Below, piece after piece: positions 1-64,000 of a stretch of 64,000 nt of DNA. Positions within the stretch are counted from its first letter, which is position 1. Every line of letters starts with the position of its first letter. The notes under the pieces were generated by a model that worked only from the letters and a program-made list of their open reading frames with translations, was not told the DNA's origin and searched no databases. The stretch comes from Candidatus Marinacidobacterales bacterium (GTDB taxonomy: Bacteria; Acidobacteriota; Vicinamibacteria; Marinacidobacterales; SMYC01). The translations under genes and the position numbers were made by a program. The stretch lies in the NCBI GenBank assembly GCA_965224085.1, contig CBDCYI010000011.1, positions 576,001 through 640,000 on the forward strand. Reading direction: 5' to 3'.

Positions 1-316
1 AAGGAACGTATCCGAACAGGCAATCTATGCTCCGCTAAAGGTGCGTGTCACCAAGGTCGCCTCTAGCTCCTCGGGGCCCACGGCAATCTTTCTCGATCCG
101 GACGAGGGCGGAAAGGGAGCCGGTGCGAGCTGGGACTTCTCAGAGCTGCTCGGCTCTCGCAAGCGCCTGGAGCCTTTGATGATCAGTGAGGCCAAGAAAA
201 TCACTGTTCAGACTCAACGGGAGACTGGACTCGACGGCGTTTTCGATTTCGAGGTCATTGGCCATGTGACGCGCGCGGGACAGACCAGTGCTGGTGAGTC
301 GGGGAAGAAGAACTAG
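1..316 (+). CDS. 3' part of a hypothetical protein, probably starting upstream of the window
   Basis: Open frame from the window edge to a stop at 316; no recognisable motif. Confidence 0.35.
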   Translation, partial: RNVSEQAIYAPLKVRVTKVASSSSGPTAIFLDPDEGGKGAGASWDFSELLGSRKRLEPLMISEAKKITVQTQRETGLDGVFDFEVIGHVTRAGQTSAGESGKKN

Positions 317-383
317 CAGCCTGCCGAGCGGCAGCCAACCCGTCTGCCGCGAGGAGTGAGCGCGCGATGATGCACTAGACTTG

Positions 384-401
384 ACTAGTACTAGTACTAG
401 T
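384..401. repeat. (ACTAGT)x3 perfect tandem palindrome
   Basis: Sequence reads actagtactagtactagt in an intergenic region. Confidence 0.85.
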
Positions 402-677
402 TTAGACGTGAGCCGTCCACCGAGACGGTGAGAAAGTTTCCGTCCGTCCGTGCGAGGTCGTCCCCGCGAAGCGTGCGTCGAAGTCACCGCTGCAAACCGC
501 GGAGCTTCATCGATTTGGATTCTACCTCACGGACCCGAGGGGAAAGCTGTTGTTCCAGAACATGCTTCTGGGCTTCCTTAGGTTTTGGGGCGCGAAGGGC
601 GGCCTTTCGTGTCAAGCAGATTTTTGGAGGGTCAATCCAAAATTTTGCATTCGCGTCCTATGCTATAAGCTGATAGA

Positions 678-690
678 TATCAACAGTTTG
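678..690 (+). promoter_or_regulatory. Putative IHF-binding site
   Basis: TATCAAcagtTTG matches the WATCAA-N4-TTR consensus and lies upstream of a sigma54-like motif. Confidence 0.4.
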
Positions 691-843
691 ATTCCGTTGT
701 GGGGCTGGCCGTTCCAGTACCCGAACGGAAAATTGGATCATAGCGGCATGGGCTAGGTCCAAGAACGTAGTCGTGTCGAAAGTATGTCCTTATTTTTGTT
801 GCAATTACAGCAGGCCTTCTATCACGGACCGGAAAGCTATTGC

Positions 844-859
844 CGGCACAGATTCTGCA
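844..859 (+). promoter_or_regulatory. Putative sigma54 (-24/-12) promoter of the TonB-dependent receptor
   Basis: CGGCACagattcTGCA: GG at 845-846 and GC at 857-858, exactly 10 nt apart. Confidence 0.5.
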
Positions 860-1022
860 GACGACGCAGACATATGATAGGGTACGCCCATGTCTCTCAA
901 CGCTGCGCGCAAGGCCCTCTTGAAGGAGCGAGGGTCTTCAAATTGTCTCACGTACGAGCCCAAGCTTGCTCCTTCCGAACGTACACGTTCCTGATCATTT
1001 TCCCTTAATAAAGGAGGGGTGT

Positions 1023-3923
1023 ATGAAAACCGTGAGTATGAAAACACTGGCAATTGCGGCCTTGCTGCTGGCCTTTGCGGCGGCCGAGACGTTCGGGCAG
1101 GGAGGGTCCGTCCGCGGCTACATCCGCGACGAGCAAGGCGGTGTGATGCCGGGCGTGACTGTCACGGGGACGAGCGCGACGGTTCCCCTTCCCCACACGG
1201 TCGTCTCGGGTCAGGACGGCAACTACCGCCTGCTCGACCTCCCGCCCGGTGAATACACCATATCGGCGGAACTGGCAGGCTTCGCACCGTTCAGGCGCGA
1301 GAACATCCTCGTACGAGTAGGGCTAAACCTGCCGCTCGACATCGTCCTGACACTTGGCACTCTGGAAGAAACGGTGACGGTGACCGGCGAAACGCCGATG
1401 ATCGAAACCAAACAGTCCTCGGTGGCGGTGAACGTCAGCGGCGAGTTGCAGCGATCGGTCCCGCTGGAAGCCCGCAGACATTGGTCCGAGTTTATGCGGT
1501 TCACGCCCGGGGTGGTGTCGAGGGACTCGACGAACAATATCGCGCCCGTCTTCTACATCCGCGGCGCGGGGATCGTGTCGTATTCGACCATGGTCGATGG
1601 CGCCGAAATAACCTCGGCCGTCAACCCCTGGTGGGGGTACGCCAACATGGCGGTCTCGTCGATCGAAGACGTGCAGATCCAGACGGGCGGCATGGATGCC
1701 TCCCAGCAACTGGGCATGGGTGCCGCCGCAAACGTGGTGATGAAGTCCGGGACGAATGATTTCCACGGTGCTGCCATATTCGCCTGGACGCCGAAGTCGT
1801 GGATCGGCAACAACACACCCGACGCAACCAGCCAGACCATCTCGGTCACGCAGCCGGAGTTCTCGCTCGGTGGTCCGGTCGTGCAGGACAAGTTGTGGTT
1901 CTTTGGGTCGTACCGGCGCTGGCAGGGTACCACCGGCGTAAGCCGGACGCCGGAGCAGATCGCGGACGCGGCCGCGATTGACCCGTCGGCCGAACCACTT
2001 GGCGACACGGGCAATCATGCCAATATCGTGTTCGTCAAACTGACCGGGCAGCTCAACCCGAACCACCAGGTTTCAGGCTTCTTCAACCGCGACCTGACAA
2101 CGTACGAAAGGGCTGGGCCGATCGCGATTACGCGATCCGCAGATACCCTTATCGGAGGCAACGCCTTCTCGACGCGCCTCACGTCGGTCTGGAGCGACTC
2201 GGTGACGAGCAAGGTCGCATTCTCCTGGAACGACAAGACCTTCAAGGCCACACATCAATTTACGGGTGAACCCGCCAGTTCGATTTTTCAGAACGTGTTT
2301 TCTCAGAGCGGCCGGCTAAGCGGGCAGACGGAACTGGCCAACTACTACGGCGGCGCCAGCCGCACGGGGAGCGCGACCACCGGGGGCGCGAGCTTCGCGC
2401 CGGCCACGAAGTGGACCATCACGGGAAATGTGACGAAGTACCTCTCGGGGTTTGCTGGCTCGCACGAGCTCCAGGTCGGTGTCTTCTTGCAGCCGAGTAT
2501 GACTCGACTCCCCATGGTCGACTACCTGAACGGCGGCTTCTCCATTGAAAATGAGGTGTTGCTCGATCCGAACAACACTGCCGGCGGGACCATTCCGTTC
2601 CATCGGAGGTTCTACGACACCGATGGCGGTGTTACGGGAGACCTGAAGTTCTCGGACAACGCGTTCTACGTCCAGGACGCATGGTCGCCGACGCCGCGTC
2701 TCACGTTGAATTTGGGCCTCCGTGTCGACCACATCAGTCGCAGCGACCAACTGTTCAGCGTGGACCTCCAGAGCAGCTACGAGGTCGGCCCGCGCGTGGG
2801 GATGAACTACATGCTCACCGAGGACGCGCGCAACGGCGTGCGCGCCTCCTTCATGCGCCTTCACGATGCCGCGAACATCAACTCGCTGAGCGCCGGCAGC
2901 GCAACGTTTGGGTGGCGCGACGAGTATGACTTGGATCTGGATGGGAGCTTCGAGACCCTCTTCATCACACCGGGCACCTCACAGGTGGGCACAAACCGCA
3001 TCGTCGATCCGGACTATCATCAGCCGTTCGTCGACGAGTGGGCGGTCGGCTTTCGCCACCAGTTCCCGGGCCAGGCGAGTGTGGACATTGGGTTCATCCA
3101 CCGCGACTACCGGGATAGGACGGCGCTCGTCGAGACGAACGCCATCTACGACGGGAACGTGTTCCAAGGGTATCGCGACGAGACTCAGAACAACATCGAC
3201 CTACTGACCTCCAACCGCTGGAACCATCCGGTGTGGAACGCGTTCGAGATCATCGGCTCGAAGAAGACCGATCGGATCGAGATCCTGGGGAATTACACGC
3301 GGGCGTGGTCCCACCTGGCCGGCACGTGGCAGCCGAGGGACCCGGCCTCCTTCATCCAGCCCGATGCGTTTGAAATCAACCGAGGACTGCGTAATAACGA
3401 CAACAGGAGCCCCAGCGCCAACAACGCCTATTGCACGAGGCGCTGTTCCTCGCACGAGTGGATGGAGCACATCGCCCGCGTCGCGGTGGTCTACTACGCC
3501 CCGTGGGACGTCATCGTCTCGACCAGCTACTCGCTGCAATTCGGCCGGTACACCGGTGTGGTCCTGGACCGTATCGATGAGCCCGACCCGCAGTTTGGCC
3601 CGCCAACGGTGACGCTGTCGAACGGGCGAACCGTGTCGAATCCGCTGGCGACAACCAATCGATTCGCGTTCCCCACGCGGGGCGAGGGTCAGCCTCGGTT
3701 GGGGGCCGAGCACTATTGGAACATGCGGTTCGGGCGTCGCTTCCAATTCGGGGACGACGCGTTTTTCGAGGTGGACCTCGACATCCTCAACATTACAAAC
3801 AACGACAGTTTTCAAGCTTGGCAGAATGGGGCGAACCTAGTTTACAACACGAGAAACTTCGGGGAGGGCTCCACCATACAAATGCCGCGAACCTTCCAGT
3901 TGGGTCTGCAATTCATTTTCTGA
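1023..3923 (+). CDS. TonB-dependent receptor with N-terminal carboxypeptidase-regulatory-like domain (Oar-like)
   Basis: Signal peptide, GSVRGYIRDEQGGVMPGVTVT, ETVTVTGETP, FYVQDAW...LTLNLGLR, and C-terminal FQLGLQFIF. RBS GGAGGGG precedes the ATG at 1023. Confidence 0.92.
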   Translation: MKTVSMKTLAIAALLLAFAAAETFGQGGSVRGYIRDEQGGVMPGVTVTGTSATVPLPHTVVSGQDGNYRLLDLPPGEYTISAELAGFAPFRRENILVRVGLNLPLDIVLTLGTLEETVTVTGETPMIETKQSSVAVNVSGELQRSVPLEARRHWSEFMRFTPGVVSRDSTNNIAPVFYIRGAGIVSYSTMVDGAEITSAVNPWWGYANMAVSSIEDVQIQTGGMDASQQLGMGAAANVVMKSGTNDFHGAAIFAWTPKSWIGNNTPDATSQTISVTQPEFSLGGPVVQDKLWFFGSYRRWQGTTGVSRTPEQIADAAAIDPSAEPLGDTGNHANIVFVKLTGQLNPNHQVSGFFNRDLTTYERAGPIAITRSADTLIGGNAFSTRLTSVWSDSVTSKVAFSWNDKTFKATHQFTGEPASSIFQNVFSQSGRLSGQTELANYYGGASRTGSATTGGASFAPATKWTITGNVTKYLSGFAGSHELQVGVFLQPSMTRLPMVDYLNGGFSIENEVLLDPNNTAGGTIPFHRRFYDTDGGVTGDLKFSDNAFYVQDAWSPTPRLTLNLGLRVDHISRSDQLFSVDLQSSYEVGPRVGMNYMLTEDARNGVRASFMRLHDAANINSLSAGSATFGWRDEYDLDLDGSFETLFITPGTSQVGTNRIVDPDYHQPFVDEWAVGFRHQFPGQASVDIGFIHRDYRDRTALVETNAIYDGNVFQGYRDETQNNIDLLTSNRWNHPVWNAFEIIGSKKTDRIEILGNYTRAWSHLAGTWQPRDPASFIQPDAFEINRGLRNNDNRSPSANNAYCTRRCSSHEWMEHIARVAVVYYAPWDVIVSTSYSLQFGRYTGVVLDRIDEPDPQFGPPTVTLSNGRTVSNPLATTNRFAFPTRGEGQPRLGAEHYWNMRFGRRFQFGDDAFFEVDLDILNITNNDSFQAWQNGANLVYNTRNFGEGSTIQMPRTFQLGLQFIF

Positions 3924-3984
3924 TCTCCGGCAACTCCGCCTTCGCGCCGCAACAGGCGCGCCGGAAAGTCACAGAGGCCGAATC

Positions 3985-4020
3985 AGGGGCGGTGCCAAGA
4001 GGCACCGCCCCTCTTACTTT
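3985..4020 (+). terminator. Intrinsic terminator
   Basis: 12-bp stem aggggcggtgcc-aaga-ggcaccgcccct followed by cttacttt, downstream of the receptor gene. Confidence 0.8.
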
Positions 4021-4049
4021 AGATACGGCCCCTCTTGTCATTGACTAGT

Positions 4050-4309
4050 GTCGACAACGACCGTGTTCGAGTCGTTCGGATGACCTATCCGGCCGGCGTC
4101 AATCCCGTGCTCACGATCACCTGCCGGGCGTCAACGTGATGCTGACGGATTACACGGGGAAGAGCGCGCCGGAAGGTGAACAAGCCGAGGAGACGGAAGG
4201 GAAGTCCGGTGATATTTCTTCGGCCGACGCGAGGCCGCTGCACGTGTCGGAGAATACCGGCGGAGAAGAGCTTTCTATCATTCGTGTCGAGGTAAAGGGC
4301 GCGCGGTAG
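4050..4309 (+). pseudogene. 5'-truncated, frameshifted cupin-like gene (not in the ORF track)
   Basis: VDNDRVRVVRMTYPAGV-[1-nt shift ~4101]-SRAHDHLPGVNVMLTD...GDISSADARPLHVSENTGGEELSIIRVEVK*. Has HxH and H..EN cupin motifs; no start codon. Confidence 0.6.
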
Positions 4310-4349
4310 ATTTCGACGATCGTATTTTCCAAACGCTGGTGAATGCCAC

Positions 4350-6449
4350 TCAAGGCTCGCCACGGCGTCTAAGGGCGGCGAGGCGGTTCTTGACGGCTTC
4401 CTGAGCCGGATCCAGCTCCAGAGATTGCTCGAAGGCTTCACTAGCCGCCTCGTTGTTCCCGAGCCGCTGGTGGCTGTCGCCGAGGGCGTTGAGAAGCACG
4501 GTGTCCGTTGTTCGAATCTGCCGCGCTCTCGTCAAATAATCGGCTGCCTTGTCGTACGCCTCCTTGGCATAGTGGGCGAAGCCTAGACCGGCCACCACAT
4601 CGAACTGCGTTGGGAATGCTTGCTCCAGAGGAGCGAGGAGCTCCAAGGCTCGGTCGGGTTGCCTTTCCCTGAGATAGGCGCTGGCGAGCTTCCACCGGGC
4701 AGGGGGAAGCTCCGGATTCTCCGCCACGGACCGCGCCCACTCGTTCCGGGCCTCCTCGAAATGACCGAGGTTCCAATACTGCTCGCCGCGAACGAAATTC
4801 AGAAGCCCGGGCGCGTTCGTGTCGAAACCAGGGTGATAGACGCCGAACGCCGGGCGCTTGGCCGTCGAGCGCGGCGAGATCGTGATCGGCGTCCTCTTTT
4901 CGGCCGCCACCTCGCCGGTCGAAGCGACGACGCGCGTCCTGATCTCGTAGTTGCCAGCGACCACCCCATCCAACTTCATGTACTCGAGGATCGTATCGCT
5001 CTCTCCCACTTGCGTTTCGGCCGACAGCAGAACCTCCTCACCGTCCACCAGCTCGAGCTTTACGGTCTCACCCGGCGAGGCACCGTAGGCCTGTGTGAGC
5101 ATATGGACGGTGTCTCCGATGACGAAGAGGTGGCCCGCCGCCGGCTCGACCCGGTTGGGGCCGATTTGATACGTGCGGACCTCACCTTCGGGCACGTTTC
5201 CATCGACTATCTGGCTGGTGAATGCGAGCACCACGTCAGGGATGGCCACGCCGGAGGAGAAGTTGGGGATGGAAAGCTCCGTTTCTGCGACCGTGAACTG
5301 CTTGATGACCCGATTGCGCAGGACGACCGCCACCGTGTAAACACCGGGCACCAGCGGAAAATCGTCTTGATAGGCGAACGGATACGACGCTATCGGCTGC
5401 ATCTGGCTCGGGCTCAGCTCCAGATAGATCCCCTCCTTGTCGTCGGCCATCACCAGCACACCCTCGGAGGTGCGGACCTCGACGGTGACGTCCAGGGTCG
5501 TATAGAACTTCAGCTGATCCTCGTCCGTCTCCAGGGTGAAATTCTCCCAGTCAATCTCGATGCTGTAGTGAACCAACGGTGTGGCGTCCTTGCCCACCAG
5601 GATCGAAAACGTGTTACGAGAGGGCACGAAGTTGAAAGAGTAGTCGGCGGATACACGGTTCTTGTACCTGAGGTAGGCATCGGCGTAATCGGTGCGAATC
5701 GCCCGCTTCGGAGAATCCTCGATGCGGCGCATCAGGACCGCAGTACTTATGGAGGGCTGACCGGTGACGAAGTTCAACGGCTCAGCGGTGTCGAACGAGA
5801 GTGAGGCGGAGGCGAGCTCGGGGGAGATTTCTCCAAGTGCCTGAACGGCAAGCCCGTTGTTGGTTCCGGAACGAAACCTGCCACCGCGCACCAGCGCCCG
5901 CGGCCCGTCCATCAAGGGGTTATAGAGTCGATACTCGCCGATGTCACCTCTCTTGAAAAAGAGAAGGTAGAAGAACGAGGTGATCCCAAGAGCAGGATCT
6001 CCTTGATAGAACCAAAGCTCCGAGGATACGAGCTCGAGGTGGCCGTCAAAGCGCTGAACCTCACGAGGCTGGCCGAGGATGATGTGGTAGCGACCTCGGT
6101 CGGTTCGCCATCCTTCTCGGGAGGTCTCCCTTCCCAGGAACGTGTTCGCGTGGTCGAGCCGCCGGTAGTGCTCGTCCTTGAACTCGTTCACCGGCGTGAC
6201 GCGGTTGGGATCCCTTTTGGACCAGAAGACCTCGATGAAACGCTCCCGCTCCTCGATGGACTCGAGCGAGAGAAAGACATCGCGCTCCCGGTCGGTAATG
6301 ATGTAAACGACCTCCTCCTCGAGCCACGATCGATGCGGCTCCGAGAGTTTCTTCACCCGATCGTCGCTCGAGGCCGTGACCGCGGCGGCACCGACGAGCT
6401 GCGCTGCGAAGACGAGAGGGATCGCTAACAGGAAAGGCCGATTTTTCAT
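4350..6449 (-). CDS. GWxTD-domain protein with C-terminal TPR repeats
   Basis: WLEEEVVYIITDRER...FWSKRDP...EHYRR...GWRTDRGRYHIILG, plus TPR-like helices at the C-terminus. Start placed at MKNRP (6449). Confidence 0.9.
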   Translation of the reverse strand: MKNRPFLLAIPLVFAAQLVGAAAVTASSDDRVKKLSEPHRSWLEEEVVYIITDRERDVFLSLESIEERERFIEVFWSKRDPNRVTPVNEFKDEHYRRLDHANTFLGRETSREGWRTDRGRYHIILGQPREVQRFDGHLELVSSELWFYQGDPALGITSFFYLLFFKRGDIGEYRLYNPLMDGPRALVRGGRFRSGTNNGLAVQALGEISPELASASLSFDTAEPLNFVTGQPSISTAVLMRRIEDSPKRAIRTDYADAYLRYKNRVSADYSFNFVPSRNTFSILVGKDATPLVHYSIEIDWENFTLETDEDQLKFYTTLDVTVEVRTSEGVLVMADDKEGIYLELSPSQMQPIASYPFAYQDDFPLVPGVYTVAVVLRNRVIKQFTVAETELSIPNFSSGVAIPDVVLAFTSQIVDGNVPEGEVRTYQIGPNRVEPAAGHLFVIGDTVHMLTQAYGASPGETVKLELVDGEEVLLSAETQVGESDTILEYMKLDGVVAGNYEIRTRVVASTGEVAAEKRTPITISPRSTAKRPAFGVYHPGFDTNAPGLLNFVRGEQYWNLGHFEEARNEWARSVAENPELPPARWKLASAYLRERQPDRALELLAPLEQAFPTQFDVVAGLGFAHYAKEAYDKAADYLTRARQIRTTDTVLLNALGDSHQRLGNNEAASEAFEQSLELDPAQEAVKNRLAALRRRGEP

Positions 6450-6645
6450 TTTGATCACACTAGCGATTGGCAGAGGCTTCTTTCCTCTCCACCGAAGGAC
6501 AGGAAAAATCATAACATCATTCCAGGCGATCGACAGGAAATGTAGTCAGGAAGTCGCAATCGGCCGTATATTAGCGCCGTATGCTGGAGCGTGATGCCTT
6601 ATTCGGCAACAATGGACAGAACACAGGAATGATCAAGAAAGGACG

Positions 6646-9600
6646 ATGCCAATGCCAGGTAAGACTTCGTACTTTGTCGTAGCCCTCCTCGCCTGCGCTG
6701 CGGTCGCCTCCTCGGGCGTCGCCCAGCAGGCCGATTCAGAGGAGCCGCTGCCTCTTCAGCCGACCCGTACCATCCGCTTCACCACCGACGAGGGAACCTG
6801 GATCTCCCTGGACATCTCCCCCGATGGAAGCACCATCGTTTTCGACCTGCTGGGCGACCTCTACGTCCTCCCGATCGCCGGCGGCACCGCCACGCGCATC
6901 ACGAGCGGGATGGCCTTCGACGCCCAGCCGCGCTACTCGCCCGATGGCCAGACGATCGTCTTCGTGAGCGACCGCTCCGGGTCCCACAACGTCTGGCTCG
7001 CCGACGCCGATGGGCAAAACCCCCGCCCCGTCACCCGCGAGGTAGACATTCAGTTCGTCTCCCCGGAGTGGACCCCGGACGGCCGCGGCATCGTCGTTTC
7101 CAAGGGAAAGGGGGTCACGGAGGTCATGTACGGCCTCCATCAGTACCTGCTGGGAGGGGGCACCGGCGTCGCGCTAGCCGGCGGCAAGGGCAACGAACCT
7201 TACGACAACTACGTCGGTGCGGCGTTCGGCCCCGACCCAAGCTACCTCTACACCGCTGTGGCAACCGGAGGGTGGTCGACGATCTGGCAGGTTGCGACCT
7301 TCGACCGGGAGAGCGGGCACACCGACGTGCTGACGAACGAGCTGCGGAGCGCGATGCGGCCGGCCATCAGCCCCGATGGGAAGTATCTCCTCTTCGCCAC
7401 CCGTCACGACGCGGTCACCGCGCTCAAGCTGCGCGAGCTCGGGACCGGAGACGAGCGGTGGCTCGCACAGGAAGTGCAGTTCGACCTGCAGGACTCGCGC
7501 CCGACCCGCGACGTGATGCCAGGAATGTCCTTCACTCCTGATGGCAGGGCGCTCGTCGCGTCCTACGACGGGAAGATCTGGCGGATCGAGGTGCCGTCCG
7601 GTACGGCCATGCCGATCCCGTTCACGGCGGACGTCGAGCAACAGCTCGGCCCGCTGGTCAAGTTCGATTATCCGTTCGACGACTCGAGGCTGACGCTCCG
7701 ACGCATCCAGGACCCCCGGCCCTCCCCCGACGGGCAGCGCCTCGCCTTCTCCGCACTCGATCGGCTGTGGGTGATGGAACTGCCAGGCGGTGCACCTCGC
7801 CGATTGACGAACCGAGAGACGGGAGAGTTCAAGCCCGCTTGGTCGCCCGACGGCCGGTACATCGCCTATGTCACCTGGAACGATACGGATGGTGGCGACG
7901 TCTACCGCGCTCGCGCGGATGGCTCCGTAGCGCCGGAGCGCCTGACACGGGAGAGCGCCTACTACAAGGGGGTGACCTACACGCCCGAGGGCAGCCGGCT
8001 CATGCTGCTCCGCGCCCCGCGCCGGGCGCGGACGCTCCAGGTCGGGCCGTCCCGTCTGCAGCTCGCCTGGATGTCCGCCGACGGCGGCGATCTGACCGAG
8101 ATCCATCGCCCCGGCCAGTATGGCTCGCCGCACTTCACCTCGGAGGGCGACCGCGTTCACGTCTACGATCGCGCCGAGGGGTTGATCTCGATGCGCTGGG
8201 ACGGCACCGACGTCAAGTCGATCCTCGAGGTCACCGGCAGCATCACTCCCAGCAGGCCGGAGGTCGAACCGCCCGCTCAGGAGATCCTCCTCTCGCCGCG
8301 CGGCGATCGGGCGCTCGCGCTGGTGGGCAACGATCTTTATCTGGTGACGTTGCCGATGCCGGGTTCTGCCGTAACGCTGTCGATCGTGAACCCTTCCGAG
8401 GCGCCGCTACCCGTGAGGCGGCTCACGAACATCACGGCGGAGTTCCCCGGATGGAGTCCCGACGGCGGAACCGTCCACTACTCGCTGGGCCGGACATTCT
8501 TCATCCACGACGTGGCGACGGCTGAGAACCCGGAGACGACTGTGGTCACGATAACGGTCCCGCGCGACCGGCCATCCGGCACGCTCGTCCTCCGCGGTGC
8601 CCGCATCGTGACGATGCGGGGGGACGAGGTGCTCAAAAACGGCGACCTGGTGGTCACTGACAACCGCATCACTGCGGTCGGTGCGCGCGGGCAGGTCGAC
8701 GCCCCCGCCGACGCGCGTGTGATCGACGTCTCCGGCAAGACGATCCTTCCGGGTTACGTCGATATCCACGCCCACATGCGTCCCGCCGCCGAGGTGCACC
8801 GCCCCCAGCCGTGGATGTACTTGGTGAACCTCGCCTACGGGGTCACCACCAGCCGGGACCCATCGGCCTCACCCGACGTCTTCTCGTACGCCGACCTCGT
8901 CGAGACCGGGGCGCTGCTGGGCCCGCGGATCTTCTCGACCGGCCCTTCGCTCTCCGAGAACGTGCCTCTCGAGAGCCTCGACGACGCCCGAAACATCCTC
9001 CGTCCATTCGCAGAGTATCTCGGCACCGAGACCGTGAAGCAGTACACGATCGGGAGCCGCAGGGCCCGCCAGTGGTTCAACATCGCTGCCCGGGAGAGCG
9101 GGCTCACGCCGACGGTCGAGACGTACGCGGACTTCCAGAAGAACCTGACCGAGGTGATCGACGGCTACGCCGGCCTCGAGCACAAGCTCCACATCTTCCC
9201 GATGGCGCAGGACGTTATCCAGCTGCTCGTGCAGGCTGGAGTCACCAACACGCCGACGTTTTTCGTCAGCAACACGACGGTGGGCGCCGGCGAGTGGTTC
9301 TACTCCATCGAAGGATTCGACCTCCACGACGACCCGAAGTTCAGGCGTTTCACCCCGCATCCCGTCCTCGACCGCAACCTCCTGCAACATCGCGTCATGC
9401 AGTGGCAGCCCCCATACGAGTACGTCTATCAGCGCCAGGCGGCCGAGCTACGCAAGCTCGTCGAGGCGGGCGGACGCGTCGCTCTCGGCTCCCACGGCGA
9501 CCTTCAGGGGCTGGGCGCCCACGTCGAGTTGTGGGCGATCGCCAGCGGCGGGATGCGGCCGCACGACGTATTGCGGGCCGGCACGATCTTCGGAGCCGAG

Positions 9601-9825
9601 GCCATCGGGCACGGGGCGCACGTCGGCTCCCTGGAGCCGGGAAAGCTCGCGGACCTTCAGGTATTGGACGCGAATCCCTTGGAGGACATCCGCAAAACCA
9701 ACACGATTCGCTACGTGATGAAGAACGGCCGGCTCTACGAGGCAGACACGCTCAACGAGATCTGGCCCCGGGAGAGGGAGCTGCCGGAGCAGTGGTGGTG
9801 GAGAATCGATCCGAAGGAGGAGTGA
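6646..9825 (+). CDS. Exported TolB-like beta-propeller (PD40) plus amidohydrolase fusion
   Basis: FTTDEGTWISLDISPDG, repeated SPDG motifs, PGYVDIHAH, LAYGVTT, GSHG, GSLEPGKLADL. Confidence 0.92.
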   Translation: MPMPGKTSYFVVALLACAAVASSGVAQQADSEEPLPLQPTRTIRFTTDEGTWISLDISPDGSTIVFDLLGDLYVLPIAGGTATRITSGMAFDAQPRYSPDGQTIVFVSDRSGSHNVWLADADGQNPRPVTREVDIQFVSPEWTPDGRGIVVSKGKGVTEVMYGLHQYLLGGGTGVALAGGKGNEPYDNYVGAAFGPDPSYLYTAVATGGWSTIWQVATFDRESGHTDVLTNELRSAMRPAISPDGKYLLFATRHDAVTALKLRELGTGDERWLAQEVQFDLQDSRPTRDVMPGMSFTPDGRALVASYDGKIWRIEVPSGTAMPIPFTADVEQQLGPLVKFDYPFDDSRLTLRRIQDPRPSPDGQRLAFSALDRLWVMELPGGAPRRLTNRETGEFKPAWSPDGRYIAYVTWNDTDGGDVYRARADGSVAPERLTRESAYYKGVTYTPEGSRLMLLRAPRRARTLQVGPSRLQLAWMSADGGDLTEIHRPGQYGSPHFTSEGDRVHVYDRAEGLISMRWDGTDVKSILEVTGSITPSRPEVEPPAQEILLSPRGDRALALVGNDLYLVTLPMPGSAVTLSIVNPSEAPLPVRRLTNITAEFPGWSPDGGTVHYSLGRTFFIHDVATAENPETTVVTITVPRDRPSGTLVLRGARIVTMRGDEVLKNGDLVVTDNRITAVGARGQVDAPADARVIDVSGKTILPGYVDIHAHMRPAAEVHRPQPWMYLVNLAYGVTTSRDPSASPDVFSYADLVETGALLGPRIFSTGPSLSENVPLESLDDARNILRPFAEYLGTETVKQYTIGSRRARQWFNIAARESGLTPTVETYADFQKNLTEVIDGYAGLEHKLHIFPMAQDVIQLLVQAGVTNTPTFFVSNTTVGAGEWFYSIEGFDLHDDPKFRRFTPHPVLDRNLLQHRVMQWQPPYEYVYQRQAAELRKLVEAGGRVALGSHGDLQGLGAHVELWAIASGGMRPHDVLRAGTIFGAEAIGHGAHVGSLEPGKLADLQVLDANPLEDIRKTNTIRYVMKNGRLYEADTLNEIWPRERELPEQWWWRIDPKEE

Positions 9826-9877
9826 CGGTTGTTTTCCTGTATAGTAGCGAAGCTCAGGCCCTTTTAGGGGGGGAACG

Positions 9878-11394
9878 ATGGAAGATAGATACGTACCTTT
9901 GGCGTTGTTACTTTGTTTCGTCCTGGCGGTTCCTCTTGTCTCGGCGCAAGACACGACCGCCATCGTAGGCGCGACTCTCATCGATGGTACCGGTCGTGAG
10001 CCAGTTACCGACGGCGCCATCGTCATCGAGGGCAGCCGGATCGCGGCGGTCGGGCCCCGCTCCCAGGTGATGATCCCGGCGGGAGCCCGGGTGGTGGACG
10101 CCAGCGGAAAGTTCATCACACCAGGCCTCATCGACGTCAATGTGCATCTGATCTTGACGATTATCCCCGATTTTTATGTCAAGTACGAGGATCGACTCGA
10201 GCAGATCGTGATTGAGTCGGCGCAGATCGCCCTCAAGTATGGTGTCACCACGGTGCGTGACTCCTGGGGTCCTCTCGAGCCACTGCTGCGAGCCCGGGAT
10301 CGGATCAATGCGGGTGAGAAGGTCGCAAGCCGCATGCTGGTGGCGGGAAACATCGTCGGCCTTGACGGTCCATTCAGTCAGTTCTTCCTGGGTGCGCGGG
10401 GCGCCGGAGTCTCCCCCCTTGTTCAGGAGAGGATCAACGCCACCTGGGAGGAAAACGTCGGCACTAACCTTCTCGCGATGCGTCCCGAGGAGGTGCGCCA
10501 GGAGATGCGCAAGTACCTAGCCCGTGGGGTCGATTTCGTGAAGGTAGCGATCTCAGCCCACGGCGTACGGGGGGAGCCGCTGATGTTCTCGCCCGAGGTG
10601 CTAAGGGTCATCGCCGAGGAAGTGCATGCGGCGGGAAAGATTTACGAGACCCACACCGCCACTGCCGAGAGCCTCAGGGTGGCCATAGAGTCGGGAGCCG
10701 ACCTCCTTCAGCATCCCGAGGTCTTGCGCGATGGCGAGGGTAATAACCTGGAGATTCCCGACGACCTGATCGCGCTGATCAAGGAAAAGAACATATTTTG
10801 CGGGATTATGACCAGGTTTAGCTACCCCGACATGCTCGAAGAGCAAGGCTCCAAATACCCCGAATGGTTCGCAAAGATGAGCCCGAGTCGGTATGAAAGG
10901 GAGGCTTTTGAGCCACGGGCCAATAATGCCCGAAAGCTCATCGCGGCTGGTGTCCGCGTCGCTTTGGCCACTGATATGGGACCGCAGGTCTGGGAACTGG
11001 CCTATCGACCGTTTTCACCGATGCTAGGGAGAATGCACTTCGAGACCATGGAGGATTACCAATCAGCGGGGCTGAGCCCGATGCAAGTTCTGGTTGCATC
11101 AACCAAGACCGGAGCCGAGGCGTCCCAGATGGAGGAGCATCTCGGTACGCTTGAAGTCGGCAAGATCGCATCCTGATTGTCTCATCCCGATGAGTCCGAT
11201 TCTGTCGGCGCGAGGACCCGCTGGAGGACATCTCCAACATGCGGAAGATCGATCAAGTGATCAAGGAAGGGAAGTTCATCGACCGTGACAAACTTCCGGA
11301 GACCTCGATCCTGCAGTTCGACCCTGAAGGGGAGTTCGGCGATTACATGAAGAAGAGGAAGAATTCGAGGGGCAACCAATCCAGAAGGAGGTAA
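9878..11394 (+). pseudogene. Exported amidohydrolase, interrupted near the C-terminus by a 36-nt segment copied from the next gene
   Basis: PGLIDVNVH, YGVTT, ATD, GTLEVGKIA. Homology to the paralog resumes (EDPLEDISNMRK) after 11211 and runs to the stop at 11394. Confidence 0.8.
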
Positions 11395-11406
11395 CTCGGT
11401 GTCGTG

Positions 11407-12943
11407 ATGAGATACAAATACTTGCTCAGCGCGCTCCTACTTTATTGTCTCATCCCGATGAGTCCGATTCTGTCGGCGCAAGACACTACCGCCATCGTCG
11501 GTGCGACGCTCATCGACGGCACCGGGCGTGAGCCGGTTCCCGACAGCGCCATCGTCATCGAGGGCACCCGCATCACCGCCGTCGGGCCCCGCTCCCAGGT
11601 GATGATCCCGGCGGGAGCCCGAGTTGTAGACGCTACGGGCAAGTACGTGACCCCCGGCCTCATCGACGTCAACGTGCACCTGATCCTGACGATTTTCCCC
11701 GACTTTTACGTCAAGTACGAGGACCAACTAGAGGAGATCATCATTGAGGGGGCGCAGATCGCCCTCAAGTACGGTGTCACTACGGTGCGGGACTCCTGGG
11801 GTCCCCTGGAGCCGCTGCTGCGAGCCCGGGATCGGATCAATGCGGGTGAGAAGGTTGGTAGCCGTCTGCTGGTGGCGGGAAACATCGTCGGCCTTGGAGG
11901 GCCTTTCAGTGAGTACTTCATATTCCGGCGAGATTCTGGTGAATCTGCTGGGATCGGCGCCTGGGTCTCACCGCTCGTTCAGGAGAGGATCAACGCCATC
12001 TGGGAGGAGAACGTCGGGCCGGGCCTTCTCACGATGCGTCCCGAGGAGGTGCGCCAGGAGATGCGCAAGTACCTGGCGCGGGGTGTGGACTTCGTGAAGG
12101 TAGCGGTTTCAGCCCACGGCGTGGTGGGGCAGCCGCTGATGTTCACGCCCGAGGTGCTGAAGGTGATCGCCGAGGAGGTGCACGCGGCCGGATCGAGTCG
12201 GGAGTCGACCTCCTTGCTCAGCGCGCTCCTACTTTATTGTCTCAAAGATCTACGAGACCCACACCGTTACCCCCGAGAGCCTCAGGCTAGCGATCGAGTC
12301 GGGAGTCGACCTCCTCCAGCACCCCGAGGTCCTGGAAAATCGAGAGATCCCCAACGACCTGGTCGCGCTGATCAAGGAGAAGAACATATTTTGTGGGATT
12401 TTAACCAGGTTCAGTAACCCGAAGAGGATCGTAGAAGAGCGATCGAAATACCCATACTGGTACCGAGGCATGGACCCGAGCTCGTACGAGCAATGGCACA
12501 AGAATGTCTACAAGCTGATCGCGGCTGGCGTCCGAGTGGCGATGGCCACCGATATGGGCCCACAGGCCTGGGAGTTAGCCTATCGAGGCACGTCGCCGAT
12601 CCTTGGGAGAATGCACTTCGAGACCATGGAAGACTACCAAACTGCAGGGATGAGCCCGATGCAAGTTCTGGTTGCATCAACCAAGACCGGAGCCGAGGCG
12701 TCCCAGATGGAAGAGGATCTCGGCATCCTCGAGGTGGGTAAGATCGCCGACCTGCTCGTTGTGAATGAGGACCCGCTGGAGGACATCTCCAACATGCGAA
12801 AGATCGATCAAGTGATGAAGGAAGGGAAGCTCATCGACCGCGACAAACTTCCTGAGACCTCGATCATGCAGTTTGATCCTGAAGGGGAATTCGGCGATTA
12901 CATGAAGAAGAGGTCAACGAGCAACAAACCCTTGAGGAGGTAA
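11407..12943 (+). pseudogene. Tandem paralogous amidohydrolase, frameshifted by a ~52-nt insertion at ~12193-12244
   Basis: Near-identical to the upstream gene. The frame breaks after EEVHAAG and resumes at KIYETH, ending at 12943. Confidence 0.8.
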
Positions 12944-12946
12944 CGA

Positions 12947-15172
12947 TTGAATCCCGCGACGAATTTCCGCGCCGGTGCGCTGGCCGGCATGTTGATGCTC
13001 TGCCCTTTGCCGGCGGCGGCTCAGCAGCAGCGGCCCACACTGGAGCAATTCCTCAGCGCCCCCTTCGCGACGGAGCTGATCGCCGCGCCGGTCGGCGGCA
13101 AGGTGGCCTGGGTCGAGAACGTGCTCGGCGCTCGGAACATCTGGATTGCGGAGCCGCCGGACTACCAGGGACGGCAAGTTACCCGCTATTCCGGTGATGA
13201 TGGCAAGTATCTCGTGCAGCTCGCGTTCACACCGGACGGCAACACTATTGCCTTCGTGCGCGGTGGCGCCCACATGGGAACGCGCCTGCCCGAGCCCCCT
13301 GATCCGACGCTGGATCCGGCAGGTGGCAAGGAAGAAGTCTGGATGGTTTCGACGTCCGGCGGCGAGCCGTCGCGCATAGACGACGGCTTCTGGCCTGCCG
13401 TTTCGCCGAGCGGGAAGCTGGTCGCATACTTCAAGCGAGGTCAGATCTGGGCGGCGCCACTTACCAAGACCGCGAACGGCATGACGGCTGGCGCACCGCG
13501 TCTATTGATCCGCGACCGTGGGACCGCGGTGCCGGCAGGGGTCTTCGGCAATGCGACGTCGCTACGCTGGTCGCCCACCAGCGATCGTCTCGCGTTCGTG
13601 AGCTCCCGCGATCAGCACAGTTTCATCGGCGTCTACGACGACGACGCCCACTCGCTTGCGTTCCTCGATCCATCCACCGATCACGATCAGGAGGTGATCT
13701 GGTCACCCGACGGAGCGCGCGTCGCGTTCATTCGCGTGCCGTCGTCACCCGGTGAGCTTACGGGGCCGCAGCGCGAAGCACTCCCATGGTCGGTTCGGGT
13801 GGCGGATGCGAAGACCGGCAAGGGCCGGGAGGTGTGGCGCTCCACGAGGGGCGTGGGGAGCCGTTTTTGGGGTTTCATGAACAACGAGCGTCAGCTCTTC
13901 TGGGGCGAGGGTGATCGTATCGCGTTCCCCTGGGAGCGTAGCGGTTGGGTCCACCTCTACTCCGTGCCGGCGGCAGGCGGCGACGCGATTGAATTGACAC
14001 CGGGTGAGTTCGAGGTGGAGCACGTCGCCATTTCGCCCAATGGGCGGGAGCTCATCTTCTCGTCGAATCAAGGCGACATCGATCGCCGGCACCTCTGGCG
14101 CGTGGCGATCACGGGGGGTCCGCTGCAGGCGGTCACCTCCGGAACGGGAATCGAGTACTGGCCCGTGATCACTGCGGATTCTGCCGCGCTCGCGTTTCTC
14201 GCGTCCGGCGGCAAGGTTCCGCCGCGGGCCGAGCTGGTGCGCCTCCCGGCGCGGAATGGCGCAGGGGCGAGAGTGGCCGGACGAAAGCTACTCGCGCAAG
14301 GCATTGCGCCGCCGCAGTTCCCCGCGGCCGCGCTGGTGGAACCGCAACAGGTAATCTTCCCCTCCGCCGATGGGTTCGAGATCCACGGGCAGCTCTTCCT
14401 CCCGCCGGACTACCGGCCTGACCAGACGTACCCGGCCGTGCTGTACCTCCACGGCGGCTCCCGTTCCCAAATGCTGCTCGGCTACCACTACCACCGCTTC
14501 GATTACTACCAGAAGGTGTACGGGCTGAATCAGTACCTCGCCAGCCAGGGCTACATCGTCGTCTCAATCAACTACAGGAGCGGCACCGGCTATGGAATGA
14601 AGTTCCGCGAAGCGGAGAACTACGGGGTGCGTGGCGCCTCGGAGGTACGCGACGTGATCGCCGGCGGACATTACCTGCGCAGCCGGAAGGACGTTGATCC
14701 CAATCGGATCGGGCTCTGGGGCGGCTCCTACGGTGGCTATCTCACCGGCATGGGCCTGGCTCGCGCGTCGCACATCTTCGCGGCCGGCTTTGATCTGCAC
14801 GGCGTGCACTCCTGGGATGCGCGAGTGCAGTTCTCTCCCTTCAGCCAGCTCACCGCGTCAGAGCGGGAGCAGGTGAGGGAGGTGGCCCGTCAGTCGTCGC
14901 CGCTCGGCAACGTGGACACCTGGCGCTCGCCGGCGCTCTTCGTGAGCGGCGACGACGACCGCAACGTCCAGTTCAACCAGATGGTCGCCCTGGTGGCTGC
15001 CCTCCGCAAGCGTGGCGTGGAAGTGGAGGAGCTGGTCTTCCCCAACGAGGTCCACTCGTTCCTGTTGCATTCCAGCTGGCTGCGCGCGTTCCGGGCTGCG
15101 GCGGATTTCTTTGATCGGAAGCTCAAGCACCGCACGACCCTGAGCGGGCAGGAGGATCGACGATTTCGGTGA
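12947..15172 (+). CDS. S9-family (prolyl oligopeptidase / DPP-like) exported serine peptidase
   Basis: Beta-propeller region, HGG, NYRSGTGYG, GGSYGG nucleophile, DDDRNV, EVH. Confidence 0.92.
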   Translation: MNPATNFRAGALAGMLMLCPLPAAAQQQRPTLEQFLSAPFATELIAAPVGGKVAWVENVLGARNIWIAEPPDYQGRQVTRYSGDDGKYLVQLAFTPDGNTIAFVRGGAHMGTRLPEPPDPTLDPAGGKEEVWMVSTSGGEPSRIDDGFWPAVSPSGKLVAYFKRGQIWAAPLTKTANGMTAGAPRLLIRDRGTAVPAGVFGNATSLRWSPTSDRLAFVSSRDQHSFIGVYDDDAHSLAFLDPSTDHDQEVIWSPDGARVAFIRVPSSPGELTGPQREALPWSVRVADAKTGKGREVWRSTRGVGSRFWGFMNNERQLFWGEGDRIAFPWERSGWVHLYSVPAAGGDAIELTPGEFEVEHVAISPNGRELIFSSNQGDIDRRHLWRVAITGGPLQAVTSGTGIEYWPVITADSAALAFLASGGKVPPRAELVRLPARNGAGARVAGRKLLAQGIAPPQFPAAALVEPQQVIFPSADGFEIHGQLFLPPDYRPDQTYPAVLYLHGGSRSQMLLGYHYHRFDYYQKVYGLNQYLASQGYIVVSINYRSGTGYGMKFREAENYGVRGASEVRDVIAGGHYLRSRKDVDPNRIGLWGGSYGGYLTGMGLARASHIFAAGFDLHGVHSWDARVQFSPFSQLTASEREQVREVARQSSPLGNVDTWRSPALFVSGDDDRNVQFNQMVALVAALRKRGVEVEELVFPNEVHSFLLHSSWLRAFRAAADFFDRKLKHRTTLSGQEDRRFR

Positions 15173-15185
15173 AACCGTAGTCCCT

Positions 15186-16442
15186 ATGAGTTTCGCTCGA
15201 GCCCTTCGTTGTCTCGACTGCGAGGCCACCTTTCCCTCGACGCTCTTTCGATACCGTTGCGAGCGGTGCGAGGGCTTCCTCGGCGTGCGTTACGATTACG
15301 AGGAAATAAAGTCGGCCATTTCGTTGACCGACATCACCTCCTGCGGAACGGCGACGCCGATCGAGCGGTGGCGGCCGTTTCTTCCCATCGAGCGGCCCGA
15401 GCTCGTCGACGTGGTGACGCTCGGAGAAAGAGAGACGCCCTTGCTCTCCTGCGGGCGGCTTGGCGAGCGCCTCGGACTGGACGAGCTCTGGATCAAGAAC
15501 GAGTCGGCGTTTCCGACCGGCTCTCTCAAGGATCGGTCGATGCCGCTGATGACGCTCAAGGCCCTGGAGTATGGCCGAAGCACGGTGGCGATCGTCTCTT
15601 CTGGTAACGCCGCGGCTTCGCTCGCCGCCTATGCAGCGGGAGCAGGGCTCAAAGCGGTGGTCTTCGTTCGTGCCGAAGCTTCCCCTTCGAAGCTGGCGAA
15701 GATCGCCATCTACGATCCGATCTTCGTGCGGGTGCGCTCCCACCTCGCCGACATCGGCCGGCTCTTCGATGAGCTCGTCGACGAGCTCGGTTGGTTCGAC
15801 TGCGACGGCATGGTCAATCCGTTCCGCTGCGAGGGAAAGAAGACCTGCGCCTTCGAGATCGCCCTCCAGCTCGGCTGGCGGGCGCCCGACGTCGTTCTGA
15901 TCCCGACGTCCTCGGGCAACGGCATGGTTGCCGCGCACCTGGGCTTCAAGGAGCTTCTCACGCTCGGTCTCATCGAGAAGATGCCGCGCCTGGTTGGCGT
16001 GCAGTTCGAAGCTTGCTCGCCGATCGCACAAGCGTTCGAGGCGGGAGCTGACAAAGTCGAGGCCATCGTGCCGAGTCCCAGCGTCTCGGACACGCTGCTC
16101 AACGGGAGTCCCGACGCCGGGGCGATGGTACTACGCGCCGCGCGCGAGACGGCAGGCACGGTGGTCACCGTCTCGGATGATGAGATGCTTCGCGCTCAGA
16201 GCGATCTTGCTCGCCGTGCCGGTATCTTTGCCGAGCCCGCGGGAGCGGTGGCTCTCGGGGCGGCCCGGAGGTTGGCCAAAACGGGAATGATTCGGAGCCC
16301 GGACACGGTCGTGTGCCTGGTAACCGGCCACGGACTCAACCAGCCCGACGTGGTGGAAGCGAATGTTGAGCCGCCGGAAGCTCTCGACCCCGACCTCGGC
16401 AGCATCCGCGGCTTCCTTTCGCGAACGTTGGACACCAGATAG
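15186..16442 (+). CDS. Threonine synthase-like fold-type II PLP enzyme
   Basis: N-terminal CxxC...CxxC, TLGE.ETPL, PTGSLKDR, SSGNAAASLAAY, EGKKT, EPAGA, TGHG. Confidence 0.85.
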   Translation: MSFARALRCLDCEATFPSTLFRYRCERCEGFLGVRYDYEEIKSAISLTDITSCGTATPIERWRPFLPIERPELVDVVTLGERETPLLSCGRLGERLGLDELWIKNESAFPTGSLKDRSMPLMTLKALEYGRSTVAIVSSGNAAASLAAYAAGAGLKAVVFVRAEASPSKLAKIAIYDPIFVRVRSHLADIGRLFDELVDELGWFDCDGMVNPFRCEGKKTCAFEIALQLGWRAPDVVLIPTSSGNGMVAAHLGFKELLTLGLIEKMPRLVGVQFEACSPIAQAFEAGADKVEAIVPSPSVSDTLLNGSPDAGAMVLRAARETAGTVVTVSDDEMLRAQSDLARRAGIFAEPAGAVALGAARRLAKTGMIRSPDTVVCLVTGHGLNQPDVVEANVEPPEALDPDLGSIRGFLSRTLDTR

Positions 16443-16445
16443 ACG

Positions 16446-17621
16446 ATGGGTCTCACCACCAAAGTCTTTCTCGGGATGGTCGGCGGCGTCGTCTTCGGAC
16501 TCCTCGCCCCGAATGCGGCCGTCGCCATCGACGTCGTTGGTGACCTCTTCATTCGGGCCATCCAGATGGTCGTCGTTCCTCTGATCCTGTTCTCCGTGAC
16601 CCTCGGGGTGGCGGAGATCCGGGACATGAAGACCCTGGGCCGCGCGGGTGTGGCGACGCTGCTCTTCGCAGCGGTGACGAATTCTCTCTCGAGCGTTTCG
16701 GGAGTTTTCGCCGGCGTCCTCGTCGACCCGGCGTCCGGGGTCACCGTTCCCGACGCTGCGCAAATGGTGACGCCCATCATGCCCTCCTGGAAAGACATCC
16801 TGCTGAGCGTCGTACCATCGAACGTCCTGGAAGCGCTCGCCGAAGGCAACGTCCTCGCCATCATCTTCTTCTCGGCGCTCCTGGGTGTTGCTCTCGTGTC
16901 CATCGGCGACAAGGGCAAACCTGTCGTCCAGTTCCTCCGCTCCGGCGCCGAGGTGATCTCTGCCATGATCCGGATAATCCTTCGCTTCGCGCCTTACGGT
17001 GTGTTCGTATTGATGGCGAGCACGATGGCGGAGGTCGGCACCTCGGCTCTCGCCGCCATGGTCAAGCTCCTCGCCGCGATTTGGATCGGTACCATCCTCT
17101 TCGTCGTGGTCTATTCGACCGTCGTGAACCTGGCGATCGTAAAGCGGCGCCCGATCGTTTTTTTCGAAGCCCTCGGCGATGTTTCCATGATGGGCATCGC
17201 CACCTGCAGCAGTATGGCGACCATGCCGCTGAACGTCGAGAGAACCCACGAGAAGCTCTCGGTACCCCGGGAAACCGCCGCCATGGTGATCGGTGCGGGG
17301 ACGTCGATCGTCAACGGCGGAAGCTCTTTCTATAAAGCCATCGGCATCGTCTTCGTCGCTTCGCTCTACGGCGTCGAGCTGAGCCCGCCTCAACTTTTGG
17401 TTGTTGCGGCGATCGCGGCGTTCCTCATCACGGCAGGCGTCCCGGCGGCTGGGACGCTCTCCATTGCGGTGGGCGCGTCCGCCATCGGCATCCCCGTCGA
17501 AGGGATTGCGCTCCTGATGGCGATCGACCGTTTGAGGGACATGGTCTCGACGTGGGGCAACGTCGTGATCCATTCCCTCGGTGCCACGTTCGTCGACGCC
17601 GTGGCGACGAAAAAGCCCTGA
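16446..17621 (+). CDS. Dicarboxylate/amino acid:cation symporter (DAACS / GltP family)
   Basis: GDLFIRAIQMVVVPL, VPSN...NVLAIIFFS, FAPYGVF, ATCSSMATMP, AGVPAAG, IDRLRDM. Confidence 0.9.
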   Translation: MGLTTKVFLGMVGGVVFGLLAPNAAVAIDVVGDLFIRAIQMVVVPLILFSVTLGVAEIRDMKTLGRAGVATLLFAAVTNSLSSVSGVFAGVLVDPASGVTVPDAAQMVTPIMPSWKDILLSVVPSNVLEALAEGNVLAIIFFSALLGVALVSIGDKGKPVVQFLRSGAEVISAMIRIILRFAPYGVFVLMASTMAEVGTSALAAMVKLLAAIWIGTILFVVVYSTVVNLAIVKRRPIVFFEALGDVSMMGIATCSSMATMPLNVERTHEKLSVPRETAAMVIGAGTSIVNGGSSFYKAIGIVFVASLYGVELSPPQLLVVAAIAAFLITAGVPAAGTLSIAVGASAIGIPVEGIALLMAIDRLRDMVSTWGNVVIHSLGATFVDAVATKKP

Positions 17622-17777
17622 GCAATTCGCGCTGCAGGAAGCGCTCCCGCTGGCCGTACCCGTTCACGAAGACGATCTCCGTCCCAGGCACCCTTGCCAA
17701 ACAGTTCGACAGGCCACAGAATACGCTGGGATCAAAGCCTCAGTAGAATCGGGGGCTCATATTTAGGAGGGAATGCC

Positions 17778-19283
17778 ATGATCCTCGAGAATTCAGGTAA
17801 CCGTCTGATTGTCATATCCGCCCTGGTTCTGGGTACGCTTTCGATTCCAACCTCACCCTCTGCCGGCGCGGTACAGGTCTCCGAGCAGGTGACGGCGATC
17901 GTAGGGGTTACCTTGATCGACGGAAACGGCGGGCCGCCCGTCCCGGACGCGACGATCCTGATCAGGGAGAACCGGATTGCAGAGATCGGCCCACGAGCTT
18001 CGGTCAAAGTCCCCCAGGGGGCCCGGGCGATCGACGGCAGCGGCAAGTACGCCACGCCGGGGTTCATTGACACGAATGTCCATGTGACCCCTCTAAGTGG
18101 CCAAACGACGTTCGCCCGCTACTGGGACCGGCTCGAGGACATCACCCTCCAGGGGGCGCAGCTTCAGCTGAAGTACGGGGTCACCACGATCCGGGACAGC
18201 TACGGCCCCCTGCCTCCCCAGATCAAGGTCCGGGACGCCATCGCCGGTGGCGAGGAGGTCGGTCCACGGATGTACGTTGCCGGCAACATCGTTGGCTGGG
18301 GAGGTCCTTACTCCGAGACCTTCTCCCGCACGAGCGAATCAGGGCTCACCCTCCTCGAAGAGCAGATGAACGACCTCTTCGCCCAGGGCACCGGGGAAGA
18401 GCTCCTGCACATGACGCCCAAAGAGCTCCGGGTGGCCATCAACGAGTACCTGGACAAGGGGGTGGACTTCATCAAGTACGGGGGGACCGCCCACTCTTCC
18501 TACCCCGCGCTCATCACTTTCTCTCCGCGCGCTCAGAGGGTGATCGTGGAGGAGACCCAGAAGCGTGGCCTGGTGGCGGAGACCCACTCCGCAACCGTGG
18601 AGGGGCTTCGGCTCTCTGTCCTGGCCGGGATCGACCTCATCCAGCATCCCCGAAGCCTCGGGCGGTCTAAGATGACAGACGAGCTGGTTGAGCTCATCGT
18701 GGAGCGGAGGGTCATTTGCTCCGGGCTGCAGAACACGATCACCGGGGAGGTATGGGAAGAACACGTCGAGAAGAGGGAGAAGGCGCTGAAAGAGCAGGAG
18801 GAGGCGGACCGAAAGAGGCGGCAATCGCCGAAGACCTCCGCTGAAGTCCGGCGTGAGCAGGAGGAGGCGGGGATCGTGCTGGAGGTGAAACGGCGGAACG
18901 CGAAGAGGCTCATCGAGGCCGGAGCCATCATCTCGGTTGGGACCGACAACACCGTATCGAGGGCCCCCGAATTCCGCCGGGAAAAGAAGAAGGAGCACCA
19001 GGAGCCGGGGATCGGGACCATCATCGCCATCGAAGGCCTCGTGGAGCTCGGCATGACGCCGTCGGATGCCATCGTGGCCGCAACGAAGAACGGGGCGCTT
19101 GCCTGCAAGGCCCTCGACGAGTTCGGAACGCTGGAGGAAGGCAAGCTGGCCGACATCCTCCTGTTGGGGGCGGACCCCCTGGCCGACATCTCCAATATCC
19201 GCAAGCTAGAGATGCTGATGAAGGAGGGCCAGATCATCGACCCGGAGAGCCTGCCCACCGTACGACCCTACGGGGAGTGGTAG
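17778..19283 (+). CDS. Exported amidohydrolase (NxH subtype)
   Basis: PGFIDTNVH, YGVTTIRD, ETH, QHP, GTD, GTLEEGKLAD. RBS AGGAGG precedes the ATG at 17778. Confidence 0.9.
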   Translation: MILENSGNRLIVISALVLGTLSIPTSPSAGAVQVSEQVTAIVGVTLIDGNGGPPVPDATILIRENRIAEIGPRASVKVPQGARAIDGSGKYATPGFIDTNVHVTPLSGQTTFARYWDRLEDITLQGAQLQLKYGVTTIRDSYGPLPPQIKVRDAIAGGEEVGPRMYVAGNIVGWGGPYSETFSRTSESGLTLLEEQMNDLFAQGTGEELLHMTPKELRVAINEYLDKGVDFIKYGGTAHSSYPALITFSPRAQRVIVEETQKRGLVAETHSATVEGLRLSVLAGIDLIQHPRSLGRSKMTDELVELIVERRVICSGLQNTITGEVWEEHVEKREKALKEQEEADRKRRQSPKTSAEVRREQEEAGIVLEVKRRNAKRLIEAGAIISVGTDNTVSRAPEFRREKKKEHQEPGIGTIIAIEGLVELGMTPSDAIVAATKNGALACKALDEFGTLEEGKLADILLLGADPLADISNIRKLEMLMKEGQIIDPESLPTVRPYGEW

Positions 19284-19353
19284 CGATGATGTGGCGGTCA
19301 ACCGTGGCGAAAGCTAGTGCCCGAACCCGCTAGTACCCTGTAACGAATTAGCC

Positions 19354-21976
19354 CTATCGTTCCACACCGTCATCGGCTTGCCAGCGAGCTTTCCATGCCT
19401 CCGGCTGGTCGCGCAGGTGTTTGTCGAACCACTCCAGGATGATCGTGTCGCTGGTTTGCTGTACCGAGGGCTTCGAGTTGATCCCGTGGTTCTCGCCGTG
19501 GAACCGGACGAGCTCGGCCTCCCTGCCGAGCCCACGTAGCGCCGTGAACATCTGTTCCGACTCGGTGGGCACGACGTTGGTGTCTCTGGTGCCGTGAATG
19601 AGCAGCAGGGGTGTCCGTATGCGATCGGCCTTGAAGAGAGGGGAGCGATCCACGTACACGTCCCGCCGGTTCCAGGGGTAGCAGCCCGGACAGGTCCTAT
19701 CGGTGTAGCTGTAGCCGGTCCAGCCTGCGCCCCAATAGCCCGCAATGTTGCTGATTCCAGCCACCTCGACCGAAGCCGCGAAGAGATCGGTTCGGGTGAG
19801 CAGGTGCATGGTCATGAAACCGCCATACGAGCGTCCGAAGTTGCCGATCCGATCTCCGTCCACGAAGGGATGTGCCTCGACGAACTTGGTAACGCCCTCG
19901 ATGATGTCCGAGCCGGCCGGATAGCCCCAGTCATCGATGTGCAGGTCAGCAAACTTCTGGCCATACCCAGGCGCACCGGCGGGATTGAGCATGTAGACAA
20001 CGTAGCCATTGGCAGCGTACCAGAGGAGCCGTTCCTGGAACGACTTCTTCATGGCAATTGTCCCGCCGTAGTAGAAGACGATCAGCGGATAGGTCCGTGT
20101 CGGATCGAAGTCCGAAGGTGTCCAGTACCATCCCTCGATCTCGAAGCCCACTGAGTCGGTGAAGTTCCATTCCTCCCAGCCAGGCATTGCCACCTGAATC
20201 GAGGGCGCCGGCGGATGGCCGGAACAGTTCCGACGCCTCTCCGTCTGCAACTCGAATGCGGTAGATCACCTGCGGAGTGACTGGTGTCTCGAGCGCTGCT
20301 ACCAGCGTGCCCGCCCGGGCGTCATAGGCTTCCATAACCTCCGCCGGCAGGGGCAGGAGCTCGAGCGTCGTTCCCTCGAGCGACGCGGGCACCCGGTCGG
20401 CGGTCCGCGCAAGCACCGTCCTTGCCCCGTCCCCAGCCGACACATAGATCCGGCCATCGTTCTCACTCCAATGTATCTGCCGACATCCAAGTCCGGCTCC
20501 CACCGTAGGGACGAACCCGTGGCTGAGGTGCTTCAGCTGCGGCTGGTCGATGGAGGTGGCGTAGAGCTCCATCTCGTAGACGCTGAACTGGGGATCCTCC
20601 TTCTCGAGGAGCTCCTTTGCACTGCCACAGAATGCCACCGCGCTGCCGTCGGGGGCCCAGGCGAAGGTTTCGGGACCATTGAACGACTGTTTCCCCAGGT
20701 CCAAAAGCTTGCGCGAGGAACGGGTTCCAAGGTCAAAGATCCAGAGCTCGCTCTGCAGGAAGGGACGCTCGGGGGAACGGACGTTGCGATTGAAGATCAT
20801 TCGTTGGCCGTCGGGTGAAAGGGTCGGACCCTCTATCGAGTAGTCCGGGTCACCGGCGAGCTCGATCTGGGTGCCCTCATCGACGTTCAACGCGAACAGG
20901 TAGGCTCGGTCGCGCCAGAAGCTCCACCGGTGCCAGACCTCGGTGAGGCGCTCGATGCGTCCGGAGTCACCCGGTTCCTCTCGCTCGCCTCCCGTGGCCG
21001 TGAAGTAGAGCCAGTCGCCGTCGGCGGACCACTGGACGTCCTGAAGGCCAGGCTCGTTTCTGAGCAGCCGTACACTACCCCCACCTCCCGGCCGCCACAT
21101 CCAGAGATCGCGCCCATCGCCGTCGTCCACGTCGGTTCGTGTGGCGAAGGCCAGCCGAGTCCCGTCGCGCGACCACCTCGGACTGTACACCTGGTCGGTC
21201 AACCTCAGCTCTTCGACCAGGCGACCGTCGGCCAACTCACGTACCTCGACATGCGAGACCCGCCGATCATTTTCCCGGTCCTCGGCCCGCAGCAGGAAGG
21301 CCGCACGTCGTCCGGTCGGGTCCATCTCGATCTCGGTGACCTGGCGAAGCTTGCCCAGATCCACTAGTGAGAGCGGGCGACGGGGATCCAGGGAAACCTC
21401 GATCCCGGCGCCGGGTGTCAGCCCATCCAGTCGCGCCGAGATCTCCCATTTTTCCGCTGCCTCTTCAAGTGGAGCCGTCTCTACCAGGAGCCAGTGTTTT
21501 CCCGGCACCAGTACCAGCTCCTCGTCGTCACTCACCTTCGACCCGTCTACCCAGATGATTCTGGCTCCTGCGCCGGTTACCGTGAGCTTCGCCTTTTGCC
21601 AACGGTCGATCTCGAGATAGGCTGCCGCGAACGCGACGCCGGGCCTCTCGTCGGACTCGAGGCGGAGAGCGCCATCTACCGTGCCTTGGCGTGCCCATTG
21701 ATAGCTGTCACCAGCCAACCAGCTCACCCGATCGCCTGCGGCCGGCCACTTCGACTCGAAGGAGAGCTCTACGCCAGCCATGGACCCGGCTTTGCCGTCC
21801 GGTCGAGAGGCGGAGCTCGAAACCGGAAGGGGCCCCAGCAACAGCCACTCGTCGATCACCGTTTGCCCCTCGGCGGGACTGGCACCTGTCCACACGCCTG
21901 CCAGGAGCAATGGCAAGAGCACGCCAGCCAAGGTCAACTTGCATCTTCCCCGAAGCTTCAGGCTTTTACTGAACAT
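19354..21976 (-). pseudogene. S9-family peptidase with one frameshift near 20200 (possibly a sequencing error)
   Basis: The N-terminal propeller ORF and the C-terminal catalytic ORF (YYGG, GYGQKF, GRSYGG, HGTRDTNV, ENHG) overlap in different frames. RBS precedes the ATG at 21976. Confidence 0.85.
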
Positions 21977-22191
21977 CGAAACCCCTCCTCTGTTGCGTCT
22001 TGGTGACGACAAGTGCCTCAAAACGGCTCAAAAGTCAATTCCGCTCTCGACCGCCAGGTGACTGCACCCGATTGCTGCCGACATGGAAATGTCCTATCTT
22101 CTTCCCTTGGACATTGACTAAAACGTCAAAAAAAGCGTGACCGCATTTACCGTAGCGGGTGGGACAAACGCTCGCTGGGAGGAGAGTTTCA

Positions 22192-25100
22192 ATGCTCTCG
22201 TATCGAATGATCGTAATCCGCTCTCTTCTCGCCGTTGGGTTTGTCCTTGCAGTCGGTTCGACGGCCGCCGCACAGGACGAGGAAGGGCTTCCGCTCGAAA
22301 CGACCCGGGTCATTGAGTTCGACACCGACGAGGGGACATGGATGAGTGTGGACGTCTCCCCGGACGGTACTCAACTCGTCTTCGATCTGTTGGGTGACCT
22401 GTATCTGCTGCCTATTGCCGGCGGCACTGCCCAGCGCATCGCGGAAGGCCCAGCATTCGATTTCCAACCTCGTTTTTCTCCCGACGGAACGCAGATCGTG
22501 TTCGTGAGCGACCGCAACGGCACTGAAAGTCTCTGGCTGGCCAATGCCGATGGGAGCGACCCTCGCGTCATCGTGACTGACACGAGCAGCCTCGTCGGAT
22601 CACCAGCCTGGTCGCCGGACGGCGAGTTTCTCGCGGTGCGGAAGGGTGTATCGAGTTTGAATCTCAACGAACTGTGGCTGTACCACAAAGACGGCGGAAG
22701 CGGAATCCAGGTCACCGACGGAGATGCACCCATGCGATCCGTCGCGGGGCCCGAGTTCTCGCCAGACGGCACGTATATCTATTTCTCGAGCAGCGCCCAG
22801 GGACACCGTTACAACGCGGACCTGGGGCATTACCAGGTCAGCCGTTACCATCGTGACAACGGCGACATCGAAACGATTACGGGGAACTACGGCGGTGGCC
22901 TGAGGCCCGTCCTTTCGCCTGACGGTCGCACGCTCGCTTACGTCTCCCGAGACGAAGCCCACTCGACCCTGCGTATCCGCGACCTCGAGACGGGGAGCGA
23001 GCAGCAGCTGGTCTATCCGCTCGACCTCGACGAGCAAGAGGGCTTCGTGTGCCGTGATCTCTATCCGGGTTACAGCTTCACACCGGATGGCCAGGCGATC
23101 GTGATCTCGTTCGGCGGGAAGTTCCACCGAGTCGACGTCTCCTCCGGGGAAGCCACACCGATTCCCTTCACCGCGCAGGTGCGCCAGGAACTCGCGCCGC
23201 TCGTCCACTTCGAGCGAACGATTGAAACTGGACCGGTGAAAGCCCGCCAACTCCGCTGGACGAACCAGTCTCCTGACGGAACGCGACTGACGTTCGGAGC
23301 TGTCGGACAAGCGTGGATCATGGATCTGCCCGACGGTTCACCCCGCCGAGTGACTGAGAGAAGTGAAAGGGAGTACACACCCAGCTTCTCGCCCGACGGC
23401 GACTGGATTGCGTACGTGAGCTGGACTGATGCAGAAGGAGGGCACCTGTGGAAAGTCCCGGCCGTCGGGGGGACTCCAATCCAGCTGACACGGGTGCCGG
23501 CTTTCTATCATCGTCCCACCTGGGCACCCGACGGAAGCAAGATCGCGTTTGTCCAAGGCGCGGCTCGTGCATGGCTCGCTACGGATCCGAGCGACGTGCA
23601 GCAGATCCGCTGGGTCGACGCGCAGGGTGGGCAATCGCACCTCGTCGTAAATTCGCCTCTGCCCCCGGCAATCCGCGGTTCGGTTCAGAGACTCACGTTC
23701 AGCAGCGATGGGCAGCGAATCTACTACCTGGATGCCGAGCCGCCGCCCCCCCCGTCGCTGGCCTACGCTCCCGGGAGGCTGGTCCTTCACTCTGTACGGT
23801 TGGATGGTGCCGATGCGCGGGAGCATGCCAAGCTCGTCGGTGCCGAGGCCGCGGTTCCTTCTCCTGACGGGAAGTGGGTGGCGTACACCGTCCGGGGGGA
23901 CGCCTATCTCGCGCCGCTCCCGCGTGTGGGCGAAGTCGTCACCCTCGACCTCGAGTCGCCCGCAGTGAACATTCGCCGGCTTACGAATGAGGGCGCGGGC
24001 AATCTTCGTTGGGAGAACAGTGGACAGACGCTCACCTGGCGATTTGGCAACCGCTTCTATCGCTCGAGGCGAGAGGACGCCCTCCAGGCAACGGACGCAC
24101 AAGAGCTTGATCCCACCGAGTTCGTTATCGACTTGCAAGTCCCCCGCCCGCGGCCCCAGGGGCAGATCGCCCTGCGCAACGCGCGCATCGTCACCATGCG
24201 CGGTGACGAGGTCATCCCGGTTGGCGACATCGTGGTGGAGGACAAGCGCATCGCCGCGATCGGGGCAAGCGGTTCCGTGGCGATCCCTGACAACGCCCAC
24301 GCGATCGACGTCAGCGGGAAGACAATCGTTCCCGGGTTCATCGACATGCACGACCACCTCCGATTGCCCGGGGAGGTCATTCCGCAAAGGAGCTGGTCGC
24401 TGGCAGCACATCTCGCGTACGGGGTGACCACTGGTTTCGATCCCTCAGCCAACACCAAGGCCGTCTTCGCCAACGCCGAGATGGTCGAGGCCGGACGCCT
24501 GCGCGGGCATCGAATCTACAGCACGGGTATATCGTTGAACCCGCGTAGCGCGAAGATCGAGAGTCTGGAGGACGCGCGCCACATCGCGCGACAGTTCAGC
24601 GAACACGGGGCGATCTTCCTCAAGGAGTATTTGCAGCCGCGTCGCATTCAAAGGCAGTGGCTGGCGATGGCCGCACGCGAGGAGGGCGTCTCGATCACGG
24701 CTGACGGCGGCGGCGATCTCTTCTTTGACATGACGCATATTCTCGATGGTTACACCGGGTACGAGCACAGCATGCCCGCCGTGCCGCTCTACCGCGACGT
24801 GATCGAGCTGCTGGCGCGCAGCCAGACCTACTACAGCCCCACCCTCGGGGTAGAGCTCGTCGGTCCTTGGGGTCAGCACTACTTTCGGCAGCAGAGAAAT
24901 CTGCACGACGATCCCAAACTCCGTCGTTTCACCCCCAAGGAGGTCCTCGACCGAAGGACACATCGTGGGCTGTGGTTTCGGGATGAGGACTTCCGCGTCG
25001 TCCAGGTAGCCGAGCAAGCGGCAAAACTCGTTCACCGTGGTGGCTACGTGGTCCCCGGAGGACACGGCGAGCAGCAGGGCATCGCTACCCACTGGGACAT

Positions 25101-25416
25101 CTGGTTCCTGGCGATGGGTGGATTGAGCCCGCTCGAGGCTTTGCGGGCGGCCACCCTTTCCGGGGCAGAGCGGCTCGGGCTGGACCAGGATCTGGGGTCC
25201 TTGGAGACCGGAAAGATCGCCGATTTCGTCGTTCTGAACGGTAATCCGCTCGATGACATTCAGCGGACCACCGACATCCTCTATGTCATGCACAACGGCG
25301 AGCTTTTCGAGGGAGAGACCCTCGATCAGATCTGGCCCGAGCGGAGGGAATTCGGCGAGTTCTACTGGGAGACGGAAGCCAAGGAGCTCGAAAAACGACG
25401 AGACTCTCACCCATAG
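22192..25416 (+). CDS. Exported beta-propeller plus amidohydrolase fusion
   Basis: FDTDEGTWMSVDVSPDG, PGFIDMHDH, LAYGVTT, GGHG, GSLETGKIADF. RBS GGAGGAG. Confidence 0.92.
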   Translation: MLSYRMIVIRSLLAVGFVLAVGSTAAAQDEEGLPLETTRVIEFDTDEGTWMSVDVSPDGTQLVFDLLGDLYLLPIAGGTAQRIAEGPAFDFQPRFSPDGTQIVFVSDRNGTESLWLANADGSDPRVIVTDTSSLVGSPAWSPDGEFLAVRKGVSSLNLNELWLYHKDGGSGIQVTDGDAPMRSVAGPEFSPDGTYIYFSSSAQGHRYNADLGHYQVSRYHRDNGDIETITGNYGGGLRPVLSPDGRTLAYVSRDEAHSTLRIRDLETGSEQQLVYPLDLDEQEGFVCRDLYPGYSFTPDGQAIVISFGGKFHRVDVSSGEATPIPFTAQVRQELAPLVHFERTIETGPVKARQLRWTNQSPDGTRLTFGAVGQAWIMDLPDGSPRRVTERSEREYTPSFSPDGDWIAYVSWTDAEGGHLWKVPAVGGTPIQLTRVPAFYHRPTWAPDGSKIAFVQGAARAWLATDPSDVQQIRWVDAQGGQSHLVVNSPLPPAIRGSVQRLTFSSDGQRIYYLDAEPPPPPSLAYAPGRLVLHSVRLDGADAREHAKLVGAEAAVPSPDGKWVAYTVRGDAYLAPLPRVGEVVTLDLESPAVNIRRLTNEGAGNLRWENSGQTLTWRFGNRFYRSRREDALQATDAQELDPTEFVIDLQVPRPRPQGQIALRNARIVTMRGDEVIPVGDIVVEDKRIAAIGASGSVAIPDNAHAIDVSGKTIVPGFIDMHDHLRLPGEVIPQRSWSLAAHLAYGVTTGFDPSANTKAVFANAEMVEAGRLRGHRIYSTGISLNPRSAKIESLEDARHIARQFSEHGAIFLKEYLQPRRIQRQWLAMAAREEGVSITADGGGDLFFDMTHILDGYTGYEHSMPAVPLYRDVIELLARSQTYYSPTLGVELVGPWGQHYFRQQRNLHDDPKLRRFTPKEVLDRRTHRGLWFRDEDFRVVQVAEQAAKLVHRGGYVVPGGHGEQQGIATHWDIWFLAMGGLSPLEALRAATLSGAERLGLDQDLGSLETGKIADFVVLNGNPLDDIQRTTDILYVMHNGELFEGETLDQIWPERREFGEFYWETEAKELEKRRDSHP

Positions 25417-25458
25417 CGGTATCGTCCTCGGAGACAACTCGATCCGCGCCGCCGAAAT

Positions 25459-27513
25459 TTAAGGTACTTTTGCCTCCTCAGACTTTCCCCCCGGTGCTTC
25501 TTCCCACGTGTACTCCCTGTCCATCACCCAACGCTCGAACCAGTCCAGCTCCACGTTTGCCTTGAAGAGCTGATGGCGAAGCTCTCGCCAGCCGTGGCCC
25601 TCTCGCGGGGCTACGTACAGGTGGGTCGGCACGCGGTGGTAGCGAAGCGCCTTGAACAGTTCCACAGACTGGGGCAGGGGCACTCGCGGGTCGCCTTCTC
25701 CCACCAGGATGATCGTGGGGGTTGTGACCCGATGTACGTCTTTGAGCGGGGAGTTGCCCCAATACCGATCGATGGGAGCGTCTTGTTCCCAAGGCGTGCC
25801 TCCGAACCAGGGGGTGCGATAGTTCTGTACGTCACTCTGGGCGTACATCGAAATCCAGTTCGCGGCCCCAGCCCCTGATGCGGCGGCTTTGAAGCGGTCC
25901 GTGTAGGTGATGATCTTGTTGGTCATGTGGCCGCCGGCGCTCCAACCCATCTTCGCCATCCGGTTTTCGTCCACCAGGCCACGCTCGATCAGGTAGTCCA
26001 CTCCCGCCATGACGTCCTTGTGCGCCTGGTCGAAGTAGTGGCCGACCATGTTGCGCAGGAACTCGTCTCCGTAGCCCGTGCTCCCGCGGTAGTTGGGTTT
26101 GAACACCATGTAGCCCATGGCGTTGAGTACCGGGACATAGGTGAAGGACCTCGGGAAGGAGAACTTGTCCGACGCGGGGGGACCGCCGTGCGTCTGGACG
26201 ACCAGGGGGTAACGTTCGCTTTCTCGGTAATCGGCGGGGTAGAAGATCAGGCCCTCCACCGTAACCTCGTCCTCTCCCTTCCACTGTACGGCCTCCTGGC
26301 GCGGCAGCTCGAATTCACTCTCCAGGTGGTCGAACACTCGGGTGATGCGGACGGGCTCGGCGCCCGAGGCGTCGTCCAGCGTCCAGACGTCTCCGGCGTT
26401 GGTCCGCGTGCTCATCGTGAAGACGTGGCGCCGGAGCTCGGGCAGGTACTGCCAGGCTCGGATCATGTGGTCCCCGCGGGTAAGTTGCGTCACTGCGCCG
26501 TTTCCCACGCCGGCCTTGAACAGCTGCTGTCGCACGCCTGTGTTACCGAGGAAGAAGATCGATTGCCCGTCGGATGACCAGATGGCCCCGGATGCCTGGT
26601 GTTGCAGGTCGGGAACCAACAGCCGAGGCGTACCACCGGAAGCTGGGACGAGGAAGATCCTGTCGTTGTAGTAGAACTCGAATTCCTCGTTGAAGAAGCC
26701 GGTGAACAGGATCTGACCGTTGTCCGGTGAGAGCTGAGCGACCTTCTCCGGCACCGAATTGTTCGTTATCCTTCGGGCGCCGCGGCCGTCGGCATCGGCC
26801 AACCAGACCTCGCTTGTTCCGTTGTCCCAGACGGGGGCGGGTCGGCGGTGAAAGACGAGCCGGGTGCCGTCCCGAGACAGGTAATAGTTGCTCACCGAGA
26901 AGTCTCCCTCGGTGAGGCGCTCGGCCACGGCGCCGTCGTCGGCCATCCGCCAAACGTGTTCCTGCTGGTAGTCTTCATCGTATCGGAAGACGTCGTCCTC
27001 GGCTTCGTCCCGTTTCTTTTGCGCCTCGGTCTTCTCGTCTGGTGCTACGAAGTAGATCCAACGTCCACCCGGCGACCACTCGATGCGCGAGACGGACGTG
27101 GGATGCTCGGTCAGGGCCCACGCCTCGCCGCCCCGAGTATCGAGCAAGTAGATCTGCGAGTGTTCTTCCTTGCCTCGCTTCGCGAGAAAGGCGACCCGGT
27201 TCCCGTCGGGTGACCAGCGGGGAGACGACTCCCCGTCCTCACCGTTGGTGAGCCTGACGGTACCCGAGCCGTCCGCGTTGACCCTCCAGATGTGAGAGAT
27301 TGCTTTGTTCTTCTCCCAGTCCGCGACCGAGAGGAGGTAAAGGAGCTGACTTCCGTCCGGGGAGAGCCCGGGTTCTGCCAGCGTTGGGATGTCGAGCATG
27401 TCAACGATCGTCATGGGTCGGCGCTGCTGGGAAGAGGCGGCTCGTGCCGTGAAGAGGACGAGGAGGGTCACCGAGACGCATGCACGGGCGTTTAGCAACG
27501 GGCGGTACTTCAT
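25459..27513 (-). CDS. S9-family peptidase (S9C-like)
   Basis: HGGP, PNYRGSTGYG, GWSAGG, GEGDPRVP, EGHG. Confidence 0.92.
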   Translation of the reverse strand: MKYRPLLNARACVSVTLLVLFTARAASSQQRRPMTIVDMLDIPTLAEPGLSPDGSQLLYLLSVADWEKNKAISHIWRVNADGSGTVRLTNGEDGESSPRWSPDGNRVAFLAKRGKEEHSQIYLLDTRGGEAWALTEHPTSVSRIEWSPGGRWIYFVAPDEKTEAQKKRDEAEDDVFRYDEDYQQEHVWRMADDGAVAERLTEGDFSVSNYYLSRDGTRLVFHRRPAPVWDNGTSEVWLADADGRGARRITNNSVPEKVAQLSPDNGQILFTGFFNEEFEFYYNDRIFLVPASGGTPRLLVPDLQHQASGAIWSSDGQSIFFLGNTGVRQQLFKAGVGNGAVTQLTRGDHMIRAWQYLPELRRHVFTMSTRTNAGDVWTLDDASGAEPVRITRVFDHLESEFELPRQEAVQWKGEDEVTVEGLIFYPADYRESERYPLVVQTHGGPPASDKFSFPRSFTYVPVLNAMGYMVFKPNYRGSTGYGDEFLRNMVGHYFDQAHKDVMAGVDYLIERGLVDENRMAKMGWSAGGHMTNKIITYTDRFKAAASGAGAANWISMYAQSDVQNYRTPWFGGTPWEQDAPIDRYWGNSPLKDVHRVTTPTIILVGEGDPRVPLPQSVELFKALRYHRVPTHLYVAPREGHGWRELRHQLFKANVELDWFERWVMDREYTWEEAPGGKSEEAKVP

Positions 27514-27517
27514 TGAT

Positions 27518-30500
27518 TCACCTCACTCTCGAGACGACCTTCGGCGTGGCGGGATACAGACCCTTCGTGGCGAGATCGCGGTAGAGCTCCGAGATGCTCG
27601 AGAGGGTTTCGTTGAGCTCCGCAATGACCTCGTCCAGCTCGCCAGAAAGTTTCGCGAGAAGCCTCGTCTGCGCCTCGGTGGGAACCGCTGTCGCGCCGAG
27701 GATGGCTCCTCTCAAACGCGAGATGTTGCCCCGAACGTCTTCGTCCGCCGGGCGGCCGCGTTGACGTCCAAACACACCGAAGCGCCGCCGCAGCACCTCC
27801 AAACGCTCGGAGATCTCTTTCACTTCAGCGAGGTCATGCTTCTCGACGGCCTTCTCGACCGGCGAGAATTGCTCGTTCAGATCGACCACCGTGTTCGCCG
27901 CCTCGTTCGCTCTACGGTTCAGCTCGTAGGCCCGACGCGCGGCCTCGTCGTAGACACGCCGATCCGCGTCGTTCAACGGCACGTCCGGATCCTGAGAAAC
28001 CTCGATCTCCGCGCTCGCTCCGTCCTTGCCGTCGACGACCACGTGAGCGCTATAGATCCCGGGAGAAACGAACGGGCTGTCGTATCGCGCTCCCCAACCC
28101 CGGCGGTCGGGTTGGCTCACCACTTCCGGAAGCGGAGCAAAGCGCAAGTCCCAGCCGACCTGATGGATGCCGGCGGACTTCATCGCTTCGATCTCGGTAA
28201 CGACCGCTCCGTTGGAGTCCCGGATCTCTATCGTAGCTTCTTCGACGTCGGAACCGAGACGGTAGGTGAGCATCCCCGCCTCCGGGTTCTTGCCGAAAAA
28301 CTGGCGGTTCCCCCCGAACTCGGGAATCCGGTTACCGGCCGGGGTTTGCTGGGTCGCGGGCGCGGTCGCAAAAATGTACGCGTCCGTCTCCGCCGCCTTG
28401 GCATAATCCTGAAACGGCGTGAGGTCGTCGAGAATCCAGATACTCCGGCCGTGCGTTGCCAGGATCATGTCATTCTCGCGCGGGTGGAGCGCGATCTCGT
28501 AGATGGGCACCGTGGGAAGATTGGCTTTGACCCGGTGCCACTCACGGCCGCGATCCACGGCGACGTACAGACCCCGCTCGGTCCCCAGGTACAGCACGTC
28601 GGGGTTTTTCAGGTCCTCCATCATCGTGCGCGCGACCTCGCCCGCGGGCAGGTTCGACTCGAGAGAGCGCCAGCTCTTGCCAAGATCGTCGCTCGTGTAC
28701 ACGTAGCTTCCGAAGTCGTTTACCCGATGGGCATCGAACGTCGCGTAGACACGATTCGACTCGAAGCGCGACGGCGCGAGCCGCGAGACGTTGGCGCCAG
28801 CGGCGAGCCCCGGAACGTTCTTCGTCACGTCCGACCAGTTGACGCCTGCGTCGGAGGAGACGTGTACGAGTCCGTCGTCGGAGCCCGCCCAATAGAGTCC
28901 TTCGCGAATCTCCGATTCCGCGAAAGTGACGAGCGTCGGAAAGTGCGCGATGCCGTCGTGTTTGGCTATCGTCACGTCCTTGCCGTAGACGCCCATGAGC
29001 TCGAGCTCATCCCGGTCGACGTTCCTCGTGAGCTCGGGGCTGATTGCGGTCCACAGGTGACCCCGATCGCGCGAACGGAAAACCTTGTTCGCAGCGACGA
29101 AGACGGTGGCGGAGTCGTGGGGCGAGAGCAGCATCGGCGTGTCCCAGTTCCATCGGAGCTTCGGCTCGTCCTCCTCGGGCTCTGGACGGATCGACTGGCG
29201 CTCGTTCGTCACCCGGTCCACGCGGTTCATGCGACCGTTCTGGGACTCGGCGTACATGATCCTTGGGTTGTCGGGGTCGGCAAGGGCGACGAAGCCATCG
29301 CCACCACCGATGATGAACCAATCGTCGTTCGCGATGCCCGCGTAGCTGCGCACCCTGCTCGGCCCACACCACGTGAAGTTGTCCTGTAGACCCCCGCAAA
29401 CGTAGTAGGGTGTGCTCATGTCGTAGCTCACGTGGTAGAACTGCCCGACCGGCATGTTGTTGAGCCAGACGTAGGTCTCGCTTCGGTCGTAGGAAATCCC
29501 CACGCCACCGTCACCTCCAAGCATGAGGTGGCTCGAGTCGTTCGGGTCGATCCACATCGCGTGGAAGTCCACGTGGATGCGCCGGGCGCCGTCGTCCCGG
29601 AATGTCTTACCGCCGTCGTCCGAGACGAGGAGCGGCGTTCCGAGCACGTAAATGCGGGAGTCGTCCGTCGGGTCGACACGGATCTGGCTGAAGTACATCG
29701 GACGCGGGTTCACCGACGAGAACTTCGTCCAACTCGCCCCCGCATCGTCGGAACGGTAAACGCCGCCTTCGTCCTCGTGCTCGATGCGCGCATAGACGAT
29801 GTCCGGGTTCTTGCGGTAGACGTCGAGCCCGATCCGTCCCTTCGGACCCTCCGGAATGCCCTCGGTGAGTTTGGCCCAGCTACGTCCACCGTCGGTCGTC
29901 TTGTAGATTGCGGTCCCAGGCCCGCCTCCGTTGAATCCCCAGGTCCGCCGACGCCTCTGATACATCGCCGCGTAGAGCACCTTGGGATTTCTCGGATCCA
30001 TCACGAGCTCGGTCGCGCCGGTGTCGTCGTCGACGTGGAGGACGCGCTCGAAGCTCTCGCCGCCGTCAGTCGTCTTGTAGACACCGCGTTCGCCTCCCGC
30101 GCCCCAGAGGCTCCCGAGAGCCACGACGTAGACGACGTCCAGGTCGGTCGGATCGATGACGATGCGCGCGATGTGCATCGATTCCCCGAGCCCCATGTTC
30201 TTCCACGTCTTGCCCCCGTCGGTCGACTTGTAGATTCCGTCACCCCAGGAAGAGCTCTGCCGGTTGTTGTTCTCGCCCGTTCCCACCCAGACGAGGTTCG
30301 GATCCTCTCGAGCGACCGCGAGATCGCCGATGGAGGAAGTGGTCTGGTCGTCGAACACCGTCTCGAACGTCGTACCGTTGTTCGTCGTCTTCCAGATACC
30401 ACCGGTGGCGGTCCCCACGTAGAAGACAGCGGGGTTCGACTCCAGCACAGCGAAGTCGTCGATACGGCCCGCGGGGGTAGCAGGCCCGATCTCACGGAAC

Positions 30501-30594
30501 CGGAGCCCGTCGAAGGGCCCGTTCTCTTTGGCAGTCGCAAAACGGCCGTTAGCGTCACAACGACAGTACAGGCGAGTGCGCGTCGCGCGTTCAT
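27518..30594 (-). CDS. VPS10/BNR (Asp-box) repeat protein, frameshifted in a T-run near 30540
   Basis: The signal peptide from the ATG at 30594 joins GLRFREIGPATPAGRIDD in a shifted frame. Many S/TxDGGxT/SW repeats. Confidence 0.85.
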
Positions 30595-30923
30595 GGCTCC
30601 TCCTCAGCTAAGAAGAGCGATTCTATCTGAATAACGACAAAAAATCCGCGCCTGAACAGGTTGCGCATCATTTCTCGGGGTCGTCCGGTTGCTCTTGCGC
30701 TCAGAACCCGATACCGACCGCAATCGAAAAACCAGGACCTCCTCGCCCTACGGTTCCGAGGTGGACTGTTGGCGATACTCGCTCCCACGCTTGTCCAAGA
30801 CTAATGGCCCCAATCGCGGCCCCAATGAGACCACCGAACAGCCCTCTTGACCACGCCCCAAGCGCGACGGCTTCAGCGACGCTCGAGCCGTTTTCGCCAA
30901 CCTGATTGAGTCCAGAACTATAT

Positions 30924-33716
30924 TCAGGGTTGATGACGTATGACGCTGGGAAAGGAAGTTCCGACGGACCAACCCTGAGTTTTCGTAATTTGCGCGGGCT
31001 GGGTGAGTTTCTGGCCCCCGACTTTCAGGGTGACGAGATACGCGCCAATGGGGACCCATTGATCCGGCGTGTATACGCCTCTGCCACCCGCTCGACGTCC
31101 CCCCGCTGCCCCTTCCACACGCATGTTCCAGACGACGGTGTTGATGCCGGCCGCGGTCTCTCCCTTGAGTCGGGCAACCTCCGTGCCACGGAAATCGGTG
31201 ATGACGATGCTGGCTGAATCGTTCCGCGCGTTTTTCAGATAGTACTGGATCACCATCCCATTCGGCTCGTTCGGAGTCACGATGTACCGCTGGGAAAACA
31301 GCCTATCGTTCGCCCCGAAGGCCCAAATGATCCTCTGAACCGTCGGCTTGATCTCGAAAAGATGGGTATCCTTCACCAGAACCGTGTTGTTCAGCTCCTG
31401 GAGTGGACCGATATTCGTAATAAAAACACTTCGCCCCCACGTTCCGACCACCAGATCGTGCTCTCTCGGATGTACGCATAAATCGAGTACGGGGACATTG
31501 GGGATGTTGTTGTTCATCTTCAGCCACTTTTTCCCACGGTTGATCGAAACGAAGAGACCCCCGCCACTGCCAACGAAGAGAAGATCCGGATTCTTGTTAT
31601 CTTCCCACACGACGTGGATCGGCTCGTCCGGGAGGTTTCCGGAGATCGACGTCCAGGTCGCTCCAAAGTCGTCAGTGCTGTAAAGGAACGGACGGAAATC
31701 GTCCATCTTGTTTCCGCTCTTCGCCACGTAGGCCCGACGCGCCGCGTGGTTGGATGCGAACACCCGACTCACGTAGGCCTCTTTCGTGCCGCCCACGGCG
31801 GCGATGGCCTGCGTCCGGTCCGTCCACGCTCCGCCGCCGTTTTGAGTGATGTGCACCGTCCCGTCGCTCGTTCCGGTCCATATGACTCCCGGGCTCACCG
31901 GGGATTCCGAGATCGTCGATATTGCGAACCAATAGAGGGGTGCTTGAACGCCGGGCTCCGTCGAGGGAAGTAGCTTCGATGGATCGTTCGTGCTCAGGTC
32001 CGGACTGATCTCGGTCCAGTGCTCGCCCCGGTCGACCGACTTGAGGAGCACCTCGCCCCCCGTATAAATGGTGCTTCCGTTGTGCGGGGACATATGCAAG
32101 GGAGTCCCCCAGATGAACCGGTAGGGAGCGTCTCCCCCCGGCCTGGAGGGCCTGACGCTGACCCGGTACCCGAGCTTTTGATCTGTTCGGAAAATTCCTC
32201 CCCATTCGCTTGTTGTGTATGCCCATCGGCTGTCTTTCGGATCGACGCGGGTGAACATGCCGTCGCCGCTGCTGATCGCCACCCAGTCCAGGATGCTGAT
32301 GTTTCCCCTGGGGCCAATCGAGGGCGCTTTCCAATCCTCGTGGTCCTGTAGGGAGACGTAGATATTGTAGGGGTCCTCCATATCCACACTGACGCCATAG
32401 GCCTCGCCGACCGGGAGATGGGAAATATGGTCGCTGCTCTTCCCTCCGTCATGTGTAAGATAAAAGCCTGCGTCGTCTCCGATGATCATTCTGTCGGAAT
32501 TCTGAGGGTCGATCCACAATGTTCGGACATCGCCGAATATCCCGGGGAAAAGATCCGACCTACGCGAATTTCCGCCTCGCCAGGTCTTTCCTCCGTCGGC
32601 CGATTGCCACAGCTCGTTGCTCACGGCGAAGACGTTCTGGTCGTTGTTGGGATCGACTCTGACCTGCGCAAACCCGTCGCAATCTTCGTCTCCGGAGCCG
32701 ATATAGCCACTGCCTTTGGGAGACAGGTCGACATCCGGGGGATTCATCTTGGTCCAATTCCGGCCCCCGTCCTCGGTGCGATAGAGCTCTCCGCCGATCA
32801 ACCCCGCTCGCTGTCCGCCTCTACATCCCCGCGCCGTTCCTGCTTTCGTCCCCGGGTTGCCGTTATTCACAAGAGCGTACAAGATCTCGGGATTCTTGGG
32901 ATAGATATCGAGGCCGATCTTGCCGACCCGTCCCTCGGGCAATCCACCCGAGAGCCTCCTCCATGACCCACCACCGTCCACGGTTTTATGAATGCCGCTT
33001 TCAGGACCCGCGTTGACAAAGTTCCAAGGCGTCCTCCGCATATCGTATGTTGCGGCGTAGAGGATATTTGGGTTCTGAGGATTTATGACCAGATCGATCA
33101 CTCCGAGCCTGTTACTAACGAACATGACTCTTTCCCAGCTCCGGCCTCCATCTGTGGTCTTGAATACCCCTCTCGCTTCGTTCGCGGAATAGAGATGGCC
33201 CATGGCCGCCACATAGACGATGTCGGGATTCGTGGGGTGGATCACGACTCGCGAAACATGATGGGTATCTCGGAGGCCCGTGTTCGTCCACGTCTCACCT
33301 GCGTCTTCGGACTTGTAAACGCCGTCTCCGGGGAACGAACTGCGGGAGCCGCGTGTGTCTCCTGTCCCAACCCAGACGATATCAGGATTCGAAGGAGCCA
33401 CGGCGATGGCGCCGATCGTCGCTTTGTTCTGGCCGTCGAACACCGGCTTGAACGTTGTCCCGTTATTGGTTGTCTTGAAGACGCCGCCAGTCCAGGTAGC
33501 TACGTAGAATGTGTGGAGATGGTCAATGGCCGGAGAAGCCGGAGCAGCGATAGTGGAAGCTCTCGCTGACATTCTGAACGGCCCAACATTCCTGAATATG
33601 AAGGCCTGGAGCAGGTCCCTGTTGAAGAGATCTTGATCTTGGGCCTCCGCTCCGGCAGCCGAGACCAGAGCTAGTAAGACAACCAGGGAGGCTAGCAACA
33701 CTCGTTCAAGTTTCAT
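30924..33716 (-). CDS. VPS10/BNR repeat protein (glycosyl-hydrolase-like)
   Basis: FRNVGP, GGVFKTTNNGTTF, repeated Asp-boxes, GTWGRS. Confidence 0.9.
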   Translation of the reverse strand: MKLERVLLASLVVLLALVSAAGAEAQDQDLFNRDLLQAFIFRNVGPFRMSARASTIAAPASPAIDHLHTFYVATWTGGVFKTTNNGTTFKPVFDGQNKATIGAIAVAPSNPDIVWVGTGDTRGSRSSFPGDGVYKSEDAGETWTNTGLRDTHHVSRVVIHPTNPDIVYVAAMGHLYSANEARGVFKTTDGGRSWERVMFVSNRLGVIDLVINPQNPNILYAATYDMRRTPWNFVNAGPESGIHKTVDGGGSWRRLSGGLPEGRVGKIGLDIYPKNPEILYALVNNGNPGTKAGTARGCRGGQRAGLIGGELYRTEDGGRNWTKMNPPDVDLSPKGSGYIGSGDEDCDGFAQVRVDPNNDQNVFAVSNELWQSADGGKTWRGGNSRRSDLFPGIFGDVRTLWIDPQNSDRMIIGDDAGFYLTHDGGKSSDHISHLPVGEAYGVSVDMEDPYNIYVSLQDHEDWKAPSIGPRGNISILDWVAISSGDGMFTRVDPKDSRWAYTTSEWGGIFRTDQKLGYRVSVRPSRPGGDAPYRFIWGTPLHMSPHNGSTIYTGGEVLLKSVDRGEHWTEISPDLSTNDPSKLLPSTEPGVQAPLYWFAISTISESPVSPGVIWTGTSDGTVHITQNGGGAWTDRTQAIAAVGGTKEAYVSRVFASNHAARRAYVAKSGNKMDDFRPFLYSTDDFGATWTSISGNLPDEPIHVVWEDNKNPDLLFVGSGGGLFVSINRGKKWLKMNNNIPNVPVLDLCVHPREHDLVVGTWGRSVFITNIGPLQELNNTVLVKDTHLFEIKPTVQRIIWAFGANDRLFSQRYIVTPNEPNGMVIQYYLKNARNDSASIVITDFRGTEVARLKGETAAGINTVVWNMRVEGAAGGRRAGGRGVYTPDQWVPIGAYLVTLKVGGQKLTQPAQITKTQGWSVGTSFPSVIRHQP

Positions 33717-33739
33717 GTGTCGTTCTTATCACGGGACAG

Positions 33740-33876
33740 GCACGCTCGTAGCTACGACACCCCAGCGCTTGGTCGACTTCTTCCTCGAGCACAACCTCGA
33801 TCGCCTCCAGTACCCGCTTACGCAGCCGAAGTTGGACGAACTCCCGTTTCAAACCGATTTTCATTTTAGCTTTCAT
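33740..33876 (-). mobile_element. IS256-family transposase N-terminal remnant
   Basis: RBS GGAGGA and ATG at 33876; MKAKMKIG...RVLEAIEVVLEEEVDQALGCRSYERA, then homology ends. Confidence 0.6.
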
Positions 33877-34129
33877 AAGTCCTCCTTTTTGTCGCGATTT
33901 GGAAGAGGCGCTAATTTTAGATTTTGTGGAAACGAAACGTTCCTCGTATCTGGATATATGACCGACGAGTAACGCAGACAGACGGGATGCATCGGCGTTC
34001 GAATGCCACCGTAGTTATGAAACAGGGTGCTTAGCGAGCCAGAGAAGGCGGGAACCCCCGGCCCGAGCCCCTTCACTGTGATAAGCTCCGCTCGCGTGAC
34101 CGACCGCTTCAATCCAAAGGAGAGGAGAA

Positions 34130-36493
34130 ATGAGTTTCGCAACGACTCTCTTGCTTCTAGGCCTCCTCGGAGTGGGGATCTCCGAGGCTCAGACTAGCGC
34201 TCGACGCGCCCAAAGCGATCACCTGCTCACATTGGAAGGCATCGCTCGCGACCCCGCCGAGTGGATCGGCTCGTCGCCCGCCGAGGTGGCGTGGTCCGAG
34301 GATGGGCAGTCGATTTATTTCATGTGGAACCCCGAAGCCAAGGAGGAGGCGGAGCTGTTTGTGATTTCTCGCGACGGTGGGAGGCCGATCAGGGTCGAGC
34401 AACGCTGGCTCGTCCCGACCCGCGAAGGGGAGACAGACAAGGACAGCACCCTCAAAGTCTACGAAGCCCACGGCGATATCTTCCTGTTCACCATCGCCAG
34501 TGGCGCGGTTCGACGGCTGACGCAGACCGAGGCCGAAGAGCGCAACCCACGCTTCACTTTCGATCAGAAGGCGATCACCTTCGAACAGGACCAGAATTTG
34601 TTCCGCATCGCCGTCGAGAGTGGCAATCTCAGCCAAATTACCAACTTCAAGACCGGCAAAGACCCCGAGGCGAAGCCGAAACACACCCAGCTCCAGGAGT
34701 ACCTCGAAGTGCAGCAGCAGGAGCTCTTCGAGTACCTGCGCAAAGAAGATCGCCTCGAAAAGGAGCGAAAAGAACGGGAGAAGGTCGAGCGGGGCAACAG
34801 CCTCGACCCCGTCTACCTCGAACAAGGCCAGCGGGTATCGGATCTTGCTTTGTCACCGGACGGGCGGTTCGTCACGTTCATTCTCAGCGATCGGTCGAAG
34901 GCCGAGGACGGCCGGGTGGTCGACATGCCCAAGTACGTGACTAAGAGCGGCTTCGTGGAAACCGAGAACCTCCGCAGCGGGTTCGGCATCGGGAGAGTCA
35001 AAGCCGGCGAGCCGGTGGTGAGCTATCGTCTCGGAGCCCTGAGCCTCGCCAATAACCAGATCGCCTGGGTGGACCACGGGCAGGGAGATCGCGCCATCAA
35101 TTTCAATGCGCCGACCTGGTCCGAAGATGGAACCAAAGCTGTTGCCTGGGCGGGGTCGGTCGACCACAAGGACGCTTGGCTGCTGCTTCTCGACCTGGCA
35201 GCGGGAACGGCGCGGCCCATCGTACACGAGCACGACGACGCCTGGGTCCGTGGGTTTCGGGCCGGCCGTGGTGGGCGTGACGGTCTCACCTACGGCTTCC
35301 TGCCCGACAACGAGGGCGTCTATTTCTTCTCCGAGCGCGACGGTTTCTATCACCTGTATGTGACCGACGTGCAGGGCGGCGAGCCGAAACAGCTCACGCG
35401 CGGGAATTTCGAGCTCGCGGACCTTCGCTTGTCCAAGGACAAAGACACGTGGTACTTCACGTCGACGGAAGTCCACCCTGGAGAGCACCGGCTCTATTCG
35501 ATGCCATTGGCCGGCGGTCCGCCGACGGGCCTCACATCAAGGCCGGGATGGTACACGTACGAGCTCTCTCCCGACGAGCAGATGGTCGCTTTGACCTACA
35601 GCTCGCCGACGGAACCGGCGGAGCTCTTCGTCATGCCCAATCGGCCCGGCGCGGAGGAGAAGCGGCTGACGGTCTCAACGACCGAGGAATTTGGAAGCTA
35701 CCCGTGGCGATCGAGCGACATCGTCACTTTCGACGATGGCGAGGGGCATACGATTCATGCCGACGTCTGGCAGCCCGAGCAGCCACATCCGTCGCGACCG
35801 GCTATCATTCGCGTGCATGGAGGCGGGTGGTCACAGGGCGTCTATCGTCGCTGGTCGAACGGCGTCCCGTTCTATCACTACCTGGTTCAAGAAGGCTTCA
35901 CCGTCCTCAACATCGATTACCGTGGCAGCCGCGGCTACGGCCGCGATTTCCGGACCGGAATATACCGGCACATGGGGGAGACCGAGATCAAGAGCGTGCT
36001 CGCTGCCGTCGAGGTCTTGGTCGAGCAGTATGACGTCGACCGTCGTCGGATCGGCATTTTTGGTGGAAGCTACGGGGGTTTCCTGACGCTCATGGCGCTG
36101 TTCAAGCATCCGGGAGTATTCGCGGCGGGGGCGGTACGGGCACCCGTGACCGACTGGGCTCATTACAGCCACGGCTATACGACACGAATTCTCAACAACC
36201 CCTACGACGACACGGAGGCCTACGAGCGCAGCTCACCGATCTTTTTCGCGGAAGGCTTTCAGGATCACCTCCTCATTCAACATGGCGTGGAAGACAACAA
36301 CGTGCACTTCCAGGACTCGGTGCGATTGGCGCAAAGACTCCTCGAGCTCAAGAAGGACAACTGGGAGATTATGCTGTATCCCATCGAAGCTCACAGCTTG
36401 CGGGGAGAGGAGTACAATCGCCTCGACGTCATGCGCCGGCGGGTCAAGTTGTTCAACCGGGTTTTGAAGGGCCCGAGGCCGGGTGAAAGCTAG
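34130..36493 (+). CDS. S9-family (DPP IV-like) peptidase
   Basis: HGGGW, DYRGSRGYG, GGSYGG, HGVEDNNVHFQD, EAH. Confidence 0.92.
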   Translation: MSFATTLLLLGLLGVGISEAQTSARRAQSDHLLTLEGIARDPAEWIGSSPAEVAWSEDGQSIYFMWNPEAKEEAELFVISRDGGRPIRVEQRWLVPTREGETDKDSTLKVYEAHGDIFLFTIASGAVRRLTQTEAEERNPRFTFDQKAITFEQDQNLFRIAVESGNLSQITNFKTGKDPEAKPKHTQLQEYLEVQQQELFEYLRKEDRLEKERKEREKVERGNSLDPVYLEQGQRVSDLALSPDGRFVTFILSDRSKAEDGRVVDMPKYVTKSGFVETENLRSGFGIGRVKAGEPVVSYRLGALSLANNQIAWVDHGQGDRAINFNAPTWSEDGTKAVAWAGSVDHKDAWLLLLDLAAGTARPIVHEHDDAWVRGFRAGRGGRDGLTYGFLPDNEGVYFFSERDGFYHLYVTDVQGGEPKQLTRGNFELADLRLSKDKDTWYFTSTEVHPGEHRLYSMPLAGGPPTGLTSRPGWYTYELSPDEQMVALTYSSPTEPAELFVMPNRPGAEEKRLTVSTTEEFGSYPWRSSDIVTFDDGEGHTIHADVWQPEQPHPSRPAIIRVHGGGWSQGVYRRWSNGVPFYHYLVQEGFTVLNIDYRGSRGYGRDFRTGIYRHMGETEIKSVLAAVEVLVEQYDVDRRRIGIFGGSYGGFLTLMALFKHPGVFAAGAVRAPVTDWAHYSHGYTTRILNNPYDDTEAYERSSPIFFAEGFQDHLLIQHGVEDNNVHFQDSVRLAQRLLELKKDNWEIMLYPIEAHSLRGEEYNRLDVMRRRVKLFNRVLKGPRPGES

Positions 36494-36509
36494 GATAGGA
36501 ACAGTCTGG

Positions 36510-36770
36510 AGCCGCCCTCCTGGCGCTTACTGAGCTTCAAAAACGCTCTCCTCGAGTCTCTATCGGTACGGCTCGGACTTGAATCTACGGATACCCGACC
36601 ACACCACGTTGTCGCGTCGAGCGAAGTGCCTCAGTGTACAGGTCGTCCATCGTCGCTCCGGTGAACCTCTTCATATGTTGGTGGATAGCACCGGTTTGAA
36701 CGTGTACGTTGACAGCGAGTGGAGAAAGTACAGTAGCCGCCGGCTGTGGCGAAAACTTGATTTGGTGGTC
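36510..36770 (+). mobile_element. IS5-family (IS903-group-like) transposase internal remnant
   Basis: LRIPDHTTLSRR...LHMLVDSTGL.V...EW...RRLWRKL. Confidence 0.75.
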
Positions 36771-38507
36771 TTATCGCTTTTTCATGTAGTCGGCGACTAC
36801 ACCAATAAACTCCGCGTAGGTCATTTGTCGTTCGGGCTCGACGGGACTGTGGCCTATCCAGGAGTGATGTCCTCGCCAGCCGTACTGAAATGTGGCCATA
36901 GCAGGGGGGGCCGTGGTTGAATCGAGAAACTCTTGGATCATGTGAACTCCCTCGTTGAGATAGGAGTTGTCCGTGATCCCTACCGCGAAATGAAGCTTCC
37001 CTTGAAGATCGGGTCCTAGAGTGGACCAGTTGTCTTTGAGCTTTTTAGCAATGTCGAAATGGTCGCCCCAGTGCTGCGCAACTGTGCGATCGATCGCTCC
37101 CGTCTCGGGATCCCATAGCGGAGCGGGGTAGCCGTTGTCACCCACTGGGCTGTAGAGTGCTTCCCAAGCGGCCAGTTGCCCACCCGATCTTCCTTTGTCC
37201 CCGATGGTTTGGTCGTAGTGGAAGGCGTTACGGATGGTGAATCGCACCAAACCGTCGATATCCCGCCTGCGAGGACGCTCCGTTCGAAGCCAGGCGTACT
37301 CCCGGTAGAAGGCGTTAGTGTCTTCGTAGATGTTCATCTGTGTGTATTTTCGAAAATCGATCGGATCCGGCGCCCAGACCCAAGTGCCGCCGAAAAACTC
37401 TGGATACCACACCATCATGGCCAATGCCTCCCACCCACCGGTGGAGCGTCCCGCTAGGGCTCGCGCCCAAGGCTCGCGAATGATGCGGAAGTTCTCTTCG
37501 AGGTAGGGAATGAGCTCTTCTATGATGCCATCGCCGTAGGGTCCGAGATTGGCGGTGTTGACCGAGTAAGACGTATCGAAGTACGGATTCGAGTCTCGGA
37601 AGGTCACGACGATCATCTTGGGAAGAGCACCACTCGTCCAGGCTTCGTAGAAGCCATCGAGTTGGTTGTCGATTCCCGGATTGTCGATCGTGAAGCCTTC
37701 CTTGAACCAGGGGTCGGGCGCATAGGGAACCGGCGTAAAACCGGACGAGTGCCCTTGCATGTAGAGAACCGGGTAGTCAACGTCGGGATTTTCTTCGTAA
37801 TCCTTCGGGAGAAGCACGTTGGCGCCGATATACATATCGTGACCCCAAAACTCGGAGACCTTTTCGCTCTTGACCTTGACGTACTTCACCCACTCCGTGT
37901 CATCGTAGAGGCCTTGCTGTAACACCTCGCCCGACTTCAAGGGACGGGAAGGAAGAATGACCTCGGTCAGCTTTAGTTCCACCGTCTCGTTGCGACTTGG
38001 ATCCAAATGGAGTTTTTGCGGTTCGCTGTAAAGGTTTCCCGGCGAACGGAAAAGTTTCTGATGCGCTCCGCTGTTGAGATGCATCTCGACGACATGCCCG
38101 TCCGCGCGGTGGAAGGTGGTGTAAACGTTCAAAAACGCTTGAATGGTGTAGTCCTCCGGCGGAATATCTCGGATGTTTTCTAACAGATATCCTCGAATGG
38201 AAGGGTCGCCGTCGGAAAAGACGACGCGGTCGCCGCTCTCGAGCTCGCGCACATCCTTGCCCCATAGAGGCACACCCATGATGCCGGCTTGCTCGCGGGG
38301 CTCGGACTCCTCGTCTCGGGTGATAATGACGAAAACGCGCCCCGTCACGGGAACCTTCAGAGCGAGATCGGCAATCCTCGACGCAGCTCGCTCGGTGAAA
38401 TGCACCTCGAGCTTGAGAGGAAATTCCGTTTGTGAGCCTCTACATCCTACGGCAAGAATCAGAAGGGAAAGAGCGACACCGGGCAATCTCCGACTCTTCT
38501 TTGTCAT
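36771..38507 (-). CDS. Putative lipoprotein esterase (alpha/beta hydrolase)
   Basis: Lipobox-like LAVGC, YFDTSYSVNTANLGPY, GRSTGG, APDPIDF. Confidence 0.85.
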   Translation of the reverse strand: MTKKSRRLPGVALSLLILAVGCRGSQTEFPLKLEVHFTERAASRIADLALKVPVTGRVFVIITRDEESEPREQAGIMGVPLWGKDVRELESGDRVVFSDGDPSIRGYLLENIRDIPPEDYTIQAFLNVYTTFHRADGHVVEMHLNSGAHQKLFRSPGNLYSEPQKLHLDPSRNETVELKLTEVILPSRPLKSGEVLQQGLYDDTEWVKYVKVKSEKVSEFWGHDMYIGANVLLPKDYEENPDVDYPVLYMQGHSSGFTPVPYAPDPWFKEGFTIDNPGIDNQLDGFYEAWTSGALPKMIVVTFRDSNPYFDTSYSVNTANLGPYGDGIIEELIPYLEENFRIIREPWARALAGRSTGGWEALAMMVWYPEFFGGTWVWAPDPIDFRKYTQMNIYEDTNAFYREYAWLRTERPRRRDIDGLVRFTIRNAFHYDQTIGDKGRSGGQLAAWEALYSPVGDNGYPAPLWDPETGAIDRTVAQHWGDHFDIAKKLKDNWSTLGPDLQGKLHFAVGITDNSYLNEGVHMIQEFLDSTTAPPAMATFQYGWRGHHSWIGHSPVEPERQMTYAEFIGVVADYMKKR

Positions 38508-38600
38508 TGGATCGGCTCCCCTGTTTATTTCATGCGCGAAGGATTGTATTCTTCTTCGTCGTAGGGATCCAATCTCAGACCATTCAGGAGAGACTGAAAC

Positions 38601-38925
38601 ATGCTGACAAGCTATCTTTCGAACCTCATCACACGTCAGCTGCGCGCTTTGAGTCGTGAGATCCTATCGTTTCCCGACGATGATGCTGAATGGCGTACGC
38701 CGCCCGGCGTCACCAATTCTGCTGGCACCCTGGTATTGTCAAGTTGGCGGATCGGGCCCCAATATAATGGAGCTCGAGCGTACACCGTCAACGACATCTT
38801 GCGGTCGGATTCGCCTGGGAGCCCTCAACTTGACAATACGGTTCGACAGGATCGCCCTCGAGTGGTTCGACAATTATCTGAAGGGCGAGCAGGGGGGCTG
38901 GGCGGAGCGGATCGCCGGGAAATGA
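38601..38925 (+). pseudogene. Mosaic remnant: DinB-like N-terminus joined to fragments ending in a hydrolase-like WFDNYLKG segment
   Basis: MLT...ILSFPDDDAEWRTPPGVTNSAGTLVL with RBS AGGAG, followed by unrelated segments. Confidence 0.5.
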
Positions 38926-39051
38926 ACCTGGCAAAACAACAATGGCTGGGAATCCGCTCGAACGATTGAGCGCCTTCGGAAAGTGAAGATGGTTTTCAAG
39001 GGAGGAATCCGCTATAAGTAGGCGCGCTAGATAACCACAGGGGGGTCGACG

Positions 39052-42000
39052 ATGTTGGCAACGCGTGGCGTTTTGTCGGTTACGGTCTCGGTGGCGCTGG
39101 CCGCCGCGGCGTTCGCGAAGGGATCGGCCCAAGGGATCGCGCCGGAGCAGTACCAGGAGCTTCCCTACCGGTTCATCGGGCCGGAGGGGAGCCGTGTCAC
39201 CTCGGTGGTCGGTGTGCCGGGCGACCCGAAGGTCTACTATGCGGGAGGGGCCTCCGGAGGGATCTTCAAGAGCACCGACGGTGGCACGCACTGGGAGCCG
39301 ATTTTCGACGATCAACCGGTCTCCTCCATCGGCTCACTGGCGGTGGCCGCCTCCGACCCCAACATCGTCTGGGCCGGGACGGGAGAGAGCTTCATCCGCA
39401 GCAACGTCTCCCTCGGCAACGGCATCTACAAGAGCACCGACGGTGGCGAGACCTGGCAGCACATGGGGCTCGAGGCCACTGGTCGGATCGGGCGTGTCAT
39501 CATCCACCCCACCGATCCCGACATCGTGTTTGCCGCCGCTCAAGGACACAGCTACGGCCCACAGCCTGAGCGCGGCGTGTTCAGGACCAAGGACGGCGGC
39601 GACAGCTGGGAGCGTGTGTTGTTCGTGGACGAAAACGCCGGGGCCTCGGACATCGCCATGGATCCCAACAACCCCAGAATCCTGTTCGCCGGCATCTGGC
39701 AGCTCGAGATCCACACCTGGGGCCGCACCAGCGGCGGTTCGAGCAGCGGCCTCTGGGTCTCCAGGGACGGCGGCGATACCTGGGTGGAGCTCACCCGTCC
39801 CGTGGAAGACGGTGGCGCTCCGGGCCTTCCCCACAAGCCCCTCGGCAAGATCGCCGTGGCGGTGGGGCCCTCCGACTCGAGCCGCATCTACGCCCTGATC
39901 GAGACCGGAGACGGGGTCCCCTGGGAGCACGGCGAGACCGACACCGGCGAGCTGTGGCGCTCCGACGACGGCGGCGACGCCTGGATGCTGGTGAGCTACA
40001 ACCGCAACCTCGCCGGCCGCACCGCCTACTACTCTCGGGTGGTGGTGAGCCCCGACGACGCCGACGAGGCCTACTTCGTGGCCGGCGCCTTCAGCAAGAC
40101 AAGCGACGGAGGCGAGACGGCGACCAGCATGACCTACGTCGGCGAGCGGCCCCTGGGCGACAACCACGACACCTGGATCGACCCCACCGACGGCGATCGG
40201 ATGATCGTCGGCAACGACGGCGGCCTCGCCATCACGGTGAACCGGGGTCGTACCTGGCGCCGCGTCCACCTCCCCAACGCCCAGATGTACCACGTGGCGG
40301 TGGACAACCGGATTCCCTACTACGTCTATGGCAACCGGCAGGACGGACCTTCCGTCCGGGGCCCGAGCAACAGCCGGCTGCAACCCGCCCCCGGGATGGC
40401 GTTCCACGGCATCCCCAAGTCGATGTGGCACTCGGTGGGTGGAGGCGAGAGCGGATTCGCGGTGCCCGACCCGGTGGACCCCGACATCACCTGGGCCACC
40501 GCCAGCGGCTCTGGCGCCGTCGGTGGGATCGTGGAGCGCTTCAGCGAGCGAACCCGCCAGTTTCGCAGGGTGGAGGTCTGGCCGGAGGCTACCCGAGGCC
40601 GGCCGGCAGCGGAGCTCGTGTACCGCTTCAACTGGACCTTCCCCATCGTGATCTCACCACACGACCACAATACGGTCTACGTCAGCAGCCAACACGTTCA
40701 CCGGACCACCGACGGGGGAAACAGCTGGCAAGTGATCAGCCCGGACCTCAGCACCAACGACAAGAGCAAGCAGCAGATCTCCGGGGGCCTCACCCCTGAC
40801 AACATCGGGGTGGAGTACTGCTGCGTGGTTTTCGCCATCGACGAGTCGCCGCTTCAGGAAGGAGTCCTCTGGGCTGGCAGCAACGACGGCCTGGTGCAAG
40901 TCACCCGAGACGGGGGCCAGAGCTGGACGAACGTCACCGAGAACATCCCGGGCCTGCCGCCATGGGGCACCGTGAGCAACATCGATGCCTCGCGGTATGA
41001 GGCTGGCAAGGCCTACATCACGGTGGACTTCCACCAGGTGAACGACCGCCGCCCATATGTTTACAAAACCGACGACTACGGTCGGACCTGGACGAAGATC
41101 GTCTCCGGCATCCCCGAGAGCCCACTCAGCTACGCCCACTGCGTGCGCGAGGACCCGGTGCGGCCGGGGCTACTGTACGTGGGCACCGAGAACGCTTTGT
41201 ACGTCTCCTTCGACGACGGGGCGAGCTGGCAGTCGCTACAGAACAACCTGCCGCATGCGCCGGTGCATTGGATCGAGGTCCAGGAGCACTTCAACGACCT
41301 GGTGGTGAGCACCTACGGCCGCGGTTTCTGGATCCTGGACGACATCACGCCGCTTCAGCAGCTCAACGACCCGGTGCGGGGCGCGGCCGCGCACCTGTTC
41401 GAGCCCCGGGCTGCCTACCGCCTACGACCGATCACCCGCCCCACAAGCGCCTCCTATTTCGCCGCCTACGACCCCACGGCAGGGGAGAACCCGCCCAACG
41501 GGGCGTCGATCAACTACTGGCTGGGCGCCGAGCCCGATGGCGAGGTGACGGTGGAGATCCTCAGCCATACCGGTGAGGTGATCCGCACCCTCGAGGGAAC
41601 CCGCAACGTGGGTATCAACCGGATCTGGTGGGACCTTCAGAACGAGCCCTCCAGCGAGATCCGCCTGCGCACCAAACCCCTCTACGCCCCCGAGGTGAGG
41701 CTCGGCCCCGACCGCTGGCGGCCCTTTCCCGGGGGCGGGCGCATCTCGGTGCTGATGCCGCCCGGCACCTACACAGTGCGGCTGACAGCGGCCGGGCGTA
41801 AGCTCACCCGGCAGCTCGAGGTCCGCAAGGATCCCATTACCGAGGGAACCGAGGCCGACATCGCCGCCCAAACCGACCTGCTGTTCGAGATCCGTGACGA
41901 CCTCGACGTGGTCGCGGGCATGATCAACGAGATCGAGTGGATCCGCCGCCAGCTCTACGATCTGACGGACGTCCTTAAGGGCGACGACAGGGCCGCCGAC

Positions 42001-42318
42001 ATCCGGGCCGCCGCTACCGACCTCGACAAGGATCTCATGGAAGTGGAGCAGCAGCTCTTCCAGATGAAGCTCACGGGCCGGGGAGACGGCATCCGATGGC
42101 CGGCCCAACTGGCGGCGAAGCTCACCTACCTGGCCGGCAGCGTCGCCCAGGCCGACTTTCCCCCTACCACCCAGGCTCTGGCGGTGCACGATCAGCTCGG
42201 GGAGCAGACCGGCACGCTCCGCTCGGAGCTGGACGAAGCGCTGCGGGACAACATCGCCGCCTTCAACCGAATGCTGCGGGAGCGGGACCTCGGCAAGATT
42301 ATCGCCGACGTGCGCTGA
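39052..42318 (+). CDS. VPS10/BNR repeat protein with C-terminal helical extension
   Basis: YRFIGPEGSRV, GGIFKSTDGGTHW, repeated Asp-boxes, STYGRGFWILDD. Confidence 0.92.
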   Translation: MLATRGVLSVTVSVALAAAAFAKGSAQGIAPEQYQELPYRFIGPEGSRVTSVVGVPGDPKVYYAGGASGGIFKSTDGGTHWEPIFDDQPVSSIGSLAVAASDPNIVWAGTGESFIRSNVSLGNGIYKSTDGGETWQHMGLEATGRIGRVIIHPTDPDIVFAAAQGHSYGPQPERGVFRTKDGGDSWERVLFVDENAGASDIAMDPNNPRILFAGIWQLEIHTWGRTSGGSSSGLWVSRDGGDTWVELTRPVEDGGAPGLPHKPLGKIAVAVGPSDSSRIYALIETGDGVPWEHGETDTGELWRSDDGGDAWMLVSYNRNLAGRTAYYSRVVVSPDDADEAYFVAGAFSKTSDGGETATSMTYVGERPLGDNHDTWIDPTDGDRMIVGNDGGLAITVNRGRTWRRVHLPNAQMYHVAVDNRIPYYVYGNRQDGPSVRGPSNSRLQPAPGMAFHGIPKSMWHSVGGGESGFAVPDPVDPDITWATASGSGAVGGIVERFSERTRQFRRVEVWPEATRGRPAAELVYRFNWTFPIVISPHDHNTVYVSSQHVHRTTDGGNSWQVISPDLSTNDKSKQQISGGLTPDNIGVEYCCVVFAIDESPLQEGVLWAGSNDGLVQVTRDGGQSWTNVTENIPGLPPWGTVSNIDASRYEAGKAYITVDFHQVNDRRPYVYKTDDYGRTWTKIVSGIPESPLSYAHCVREDPVRPGLLYVGTENALYVSFDDGASWQSLQNNLPHAPVHWIEVQEHFNDLVVSTYGRGFWILDDITPLQQLNDPVRGAAAHLFEPRAAYRLRPITRPTSASYFAAYDPTAGENPPNGASINYWLGAEPDGEVTVEILSHTGEVIRTLEGTRNVGINRIWWDLQNEPSSEIRLRTKPLYAPEVRLGPDRWRPFPGGGRISVLMPPGTYTVRLTAAGRKLTRQLEVRKDPITEGTEADIAAQTDLLFEIRDDLDVVAGMINEIEWIRRQLYDLTDVLKGDDRAADIRAAATDLDKDLMEVEQQLFQMKLTGRGDGIRWPAQLAAKLTYLAGSVAQADFPPTTQALAVHDQLGEQTGTLRSELDEALRDNIAAFNRMLRERDLGKIIADVR

Positions 42319-42349
42319 GGGCCTGAATCTGTTGTGAAAGGAGAACGAA

Positions 42350-43801
42350 ATGTTCGTTTGGCAGAAAGCCGTTCGTCTGTGCAGTTTACTTTGTGCATCC
42401 GCCCTCTGTTGCTGTCAGCCCACGGATGCGATTGTCCCCGAGGCGACACTCGCGATCGTGGGTGGCACGCTGATCGACGGCACGGGAGGCGAGCCTCAAC
42501 CGAATTCCGTCATTCTAGTGAATGACAAGCGAATCGTGGAAGTCGGAGCCATGGGAGAGCTAAAGGTCCCGGACGGCGTGAAAACGGTGCCGGCTACAGG
42601 TAAGTACGTCACCCCCGGCCTCATCGACTCGAACGTTCATCTCGCGATGAACGGGCTGTCGGACGCCAAGCATTGGGTGAGCATCGCGGGGCGCTTCGAG
42701 GAGTACGCCGCCGTGCATGCCCGCGTCAGCTTGATGACTGGATTGACCACGGTTCGGGACACCTGGGGGCCTACGGACGCACTGATTTCCCTTCGCGACA
42801 AGATTGACCGGGGGGAAGTAGAGGGAGCACGTATCGTGCTTTCCGGACCCATCGTCCAGCACAAAGCCCCATTGCGGAAGCTCGAGCCTCATGAGGAAGC
42901 AGAGGTTGATCCGAAGACCCAGGAACTTGTCTGGGCACAGATGGAGTGCAATGTCGAAGGCCCCGTCGAGGAGGGGCGCGAGGAAGTGCGTAGACTCATT
43001 GCCAAAGGCATTGATTTTGTCAAGTTCTCCTCCACCGGTGACGACTACGGGGATGAGCCGATTCTTCCGCAGGAGAGCCTGGACATGATTGTCGAAGAGG
43101 CACACCGTGCGGGCCTTACTGCCGAGTCCCATACGATGGAGGCGGAGGGGTTGCGAATGGCTTTGCTGGCGGGTGCCGACGCCATGCAACACCCGGAGGT
43201 CATGACAAAAGAGATGCCCGATGACATTATCGATATGATTGTCGAACGGGGAGTTATTTCTGTGCCGATCATTCTCGCCTTGCAACGCCACACGTTGGAA
43301 TTGGACGATCCTTTGGTTATGAAAACGCTGCCGGTGAACCTGCAGGATGAATACGAGCGGTTCGTCGCGAATGTGCGGAAGGCACCCGAGCGCCGGCGCA
43401 AAACGATCGAGGAATTTCAGCAGAACTTCGACATTTCAATCGAGAACGTCCGCAAGCTGATCTCCGCAGGGGCGGTGATCGCGATGGGCACCGACGCCGG
43501 CACAACCAAGAACTTTCACGAGGCGGCGAATCATTTCGAAGAGCTGGAATGGTACGTCGAGCTAGGGATGACTCCAATGGAGGCTTTGCTGAGCGCCACG
43601 AGGAACGGCGCGCAGTTGTTGCGGCGGGACGATCTCGGAGTCATCGAGCCCGGCGCAATAGCGGATATTCTCGTTGTTGATGGCGACCCACTTGAGGATA
43701 TCGGCAACATGCGGCAGCTGCTGGTAGTGATCAAAGAAGGCGAGGTGATGCTTGACCGGAGTGCCTCCGAGCAGACGTCTTCGCGCGATCTTGTCCCGTA
43801 G
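42350..43801 (+). CDS. Exported (possibly lipoprotein) amidohydrolase, NxH subtype
   Basis: PGLIDSNVH, GLTTVRD, ESH, QHP, MGTDAG, GVIEPGAIAD. Confidence 0.9.
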   Translation: MFVWQKAVRLCSLLCASALCCCQPTDAIVPEATLAIVGGTLIDGTGGEPQPNSVILVNDKRIVEVGAMGELKVPDGVKTVPATGKYVTPGLIDSNVHLAMNGLSDAKHWVSIAGRFEEYAAVHARVSLMTGLTTVRDTWGPTDALISLRDKIDRGEVEGARIVLSGPIVQHKAPLRKLEPHEEAEVDPKTQELVWAQMECNVEGPVEEGREEVRRLIAKGIDFVKFSSTGDDYGDEPILPQESLDMIVEEAHRAGLTAESHTMEAEGLRMALLAGADAMQHPEVMTKEMPDDIIDMIVERGVISVPIILALQRHTLELDDPLVMKTLPVNLQDEYERFVANVRKAPERRRKTIEEFQQNFDISIENVRKLISAGAVIAMGTDAGTTKNFHEAANHFEELEWYVELGMTPMEALLSATRNGAQLLRRDDLGVIEPGAIADILVVDGDPLEDIGNMRQLLVVIKEGEVMLDRSASEQTSSRDLVP

Positions 43802-43973
43802 TGTGCCAAAACCCGATCGAGCGACTCCATCATTATCAGAAGGCCATTCTCGGCGTTGAGAATGCGGAGACGGCTGTCGGGAAACGAGGGCATTACACCT
43901 CTTCAAGGCTACATCGTGATGCCTCTGACCAACTTCGGCCTCACCGCCCTCACTGGTCTGGTAGCCGCCGTGG

Positions 43974-44663
43974 TCATCGGACCGGTCGTGCTATGGATCC
44001 GTCGCCGCTGATGGCTCTCAACTGAGCCAGCCCCTCCTCCACCTCCTCGCGGGGCAGCTTGCCCTGCTCGAGCGCATCATCGGGTTTCCTGAGCAACCGC
44101 TCGTAGAACTCGATCCCCTCGGGGACGAGCTCGGCGTGTCCCGCGTCGATGAGCTCGAACAACGTGTCTTCGGCATCCGCATAGGCGCCTTCGCGCTCGT
44201 AGTGCCACATGAGCCGTTTTTGGATCTCCGGTACGGGTGCTTCGGCGGCTAGCTCGTCGAGCAACGTCTCGATCTTCTCGAGATAGCGGTCCGCATCGGG
44301 AATGCGCGCGAGGCTTTCACGCCCAGAGACTTCGAGATAGAGCCCGAGCGCGCGCACCCGCGATTGGTACGCGCCGCCGTCCTCCCCTTTGAGCGTTTTG
44401 ACCTCGCCATCTTCATAAAGAAGCTCGGCGACGACGAGACTTTTCCCGGGGTCGAGGATTCCCCCCGGGCTGAAGAGCGCGACGATCTGCTCGAGCGGTA
44501 GAGCGTGCAACGTGCGGACATCGAGCCCAACGAGGTTCTTGGCGGCCGTGGTGATGGCGTCTTCAGCCTCGTTGTACCGTTTGGCTTTTCGGAGCGTGAG
44601 GACGGCGCCGAGGGTCTTGGCGAGCTGTTCGACGAGCCTGAGTATGTAATCGCGCTGGAACAT
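43974..44663 (-). CDS. DUF6483-like conserved helical protein
   Basis: MFQRDYILRLVEQL start; YADAEDTLFEL...FYERLL..PDDALEQGKLPREEVEEG. Confidence 0.75.
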   Translation of the reverse strand: MFQRDYILRLVEQLAKTLGAVLTLRKAKRYNEAEDAITTAAKNLVGLDVRTLHALPLEQIVALFSPGGILDPGKSLVVAELLYEDGEVKTLKGEDGGAYQSRVRALGLYLEVSGRESLARIPDADRYLEKIETLLDELAAEAPVPEIQKRLMWHYEREGAYADAEDTLFELIDAGHAELVPEGIEFYERLLRKPDDALEQGKLPREEVEEGLAQLRAISGDGSIARPVR

Positions 44664-44703
44664 CCCGCCTCGAGATCCGATGTCGATGTCGAAATCAGTG
44701 GTC

Positions 44704-45445
44704 TCAATGGGTCAGTGCGTAAATGACGTAATTGACTCCGAGCTTGTAACCTTCGTTCGTGAGCTCGATTGGGTAGTAGCCGTGTTCGGACCACTCCCAG
44801 TATTCCCCGATATCATTGTTAAAATTGGCGACGACCACTAGCCGGCCGTCGTCGTCGCGAAGTCCCCAGAACGAGGAGGCTTCATAGGAGCCATAGCCGG
44901 CCGGCATTTCGAGGGTCTTGATATGGAAGAAGCTCTGGAACACAGGGTCCTCGAGCTCGAGCCTCTCGAAGTGACGCCCGGGTAAGACGCTCGCCATGCA
45001 CGCTTCGAAGTTCTCCCAATCCCAAGGCCCGTCGAAGTCGTCGAAGATGGCAAATCCGCCTTTCGCGAGATAGTGGCGAAAGTTCGCGGTTTCCTCGGGC
45101 GTGATCGCCCAAGTACCAGGCTCGCTGAAATAGGCCAGCGGATAGAGCATGAGATCCGGGCTGTCGAGCCGGACGATCGTGTGCGCCGCGGGCTCCGTAT
45201 AAACGTCGGTGACCTCGGACAAAATGCGCAGGAGGTTGCGCTCGGCGCGCGGGTAATCATGAGACCAGCCGGGGCGTCTCCCTTCACGATGGGACTGAAA
45301 CCTCACGCGTGCGAAGGAGAAATTCGGCGCGATGGTGGGCGTGAGGTCGACCGGCGGTGGTTCGCGCCGCCGGCGGCGCTCCCATTGCGCCCCCTCGGCC
45401 ACGAGCGAAATCAAGCGCTATGATTGCAAGCGCTCTGACGAGCAT
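44704..45445 (-). CDS. DUF4159-like protein, frameshifted in its signal peptide near 45415
   Basis: FSFARV.F, WSHDYPRAERNL, YLAKGGFAIFDDF, NNDIGEYWE, GVNYVIYALTH. The ATG at 45445 (with RBS) is out of frame. Confidence 0.8.
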
Positions 45446-45514
45446 GCTGGCCTCCCTAGTCTTACTGTGGGATCATACGCCAGCCTTGCCATCTGAACAA
45501 AGGAGGTTTTGTCG

Positions 45515-45910
45515 ATGAAACGTGTTGCCGTCAATCCCTGGGAGTGGTCCAAACAGTATCAATTCAATCAAGGCGAAGTCCTCGAAGGCGTGAGCCGCCA
45601 ACTCGTCTGCTCGGGCCAGACCTCCATTGACGCCGAGGGCAGCGTCCAACATCCGGACGATTTGAGAGGCCAGATTACGGCGGCCATGGATAATCTCCGG
45701 GCCGTGTTGAACGTCGCAGGGATGGGCTACGAGAACCTCACCCGCGTCACCGTGTACACGACCGATGTGGACGAGATGATCCAGAATTGGGACGCCTTTG
45801 CGGGACCGCTCGCGGCCGCGAACGTCATGCCCCCCAACACGCTGATCGGTGTAGCTCGCCTGGCCTTCCCCGAGCTAAAAGTGGAAATCCAAGCCGACGC
45901 TGCCGACTGA
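45515..45910 (+). CDS. RidA/YjgF-family protein
   Basis: SGQT, NLRAVL..AG, VTVYTTD, TLIGVARLAFPELKVEIQA. RBS AAGGAGG. Confidence 0.88.
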   Translation: MKRVAVNPWEWSKQYQFNQGEVLEGVSRQLVCSGQTSIDAEGSVQHPDDLRGQITAAMDNLRAVLNVAGMGYENLTRVTVYTTDVDEMIQNWDAFAGPLAAANVMPPNTLIGVARLAFPELKVEIQADAAD

Positions 45911-46016
45911 GTTTCCGGGAACCATCCGCCCCGCAAAACCGTAAAACCCGAGTAGGCGTCGAAATACGCCCAGGCCAGCAGTCAGCAGGTAGCACCAACG
46001 AAAATACGGAGACAAA

Positions 46017-46646
46017 GTGCAGGATCTCGCAGGCGATATTCGATACGCGTTGCGGACGCTCGTCCGTCAGCCAGGCTTTACCCTCGTGGCGGTGCTTTCG
46101 CTCGCCCTCGGGATCGGTCTGAATACGACCATCTTCAGCGTCGTGAACGCGATCCTTCTCAAGGAGCTTCCCATCGAGGACCCGGGCCGCCTTGTCGAGA
46201 TCTACTCGAGCCCCGCCGAAGAATTCCCGCATTTAACGTCGTCCTATCCGGACTTTCTCGATATCCAAAAGGAGACCGAGGCCTTCGAAGGACTCGCCGC
46301 GCATGCCATGGTCCGCGGCATCGTGACGACCGAGGGACAATCCGACGTCGTCACCGGCGAAGTTGTCACCGCGAGCTATTTCGAGCTGCTCGGGGTGAGG
46401 CCTGTCCTCGGACGCGGTTTCCATGCGGAGGAAGATACGAGCGAAGGCACGCATCCCGTGATGGTCGTGAGCCACGGCCTCTGGCAGCGCCGCCTTGGCG
46501 GGGACCCCGATGTGGTCGGAAAGTCACTTCGGCTGAGCGGCGTGGACTACAACATCGTCGGCGTCGCGCCCGAATCCTATACGGGCACCATTCCTGGAAT
46601 CCGTCCCGAGTACTGGGTGCCGACCGCGATGGTGGAAGGTATCGAC
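46017..46646 (+). pseudogene. ADOP/MacB-like ABC permease N-terminal fragment
   Basis: DIRYALRTL.RQPGFT.VAVLSLALGIGLNTTIFSVVNA; truncated after about 210 aa. Confidence 0.85.
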
Positions 46647-47474
46647 ATGAAGTTCCTCGTCGCGCTGATGGCGCTAGGTTGCACCGTCGGTTCGGCCCAT
46701 GCCGAACAGACAGTACGGGAGATCACGTGGACGGGCTCGTTGCCCGATGGCGCCGAGCGCGGCCCGCAAGGGTCAGGCTCAGTGACGGTCACTTCGATGA
46801 GCGACGGCGGGCTCACAGTGACGCTTCTGGAGCTCGAGGATCCGGGCATAACCAAGCTTCGCTACGCACTGAAGGGCCGCGTCCGCTACGAAAAGGTCGA
46901 TGGCAAAGGCTTCGTCGAGATGTGGAATGTTTTCGATGACGGACGTTACTTCACCCGCACCAATCTCGACCAGGGGCCGATGCGCGCGATCTCCGGAAGC
47001 TCGGGCTGGCGCGACATTGTTTTGCCTTTCGACGCGACGGGCGGGAACGCGCCGCCCAAGGGACTTGTTATTAATGTTGTCTTGCCCGGACGTGGCATGG
47101 TGACACTCTCGCCGATGACGCTCGTCGAGCTCGAACAAGGGGAGTGGCCGTCCGGAAGCGGCGTGATGTCTGGTCTATGGGGCGGTATTACCGGCGCGGT
47201 CGTTGGAACCCTCTGCGGGCTTCTCGGCTGGCTCGGCGGAAAAGGCCAAGCGAAAACGGTCGTGCTCTTCGGCTTTCGCGCGATGATGACGGCCGGCGCG
47301 GTCGCGCTCGTGATCGGCATCTGGAGCTTTACGAAGGGTGCCAGCTACGACCTCTACTACCCGCTCGTTCTGATCGGCGGGATCTCATTCCTCGTATCCA
47401 TTTCCGCCTTGCCGCGTCTCCATAGACGGTACGAAGCGATCGAGCTTCGACGCATGTCCGCGCTCGATGCGTAG
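46647..47474 (+). CDS. Hypothetical membrane protein with its own signal peptide, in frame with the permease fragment
   Basis: MKFLVALMALGCTVGSAHA signal, three C-terminal TM segments, ELRRMSALDA end. Confidence 0.7.
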   Translation: MKFLVALMALGCTVGSAHAEQTVREITWTGSLPDGAERGPQGSGSVTVTSMSDGGLTVTLLELEDPGITKLRYALKGRVRYEKVDGKGFVEMWNVFDDGRYFTRTNLDQGPMRAISGSSGWRDIVLPFDATGGNAPPKGLVINVVLPGRGMVTLSPMTLVELEQGEWPSGSGVMSGLWGGITGAVVGTLCGLLGWLGGKGQAKTVVLFGFRAMMTAGAVALVIGIWSFTKGASYDLYYPLVLIGGISFLVSISALPRLHRRYEAIELRRMSALDA

Positions 47475-47503
47475 CGTCCTGGAAGCGGGTATGATCCGCT
47501 GCC

Positions 47504-48647
47504 ATGACGTACCGACTTCCCATCCTCGCGCTGGTCGCCTGCGCGGCCTGCCAGCCCGAGCCCGAACAACATCTCGCAGACTGGGTGCTGAGAAGCGGCA
47601 TCGTCTACACCGTCGACGCGGAACGAAGCGCGGCTGAAGCCATTGCGATTACCGGCGATCGCATCGCCTATGTCGGCGACGATGGCGGCGCCGGGGTCTT
47701 CATCGGGCCCGAGACCCAGGTAGTCGATCTCGATGGGAAGATGTTGCTTCCCGGATTCTTCGACGCTCACTCGCATCCGTCGCACGCGCCCGTGGATTCA
47801 CTCTCCGTACGCCTCTACGGGCAGACGTCGCTCGAAGGCTACCTCGACACGCTCCGCGAATATGCGCGTGCCTATCCCGACCGAGCGGCGATTCAGGGCG
47901 CGGGTTGGAGTAATACACTGTTCCCGCCGAGCGGACCCAGGCGGCAAGACCTCGACCGCGTTGTTTCAAATCGCCCTGTGCTATTCTCCTCTGAAGATGG
48001 TCACTCGAGTTGGGTAAACTCGAAAGCGCTCGAGCTGGCGGGTGTCACCAAAGACACGCCGGATCCGGAAGGCGGCATCATCGAGCGCGACCCCAATACG
48101 GGCGAGCCGAGCGGCACGCTGCGCGAAAGCGCCTCGGGACTGGTGGCGGATGTCGCGGCGCCCGCAACGGTCGCGGAGCGCCTCCTCGCGCTCGAGATTT
48201 TTCAGGAGATGGCGGCACAGGGCGGCGTGACGACTGTGCGAGACGCGTATGTGGGGCTCGATGACGTTGCGAGCGACGCCTATGTGCGCGCGGATCTCAC
48301 GGTGCGCTTCCGTGCGAACTTGCTCTTCGGGCCGGAGGAAAGCCTCGATAGCGTGAGCCGCTATGTTGAGGAGTGTTCTGAGGAGCGACGATCCTGACGA
48401 TCCTGCTCGGACGCTCGGGCCTGAGCAGAGCGCCAGCCTCGAAGACATGATCGCGAGCTTTACGATAAACGGAGCTTTCGCGAGCTTTCTCGAGGACGAG
48501 ACCGGTTCTATCGAGACCGGTAAGCTCGCGGACCTCGTCGTCCTCGAGAGCAACTTGTTCGACATACCCTTCGAAAACATTAGCGAGACCCGTGTGCTCA
48601 TGACGTTTTTCGAGGGTGAGCCCGTATTCCGCGCAGATGGATTCTGA
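47504..48647 (+). pseudogene. Amidohydrolase-3 (YtcJ-like) with a large internal deletion at ~48390
   Basis: PGFFDAHSH, DGHSSWVNS, GTLRE, then a direct jump to the C-terminal FTINGA...GSIETGKLAD in another frame. Confidence 0.85.
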
Positions 48648-50458
48648 TCATGAGAGCCATAATTGCCATCGCACTATTATCGGCTGCCGCAGCCGCGCAA
48701 GACGACGCGAAGGACGATGCTTGGGACGTGGGCGCCACTTTCGGCCCCACGAGCCCGCTCGAGTTCGAGACCACCGAAGGTACGTGGATGAACCTCGACA
48801 TCAGCCCCGACGGTACCCAGATCGTCTTCGACCTTCTCGGAGATCTCTACGTGATGCCCGTTTTGGGCGGCACGGCGACGCGGCTGACCGAGGGCGCCGC
48901 GTTCGACATGCAGCCGCGTTTTTCCCCGAACGGAGAGAGCATTGCCTTTGCGAGCGACCGCGACGGGGCGACGAATCTATGGATCGTGGACCGGGACGGC
49001 GCGAACCCGCGCCAGGTTTCGAAAGAGAAGAAGTGGTTCATCAACAGCCCGACGTGGTCGGCGGACGGTGACTATCTGTTCGCGCGCCATCATTTCGTCG
49101 CCCAGCGTTCGCTCGGCGCGGGAGAGATCTGGCTCTACCACATCCGCGGCTCCGGCGGTCTTCAAGTCACCGAGAAGGTCACGTTCCAGAAGGACGCGGG
49201 CGAGCCTTCGATCTCACGCGACGGCCGCTATCTTTATTACAGCAAGGACGTCACACCGAGCCCGAAATTCGAGTACAACAAGGATCCGAACGGAGCCATC
49301 TACGCCATCGTGCGGCGCGACCTCGCGACCGGCGACGAGCGCCGCGTGGTGGACATCCAGGGAGGTGCTATGAGCCCTGCCATCTCTCCCGACGGCAAAC
49401 ATCTCGCCTTCATCCGCCGCATCCGACTTCAGAGTCATCTCTACCTCCAGAACATGGAGACGGGCGAGCAGTGGTCGATCTTCGACGGCCTCGACAAAGA
49501 CCTACAAGAAGCCTGGGCCATCCACGGGCTCTACCCGCAATACAGTTGGACCCCTGACGGGAAGAACATTTTCATATGGCGGCACGGCAAGATCTGGCGC
49601 GTGGACGTCGAGGCACAAAAGGGCGCGGAGGTGCCCTTTCGCGCCCGGGTCGAGCAGACGATCCACGACGCTTTGCGCTTTCCTCAAAGAGTCTTCGAGC
49701 CCGAGTTTCCCGTGCGGATGCTGCGCCACGTTGCGACCTCTTCGGACGGTGGGGAAGTCGTCTATAGCGCGCTCGGGCGTCTCTATCGCAAAGTCTTGCC
49801 CGACGGCGCGCCAGCTCGCCTGACGGAGGACGAGCACATCGAGTACGCGCCTTCTTATTCTCCGGACAAAAACACGATTGTCTACGCGACGTGGTCCGAT
49901 GACGAGAAAGGGAGAATCCGCACCATCGCGCCTGACGGCTCCGGAGCGCGTGAGCTCGTCTCGGTGCGTGGGCACTACACCGACCCTTCGTTCTCGCCGG
50001 ATGGGAAGCACATTGTCTATCGCCGGACGACGGGCGACTCGCTTCGCGGCGAGACCTTTGGGACGGATCCCGGTATCTACGTCGTTTCATTGGATGGAGT
50101 GGATGGCGGTGAGCCGTCTCTCGTTCGCGAGTCGGGTGTAGCGCCCCGTTTCGACCACACGGGCGAGCGCGTCTATTTCGCCGAGCGGCGTGACGATAAG
50201 ACCCTGCTCGCGAGCGTCGAGCTCGACGGTAGCGAAGAGATCGTCCATCTGGAATCCGAGAACGCCACTCAGATCGTGCCGTCCCCCGACGGGCGTTGGG
50301 TGGCTTTCGTCGAGCGGTTCAAAGTGTTCGTAGCGCCTTTTCCTCGCACGGGCCGTACGGTGAGTATCGGGCCGGAAGGATCCGCGATCCCCATCAAAGA
50401 AGTCTCGGGCGATATGGACTCCCCACGCCGGATCAAGAGAAAACGTTCTTCGTAATAG

Positions 50459-51716
50459 TCATCCGCGATTCGCTTTTTTTGTGGGCCACCGGGAGGGGTC
50501 GTAAAGGGTTCCTTGTCGAAGCATCGCAATGGCGATGGGGAGAATGCGGTCCATGACGCCTCTGAGAGCTCTGGCATGGCTGTGGCCTCTGTCACGAAGC
50601 CGGTCGTAGTGTTCTTTGAAGTGGGGGTCGTGCAAAACGGCAGTGCGTGCCCAATGGTGGAGAGCATTATTGAGGGGCAAAGAGCGAGCTCTCCTCATCA
50701 GGATCGTTGGTCGCAACTGACCGCGCTTGCCGCTCTTTTTTGTGACAGGAGCAATGCCGCCGAGAGTCCTGAAGGCGTTGAGATTACGGAGCCGAATGGG
50801 GTCGTGGGCATAGCAGAGCACGGAGGCGAGCACGTAAGCACCGACGCCGGGCAAAGAGGCAAGAATGGCAGGGTCGGAGCAATGCTCGTCGGTTAGTGCT
50901 TGCACGCGCTTGAACCACTTCTCGAGATGCTGGTCGGAGGCACGACGATGTTGTCGAACGAGGAGCAACTGCTGGAGTAGTAGTTGGAGATGCTCGGCGG
51001 TAGCTTGAGTGGTTGCGGTTGCGACCCGGAGAGGTTTTTGTTTGAGGGTATCGAGGATCTTCTCGGGTTTTAGACGTCGGATGCGGTGTTTTTGAGCGAG
51101 GGTCTCAATGGAGTGGCGGCTAAGAGGGTTGGGGCTGGATTCGAAGAAGAGTTTTAGGAGCTCGCAGAAAAAAGCGTCGAGAGCCTTGTCCTTTGGCGCG
51201 AGCGAGACGAGGTGAGGCCAGCAACGAGTAAGGAGTTCTCGGATCTGCGAGCTGAGGGCCACATGGTTTTTGACGAGTTGGTCGCGGGTACTCAGCAACC
51301 CGCGCATAGCGAGGATCTCCGTAGGTGGGAGATGCAAGCGCTGAAAGCGGTGGCCGTCGGTTCTGAGCGAATCGGCGAGAACGAAGGCGTCTCGCCGATC
51401 ATCCTTGGCGCCGCTCATAGAATGCCGGTCGCGGAAACGGTCGACCTGCTTGGGATTGATGGAGAAAATGGCGATGCCGTGGTCAAGAAAGAGCTCGACG
51501 ACGGCCCCATGAGGTTTTTCGATCGCCACCGCGATGCGCTCGGTATCTTGCGAGGTCTCTTCCAAAAGCCAGTCGATGGTTCCCGATAGTCCTTCGCGGC
51601 TATGGGGGGAAGCCTCTCTCCGCCAAGAAGTTACCTTTGGCATCGACCACACTGGCCAAGTGAAGCCATTGACCCAGGTCGATACCGACGAAGAAGTCGT
51701 ATTTGAGTTGATTCAT
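50459..51716 (-). CDS. IS110-family DEDD recombinase/transposase (1-nt frameshift at the G-run ~51605)
   Basis: FVGIDLG (D), AIEKP (E), KDDRRDA (D,D), SLPGVG, and GIAPVTKKSGK (conserved Ser). Confidence 0.92.
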
Positions 51717-51734
51717 GGAAGAACTCATTTCCGC

Positions 51735-51900
51735 CAGCGCATGTGATGTTTCATCGGCCCCTGTACTGGCGCTCGAAGCGCAACTCCCCACTGGATGTCC
51801 ATCACAAAAGAATTGCCGGCACGCATGTCCATTCCTGGCGCTAGGAGCGCAGGGCGACGTATGGCGTTGCCGGCAAGCTGCTGACGAAATCGAAAATAGT
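51735..51900 (-). ncRNA. Bridge-RNA-like ncRNA with target-binding and donor-binding loops (RNA boundaries approximate)
   Basis: Two parallel stem/internal-loop/GCGC-hairpin units whose loop segments match the element ends (9/9 and 7/7) and the insertion site (6/7 and 5/7). Confidence 0.85.
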
Positions 51901-51923
51901 CCAAGCTCATCGTGATATTTGCT

Positions 51924-52340
51924 CTACCATGGCAATCGGAGTTGTCGCGCGATGCCACGAGTTCGTGCTCGGTTTTTTCTCGGTAGTTTCGGGCGAAGCA
52001 CGTCCGAGAGTTTTTCTCGAATGTAAAGAACATAAGGCGGGTCTAGATATTGACTTTGCACTTCCTGGAGCACAGGTGAAAAATAACGAAGGGAGCGAAT
52101 GGGCTGCAGTGGCTCCTCATGTTCTTGTAGCTCCCTACGAGCGCAACCCAGAAGTAGGGCACACTCGAATTCGTGTAACGGGACTCCTTGGCGGTAGAGC
52201 TGCGTCGCGATGAAGCGGTCGTCGCGCCGTGGCCGCTCAGGTGTGTTCGGAATGGAAAGATAGAGGTCCAAAATCGTCCGGACGTAATTGTTTTCTGTCA
52301 GAGCATCGCTCGTGAGCGGTTCATTACCCAGCTTCGACAT
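51924..52340 (-). CDS. IS-borne hypothetical helical protein (138 aa)
   Basis: Intact ORF overlapping the stop of the upstream gene; YVRTILDLYL...GVPL...ALLLG..RR...IRSLRYFSPVLQE. Confidence 0.75.
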   Translation of the reverse strand: MSKLGNEPLTSDALTENNYVRTILDLYLSIPNTPERPRRDDRFIATQLYRQGVPLHEFECALLLGCARRELQEHEEPLQPIRSLRYFSPVLQEVQSQYLDPPYVLYIREKLSDVLRPKLPRKNRARTRGIARQLRLPW

Positions 52341-52738
52341 CCTTTAGCCTCCCGCGTCGGCCGCAGATACAGCATTTGGCATATCTGATACTGTCAATCT
52401 TCGTTTTCATTGAATGAGCCATCGGGCCACTAGCTTGAATTTCACGAACTCCTAGACTGCCAGAATTACTGGGGTGAATGAACCCTTGCTCCGTCACTAT
52501 TTTCGCCGCCTGGCGTAGACGATAATTCTGTTGCCGAGCCGCGTGGAGTTTTCGTGAGTTGAAACCTTTCTGGTAATTTCGGTTATTTTCGCGCTGGTTC
52601 TTATCGCCGGGTTTCGTCACGGCAGGTTGGACCGCAGTAGCACTGTCCCTGGTAACATGACTTGCAGATGAAGAAAGGCATCCCACAGCTTTTGTTGCGG
52701 CAGAAAAGCCGGAGAAGAACGACAGGTTTGGTGGCCAT
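52324..52738 (-). CDS. IS-borne Cys-rich, putative Zn-binding basic protein (frameshift at ~52603)
   Basis: MATK...FCRNKSC..FFICKSCYQGQCYCGPTC RDETRR-[shift]-KNQRENNRNYQ...HAARQQNYR...CCICGRRG. Confidence 0.7.
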
Positions 52739-52903
52739 TCGGAACTCAGCAAAGTGCTGGACGATGGCCGCCCGGATGTGAGAGGCTAGCTTCAACTTGT
52801 AGTGGAGCGCCTCCTCCGGGGGCCATCCAAACATCAGAACCCCGGTCGTTTGTAGCGGCTGGGGCTCACTATTGTCGCACAGCAGGTTCACCCTCTTCTT
52901 GCC

Positions 52904-52975
52904 GGCGCGAGACGATCTGACTGACTCGCGCCAAAGGCGCGAGAGGATGCTGGCCTCGCGCCAGAGGCGCGGGAT
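52904..52975. repeat. Three ~30-nt-period repeats, two forming CTCGCGCC-N3-GGCGCG hairpins
   Basis: ctcgcgccaaaggcgcgag (52925-43), ctcgcgccagaggcgcggg (52955-73), and half-unit ggcgcgagacgat (52904-16). Confidence 0.75.
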
Positions 52976-54445
52976 GAGGCCTTGTACACAGACATTTCCT
53001 ACCGACTCTTCCCGCAACACACGCTTTCGCTGCACTGATGCTTCGGCAAGCGTACAGGGCTACTACGTCCATTGGTCCGGTGACAGCGGGAAGATCCACT
53101 GGAGTCTCGGACCGGAGCTCTACACGCTTTCGCTCGACCCGACCCTCGAGCTCGAGGGCGAAGCGGCGCGGACTGCAATCGGTTTCATGACCGCGAGCGA
53201 CCAGCCGTCCGGGAGCATCACGCTCGTCGGTGCCCGCATCGTCACGATGGACGGGGACCGTGTGATCGAGAACGGGACCGTGGTCGTGGACGAGAACCGC
53301 ATCACGGCGGTGGGACCGTCCGATTCCGTGTCGGTGCCGTCCGGCGCCACGCGCATCGATGTCTCTGGCCGCACGATCATTCCGGGCATCGTGGACGTCC
53401 ACGCTCACGTCGGAAGCGAGAGCGGGGGTATCCTCTCGGAGCAAAACTGGAGATTCGTCGCGAACGTGGCCTATGGCGTGACCACCTCGCACGATCCTTC
53501 GAACGGTACGGAGATGGTGTTCACCAACTCCGAGATGATCCGCGCGGGCAAGAAGCTCGGCCCGAGACTCTACTCGACCGGCACGATTCTCTACGGCGCC
53601 GAAACCCCGTTCAAAGCCGTCATCGAGAAATACGACGACGCGCTCGCGCATCTCCGGCGCCTGAAGGCTGTGGGTGCCTTCTCCGTCAAGAGCTACAACC
53701 AGCAGCGTCGTGATGTACGCCAGATGATCATCAAAGCGGCGCGCGAGCTCGAGATGATGGTCGTCCCCGAAGGCGGCTCGCTTCTCTATATGGACGAGAC
53801 CTTCGTCTATGACGGCCATACCGGGCTCGAGCATTCGCTCCCCGTGCCGGTTTTATACGACGACGTCGTGAACTTGTACGGGAGAAGTCGTACCGGCTAC
53901 ACGCCCACGCTCATCGTCGGCTATGGCGGTCTCTCGGGCGAGAATTACTGGTACCAGCACGACGAAGTTTGGGCGAACGAGAACCTGCTCCAGTACACGC
54001 CGCGAGAGATCGTGGATGCGCGCGCACGTCGCCGCACGATGGCGCCCGAGGACGATTTCAACCATGTCCTGATCTCGGAAGGCGCGAAGAAGATCCTCGA
54101 CGCGGGAGGGCTCGTCCAGCTCGGCGCCCACGGACAGCTGCAAGGTCTCGGTGCGCACTGGGAGCTCTGGATGCTCGAGCAAGGCGGGATGACGGAGCTC
54201 GAAGCGCTCCGATCCGCCACGCTCATGGGTGCGGAATATATCGGCCTCGACGGCGAGCTCGGCTCGATCGAGGAAGGCAAGCTCGCCGACCTCGTCGTGC
54301 TCGGCAAAAACCCACTCGAGAACATCCGGAACAGCGAGAGCGTTCAGATGGTCATGCTCAACGGCCGGCTCTACGACGCGGCAACGATGAGCGAGATCGG
54401 GAACCATCCCAAGGAGCGAAAGCCGTTCTACTGGCAGTCTGCGCG

Positions 54446-54733
54446 ATGAGCCTGCTCATGCTTCTGCTGCTTGCTCAGTTCAACTACGATGCGAAAGAGG
54501 CGCTCGCTGTGGACGCGTCGGAGGTCGAGCTCGTCGAGGGCGCGCGCTTGCAGGAAATCTCCTATGCGAGTCCCAAAGGCGGGCGCGTCCCCGGATATTT
54601 GATCGCGCCTCAAGGCGCCGGACCGCATGCGGGCATCGTGTTCGTTCACTGGGGCCAGGGAAACCGTACCGAGTTCGTCGCGGCCACCCAGGCCGCGATG
54701 AGGCGTATCGCTTCCGACGCTACCCAGCCATAG
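54446..54733 (+). pseudogene. Alpha/beta hydrolase N-terminal fragment
   Basis: ISYASPKGGRVPGYLIAPQGAGPHAGIVFVHWGQG, ending before any nucleophile motif. Confidence 0.7.
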
Positions 54734-54872
54734 GATCCTCAGGAAGTCGACCGGTGCGGTCGCGCAGCGCTTTGTAAGCCAGCGGTTTTCGAAGTGAGAT
54801 TTGCGGAGTCTTGCAGGTCTCGCTGCTTCGCTGATAGTATGACCCATTCTCGCGGACGGTAGCGGAGGTTCG

Positions 54873-55406
54873 ATGCTACGCGCAGTTTCTTCCTTGCTCG
54901 TCGTACTCCTGGAGAGTCTCGGGGGATTGTGCTTCCTTCCAAAGATGCTCCTCGCCGACGAGGGCATTCCAGTCGAGAGCGAGTTCGTCCGCAACGCCTG
55001 CGGATCCTGCCACCCCACCGACGAGCGCAACCTGGTGAGTCGCGTCTCCTATTTGAGGAAGACACCGGAAGGATGGCAGCAGACTCTGAAACGGATGATT
55101 CGTCTTGGTCAACCAGAAAATGGAATGGCCCGCCTCGGCGGCGTCCAGTTCCCGAAGCGCTTCGTTCAATTCGAGGCGGTAGCCCTTCATCGCGGACCGG
55201 ACGGGAAGCGGTTCACGGATGACGATATCGACCTGGGACCGGTGAAGGCTGACTGGAGCCTGGAGGAGTCCGGTGCGGGGGACGCGATTCTCGTCTACGA
55301 CACCTCCACGTTGAACCTCATGCAGTCGGTTTTTGCCGGAGGCGACGTCATGCTTCCCGCGCGAGCACTTCCTCGCTCCGTGCTCACAGGGACCGACCAG
55401 TTTTGA
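54873..55406 (+). pseudogene. Collapsed quinohemoprotein amine dehydrogenase locus (alpha-subunit N-term, alpha C-term and beta-like C-term fused)
   Basis: CGSCH...RKTPEGWQQTLKRM; ARLGG..FPKRFVQFEA....GPDG...DDDIDLG; GAGDAILVYDTSTL. Confidence 0.75.
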
Positions 55407-56350
55407 CCAGACAGATAGCCGCCGCGCTCGTTTTGCTGGCGTCAATATGCGTCATGGGTCAAACGCAGTCGAAACCCCCGCGCACACCTGACGGACAGCC
55501 CGATCTGCAAGGGCTCTGGACGAACGAGACCATTACGCCGTTCGAGCGACCCAGTCAGCTTGCCGGAAAAGCGTTCTTCACGGAAGAAGAAGCCGCTGAA
55601 TTGGAGCAGCGAACGGCTCGACGCCGCGCCGAAAGCGACAGCACCCCTAGACCCGGCGTCGTCGGCAGCTACAATCGGATCTGGTTCGACTCGGGAGAGA
55701 AGGTGCTCTCGACGCGGCAAACGTCGCTCGTCGTGGATCCACCCGATGGAAGAGTTCCCGTTCGGCCCGAAGCGGAGCAGAAACGGGACTTTAACTTTGC
55801 CCACAACGCCGATTCCTACGAGTACATGAGCGTGTGGGACCGCTGCCTCTCTCGCGGGATACCGGGCTCGATGTTTCCCGCCGGCTACAACAACGCCTAT
55901 CGGATTCTGCAGGTCCCCGGATATGTCGTGATTCTCTACGAGATGATCCACGACGCGCGCATCATCCCCATCGACGCACGCCCGCACATCGCACCGAACA
56001 TCCGACAGTGGATGGGAGACGCACGCGGCCGCTGGGAAGAGGATACGCTCGTCGTCGAGACGACGAACTTCCACGACCGGGGCTGGATTGCGTCGAGTAG
56101 CGCGGGAGGACGCATCAAGGGTATTCCCACGAGCGACGCGCTTTACGTGGTCGAGCGCTTCACCCGCGTCGACGAAGACACTATCCAGTACGAAGTCACG
56201 ATCGAAGACCCGAACGTTTACACGAAACCCTGGACCGTGGCGATGCCGTTGACGCGGGATCCGGACTATCGGATCTTCGAGTACGCGTGTCACGAGGGGA
56301 ATCGAGCCGTGACGAACGTCCTCGCTGGAGCCCGCGCCCAGGAGAGGTGA
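55403..56350 (+). CDS. Conserved exported hypothetical protein
   Basis: PRTPDGQPDLQGLW, DRCLSRG, GDARGRWEEDTLVVETTNF, FEYACHEGN. Confidence 0.8.
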   Translation: MTRQIAAALVLLASICVMGQTQSKPPRTPDGQPDLQGLWTNETITPFERPSQLAGKAFFTEEEAAELEQRTARRRAESDSTPRPGVVGSYNRIWFDSGEKVLSTRQTSLVVDPPDGRVPVRPEAEQKRDFNFAHNADSYEYMSVWDRCLSRGIPGSMFPAGYNNAYRILQVPGYVVILYEMIHDARIIPIDARPHIAPNIRQWMGDARGRWEEDTLVVETTNFHDRGWIASSSAGGRIKGIPTSDALYVVERFTRVDEDTIQYEVTIEDPNVYTKPWTVAMPLTRDPDYRIFEYACHEGNRAVTNVLAGARAQER

Positions 56351-56354
56351 CGCG

Positions 56355-57016
56355 ATGCGTAAGAGCGTTCCGGCGGGCGTGACGATGGTGCTCTTGTTGG
56401 CGGCTGGGCCCTCCACCGGCCAGACGACCGATGGGACGCGGCCGCGCACCGCGTGGGGTGAGCCGGACCTCCAGGGAATCTGGACAAACGCGACCACCAA
56501 TTCACCGATCGAGCTCCCAGAGCCGGCGATCCCGGCACCTACAATCAAGTCTGGTTCGACCGGGGAACCCAGGTGGTGGCGAGCGGGCGGACGTCCCTGA
56601 TCATCGATCCCGCTCGATGGTCGTGCGCACCTCGGACCCAAAACTCCCCAGTGGCTCGGGGATGCGCGCGGACGTTGGGAGGGCGACACGCTGGTCGTCG
56701 AGACCACGAATTTCGCCGACAAGACGCACTACTGGTGGGCCGCATCCTGGCGAGCATCGCGTCCGTCCTTGCGCCTCGTCGAGCGTTTCACGCGCATCGA
56801 CGACGAGACGATCGACTACCAGTTCACGATGCACGATCCCGAAAGCTTTACGAAGCCCTGGACAGCGTCGATCCCATGACGACGAACCGGGCCGCTCGCG
56901 GCGTGACGGTCGGACAGTTGTTCGAATATGCATGCCACGAAGGGAATTACAGTATCGTGAACGTCCTCAGTGGCACACGCGCAGGGGAGCGAGCCGCGGA
57001 GACGGAACGCCGTTAA
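56355..57016 (+). pseudogene. Tandem paralog of the upstream gene with two internal deletions and frameshifts
   Basis: The same motifs (GEPDLQGIWTN, GDARGRWEGDTLVVETTNF, FEYACHEGN) are spread over different frames. Confidence 0.8.
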
Positions 57017-57117
57017 CGAAAGCCAAACCCAAGCCACTGAATTCGTCGACCGAACTGTGCCCGGACACAGTTGAGCAAAAGACGAACCAAATCGGCAACA
57101 TCCCTCGTCAACGACGT

Positions 57118-57696
57118 TCATCCGCGCGGGGCAAGAACCTCGCCGATCCTTTGGACGAGCACGTCGACTTCATCGTCCTTGAGCATCGCGGCGCCGACTT
57201 CGAGCTCTTCGACCGTCTCCACCTCGACGAACTGGACACCGGCGCTGCGCACGCCGTGGTCATAGGTATAGCGATGCGATTTCTGGATGATGACCTAGTT
57301 CTTCATGCCGCGTAGATCCGGCACCTGGCGGATGAGCTCTTCGTTCGTCCCGGTGATGCATGCGGCGGTGCCTAGCGTCATGGAGGACGTCGCTCCACCG
57401 GTCACCATCGCGGCTTCGCACCCTATTAATGATGCGAGGCGCTTGCCGACGGAATCCTGGAGCTCTTCCATGATGACGTTCCGCTGGCGGGCATATTCCA
57501 TGGCCTCGACGACTTCGGGCCACATGTTCCGTCCGCCGAGAGCGGAGTAGGCGGCTGCCGCATTGATGAAAGGCTGCACGCCGATGTCTGCAAAGTAGTC
57601 CCGTCCGATTTCCTGGGCGAGACCCGTCTGCGAGCCAATCATGGTCGACGCCGGGAGAGCACCCAATCCTTTGAGGAAAGACCTTCGGTTCGTCAT
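57118..57696 (-). pseudogene. Tat-exported SelA/DgaE-like PLP enzyme with an in-frame TAG and a large internal deletion
   Basis: MTNRRSFLKG signal, GVQPFINAA, EAAMVTGGA; KN*VIIQKSHR...VETVEE joined to C-terminal LEVGAAMLKDDEV. Confidence 0.8.
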
Positions 57697-57707
57697 AACT
57701 ACCACGG

Positions 57708-59024
57708 TCACTCTTTCGTGATCCGGTAGAGCTTCGAAGCCGTGCGGATCAGCAAGCTGTCGCGCACGACGGCGGGCGTCGAAAGCACGACCTCGTCGAG
57801 CGAGTTTTCGCCCACGACCTCGAAGTCTTTGCCGGCTTGAATCACGTAAGTCACGCCTTCTTCACTCAGGCAAAAGATCTTTCCGGCGTAAGCCCAAGGC
57901 GAAGTCGTGAAAGCGCCGGCTGTGGGAGCGATGCGTTTTTTTCCGTAGATCTCTTCACCCGTTTTCGCGTTGTGCGCTGTGAAGAAGCCGCGGTCGAAGA
58001 GCGTGTAATACGTGTCGCCGAGGATGACGGGCGAGGGGTTGTAGGAACCCGCGGTTTTTAGGTGCCAGACGATGGAGCCGTTGCTCGTCTCGCCTGTCGC
58101 GAGGCTGATGTCGCCCGAAGCGCCGGGCTTGATCGCGTAGACTGGGCGCAGGTCGTCCCCCACATAACCTGAAGAGATATAGAGAAGACCGAACTTCGAG
58201 AACGGTGTCGGGATCGCGATCGTCGACATGCCGGATAGAGACCAAAGCTCCTTGCCGCTTTGATCGTAGGAGCGGTTTTTCTTGCTCCCCGTCGTGATGA
58301 TCTCGGTTCGCAGGTCATTCTTCCAGATATAAGGCGTCGAAAAGTTGCTTCCCTCGTCGCGGCTCACGCGCCAGACGGCGTCGCCTTTTTGAGTGTCGAA
58401 CGCCGCGATGTAGGAAGCGGTCTCGTTGTCGTTGACGATGTAGAGGCGCTCGCCATCGGAGACCGGAGAGGCGGACGTTCCCCAGCCGTTGCGCGTCTCG
58501 ACCGGCTCGAGGCGTTGGTTCCAGAGAGGCTCGCCGTTGTGATCGAACGCGAACACGCCGAGATTGCCAAAATAGGCGTAGACGCGATGAGCGTCGACGA
58601 GCGGCGTCTCGGATGCGTAGCTGTTTTTGAGATGGCGCGCTTGGCTCGGATAGCCGCGATGCACTTCGCGTTCCCATAGGATCTTCCCCGAACTCCAATC
58701 GAGTGCTAAGACGATGAAGCGATGCTCTCCGGCCGGGATGTCCTGAGGGCCACCGGAGTAGAGCCCGGTCTTCGGCGCGCTGGCGGACTGACTCGAAACG
58801 ACGGAGGTCAGGAAGATGCGGTCCCCCCAAAGGACGGGTGAGGACCATCCTCGGCCCGGTATCGTGGTTTTCCAAGCGACGTTGTCCGTCGTGCTCCACG
58901 TATCGGGGAGGCCGGAAGCCTCGACTTCGCCCGATGAATGCGGGCCCCGGAACTGCGGCCAATTGTCTTCGGCGAGAGCGGTCGAGCTAGCGAGGGCGGT
59001 GAGCGCTATCCATCGAATGAGCAT
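57708..59024 (-). CDS. PQQ-like / BamB-like beta-propeller protein
   Basis: NWPQFRGP, WKTTIPGRGWSSPV, NSYASETP, WGTSASPV, TPAV...LLIRT. Confidence 0.88.
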   Translation of the reverse strand: MLIRWIALTALASSTALAEDNWPQFRGPHSSGEVEASGLPDTWSTTDNVAWKTTIPGRGWSSPVLWGDRIFLTSVVSSQSASAPKTGLYSGGPQDIPAGEHRFIVLALDWSSGKILWEREVHRGYPSQARHLKNSYASETPLVDAHRVYAYFGNLGVFAFDHNGEPLWNQRLEPVETRNGWGTSASPVSDGERLYIVNDNETASYIAAFDTQKGDAVWRVSRDEGSNFSTPYIWKNDLRTEIITTGSKKNRSYDQSGKELWSLSGMSTIAIPTPFSKFGLLYISSGYVGDDLRPVYAIKPGASGDISLATGETSNGSIVWHLKTAGSYNPSPVILGDTYYTLFDRGFFTAHNAKTGEEIYGKKRIAPTAGAFTTSPWAYAGKIFCLSEEGVTYVIQAGKDFEVVGENSLDEVVLSTPAVVRDSLLIRTASKLYRITKE

Positions 59025-59032
59025 GATGGAGG

Positions 59033-59600
59033 TTATTGACTCTGGCTCGAGCGGTCAAGCGTCGGCGCTGGTAGAGACCCGAGGACTTGCTCGACCGCAA
59101 GACCGATCGCGAGAATCTCGCGATCGTTTCCAGTGGGACCATCCAGCTCAATGGACACCGGCAAGCCTTCGTTGCTGAGTCCAGCCGGTAACACGACGCC
59201 GGGGAGGCCCGCGGTGCTGCCCGGTGCGATGTTTCGGGACATTGCCTTCGTGAACTCGATCGTCTCGCCGCCGATCTCGATGACGGAGTCGTCGGAGCTC
59301 TGGTCGATCGGGACTGCAGGAACGAGCGTCACCGGAAACAGCCTTGCGTCGACGCGGTGGTGTGCGAAATAGGCGCGCAACGTCTCTCGGAGCGCGGGTA
59401 AGTGGACGTCTTTCGCTTCTTGGTAGGCCTCGTCGGACACGCCGCTCGAGGCGCCGGGCAGGGTGTAGAGCTCGAAGCTGTTCTTGATGTCGGTGCTGAC
59501 GGCTGCGAACAGCTCCTCGAAAGAGATCCCGGCGTCGAACTCTTGTAGGTATTGCGTCACCATCGGGAGCCGAGCCTGCGTCACGACCCAAAGCAGCACC
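59033..59600 (-). pseudogene. Amidase-signature enzyme C-terminal fragment
   Basis: VDA.LFP.T..PA, RNIAPGSTAGLPGVVLPAGL...GLPV.IELDG...DREILAIG; the catalytic N-terminal half is absent. Confidence 0.75.
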
Positions 59601-60030
59601 CAACGCGACGCCCGAGCTCGAAGCGGACCAAAAGCGACAGGCTGCGACGAAGAGCTATGTAGAAGCCCGCCGCCTGTTCAACAAGCAGCATTACCGCGAG
59701 GCGTTCGGGGCACTCGAAGAAGTGATTTGCCTCGACCCCGCGGAAGCGCCTTACCAGCGACTACTCGGGCGCGCTTGCTCGACGAATCCCAAGTTGAGAG
59801 CGGCCGCGGTGGAACATTTTGAAAAAGCCATCGAGCTCGACGCTCTCGACGCCAGCTCTTACTGGTATCTGGGTGAGCTGTACGAAGACATGGGAAAACA
59901 CGGCGAAGCCAAGAACATGTTCCGCCACGTCCTTGGGCTCGACAGGAAACACACGGGCGCGAGGAAAAAGCTCGCAGCGCGCGGCGGAGTCTTCTCGGGG
60001 CTCAGATCACTGTTCAAGCGCAACCACTAG
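59600..60030 (+). pseudogene. TPR protein C-terminal fragment
   Basis: YVEARRLFNKQHYREA...LDP...AVEHFEKAIELD...YLGELY; no start or RBS. Confidence 0.65.
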
Positions 60031-60117
60031 CGCACGCGACTGCGCCGACGTCGGCCTCGACCGGCAGCCCTTCCTAAGTCAGCATACTCCATCCGTTCGA
60101 GAGAGAGGGGCAGAACC

Positions 60118-61073
60118 ATGCAATTTCGCATTCCATTAATCGCCGCAGTTTTTGCCATCGCGTCGCACGTCGCCCAGGCGCAGGATTTCGCCAGCTGGGC
60201 CGTCGAAATGAACCAGAACTACAAGATCGTGCCAGACGTCACTTATCTAGTCGCCGATGGATATGAATCGAAGCTAGACGTCATCGCGCCGCGCGACACG
60301 AGCCGGCGCCTGCCGACGCTTCTCTACATTCACGGCAGGGGTTGGGTCGGCGGCGTCAAGGACACCCACTTTCTCGACTTCCTCCCCTATCTCGAAATGG
60401 GCTTTGCGATCGTCAACGTCGAGTATCGGATGGGACGGGTGGCGTTGGCACCTGGTGCGGTCGAAGATTGCCGGTGCGCTTTGAGGTGGGTTCTCAAGAA
60501 TGCCGAGGAGTACGGTATCGACACGGGGCGCATCGTGGTGAGCGGGCACTCGGCCGGCGGCCACCTTACTCTGACGACCGGCATGCTCACCTCGAGTGTG
60601 GGCCTCGACCGTCGCTGTCCGGCCATCAATCCGGAATCTGCGGGCCGCGTGGACGCGTACGAGCCCGAGATGCCCGTCGCCGCGCTGGTCAACTGGTTTG
60701 GCATCACGGACGTGGCCGTCCTAGTGGAGGGACCCCATGCAAAAACCTACGCGGTGGCGTGGATGGGCGGCCTCGCCAATTGGCGGGAAGTGGCACGCCG
60801 GGTCTCGCCCCTCGAATATGTGCGCGCGGATCTTCCGCCGATCCTGACCCTGCACGGGGATGCGGACGACATCGTGCCTTACAGCCACGCTACCCGCCTC
60901 CATGCGGCGCTCGACAAAGCGGGTGTTCCGAACCAGCTTCACACGATCCCGGGAGGAAGTCATGGCGGCTTCAATCTGAACGAGACCTCGAAGCCATGCG
61001 CATCATCCGTGCTTTTTTGGAGCAGCACGGCATCGTCGCCGGGGCAGCACCGTCCGACAACGGTGCGCATTAG
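60118..61073 (+). CDS. Exported alpha/beta hydrolase (esterase/lipase-like), frameshift near 60985
   Basis: IHGRGW (HGGGW variant), VEYR, GHSAGG, HGDADDIVP, HGG. The natural end AMRIIRAFLEQHG is in the shifted frame. Confidence 0.82.
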
Positions 61074-61116
61074 GCGGCGCTGGCGAGGACGTCCGCGCGT
61101 GACGCCGACTACGGGT

Positions 61117-61485
61117 TCATGTTTCGTGTTCCTTGAACACCGCTAGAGCGGTGCCTTGTCCGCTCGCGCCTGCGGCCCAGCCGGCGTAGTGCGCCACGTG
61201 GATCATGAGCTCGAGGATCTCGTCTTTCGTGAGCTTGTCCTCGCCCGTCAGGGCGCCGCGGATGTGCGATTTCAGTTGATCCGGCCGACCTTGCGCGGCG
61301 AGAAGTGCGAGGGTCACGAGCCGGCGATCGCGGATGGAGAGGCCGGGCCGCGTCCAGATCTTGGCGAAGAGGTGGTTGATAGAGGGCTCACGAATCCCTG
61401 TCAACGGTCGATCGGCGGGCTCCGGCTCGCCGAGAACTTTTTCGTACATTTCGACGCCGGCGGGGTCTTTTGGAAGTTCACTCAT
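61117..61485 (-). CDS. Carboxymuconolactone decarboxylase-family protein
   Basis: FAKIWTRPGLSIRDRRLVTLA, HIRGAL, HVAHYAGW. RBS AAGGAG. Confidence 0.88.
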   Translation of the reverse strand: MSELPKDPAGVEMYEKVLGEPEPADRPLTGIREPSINHLFAKIWTRPGLSIRDRRLVTLALLAAQGRPDQLKSHIRGALTGEDKLTKDEILELMIHVAHYAGWAAGASGQGTALAVFKEHET

Positions 61486-61839
61486 GGATAGTCTCCTTAG
61501 CAAAAACGCTTGGCTCGACTCTTTTACCCTGCCAAGGACTGCGATAGAGGATGCGAACAGGCTTCGTACCCATGGCGCTTATAAGCTCGACCACCGCCGG
61601 GCTGAATAAGTTGTCGTCGGCGTGTGGGCGAGTGATGGCCCGTCACCCGATCCCTCTCCCCAGAGCGGAGAGGGACAGCTCGAGCGACGAGGCAATGATG
61701 TCGATGCCACCTCGTCGGGGTCCAATAACGGCGACCTCACTCATGCCAGCTACACCAATGGCAGAGACAGTTTCGTAGGTGGCCTGCTTGGTCCCAGGCA
61801 CGCGGGTCATGCGGATTTGTTCGCACTCGTCGTCTTTTA

Positions 61840-62643
61840 TCACAGAAATTGATGGCCCTCGCAGTCGGCCGGATTTCGGAAAGGAAGGCGGATCGCTACG
61901 GACGTACCCCGGCCGGGCTTGCTGTCCACTTCGATACGCCCACCGTGGTCGTCGACGATCTTGTGAGCGAGGAACAGACCGAATCCCATTCTCACTCGCG
62001 ATTCCTGGCGGAAACCGAAATCGAAGATTTTTCTCACGACCTCCGGCGACATCCCCGATCCCGTATCAGTGATTCGTATCTCGGTATCGCCGTCCGTCAT
62101 GAGCGTCGTGATTTTGATGATGCCCTCGCGCTCGATCGCTTCGATGGCGTTTCGGATCACGTGCATGAACACCTGATTCATCTGAGCCGAGGCGCAGTAC
62201 AGACGGTCGATCGTGCCGCAGCTTCGCTCGAGGGTGATGCGAGCTCCGATCTTCGATTGCAGTAATGCCAGCGCACTCTCGATCCCCACGTGCACATCGA
62301 CGGTCTGATAGGTGGCCTGGTCGACGCGTGAGAAGCTCATCAAGCTGCCGACGATCGTTTCCACGCGATCCGTCGCGGTCGTGATGACTTCCGTGGAATC
62401 GGAAATGATGTCGATCACAGCGTCGAGTCCATTCGCTCGCGTAGTTTCTTCGGACACGGTTGCCTTCAGCTTCTTTGCCGCTTTGAGCACCGTGTCATGC
62501 CCAGCGGTGAGCGCACCCAGTGGTGTATTCAGCTCGTGCGCCACGCCTGCCACGAGATTGCCAAGCGACGCCATCCTCTCTTGCACGAGCATCCAGCACT
62601 CCAGCGCCCTCATCTTTTCGACGTAGCAAAGCCTCTCCTTCAT
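61840..62643 (-). CDS. Sensor histidine kinase core (HisKA plus HATPase), probably 5'-truncated
   Basis: ERMASLGNLVAGVAHELNTP, NQVF..VIRNA, DTGSG, IFD.GF, G.GL, GRGT. Confidence 0.85.
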   Translation of the reverse strand: MKERLCYVEKMRALECWMLVQERMASLGNLVAGVAHELNTPLGALTAGHDTVLKAAKKLKATVSEETTRANGLDAVIDIISDSTEVITTATDRVETIVGSLMSFSRVDQATYQTVDVHVGIESALALLQSKIGARITLERSCGTIDRLYCASAQMNQVFMHVIRNAIEAIEREGIIKITTLMTDGDTEIRITDTGSGMSPEVVRKIFDFGFRQESRVRMGFGLFLAHKIVDDHGGRIEVDSKPGRGTSVAIRLPFRNPADCEGHQFL

Positions 62644-62650
62644 CTCTTTC

Positions 62651-63010
62651 TCAAGCTTCGTGCGCCATCTGCGCCCGTCGCATCTTGCCAGAGAAAAGGT
62701 GGAATGCCAGCGAGAAGCCCTCGTCCTGCAGGTCCCGTTCGAAATCGAAATCCTCCGCGGCCAGGATCAATGGCTCGAGCGCAGCTCGCGTCACGATCTC
62801 GATGGCGACCCGGTAAGATCGCGGCAGTTGCACGAGCGCCTCGCCCTCGGTCAAGCGGATCAGATCCTCGCAGGTGAGGGTTTTGTCGAGCTCGAGCGCG
62901 GCATGCCCATGCAGAGCAGTGCAGTAGTGGTTGCCTGCCCGAGAGGAAATGTTGAAAAGAACGAGCTGCTTGAGCAGCATGGTAGGCGGTGGTTGTTCAC
63001 TTGAAATTTG
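62651..63010 (-). pseudogene. AhpD-like domain fragment truncated by IS256
   Basis: LKQLVLFNISSRAGNHYCTALH resembles the AhpD E-x-I...CxYC..H helix; the 5' end is replaced by the IS. Confidence 0.4.
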
Positions 63011-63083
63011 AAACGGCTCCCCCTCGAGTGGTTTGATGACGTTGTCAAAAAGCGAAATCAAGCCGCTCAAGAAAGGAGCCGAT

Positions 63084-64000
63084 ATGGGAAGTCTGCTACG
63101 AAGGGTCAAGAATCGCAAGAAGACGCGTCGTCTAGGTGAAGTAGAGGTCATGGAGCGTGAGGAATATCGGGAGCTGGAGGCGGACTCGAAGATCGAGATG
63201 ATCCGTGCGCTGGTACCTCTCGGCCTGATGCATGTTCACGAGTTGCTGGACGCGGAGGTCAGTGAGTTGGCGGGAGAGCGATACGCTCGGAAGTCGGAGA
63301 CGGTGCAAGGACGACGGCACGGGACGAATCCGGGGACGGTGAAACTCGCGGGTCAGCGAGTTCCGATCCGTGTTCCCCGTGTTCGCGGCTGCGAAGGAGA
63401 GATCCCGTTGAGTTCGTACGAGAGTCTGAGTCACGGCGGAGACGTTGATGAGCTGCTTCTACGACGAGTGCTCTACGGGATCTCGTGCCGCAACTACGAG
63501 TCGGCGGCGGAATCGGTCCCAGGCGCGATCGGTCTATCGAGTTCGACGGTTTCGCGAGGCTTCGTCGAAGCAAGCGCAGCGAAGCTGCGTGAGATGCAGG
63601 AGCGTGATCTCTCCGGTGAGGACGTGGTGGCAATGGTCCTGGACGGCAAGACGTTCGCCGACGCGACGATGGTCGTGGCTCTAGCATCACGTTATCCGGG
63701 GACAAACGCTTTCTCGGCTTTGTTGAGACGGACACCGAGAACGCGCGGGTTCTCAGGCCGTTCCTGCGCTCATTGGTCGAGCGGGGTCTCGATATCTCTG
63801 AAGGGTTGCTGGTGGTCATCGACGGCAGCAAGGGTTTGCGAGGAGCCGTGCTGAAGGCCTTTCGCAAGCGGGTTGTCGTGGGCCGTTGCCAGTGGCACAA
63901 ACGAGAGAATGTCGTGAGCTATTTGTCCAAGAGCGAGCAGTCGTTGTGGCGCAAGCGGCTGCAGAGAGCGTACGGCCGCCCGACGCACAAGGAGGCGCTT
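63084..64000 (+). mobile_element. IS256-family transposase (frameshift ~63685; runs off the window)
   Basis: LDAEV.ELAGERYAR, RVPRVR, GISCRNY, GLSSSTVSR, LDG, IDGSKGL, RCQWHKREN. RBS AAGGAG. Confidence 0.9.

Follow-up and report, generated by a model that had tools for sequence, protein, structure and literature searches.

The bridge RNA recombinases of IS621 and the IS110 group were reportedly described by Durrant et al. in 2024. Cargo-bearing IS110 elements are already known from a 2026 preprint on "expanded" IS110 loci (Hu et al., bioRxiv 10.64898/2026.08.14.744561). In the sections of that preprint cited here, the cargo is variable and mostly plasmid-derived or adaptive, the mobility of the whole unit falls with size, and one mode, given in the legend of Figure 4A, is the gain of DNA downstream of the transposase module; its main text contains none of the words IS21, kinase, and Acidobacteri. 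For ISPpu9 of the IS110 family, modular circles with an Ssr9 sRNA module are reported in the cited part of PMC12288879.

Positions 50418-53056 (minus strand) of the window, i.e., of the whole 64,000-nt stretch analysed, make up one IS110-family element with a CC core on either side, in the order left end, leader, ORF1 (Zn-ribbon), ORF2 (helical), two-loop bridge RNA, DEDD recombinase, and right end. Taken as a whole, it is quite probably a bridge-RNA-guided IS110 insertion sequence with a retained, IS21-derived cassette of leader, ORF1, and ORF2. The coordinates that the initial annotation assigned to the left end, ORF1, ORF2, the recombinase, and the right end all hold on re-examination of the sequence, those of the element matching base for base. 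The features are as follows.

48650-54449, plus strand: host gene encoding a PD40 beta-propeller and an amidohydrolase, split between ...VSGDM and GYYVHW...
53057-53058, minus strand: left CC core dinucleotide, flanking the left end in 4/4 full copies
52950-53056, minus strand: left-end tip, TGTACGCTTGCC..., holding the -10-like half of the putative junction promoter and an additional leader-hairpin copy
52739-52949, minus strand: structured leader, with a GAGCCCCAG...CCGGGGTTC hairpin and then a T-rich run; common to IS21-type elements
52324-52738, minus strand: ORF1, a Cys-rich Zn-ribbon with a basic helical hairpin; 137 aa when intact, frameshifted in the window copy (52602/52603)
51924-52340, minus strand: ORF2, a five-helix protein of 138 aa, intact in the window copy; its first 17 nt overlap the end of ORF1
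51813-51876, minus strand: target-binding loop (TBL) of the bridge RNA, with basal stem, LTG and core, distal hairpin, and RTG
51876-51864 with 51824-51813, minus strand: TBL basal stem, compensatory pairs (UA x11 / CG x8)
51862-51852, minus strand: TBL LTG and core, same sense as the left flank + CC
51850-51838, minus strand: TBL distal hairpin
51836-51829, minus strand: TBL RTG, reverse complement of CC + ATTCC
51742-51806, minus strand: donor-binding loop (DBL) of the bridge RNA, with basal stem, LDG, distal hairpin, and RDG
51806-51800 with 51748-51742, minus strand: DBL basal stem
51791-51783, minus strand: DBL LDG, identical to the last 9 nt of the right end
51781-51769, minus strand: DBL distal hairpin
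51766-51760, minus strand: DBL RDG, reverse complement of CC + the first 5 left-end nt (CC+TGTAC)
50459-51716, minus strand: IS110-family DEDD recombinase, 418 aa where intact; the window copy has a frameshift
50418-50458, minus strand: right end, 41 bp, ending in GTGGGGAGT, with a -35-like TTGATC at 50436-50431
50416-50417, minus strand: right CC core dinucleotide, the right flank of the element

The left end begins at 53056 (TGTACG..., minus strand), and CC at the left end is also seen in 19/19 loci in which the left end was located; no terminal inverted repeats were found in the element. The halves of the host gene lie at 48650-50455 and 52872-54449 of the plus strand, and deletion of the element with one CC restores the PD40/amidohydrolase frame. 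Three further full copies, 2637 bp each, occupy unrelated sites of the genome, with identical ends in the four full copies and CC flanking each; about eight diverged or partial copies are also present, and the size range of the lineage is 2.53-2.64 kb. The other three full copies are intact, and the window copy shows four differences from them: one SNP at 52839; a 1-bp insertion and a substitution at 52603/52602, which shift the ORF1 frame, as the initial annotation had rightly assumed in calling for frameshift correction; and an extra C at 51609, which shifts the recombinase frame. The recombinase frameshift is absent from that annotation. Since ORF1 and the recombinase are both frameshifted, the window copy is probably non-autonomous.

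The intact recombinase (P0003) matches Pfam PF01548 at 2.8e-31 and PF02371 at 1.1e-11, and NCBIfam NF033542, "IS110 family RNA-guided transposase", at 1.1e-47 with 162.9 bits (cutoff 140 bits); its dN/dS is 0.12-0.28 (13 pairs). The preceding region, first described as bridge-RNA-like, is indeed a bridge RNA, with TBL and DBL resolved and with LDG and RDG matching the element ends, and compact relatives have a homologous bridge RNA. The model has four helices, in which 97.5% of cells are paired, vs 17-51% with the partners slid, and compensatory change is seen in four pairs.

The reverse complement of the RDG 7-mer has exactly one upstream occurrence, 1089-1183 nt before the bridge RNA, in 19/19 loci where found (the pattern recognised a bridge RNA in 25 loci, 6 of them too short upstream), and this match also holds in L086 and L088. 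In 15 loci, and likewise in L086 and L088, the LDG 9-mer followed by CC is located 14-42 nt past the stop codon of the recombinase; DIV (one mismatch), L089, and L096 are misses. The variant RDG GTATAGG pairs with the left end CCTATAC in L084, L085, L086, and L088; the variant LDG GTGGGAAGT pairs with the right end GTGGGAAGT in L086, while the right end of L088 is ATGGGAAGT. The earlier observation that the donor guides match both outer ends is thus borne out, the left end lying ~1.18 kb upstream. Between them, these guides define the tips of both ends, the left one 1.09-1.18 kb upstream, so that the recombination unit spans all 2.6 kb, and, as they match both element ends, ORF1 and ORF2 lie inside it; natural cargo carriage, offered initially as an alternative, is in this sense literally true.

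The elements insert into the GGMGEVY-coding stretch (glycine loop) of Hanks-type Ser/Thr kinase genes. GxGGMGEVYxAxD-like kinase loops are obtained by translation of 12/13 restored sites; the flanks of elements in the source genome (G000) are mostly kinase loops; and in other public runs the contigs break at 50414 and 53059, with kinase-like flanks beyond. The target guides of the bridge RNA fit the consensus insertion site; the window site is off-consensus and shares 4/9 left-flank and 5/7 right-flank positions with the guides. Covariation of guides and flanks is not significant at variable LTG positions (31/72 matches, shuffle mean 27.3, 809/5000 shuffles as high) or at variable RTG positions (11/36 matches vs 9.1, 1398/5000 shuffles as high); target recognition rests on the constant positions.

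ORF1 runs from an ATG at 52738 to a stop at 52324 and has 8 invariant or near-invariant Cys. It gave no match against Pfam, NCBIfam, and PDB, nor did family, fold, and partner searches with the ORF1/ORF2 cassette; the ORF2 family comprises 1394 clusters at 50% identity. Both genes are under purifying selection, with dN/dS of 0.26-0.73 for ORF1 and 0.18-0.56 for ORF2 (13 pairs), and in the elements tested ORF1 is full length in 13/14 and ORF2 in 14/14. Individual copies do lose ORF1: the diverged C5 copy has a truncated version, and the window copy a frameshift.

In the leader, nucleotide conservation is strong and GC-rich hairpins are present; its sequence can be aligned between IS110-type and IS21-type loci. 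It is non-coding, because the "protein" upstream of MATKPVV changes frame in some homologues. Its 11-bp hairpin shows compensatory changes at 7 pairs, with a terminator-like score for the homologue in L024, and the hairpin repeats noticed earlier correspond to a duplicated GCGCC-N4-GGCGC hairpin. TTGA(C/T) is kept 13-14 nt from the right-end tip in 10/10 distinct junctions, and both halves of the putative junction promoter are conserved in 10/10; within the linear element, no promoter of the sigma-70 consensus was found. Transcription from the putative junction promoter would read through the leader, ORF1, and ORF2 before the bridge RNA and the recombinase.

Of 49 metagenome loci, 23 have an IS110 recombinase after ORF2, and 5 more have ORF1 and ORF2 side by side on contigs ending before the recombinase; the full order of ORF1, ORF2, bridge RNA, and recombinase is also found in one further MAG (L018). 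The order ORF1-ORF2-ncRNA-IS110, the conservation of which was to be checked according to the initial annotation, hence recurs in these 23 contigs and in one other genome. Another 20/49 loci have IstB followed by ORF2 (10 of the 20 with ORF1 upstream of IstA), as do 19 genome loci; their assignment to IS21 is based on Pfam matches and IS21-like inverted repeats. Elements of 3.36-3.39 kb that have TGT... inverted repeats, compared as copies from G385 and G015, show the IS21-type order IRL, leader, ORF1, IstA, IstB, ORF2, IRR, as do other IS21-type loci. In L063, ORF2 is fused to IstB (hhalign probability 99.1%, E = 1.2e-18). Judging from these neighbourhoods, ORF1 and ORF2 are not IS110-specific, as in most of the other loci examined their homologues lie on either side of istA-istB. 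A limited literature search, without ISfinder, found no paper on them as accessory genes of an IS21 subgroup.

In the ORF2 tree, rooted by midpoint only, 25/26 IS110-type rows form one clade (support 98/96) nested among IS21-type rows; the IS110-type ORF2 of L102, a long branch, falls outside it, so that a single acquisition of the cassette is not established. Four compact IS110 relatives of 1.66-1.8 kb (G088, G260, G349, and G017) have in common the CC core, the TGTAC left end, and the right end GTGGGAAGT. The tip with CC directly followed by TGTAC is thus also present in compact relatives, at recombinase identity of 34-44%, while the left-end tip at 52950-53056 shows no alignment with IS21 inverted repeats; the tip is of IS110 ancestry. 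Since homologues of the cassette genes flank istA-istB and compact relatives carry the same ends, the cassette is best read as a derived insertion of IS21 origin: ~1.05 kb of leader, ORF1, and ORF2, apparently of IS21 ancestry, between the left-end tip and the bridge RNA. Its source would be the IS21 family, with its DDE transposase IstA and AAA+ ATPase IstB. The RNA had been described as displaced inward; instead, a cassette of IS21 ancestry seems to have been inserted, distant relatives with the same ends being compact. As to the possibility that the ORFs belong to a separate nested element, their origin does point to another element family, but within the IS110 element they lack separate ends.

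A compact IS110 ancestor would have gained the IS21-derived cassette in its left end, in one event or perhaps two, and retained it. The cassette most likely acts independently of the transposase, and may be a regulatory/attenuating or host-/nucleic-acid-binding device gating expression from the junction promoter; a role as a cofactor of RNA-guided strand exchange is less likely. The main reading of the initial annotation was that ORF1 and ORF2 may be dedicated accessory proteins of an expanded RNA-guided recombination system; in such a multi-protein bridge system, they would act in target capture, circle maintenance, or strand exchange. Such a system would explain the conservation of order down to 45% identity of ORF2 and 58% of the recombinase, the purifying selection on both ORFs, and their position on the same putative junction-promoter transcript as the bridge RNA. 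It is nevertheless unlikely: the same proteins serve IS21-type elements with a DDE transposase and without a bridge RNA (the 20/49 metagenome and 19 genome loci), ORF2 is found fused to IstB, and relatives with the same ends and bridge-RNA scaffold have neither ORF. Divergence of ORF1 and the recombinase is also discordant (e.g., dS 0.68 vs 0.12 for REF vs L074), which suggests that the modules recombine freely. That the cassette is a passive, functionless leftover from an IS21-type element that landed in the left end of the IS110 element, with istAB and the inverted repeats lost, is quite unlikely, since the ORFs stay intact over deep divergence, with dN/dS well below 1 at dS up to 1.1-1.7, compensatory changes preserve the leader hairpin, and deletion of istAB would have to leave a tidy 17-nt overlap of ORF1 and ORF2; a remnant would, however, agree with the IS21 ancestry of the cassette, with the broken ORF1 of the window and C5 copies, and with the readiness of IS110 elements to gather cargo, as described in the cited part of Hu et al. 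(bioRxiv 10.64898/2026.08.14.744561).

The IS21 ancestry of the cassette could also mean that the 2.6-kb unit is mobilised in trans by IstA/IstB of IS21 acting on IS21-type ends, with the IS110 gene as a passenger. This highly improbable reading is already contradicted by the end structure: the ends show no IS21-like inverted repeats, the duplication is the 2-bp core and not 4-8 bp, and the ends fit the donor guides and the flanks the target guides of the bridge RNA; of the ORF2 matches in G000, 10/10 are within element DNA, and none looks IS21-linked (judged by position). Hardly any weight is given to a functional bridge RNA residing in the 320-nt left-end leader, as in IS621, with the pre-recombinase region being something else. 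Strong nucleotide conservation and GC-rich hairpins would suit such a role, but the leader is common to IS21-type elements, which need no bridge RNA, and outside the tip it has only 6-nt matches to the donor junction or targets, none reaching guide length; the RE 9-mer and the reverse complement of CC+TGTAC sit upstream of the recombinase, where the homology to the bridge RNA of compact relatives is also found.

The preferred reading, an IS110 element with an IS21-derived cassette, shares with IS621 and the IS110 group, as given in the cited sections of PMC11208158, the DEDD/RuvC-like and Tnp20 domains, the lack of inverted repeats, the core dinucleotide at both ends, the two-loop bridge RNA 5' of the recombinase, the promoter halves on the right and left ends, and, with IS621, the loop layout (stem, same-sense 5' guide, hairpin, antisense 3' guide). 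It differs from IS621, as described there, in the core (CC vs CT), in size (2.5-2.6 kb for the lineage vs 1.28 kb), in having a protein-coding motif as the target, and in the ~1.05-kb, two-gene stretch that separates the left-end tip from the bridge RNA, because of which any junction promoter is >1.1 kb from the bridge RNA. Unlike IS21, it has no IstA, IstB, IS21 inverted repeats, or IS21-type duplication. Similar to the loci of Hu et al., in the sections cited, it is an IS110 element of >2 kb with extra genes within bridge-RNA-defined boundaries; unlike the cargo described there, these form one specific small cassette, located upstream of the bridge RNA and common to IS21, which is conserved and selected across the whole lineage and moves as part of a whole unit. 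As in ISPpu9, an extra module travels with the element; in the cited part of PMC12288879, however, that module is an sRNA gene lying downstream of its transposase, with a REP sequence as the target, whereas here the module consists of two protein genes and a leader upstream of the bridge RNA.

The layout that the initial annotation had drawn for 50418–53056 on the minus strand, a two-gene cassette between the left end and the bridge RNA of an IS110 element, is exact, with every part at the position it had been given:

53056, minus strand: first base of the left end, which starts with TGTACG
318 nt, minus strand: leader, from the left end to ORF1
52738–52324, minus strand: ORF1 (Cys-rich Zn-ribbon), from its ATG
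52340–51924, minus strand: ORF2 (helical), overlapping ORF1 by 17 nt
207 nt, minus strand: non-coding stretch between ORF2 and the recombinase gene
51716–50459, minus strand: IS110-type recombinase
41 bp ending at 50418, minus strand: right end, last bases GTGGGGAGT

The element is an IS110-family member in every character that could be tested. The intact recombinase copy P0003 matches PF01548 (N-terminal DEDD/RuvC-like domain; residues 10–167, E = 2.8e-31), PF02371 (C-terminal Tnp20 domain; residues 284–370, E = 1.1e-11), and the NCBIfam model NF033542, "IS110 family RNA-guided transposase" (162.9 bits, cutoff 140); no inverted-repeat pair with arms at both element termini was found. The recombinase is also the sole Pfam match in the element, and the ORF list contains no further long frame. 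IS21-family characters are lacking: no TGT... inverted repeats of the IS21 type with a 4–8-bp target duplication are seen at the window element, and no match to IstA/IstB in 28 IS110-type metagenome loci or in L018, a locus of a Marinacidobacterales MAG.

The element splits a gene for a PD40-propeller/amidohydrolase (Pfam assignment). CC stands on either side, and excision of the element with one CC restores the frame (...VSGDM|GYYVHW...); in all copies the core is CC at both junctions, and removal of the 2 bp restores the host frame. A search for other copies, a check proposed in the initial annotation, reveals in the window's own genome (6.87 Mb, 12 contigs) three further full copies of 2637 bp, mutually identical and at unrelated places, and additionally diverged copies (77–91% identity) and several partial ones. 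Against the three full copies, the window copy shows one SNP, a 1-bp insertion accompanied by a substitution (52603/52602), and, within a run of C, one additional C at 51609. The extra bases put both ORF1 and the recombinase out of frame; hence, the frameshift called earlier in ORF1 is present (52602–52603), and a second one accompanies it. These two 1-bp frameshifts represent either decay or assembly homopolymer errors; the extra bases are absent from contigs of two public runs. Products of the other full copies are intact, with 137 aa for ORF1 (from MATKPVV), 138 aa for ORF2, and 418 aa for the recombinase. RNA-library contigs of public runs cover parts of the element, cover that cannot show transcription, and two joints in public-run contigs over the element skip 74 and 1029 bases.

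Two rearranged copies in the same genome are a separate matter. In a diverged one (C11:764573–766949, L007) an inverted right-end fragment of another copy stands in place of the first ~290 nt, an arrangement that points to recombination between elements or to one copy having inserted into another. Another (C4:1482107–1483630, L010) begins exactly at the ORF2 stop codon and contains the bridge RNA, the recombinase, and the right end. It was considered as a compact form with its own left end and rejected, since a normal target is present only at its right flank, the left one being an unrelated, wrongly oriented kinase fragment; we read it as a truncated, rearranged copy, although its breakpoint falls exactly on the cassette boundary.

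Two similar modules lie between ORF2 and the recombinase, the target-binding loop (TBL) and the donor-binding loop (DBL) of the bridge RNA:

51876–51813, minus strand: module 1 (TBL), basal stem TTGCCGGCAACGC/GCGTGCCGGCAA, 5' loop ATACGTCGCCC, hairpin GCGC-N5-GCGC, 3' loop AGGAATGG
51806–51742, minus strand: module 2 (DBL), stem TGTGATG/CATCACA, 5' loop with GTGGGGAGT, hairpin GCGCTTCGAGCGC, 3' loop with GTACAGG

In each module the distal hairpin separates a 5' guide of the same sense from an antisense 3' guide. The GTGGGGAGT of module 2 is the final 9 nt of the right end, and reverse-complementing its GTACAGG gives CC followed by the five bases that open the left end. Over 20 distinct sequences, pairing in the four helices reaches 97.5%, compared with 17–51% when the partners are slid, and four pairs show changes on both sides, e.g., UA (11 sequences) and CG (8) in the basal stem. 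A permissive Rfam scan of 50000–53500 gives zero matches. One assignment was withdrawn: ACGCCAT, taken for the left target guide (LTG), is placed in the basal stem by the family alignment, which makes AC.TC.CCC, just after it, the guide.

Scanning metagenomes with the ORF2 alignment yields 49 loci, and the bridge RNA is recognized by its sequence pattern in 25 elements (22 metagenome loci, L018, and two copies in the window's genome). The reverse complement of the element's own right donor guide (RDG) 7-mer has a single upstream occurrence, 1089–1183 nt before the bridge RNA, in all 19 loci where it is found, always preceded by a target-like flank; the remaining 6 of the 25 have too little upstream sequence for this comparison. 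L086 and L088, whose hairpin variant escaped the pattern, show the same left-end behavior. The separation of ~1.1 kb between the left end and the bridge RNA, seen first in the single window copy, thus holds across the lineage (19/19 loci by RDG match, plus L086 and L088). In L084, L085, L086, and L088 the RDG is GTATAGG, and the left end there has TATAC instead of TGTAC. The left donor guide (LDG) is GTGGGAAGT in both L086 and L088, and the right end closes with GTGGGAAGT in L086 and with ATGGGAAGT in L088. These guide and end variants are compensatory, though the four loci are related elements and thus reflect few evolutionary events. At the right end, the LDG 9-mer followed by CC lies 14–42 nt past the recombinase stop in 15 loci, plus L086 and L088. 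It is missed in three: the diverged C5 copy (one mismatch), L089 (one mismatch and a missing base), and L096, with an aberrant right end. The sizes of these ORF1–ORF2–recombinase elements (type A) range from 2527 to 2637 bp, and the donor loop of the bridge RNA defines the 2.6-kb donor. As a separate observation, the right end of L096 (1703–1760) stops after the TTGAC box and passes straight into uninterrupted kinase-loop target sequence.

The flanks of type A elements are strikingly uniform, with the consensus ggtagacctcgc|CC|atNccNcc, which reads GGC GGC ATG GGC GAG GTC TAC on the opposite strand. Sites with the element taken out translate to ...IGxGGMGEVYRAxDTKLxR... in 12 of the 13 loci with both ends mapped, the 13th, L079, having no right-flank sequence. 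This is the glycine-rich loop (GGMGEVY) of Hanks-type Ser/Thr kinases, and its codons are the insertion target of the whole lineage. In the lineage loci L074–L100 the element sits on the strand opposite to the kinase gene; most element ends in the window's genome abut kinase loops, and in contigs from other public runs the match to the window gives way to kinase-like sequence at 50414 and 53059. The window copy's own site is off-consensus (GDM|GYYV), in a non-kinase gene. The LTG matches the flanks at 114/162 positions and the right target guide (RTG) at 82/126, the matches falling on constant positions of the kinase site; the target loop of the bridge RNA fits the kinase-loop site. Where the site varies, mostly at third codon positions, guide and flank show no significant covariation, and the impression of such covariation given by two subfamilies in the window's genome does not generalize in the wider set.

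The two cassette genes belong to families without a named domain. ORF2 has 72 relatives in a word-indexed search and 1394 clusters at E ≤ 0.001 in an exhaustive one, none with a Pfam domain; this is a family of about 1400 clusters at 50% identity that has neither a Pfam nor an NCBIfam model. Its motifs YV..VL.LY.SLP...RPRRDDR and PIRSLRYF.PV are present in the window ORF2 by alignment. ORF1 has 11 relatives of similar length. In some of them the reading frame of the "protein" ahead of MATKPVV shifts, yet its sequence is conserved in the alignment; it is therefore non-coding. Pfam and NCBIfam give only noise for ORF1 and ORF2 (best UL15A, E = 0.11, and PRK00420, E = 0.0078, far below its cutoff), and ESM Atlas gives only unnamed "hypothetical protein" clusters. 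AlphaFold models (pLDDT 78.8 for ORF2 and 73.2 for ORF1) have no Foldseek match in PDB at E ≤ 0.001, and prediction of an ORF1–ORF2 complex scores 0.00, which counts neither for nor against pairing.

The type A order, ORF1–ORF2, about 200 nt, and the IS110 recombinase, is seen in 23 of the 49 metagenome loci, in L018, and in the window's genome; in 5/49 ORF1 and ORF2 are adjacent and the contig ends before the recombinase. A second context (type B) has IstB followed by ORF2 in 20/49, with ORF1 ahead of IstA in 10 of the 20, and the same IstB–ORF2 order in 19 genome loci from Acidobacteriota, Gemmatimonadota, and Acidimicrobiia; one metagenome locus (L108) is left out of either class. Their Pfam matches (rve, Mu-transposase C-terminal domain, IstB_IS21) and their ends identify type B elements as members of the IS21 family; copies compared in genomes G385 and G015 are 3.36–3.39 kb long with TGT... 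inverted repeats. In more distant IS21 elements the ORF2 domain is present and ORF1 is absent. In L063 (4923–6428, minus strand) a 501-aa protein carries the ORF2 domain at the C-terminus of IstB (IstB_IS21 at residues 9–243, ORF2 domain at 361–465; hhalign probability 99.1%, E = 1.2e-18), and this natural fusion points to IstB as the probable working partner of ORF2 in IS21 elements. An ORF2 match occurs in 22 of 401 genomes sampled from the phylum (a tally that takes in the unpublished G049), mostly in many copies each; among these 401, the IS110-linked form is confined to the window's genome, and the nearest other recombinases in the sample have ≤44% identity. Of the earlier proposal of a two-gene IS110 element with dedicated accessory proteins, the genes and their recurrent order stand; dedication to the RNA-guided system does not, the same ORFs being found around IstA–IstB.

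Two further sets of loci are of a different kind. In L020, L021, L022, and L023, from Bryobacterales MAGs, ORF2 homologues lie in a 665–780-bp repeated unit with no IstA/IstB nearby, adjoining IS3-like and IS4-like genes, possibly a third setting in which the ORF2 domain occurs. Copies of distant IS110 relatives in genomes G325 (L134, L142, L150) and G332 (L133, L141) share >2.9 kb, up to the end of the fetched loci, and may be further cargo-bearing IS110 elements.

Comparison of the two types bears on the origin of the cassette. About 210 nt of leader upstream of ORF1 are homologous between types A and B; an 11-bp leader hairpin shows compensatory changes at 7 pairs, and its counterpart in L024 scores as terminator-like. 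Separately, the leader hairpin CATC..CGCGCC-N4-GGCGCG (window 52905–52975) is duplicated in the window element's clade (REF, L018, L074, and L075) and single in other type A elements. No alignment with IS21 inverted repeats is seen over the outermost ~100 nt of the type A left end. Compact IS110 elements of 1.66–1.8 kb in genomes G088, G260, G349, and G017, with recombinases 34–44% identical to that of the window element, share with it the CC core, the TGTAC left tip, the GTGGGAAGT right tip, and the DBL scaffold, and have the left end just some 60–250 nt ahead of the bridge RNA. The left-end tip, considered as an IS21 left inverted repeat, is IS110-derived according to the alignment and these compact relatives. 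The ORF2 tree (58 distinct domain sequences, after identical rows and matches of <70 profile positions were dropped; midpoint root only) places 25 of 26 type A rows in one clade (support 98/96) among type B rows; the exception, L102, has a long branch in an unresolved part. The ancestor was, we infer, a compact IS110 element whose left end received a cassette of IS21 derivation; istAB and the IS21 repeats would have been lost from the cassette or never brought along.

ORF1 is full-length in 13 and ORF2 in all of 14 elements, and both accessory genes were compared with the recombinase in pairs of elements.

dN/dS range and largest dS for 13 pairs of type A elements
ORF1: dN/dS 0.26–0.73, largest dS 1.5
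ORF2: dN/dS 0.18–0.56, largest dS 1.7
Recombinase: dN/dS 0.12–0.28, largest dS 0.74

ORF1 and the recombinase have often diverged to different extents (REF and L074: dS 0.68 against 0.12), which suggests recombination between elements, and ORF1 is of two sequence types (CRNKSCGMPFF... and CRN--CGEAFY...). The type A elements are apparently mosaics.

By the known mechanism of the family, the element would be excised as a circle joined at CC and inserted at a target CC; contigs of four public runs show neither a circle nor a tandem junction. TTGA(C/T) lies in the right end 13–14 nt from the tip, and the left end opens with T(G/A)TAC(G/T), both conserved in 10/10 distinct junctions; when the ends are joined, TTGA(C/T) stands 15–16 nt ahead of T(G/A)TAC(G/T). 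The circle junction would rebuild a sigma-70-like promoter, as in IS621, for which a promoter rebuilt at the circle junction is described in the text of PMC11208158. Such a promoter would have to read the leader, ORF1, and ORF2 before the bridge RNA and the recombinase. A sigma-70 consensus scan of the linear element finds 0 promoters, and its terminator-like matches are not in excess over shuffles.

Within the main explanation, we tentatively regard the cassette as a transposase-independent regulatory device, at somewhat less than even probability: its parts would be an attenuator in the leader, a Zn-ribbon protein that binds nucleic acid, and, as partner, a helical protein that ordinarily acts together with IstB. 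Less probably, the cassette proteins are direct cofactors of recombination, a rival that the IstB–ORF2 fusion and the presence of the same genes beside two machines both speak against, or the cassette is a pure hitch-hiker, a rival that its dN/dS ranges and its largely full-length frames speak against. The regulatory role is favored because the cassette serves two unrelated transposases and comes first after the junction in both. The joint proposition, that a portable cassette of leader/attenuator, Zn-ribbon, and helical IstB-associated protein serves both IS21 and IS110 machines and that the bridge RNA can be aimed at a coding motif, is possible, with the balance tilted against it. The machines served would be unrelated, an IS21 DDE transposase with its AAA+ partner and an IS110 bridge-RNA recombinase, and the task of the cassette would be a general one for elements passing through a promoter-forming junction or circle, e.g., restricting expression to the excised state or bringing in a host factor. 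If true, this would make the cassette a new class of IS accessory module, and the kinase glycine loop as bridge-RNA target would offer dozens of paralogous landing sites per genome.

Cargo-bearing IS110 elements of up to about 100 kb are reported in a 2026 preprint (Hu et al., bioRxiv 10.64898/2026.08.14.744561), hence "IS110 with cargo" is no longer new; the main text of that preprint, supplements aside, mentions neither IS21, nor kinases, nor Acidobacteria. Our literature search found no description of IS110 tied to a protein kinase or glycine-rich loop, or of an IS110–IS21 chimera; for additional genes in the IS21 family, no title or abstract was relevant. As far as these searches reach, the cross-family cassette and homing to a coding motif are unreported, and an RNA-guided element that homes to a conserved coding motif shared by paralogous genes would represent a new kind of target choice for IS110, implying recurrent knock-out of Ser/Thr kinases in these bacteria. 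The elements also present a conserved natural case in which >1 kb of coding DNA separates the left donor end from the bridge RNA, which bears on bridge-RNA transcription and processing and on cargo capacity inside the left end of engineered systems. An uncharacterized accessory cassette is common to two unrelated transposon families, and the IstB–ORF2 fusion names a testable partner.

The loop layout of the IS621 bridge RNA, as given in the text of PMC11208158, is the same as that of the two modules here; in IS621, the two left guides (LTG, LDG) pair with the bottom strand and the two right guides (RTG, RDG) with the top one. The core of IS621 is CT, whereas that of the window element is CC, and the CC core and the cassette set the element apart from the IS110 family in general. 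Unlike its IS21-type relatives, which have the TGT... terminal inverted repeats of the IS21 family, the window element is without them.

What the first reader, a model, noticed from the sequence alone, without database searches (positions are those of the whole stretch)
51735..51900. Bridge RNA readable from sequence: guides match both the element ends and this insertion site
Seen (RNA = minus strand): two parallel modules. Target loop: GUCGCCC-U-GCGC-uccua-GCGC-CA-GGAAUGG, closed by a ttgccggca/tgccggcaa stem (51813-21 / 51868-76). Donor loop: GUGGGGAGU-U-GCGC-uucga-GCGC-CA-GUACAGG, closed by tgtgatg/catcaca (51742-48 / 51800-06). The reconstructed circle junction is GTGGGGAGT-CC-TGTAC. The first donor guide is 9/9 identical to 50418-50426 and the second is the exact reverse complement of CC-TGTAC (7/7). 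The reconstructed empty target is GTAGC-CC-ATATC. The first target guide matches 6/7 and the second 5/7, including the four core-proximal bases (ATGG). Established: this four-guide layout is that of IS110 bridge RNAs. Inference: the core is CC (IS621 uses CT), and the ideal target would be GTCGC-CC-ATTCC, so this insertion is a tolerated mismatch site.
Basis: partly seen in the sequence, partly recalled or inferred. Interest (0 to 1): 0.85.

Follow-up and report, generated by a model that had tools for sequence, protein, structure and literature searches.

The report
Bridge RNA aimed at kinase genes
This is a genuine guide ("bridge") RNA of a 2.6-kb IS110-type jumping gene, and its relatives show that the RNA is tuned to insert the element into the DNA that encodes a conserved loop of protein kinases.

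Summary
Window 50416-53058 (minus strand) is a 2,643-bp IS110-group element. Its bridge RNA lies at about 51732-51886. The donor guides equal the element's ends (9/9 and 7/7, core CC). A same-genus genome holds the uninterrupted site.

Other copies in this genome sit at sites 1-3 mismatches from the 14-nt guide-predicted target; the window site has 5. A 3-copy variant lineage has a changed right target guide, and 2 of its 3 insertions match that change.

A covariance model finds the RNA upstream of the recombinase gene in 53 of 60 genome relatives and all 40 close metagenome relatives. Base-pair covariation is strong.

Three things are new:
- The natural target is the codons G-M-G-[D/E]-V of the kinase glycine-rich loop (35 of 38 and 20 of 24 distinct flanks).
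- Guide variation among 20 guide pairs falls on codon third positions, apart from one lineage.
- Every close relative carries one or two unknown genes between the left end and the RNA.

The window copy is decayed (frameshifted recombinase) and off-target. Transcription is not shown. It is a known kind of system in a new variant.

The parts
50416..53058 (-). Whole IS110-group element, 2,643 bp including the CC core at both ends
   Evidence: The ends were defined by 4 near-identical full copies with different flanks. They are confirmed by in-frame restoration of the host gene and by the empty site in a same-genus genome.
53052..53058 (-). Left end: core CC (53058-53057) plus right-donor bases TGTAC (53056-53052). 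TACGCT (53054-53049) is a candidate -10 of the circle-junction promoter.
   Evidence: It is the exact reverse complement of the right donor guide. TAC..T follows the core in 16 of the 16 relatives printed.
53059..53065 (-). Left target flank TAGTAGC (host DNA)
   Evidence: It matches 4 of the 7 non-core positions of the left target guide.
52324..52738 (-). orfA, a Cys-rich protein of about 137 aa. It is broken in this copy by an extra T at 52603.
   Evidence: It is intact in L002-L004. It has 14 homologues, none named, and its cysteines are invariant. It is present in 36 close relatives and in no distant one.
51924..52340 (-). orfB, a 138-aa helical protein of unknown function. Its start overlaps the end of orfA.
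   Evidence: It has 72 homologues, with no Pfam domain and no name beyond 'hypothetical protein'. The AlphaFold2 model has pLDDT 79 and five helices. No PDB fold match was found. It is present in 35 close relatives.
51732..51886 (-). Bridge RNA core, bounded by the outer stem 51886-51880 with 51738-51732
   Evidence: A consensus fold and a covariance model support it. The sequence is 100% identical in the 7 main-lineage copies.
51813..51876 (-). Target-binding loop. Its parts are the stem 51876-51868 with 51821-51813, the left target guide 51860-51852, the hairpin 51850-51838, the right target guide 51835-51829 and the handshake AC 51828-51827.
   Evidence: Sequence. The stem pairs co-vary (helices 2, 3 and 6). 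The guides match the flanks of other copies and of relatives.
51742..51806 (-). Donor-binding loop. Its parts are the stem 51806-51800 with 51748-51742, the inner stem CAUC 51797-51794 with GAUG 51755-51752, the left donor guide 51791-51783, the hairpin 51781-51769, the right donor guide 51766-51760 and the handshake GG 51759-51758.
   Evidence: Sequence. The stems co-vary (helices 7-9). Relatives with changed donor guides have correspondingly changed ends.
50459..51716 (-). IS110-family recombinase gene. It is frameshifted here by a sixth C in the run 51609-51604.
   Evidence: PF01548 and PF02371 both hit. The intact 418-aa form in L002 matches NF033542 at 162.9 bits against a cut-off of 140. 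The extra C is absent from L002-L004. The protein aligns to IS621 chain 8wt6_A with the serine motif conserved.
50416..50436 (-). Right end. Its parts are the -35-like TTGATC (50436-50431), the left-donor bases GTGGGGAGT (50426-50418) and the core CC (50417-50416).
   Evidence: Sequence. A TTGAC-like hexamer sits 4 nt before the donor 9-mer in 12 of the 12 right ends printed.
50411..50415 (-). Right target flank ATATC (host DNA)
   Evidence: It matches 3 of the 5 bases predicted by the right target guide.

Best explanation
Window 51732-51886 (minus strand) encodes the bridge RNA of a 2.64-kb IS110-group insertion sequence.

How it works, by analogy with IS621:
- The element excises as a circle. 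This joins the right end to the left end at the CC core and probably creates a promoter (TTGATC, 17 nt, TACGCT).
- The RNA's donor loop pairs with the joined ends GTGGGGAGT-CC-TGTAC.
- Its target loop pairs with ACGTCGC-CC-ATTCC.
- The DEDD/serine recombinase exchanges strands at CC.

The target read on the other strand is GGA ATG GGC GAC GT, the codons G-M-G-D-V of the glycine-rich loop of serine/threonine kinases. The element therefore homes into a large family of related kinase genes, antisense to the gene. Mismatches at codon third positions are tolerated.

The window copy is a rare insertion outside a kinase gene, matching 9 of 14 target positions, in a beta-propeller/amidohydrolase gene. 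Its own recombinase gene is frameshifted. Its RNA and both ends are intact, so the three intact copies elsewhere in the genome could act on it.

Shown: the anatomy, the guide-end and guide-flank matches, structural covariation, and the target identity.
Inferred: transcription, the promoter, how the RNA is released from a long transcript, catalysis, and any role of orfA and orfB.
For: Own-copy matches:
- The donor guides match the ends 9/9 and 7/7.
- Both matches arose together in 1 of 200,000 shuffles.
- The empty site is seen in a same-genus genome.

Copies in this genome:
- There are 10 copies of the RNA, 7 of the main type with identical RNA.
- The six with both flanks sit 1, 1, 2, 2, 3 and 5 mismatches from the 14-nt prediction. 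L003 and L004 have 1, L002 and L005 have 2, L009 has 3 and the window has 5.

Variant lineage:
- Its right target guide has one changed base, predicting CC-ATACC.
- That sequence is found at 2 of its 3 insertions.

Structure:
- RNAalifold on 7 sequences gives 43 pairs, 19 of them with compensatory changes.
- The model hits directly upstream of the recombinase gene in 53 of 60 genome-collection relatives and in 40 of 40 close metagenome relatives.
- 89.7% of cells are paired, against 29-39% when the partners are slid. 38 of 43 pairs change on both sides. No shuffle out of 500 reaches the observed values.

Guides against flanks across the family:
- Right target flanks match at 86 of 100 positions, against 43.9 when the pairing is permuted.
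- Left target flanks match at 223 of 266, against 162.5.
- In both cases 0 of 5000 permutations reach the observed value.
- Relatives with donor guides GAAGGGAGT or GAAGAGAGT have exactly those right ends. Those with GTACCGG have the left end CC-GGTAC.

Kinase target:
- 35 of 38 distinct N-side flanks end in G.G[GAS]M. 20 of 24 distinct C-side flanks begin G.V[YWFLH].
- Host fragments match Pkinase from profile position 13 in L003, L006, L017 and L033.
- The 20 distinct guide pairs vary only at left-guide positions 3 and 6 and right-guide position 3, apart from one lineage. All 20 encode G-M-G-[E/D/T]-V.

Recombinase:
- PF01548, PF02371 and NF033542 all hit.
- It aligns to IS621 at E = 2e-7.

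Handshake bases:
- AC after the right target guide complements the last two donor bases GT.
- G after the right donor guide complements target position 7.
- This is the scheme described in PMC11208158 (passages read).
Against: - No transcript is shown. The only RNA-library data are assembled contigs, which cannot prove transcription, strand or ends.
- The consensus scan found 0 sigma-70-like promoters in the linear element.
- The RNA lies 1.15 kb downstream of the putative junction promoter. How it is made or released is unknown.
- Folding the single sequence is unremarkable: z = -1.35, and 21 of 200 shuffles fold at least as well. The minimum-energy fold also pairs guide segments with each other.
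- Rfam 15 gives no match.
- The window site matches only 9 of 14 guide positions. The genome holds 1,092 places with 3 mismatches to the ideal target, so guide pairing alone does not explain why this site was used.
- In the variant lineage the first base of the left donor guide differs from the right end (8/9).
- At the three third-codon positions the guide equals the target in only 13 of 24, 14 of 24 and 24 of 38 cases.
- The alignments were fitted to the model and the sequences are related. The shuffle and permutation figures therefore overstate independence.
Confidence: 0.93

Rival explanations
1. The RNA sequence is a real bridge RNA by descent, but this copy is an inert fossil. It has no recombinase of its own, sits at a poor site, may never be transcribed, and no longer moves.
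For: - The recombinase gene is frameshifted by a sixth C, and orfA is broken by an extra T.
- No promoter was found.
- The site matches only 9 of 14 guide positions.
Against: - The RNA is 100% identical to that of the intact copies, and both ends are intact.
- Three copies with intact recombinase are in the same genome.
- PMC11208160 reports that the IS621 bridge RNA works when supplied in trans (passages read).
- The C9 copy (L005) shares the extra C at a different site. That is compatible with movement of a frameshifted copy, with repeated slippage, or with a homopolymer assembly error.
Confidence: 0.3
2. The region is only a structured 5' leader of the recombinase mRNA, for example for control of translation. 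Its complementarity to the ends and flanks is coincidence.
For: - The outer stem ends 16 nt before the start codon.
- The single-sequence fold is not exceptional.
- Rfam gives no match.
Against: - Guide segments change together with ends and flanks across dozens of relatives, while the stems keep pairing.
- The chance of both donor matches arising together is about 1 in 200,000.
Confidence: 0.03
3. The 2.64-kb unit is a composite. On this view a compact IS110 (RNA plus recombinase) has its true left end just upstream of the RNA and lies beside an unrelated orfA-orfB module.
For: - In more distant relatives the left end lies only 20-50 nt upstream of the RNA.
- Expanded IS110 loci that grew by local insertion are described in preprint 10.64898/2026.08.14.744561 (sections 5 and 8 read).
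Against: - No CC-TGTAC lies near the RNA. The only copy on that strand within the element is at 53058-53052.
- The host frame and the same-genus empty site are restored only by removing the whole 2,643 bp.
- Four copies move as a whole unit.
- All 20 close relatives with a visible left end have it 584-1157 nt upstream of the RNA, with orfA in between.
Confidence: 0.03

Closest known systems
IS621 bridge RNA and recombinase (IS110 group). Sources: PMC11208160 and PMC11208158, passages read.
   Same: - The recombinase has the same two domains, a DEDD RuvC-like domain and a serine Tnp domain.
- The RNA is encoded upstream of the recombinase gene, with the target loop first and the donor loop second.
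- Each loop has a left guide identical to the top strand and a right guide complementary to it, flanking a hairpin.
- A 2-nt core is shared by the target and both ends.
- A 9-nt left target guide includes the core.
- Handshake bases lie 3' of both right guides.
- A -35 element in the right end and a -10 element in the left end would be joined in the circle.
   Different: - The core is CC, not CT. The IS621 papers call the T almost invariant among its orthologues.
- The left donor guide stops before the core, and a U faces the first core base.
- An outer stem supported by covariation encloses both loops. I saw no such stem in the passages I read.
- The recombinase is 418 aa against 326 aa and is only distantly similar (E = 2e-7, Tnp domain).
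- 0.6-1.15 kb with one or two genes lies between the left terminus and the RNA.
- The target is a protein-coding motif rather than a REP element.
Expanded, cargo-bearing IS110 loci (bioRxiv 10.64898/2026.08.14.744561; abstract and sections 5 and 8 read).
   Same: It is an IS110 element larger than 2 kb that carries extra genes and no second transposase. Guides complementary to the flanks lie in a non-coding RNA-like region.
   Different: - The extra genes here are small, of unknown function and not plasmid-derived.
- They are conserved throughout a clade down to 60% recombinase identity.
- They sit upstream of the RNA, not downstream of the transposase module.
- The whole unit is found at 4 or more sites as near-identical copies.
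Off-target 'half-match' insertion by IS621 (bioRxiv 10.64898/2026.08.31.748434; abstract only).
   Same: The window insertion is at a site that matches the target loop only in part (4 of 7 left positions, 3 of 5 right positions, plus the core).
   Different: Neither half of the window site is a full match. No experiment exists for this element.
IS1111-group elements and seekRNA (passages of PMC11208160).
   Same: The recombinase family and the guide logic are the same.
   Different: Their RNA lies in the right end, downstream of the gene, and they have long subterminal inverted repeats. Here the RNA is upstream.

Membership tests
IS110-group element with bridge RNA | Recombinase with a DEDD RuvC-like domain (PF01548) and a Tnp domain (PF02371) with a conserved serine | tested here: met
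   Both Pfam domains hit the window protein. The intact L002 form scores 162.9 bits on NF033542 against a cut-off of 140. The serine of K-S-G aligns with the E-S-G serine of IS621 chain 8wt6_A. The window copy itself is frameshifted.
IS110-group element with bridge RNA | Structured non-coding RNA encoded in the left end, upstream of the recombinase gene, with two internal loops | tested here: met
   The consensus structure has 43 pairs. 89.7% of cells are paired against 29-39% for slid controls, and 38 of 43 pairs show double changes. The RNA is found upstream of the gene in 53 of 60 and 40 of 40 relatives. Departure from the usual layout: two genes separate it from the left terminus.
IS110-group element with bridge RNA | Donor-loop guides match the joined right and left ends around the core | tested here: met
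   The matches are 9/9 and 7/7 here. Relatives with variant guides have matching variant ends.
IS110-group element with bridge RNA | Target-loop guides match the insertion sites, left guide as the top strand and right guide as its complement | tested here: met
   Non-wobble positions match at 109 of 120 (left) and 151 of 152 (right). Permutation controls give 0 of 5000. The window site itself matches only 9 of 14.
IS110-group element with bridge RNA | The same core dinucleotide at both ends, present once in the empty site | tested here: met
   CC is at 53058-53057 and at 50417-50416. A single GG on the plus strand is in the same-genus empty site. The core is CC, not the CT of IS621.
IS110-group element with bridge RNA | Handshake bases 3' of the right guides that pair with position 7 of the other DNA | tested here: met
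   AC follows the right target guide, and the donor ends ...GT. G follows the right donor guide, and target position 7 is C. AC follows the right target guide in 52 of 55 family rows. The test is by sequence only.
IS110-group element with bridge RNA | A promoter reconstituted across the right-left junction of the circle | tested here: inconclusive
   TTGATC, a 17-nt spacer and TACGCT would be formed. A TTGAC-like hexamer and TAC..T are conserved in the printed relatives. No circle, transcription start or joined read was seen (one search found no joints).
IS110-group element with bridge RNA | The RNA is transcribed and bound by the recombinase, and recombination depends on the guides | not testable with these tools
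   Only contigs of RNA libraries cover 51755-51851. That is not proof of transcription.
Rfam RNA families | A match to a curated covariance model | tested here: not met
   There were 0 matches at E <= 1 in 49500-54000 on both strands. This bears on Rfam's coverage, not on the mechanism.
IS621 and close orthologues | A CT core with a nearly invariant T, and a REP-element target | tested here: not met
   The core is CC in the window element and in all 44 rows of the close clade (RTG and RDG end in GG). The target is a kinase coding motif. This element is not an IS621 orthologue.

The most novel reading that the evidence does not exclude
This is a distinct IS110 lineage that homes into a family of related genes. 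Its target loop is matched to the codons of the kinase glycine-rich loop. The guide is free to drift only where the target's third codon positions are degenerate.

The lineage also depends on its own small proteins. orfA is a zinc-ribbon-like, arginine-rich protein, usually accompanied by the helical orfB. They would be transcribed only from the circle-junction promoter, together with the RNA and the recombinase. On this reading they act in transposition, for example by releasing or loading the bridge RNA from a long transcript or by assisting integration into transcribed genes.
Probability: 0.35. Interest if true: 0.78.

Novelty: new variant of a known kind. Interest (0 to 1): 0.62.

Why it matters
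Bridge RNAs are being developed as programmable DNA recombination tools, and the natural examples studied so far aim mostly at intergenic repeats.

This lineage shows a natural bridge RNA aimed at a conserved protein-coding motif that is present in dozens of related genes per genome. Mismatches are tolerated exactly at the third codon positions. That is a ready-made natural experiment on which guide positions matter.

It also offers three further things:
- a CC-core system only distantly related to IS621;
- an RNA architecture with an enclosing stem;
- two conserved unknown proteins placed between the junction promoter and the RNA, which could be new accessory factors.

For the host, the element is a specific mutagen of kinase genes.

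Tried and rejected
Rfam search of 49500-54000 found nothing at E <= 1.

The single-sequence fold had z = -1.35 and pairs guides with each other. It is of no use as evidence either way.

The sigma-70 and terminator scan of the element found 0 promoters. By eye, the 75 nt upstream of the RNA in 32 distinct relatives show no shared promoter-like motif. I found no convincing remnant of an older left end next to the RNA.

The function of orfA and orfB stayed open:
- Pfam gave nothing at E <= 0.01.
- NCBIfam gave only a 16.9-bit hit to a 'hypothetical protein' model with a cut-off of 117.
- Homologues are all unnamed or called 'hypothetical protein'.
- The ESM Atlas returned only clusters of hypothetical proteins.
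- The orfB model (pLDDT 79) had no Foldseek match in the PDB; the best E-value was 1.4.
- The orfA model was too poor to search (pLDDT 52.8).

Public runs:
- 20 of the 24 listed runs hold the stretch or part of it, 5 of them on record as RNA.
- I laid 4 of the 24 (X15-X18). All are contigs and no joint was found.
- Depth per contig cannot show transcription. Parts without cover mean nothing.

In one search the row for G016 was taken on the wrong strand and is uninformative. Only the G015 row is used.

Literature: three searches listed no paper that links IS110 or bridge RNAs to kinase genes as targets. This covers the held library only. I did not open any supplementary file. Supplementary Tables 1 and 5 of PMC11208160 may list natural targets, cores or orthologues that include this clade.

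Full report
WHAT IS THERE

On the minus strand the window holds a 2,643-bp mobile element, 53058 down to 50416. Its order is as follows.
- Left end: core CC at 53058-53057, then TGTAC.
- orfA: 52738-52324, a Cys-rich protein.
- orfB: 52340-51924.
- The structured RNA: about 51886-51732.
- An IS110-family recombinase gene: 51716-50459.
- Right end: TTGATC, 4 nt, GTGGGGAGT, then core CC at 50417-50416.

The recombinase carries PF01548 and PF02371. Its intact form in a sister copy passes the NCBIfam model 'IS110 family RNA-guided transposase' at 162.9 bits against a cut-off of 140. It aligns to the solved IS621 recombinase at E = 2e-7, with the serine of the Tnp motif conserved.

CHECK OF THE OBSERVATION

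- The first donor guide (51791-51783) equals the last nine bases of the element before the core.
- The second donor guide (51766-51760) is the reverse complement of CC-TGTAC at the left end.
- In 200,000 shuffles of the 155-nt RNA both matches occurred together once.

The host gene encodes PD40 repeats followed by an amidohydrolase domain. It is restored in frame by removing the element and one CC. A genome of the same genus carries the uninterrupted site GATAT-GG-GCTAT inside a 1064-aa open frame.

OTHER COPIES IN THE GENOME

The genome holds 10 copies of the RNA.
- Seven are of the main type, with the 241-nt RNA region identical. One of these is cut at base 216 by an internal deletion.
- Three belong to a variant lineage that is 85-91% identical.

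Full main-type copies sit at four different places.

Main-type sites, read as seven left bases, the core and five right bases:

| Copy | Site |
|---|---|
| L002 | GCGACGC-CC-ATTCC |
| L003 | ACCTCGC-CC-ATTCC |
| L004 | ACGTCAC-CC-ATTCC |
| L005 | ACGTCCC-CC-ATCCC |
| L009 | TTGTCGC-CC-ATGCC |
| window | TAGTAGC-CC-ATATC |

The guides predict ACGTCGC-CC-ATTCC.

The variant lineage differs in the RNA at a few bases, and two of them lie in the target guides. Its left guide begins ACU instead of ACG. Its right guide is GGUAUGG instead of GGAAUGG. Two of its three insertions have CC-ATACC, exactly as that change predicts. The third has CC-ATCCC.

STRUCTURE

An alignment of seven RNAs gave a consensus of 43 pairs, 19 of them with compensatory changes. 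Recombinase identity to the window's element in this set runs from about 40% (L018, L021, L030) to near identity.

A covariance model built on that alignment found the RNA directly upstream of the recombinase gene in 53 of 60 relatives from the genome collection. It also found the two own copies that were included, and gave three weak reverse-strand hits.

On that alignment of 58 rows, 55 of them distinct and including the three weak rows:
- 89.7% of cells form pairs, against 29-39% when the partners are slid by 1-3 columns.
- 38 of 43 pairs show changes on both sides.
- No shuffle of 500 reaches the observed values.

The two 'helices' that RNAalifold draws between the target guides are the weakest (55% and 73% paired). 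This is expected, because they are guides and not a stem.

The supported helices are these:
- an outer stem that encloses both loops;
- the two-part closing stem of each loop, with a bulged A in the target loop;
- the hairpin inside each loop.

Caveats: the alignment is fitted to the model and the sequences are kin. The single-sequence fold is not informative (z = -1.35).

GUIDES AGAINST ENDS AND FLANKS ACROSS THE FAMILY

I dereplicated the 54 rows with a usable right donor guide to 47.
- In the 20 where the right end could be located, the five bases after the core match the reverse complement of the right target guide at 86 of 100 positions. Permuting the pairing gives 43.9.
- In the 38 where the left end could be located, the seven bases before the core match the left-guide region at 223 of 266. 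Permuting gives 162.5.
- In both cases 0 of 5000 permutations reach the observed value.

Relatives whose left donor guide reads GAAGGGAGT or GAAGAGAGT have exactly that right end. Those whose right donor guide reads GTACCGG have the left end CC-GGTAC.

The bases 3' of the right guides fit the handshake scheme of PMC11208158 (passages read). AC after the right target guide complements the donor's last two bases GT. G after the right donor guide complements target position 7 (C).

All 12 right ends printed carry a TTGAC-like hexamer 4 nt before the donor 9-mer. All 16 left ends printed have TAC..T starting at the third base after the core. The circle would therefore carry a -35 element, a 17-nt spacer and a -10 element across the junction, as described for IS621 (PMC11208160, passages read).

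THE NATURAL TARGET

Read on the host's coding strand, the predicted target is GGA ATG GGC GAC GT, that is G-M-G-D-V.

Flanking translations show that most insertions split the motif G-x-G-G-M|G-[EDV]-V-Y. I recognise this from general knowledge as the glycine-rich ATP-binding loop of serine/threonine kinases; no tool gave that label.

Pfam confirms it. The host fragment just after the insertion aligns to Pkinase from profile position 13 in L003, L006, L017 and L033, and weakly in L004.

A scan of metagenome contigs gave 40 relatives with 60-94% recombinase identity. The RNA model hit all 40.

I pooled these with the genome-collection and own-genome copies and counted distinct flanks.
- 35 of 38 N-side flanks end in G.G[GAS]M. 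One of the three exceptions (L004, ...IGQCGM) is also a kinase by Pfam.
- 20 of 24 C-side flanks begin G.V[YWFLH]. One of the four exceptions (L113) failed only because its flank was too short for that script; one search shows GVVY there.

Loose ends of contigs in marine-sediment RNA libraries also read as kinase loops.

The 44 rows hold 20 distinct guide pairs.
- They vary only at left-guide positions 3 and 6 and at right-guide position 3.
- One lineage also changes left-guide positions 4 and 5.
- The three variable positions face the third bases of the codons GGN, GGN and GAN.
- All 20 predicted targets translate to G-M-G-[E/D/T]-V.

At these three positions the guide equals the actual target in 13 of 24, 14 of 24 and 24 of 38 cases. 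At the other positions it does so in 109 of 120 and 151 of 152 cases. Mismatches are thus tolerated where the target family is degenerate.

In this genome, 27 uninterrupted kinase loops of the form G-x-G-[GA]-M-G-x-V remain. All differ from the main guide at two or more positions. One equals the variant guide exactly. No perfect empty site for the main guide is left.

THE WINDOW COPY

Compared with its three intact sisters, the window copy has three differences:
- a sixth C in the run 51609-51604, which frameshifts the recombinase;
- an extra T at 52603, which breaks orfA;
- a substitution at 52839.

RNA-library contigs of relatives also lack the extra C and the extra T. The copy is therefore non-autonomous. 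Its RNA and ends are intact.

PASSENGER GENES

In more distant relatives (35-44% identity) the left end lies 20-50 nt upstream of the RNA. In all 20 close relatives with a visible left end it lies 584-607 nt or 994-1157 nt upstream.

tblastn finds orfA in 36 close loci and orfB in 35. The misses for orfA are contigs cut short upstream. Neither gene is found in the 40 distant metagenome loci.

orfA has invariant cysteines (C-x4-C-x6-C-x2-C-x4-C-x-C-x3-C, and a C-terminal C-x2-C) and an arginine-rich helix. orfB is a five-helix protein. Neither has a named relative or a fold match.

Because both genes lie between the putative junction promoter and the RNA, they would be expressed from the circle together with the RNA and the recombinase. 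That they act in transposition is an inference. Cargo-bearing IS110 loci as such are already described in preprint 10.64898/2026.08.14.744561.

DISTRIBUTION

The RNA model hits 3 of the 19 genomes held for the host's family, this genome included.

WHAT IS NOT SHOWN

The following remain open:
- that the RNA is transcribed;
- that the junction promoter works;
- how the RNA is released from a transcript that would start 1.15 kb upstream;
- that the recombinase is active.

VERDICT

The finding is real and its interpretation is right. As a bridge RNA it is a further member of a kind known since 2024. Four features make it a new variant of that kind:
- the CC core;
- the enclosing stem;
- the conserved upstream genes;
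- a target loop tuned to a kinase coding motif, with variation at the third codon positions.

I found no paper describing this last feature in three searches of the held library. I did not open supplementary files.

Noticed in passing
L009 / L014 (G000 C5:333084-334703): This main-type copy has an internal deletion of about 1 kb that removes most of the recombinase gene. It keeps the left end, orfA, orfB, the bridge RNA and the right end. It sits at its own site, TTGTCGC-CC-ATGCC. It could be a non-autonomous derivative moved in trans, or the deletion may have happened after insertion.
   Followed up: partly
L005 / L011 (G000 C9:115780-118250) and window 51604-51609: The C9 copy shares the window copy's extra C in the recombinase gene. 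It also has a 174-bp deletion across the end of orfA and the start of orfB (window equivalents 52409-52236). The shared frameshift could mean that a defective copy spread, that slippage recurred, or that the homopolymer was misassembled.
   Followed up: partly
L007 / L016 (G000 C11:764573-766949): A variant-lineage copy is truncated on its left side (it starts at element position 333). There it abuts a 32-bp right-end fragment in the opposite orientation, whose own flank is CC-ATTCC. This looks like a rearrangement between two copies.
   Followed up: no
G000 C5, minus strand, about 2126703: An uninterrupted kinase gene (...GKGGMGEVWLA...) has 14 bases that equal the variant lineage's predicted target exactly. 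It is an unoccupied perfect site.
   Followed up: no
window 48650-50415 and 53057-54449 (+): The interrupted host gene encodes a protein of about 1060 aa, with PD40 beta-propeller repeats followed by an amidohydrolase domain. Intact orthologues with 92% identity exist in two genomes of the same genus.
   Followed up: partly
L029, left end (locus about 1999-2040): The first 18 bases or so after the core are tandemly duplicated (TACCCTTGAAGCGTCCGG twice), in a relative from a Gemmatimonadales assembly.
   Followed up: no
L018, L019, L052; L021, L030, L020, L029; and the Acidobacteriaceae group (L054 and others): More distant relatives with compact left ends aim at other sequences: ...GCCC-CC-TCACC, C-rich runs (CC-CCCCC), or CCGCAACG-CC-CCGAT. 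What these targets are was not examined.
   Followed up: no
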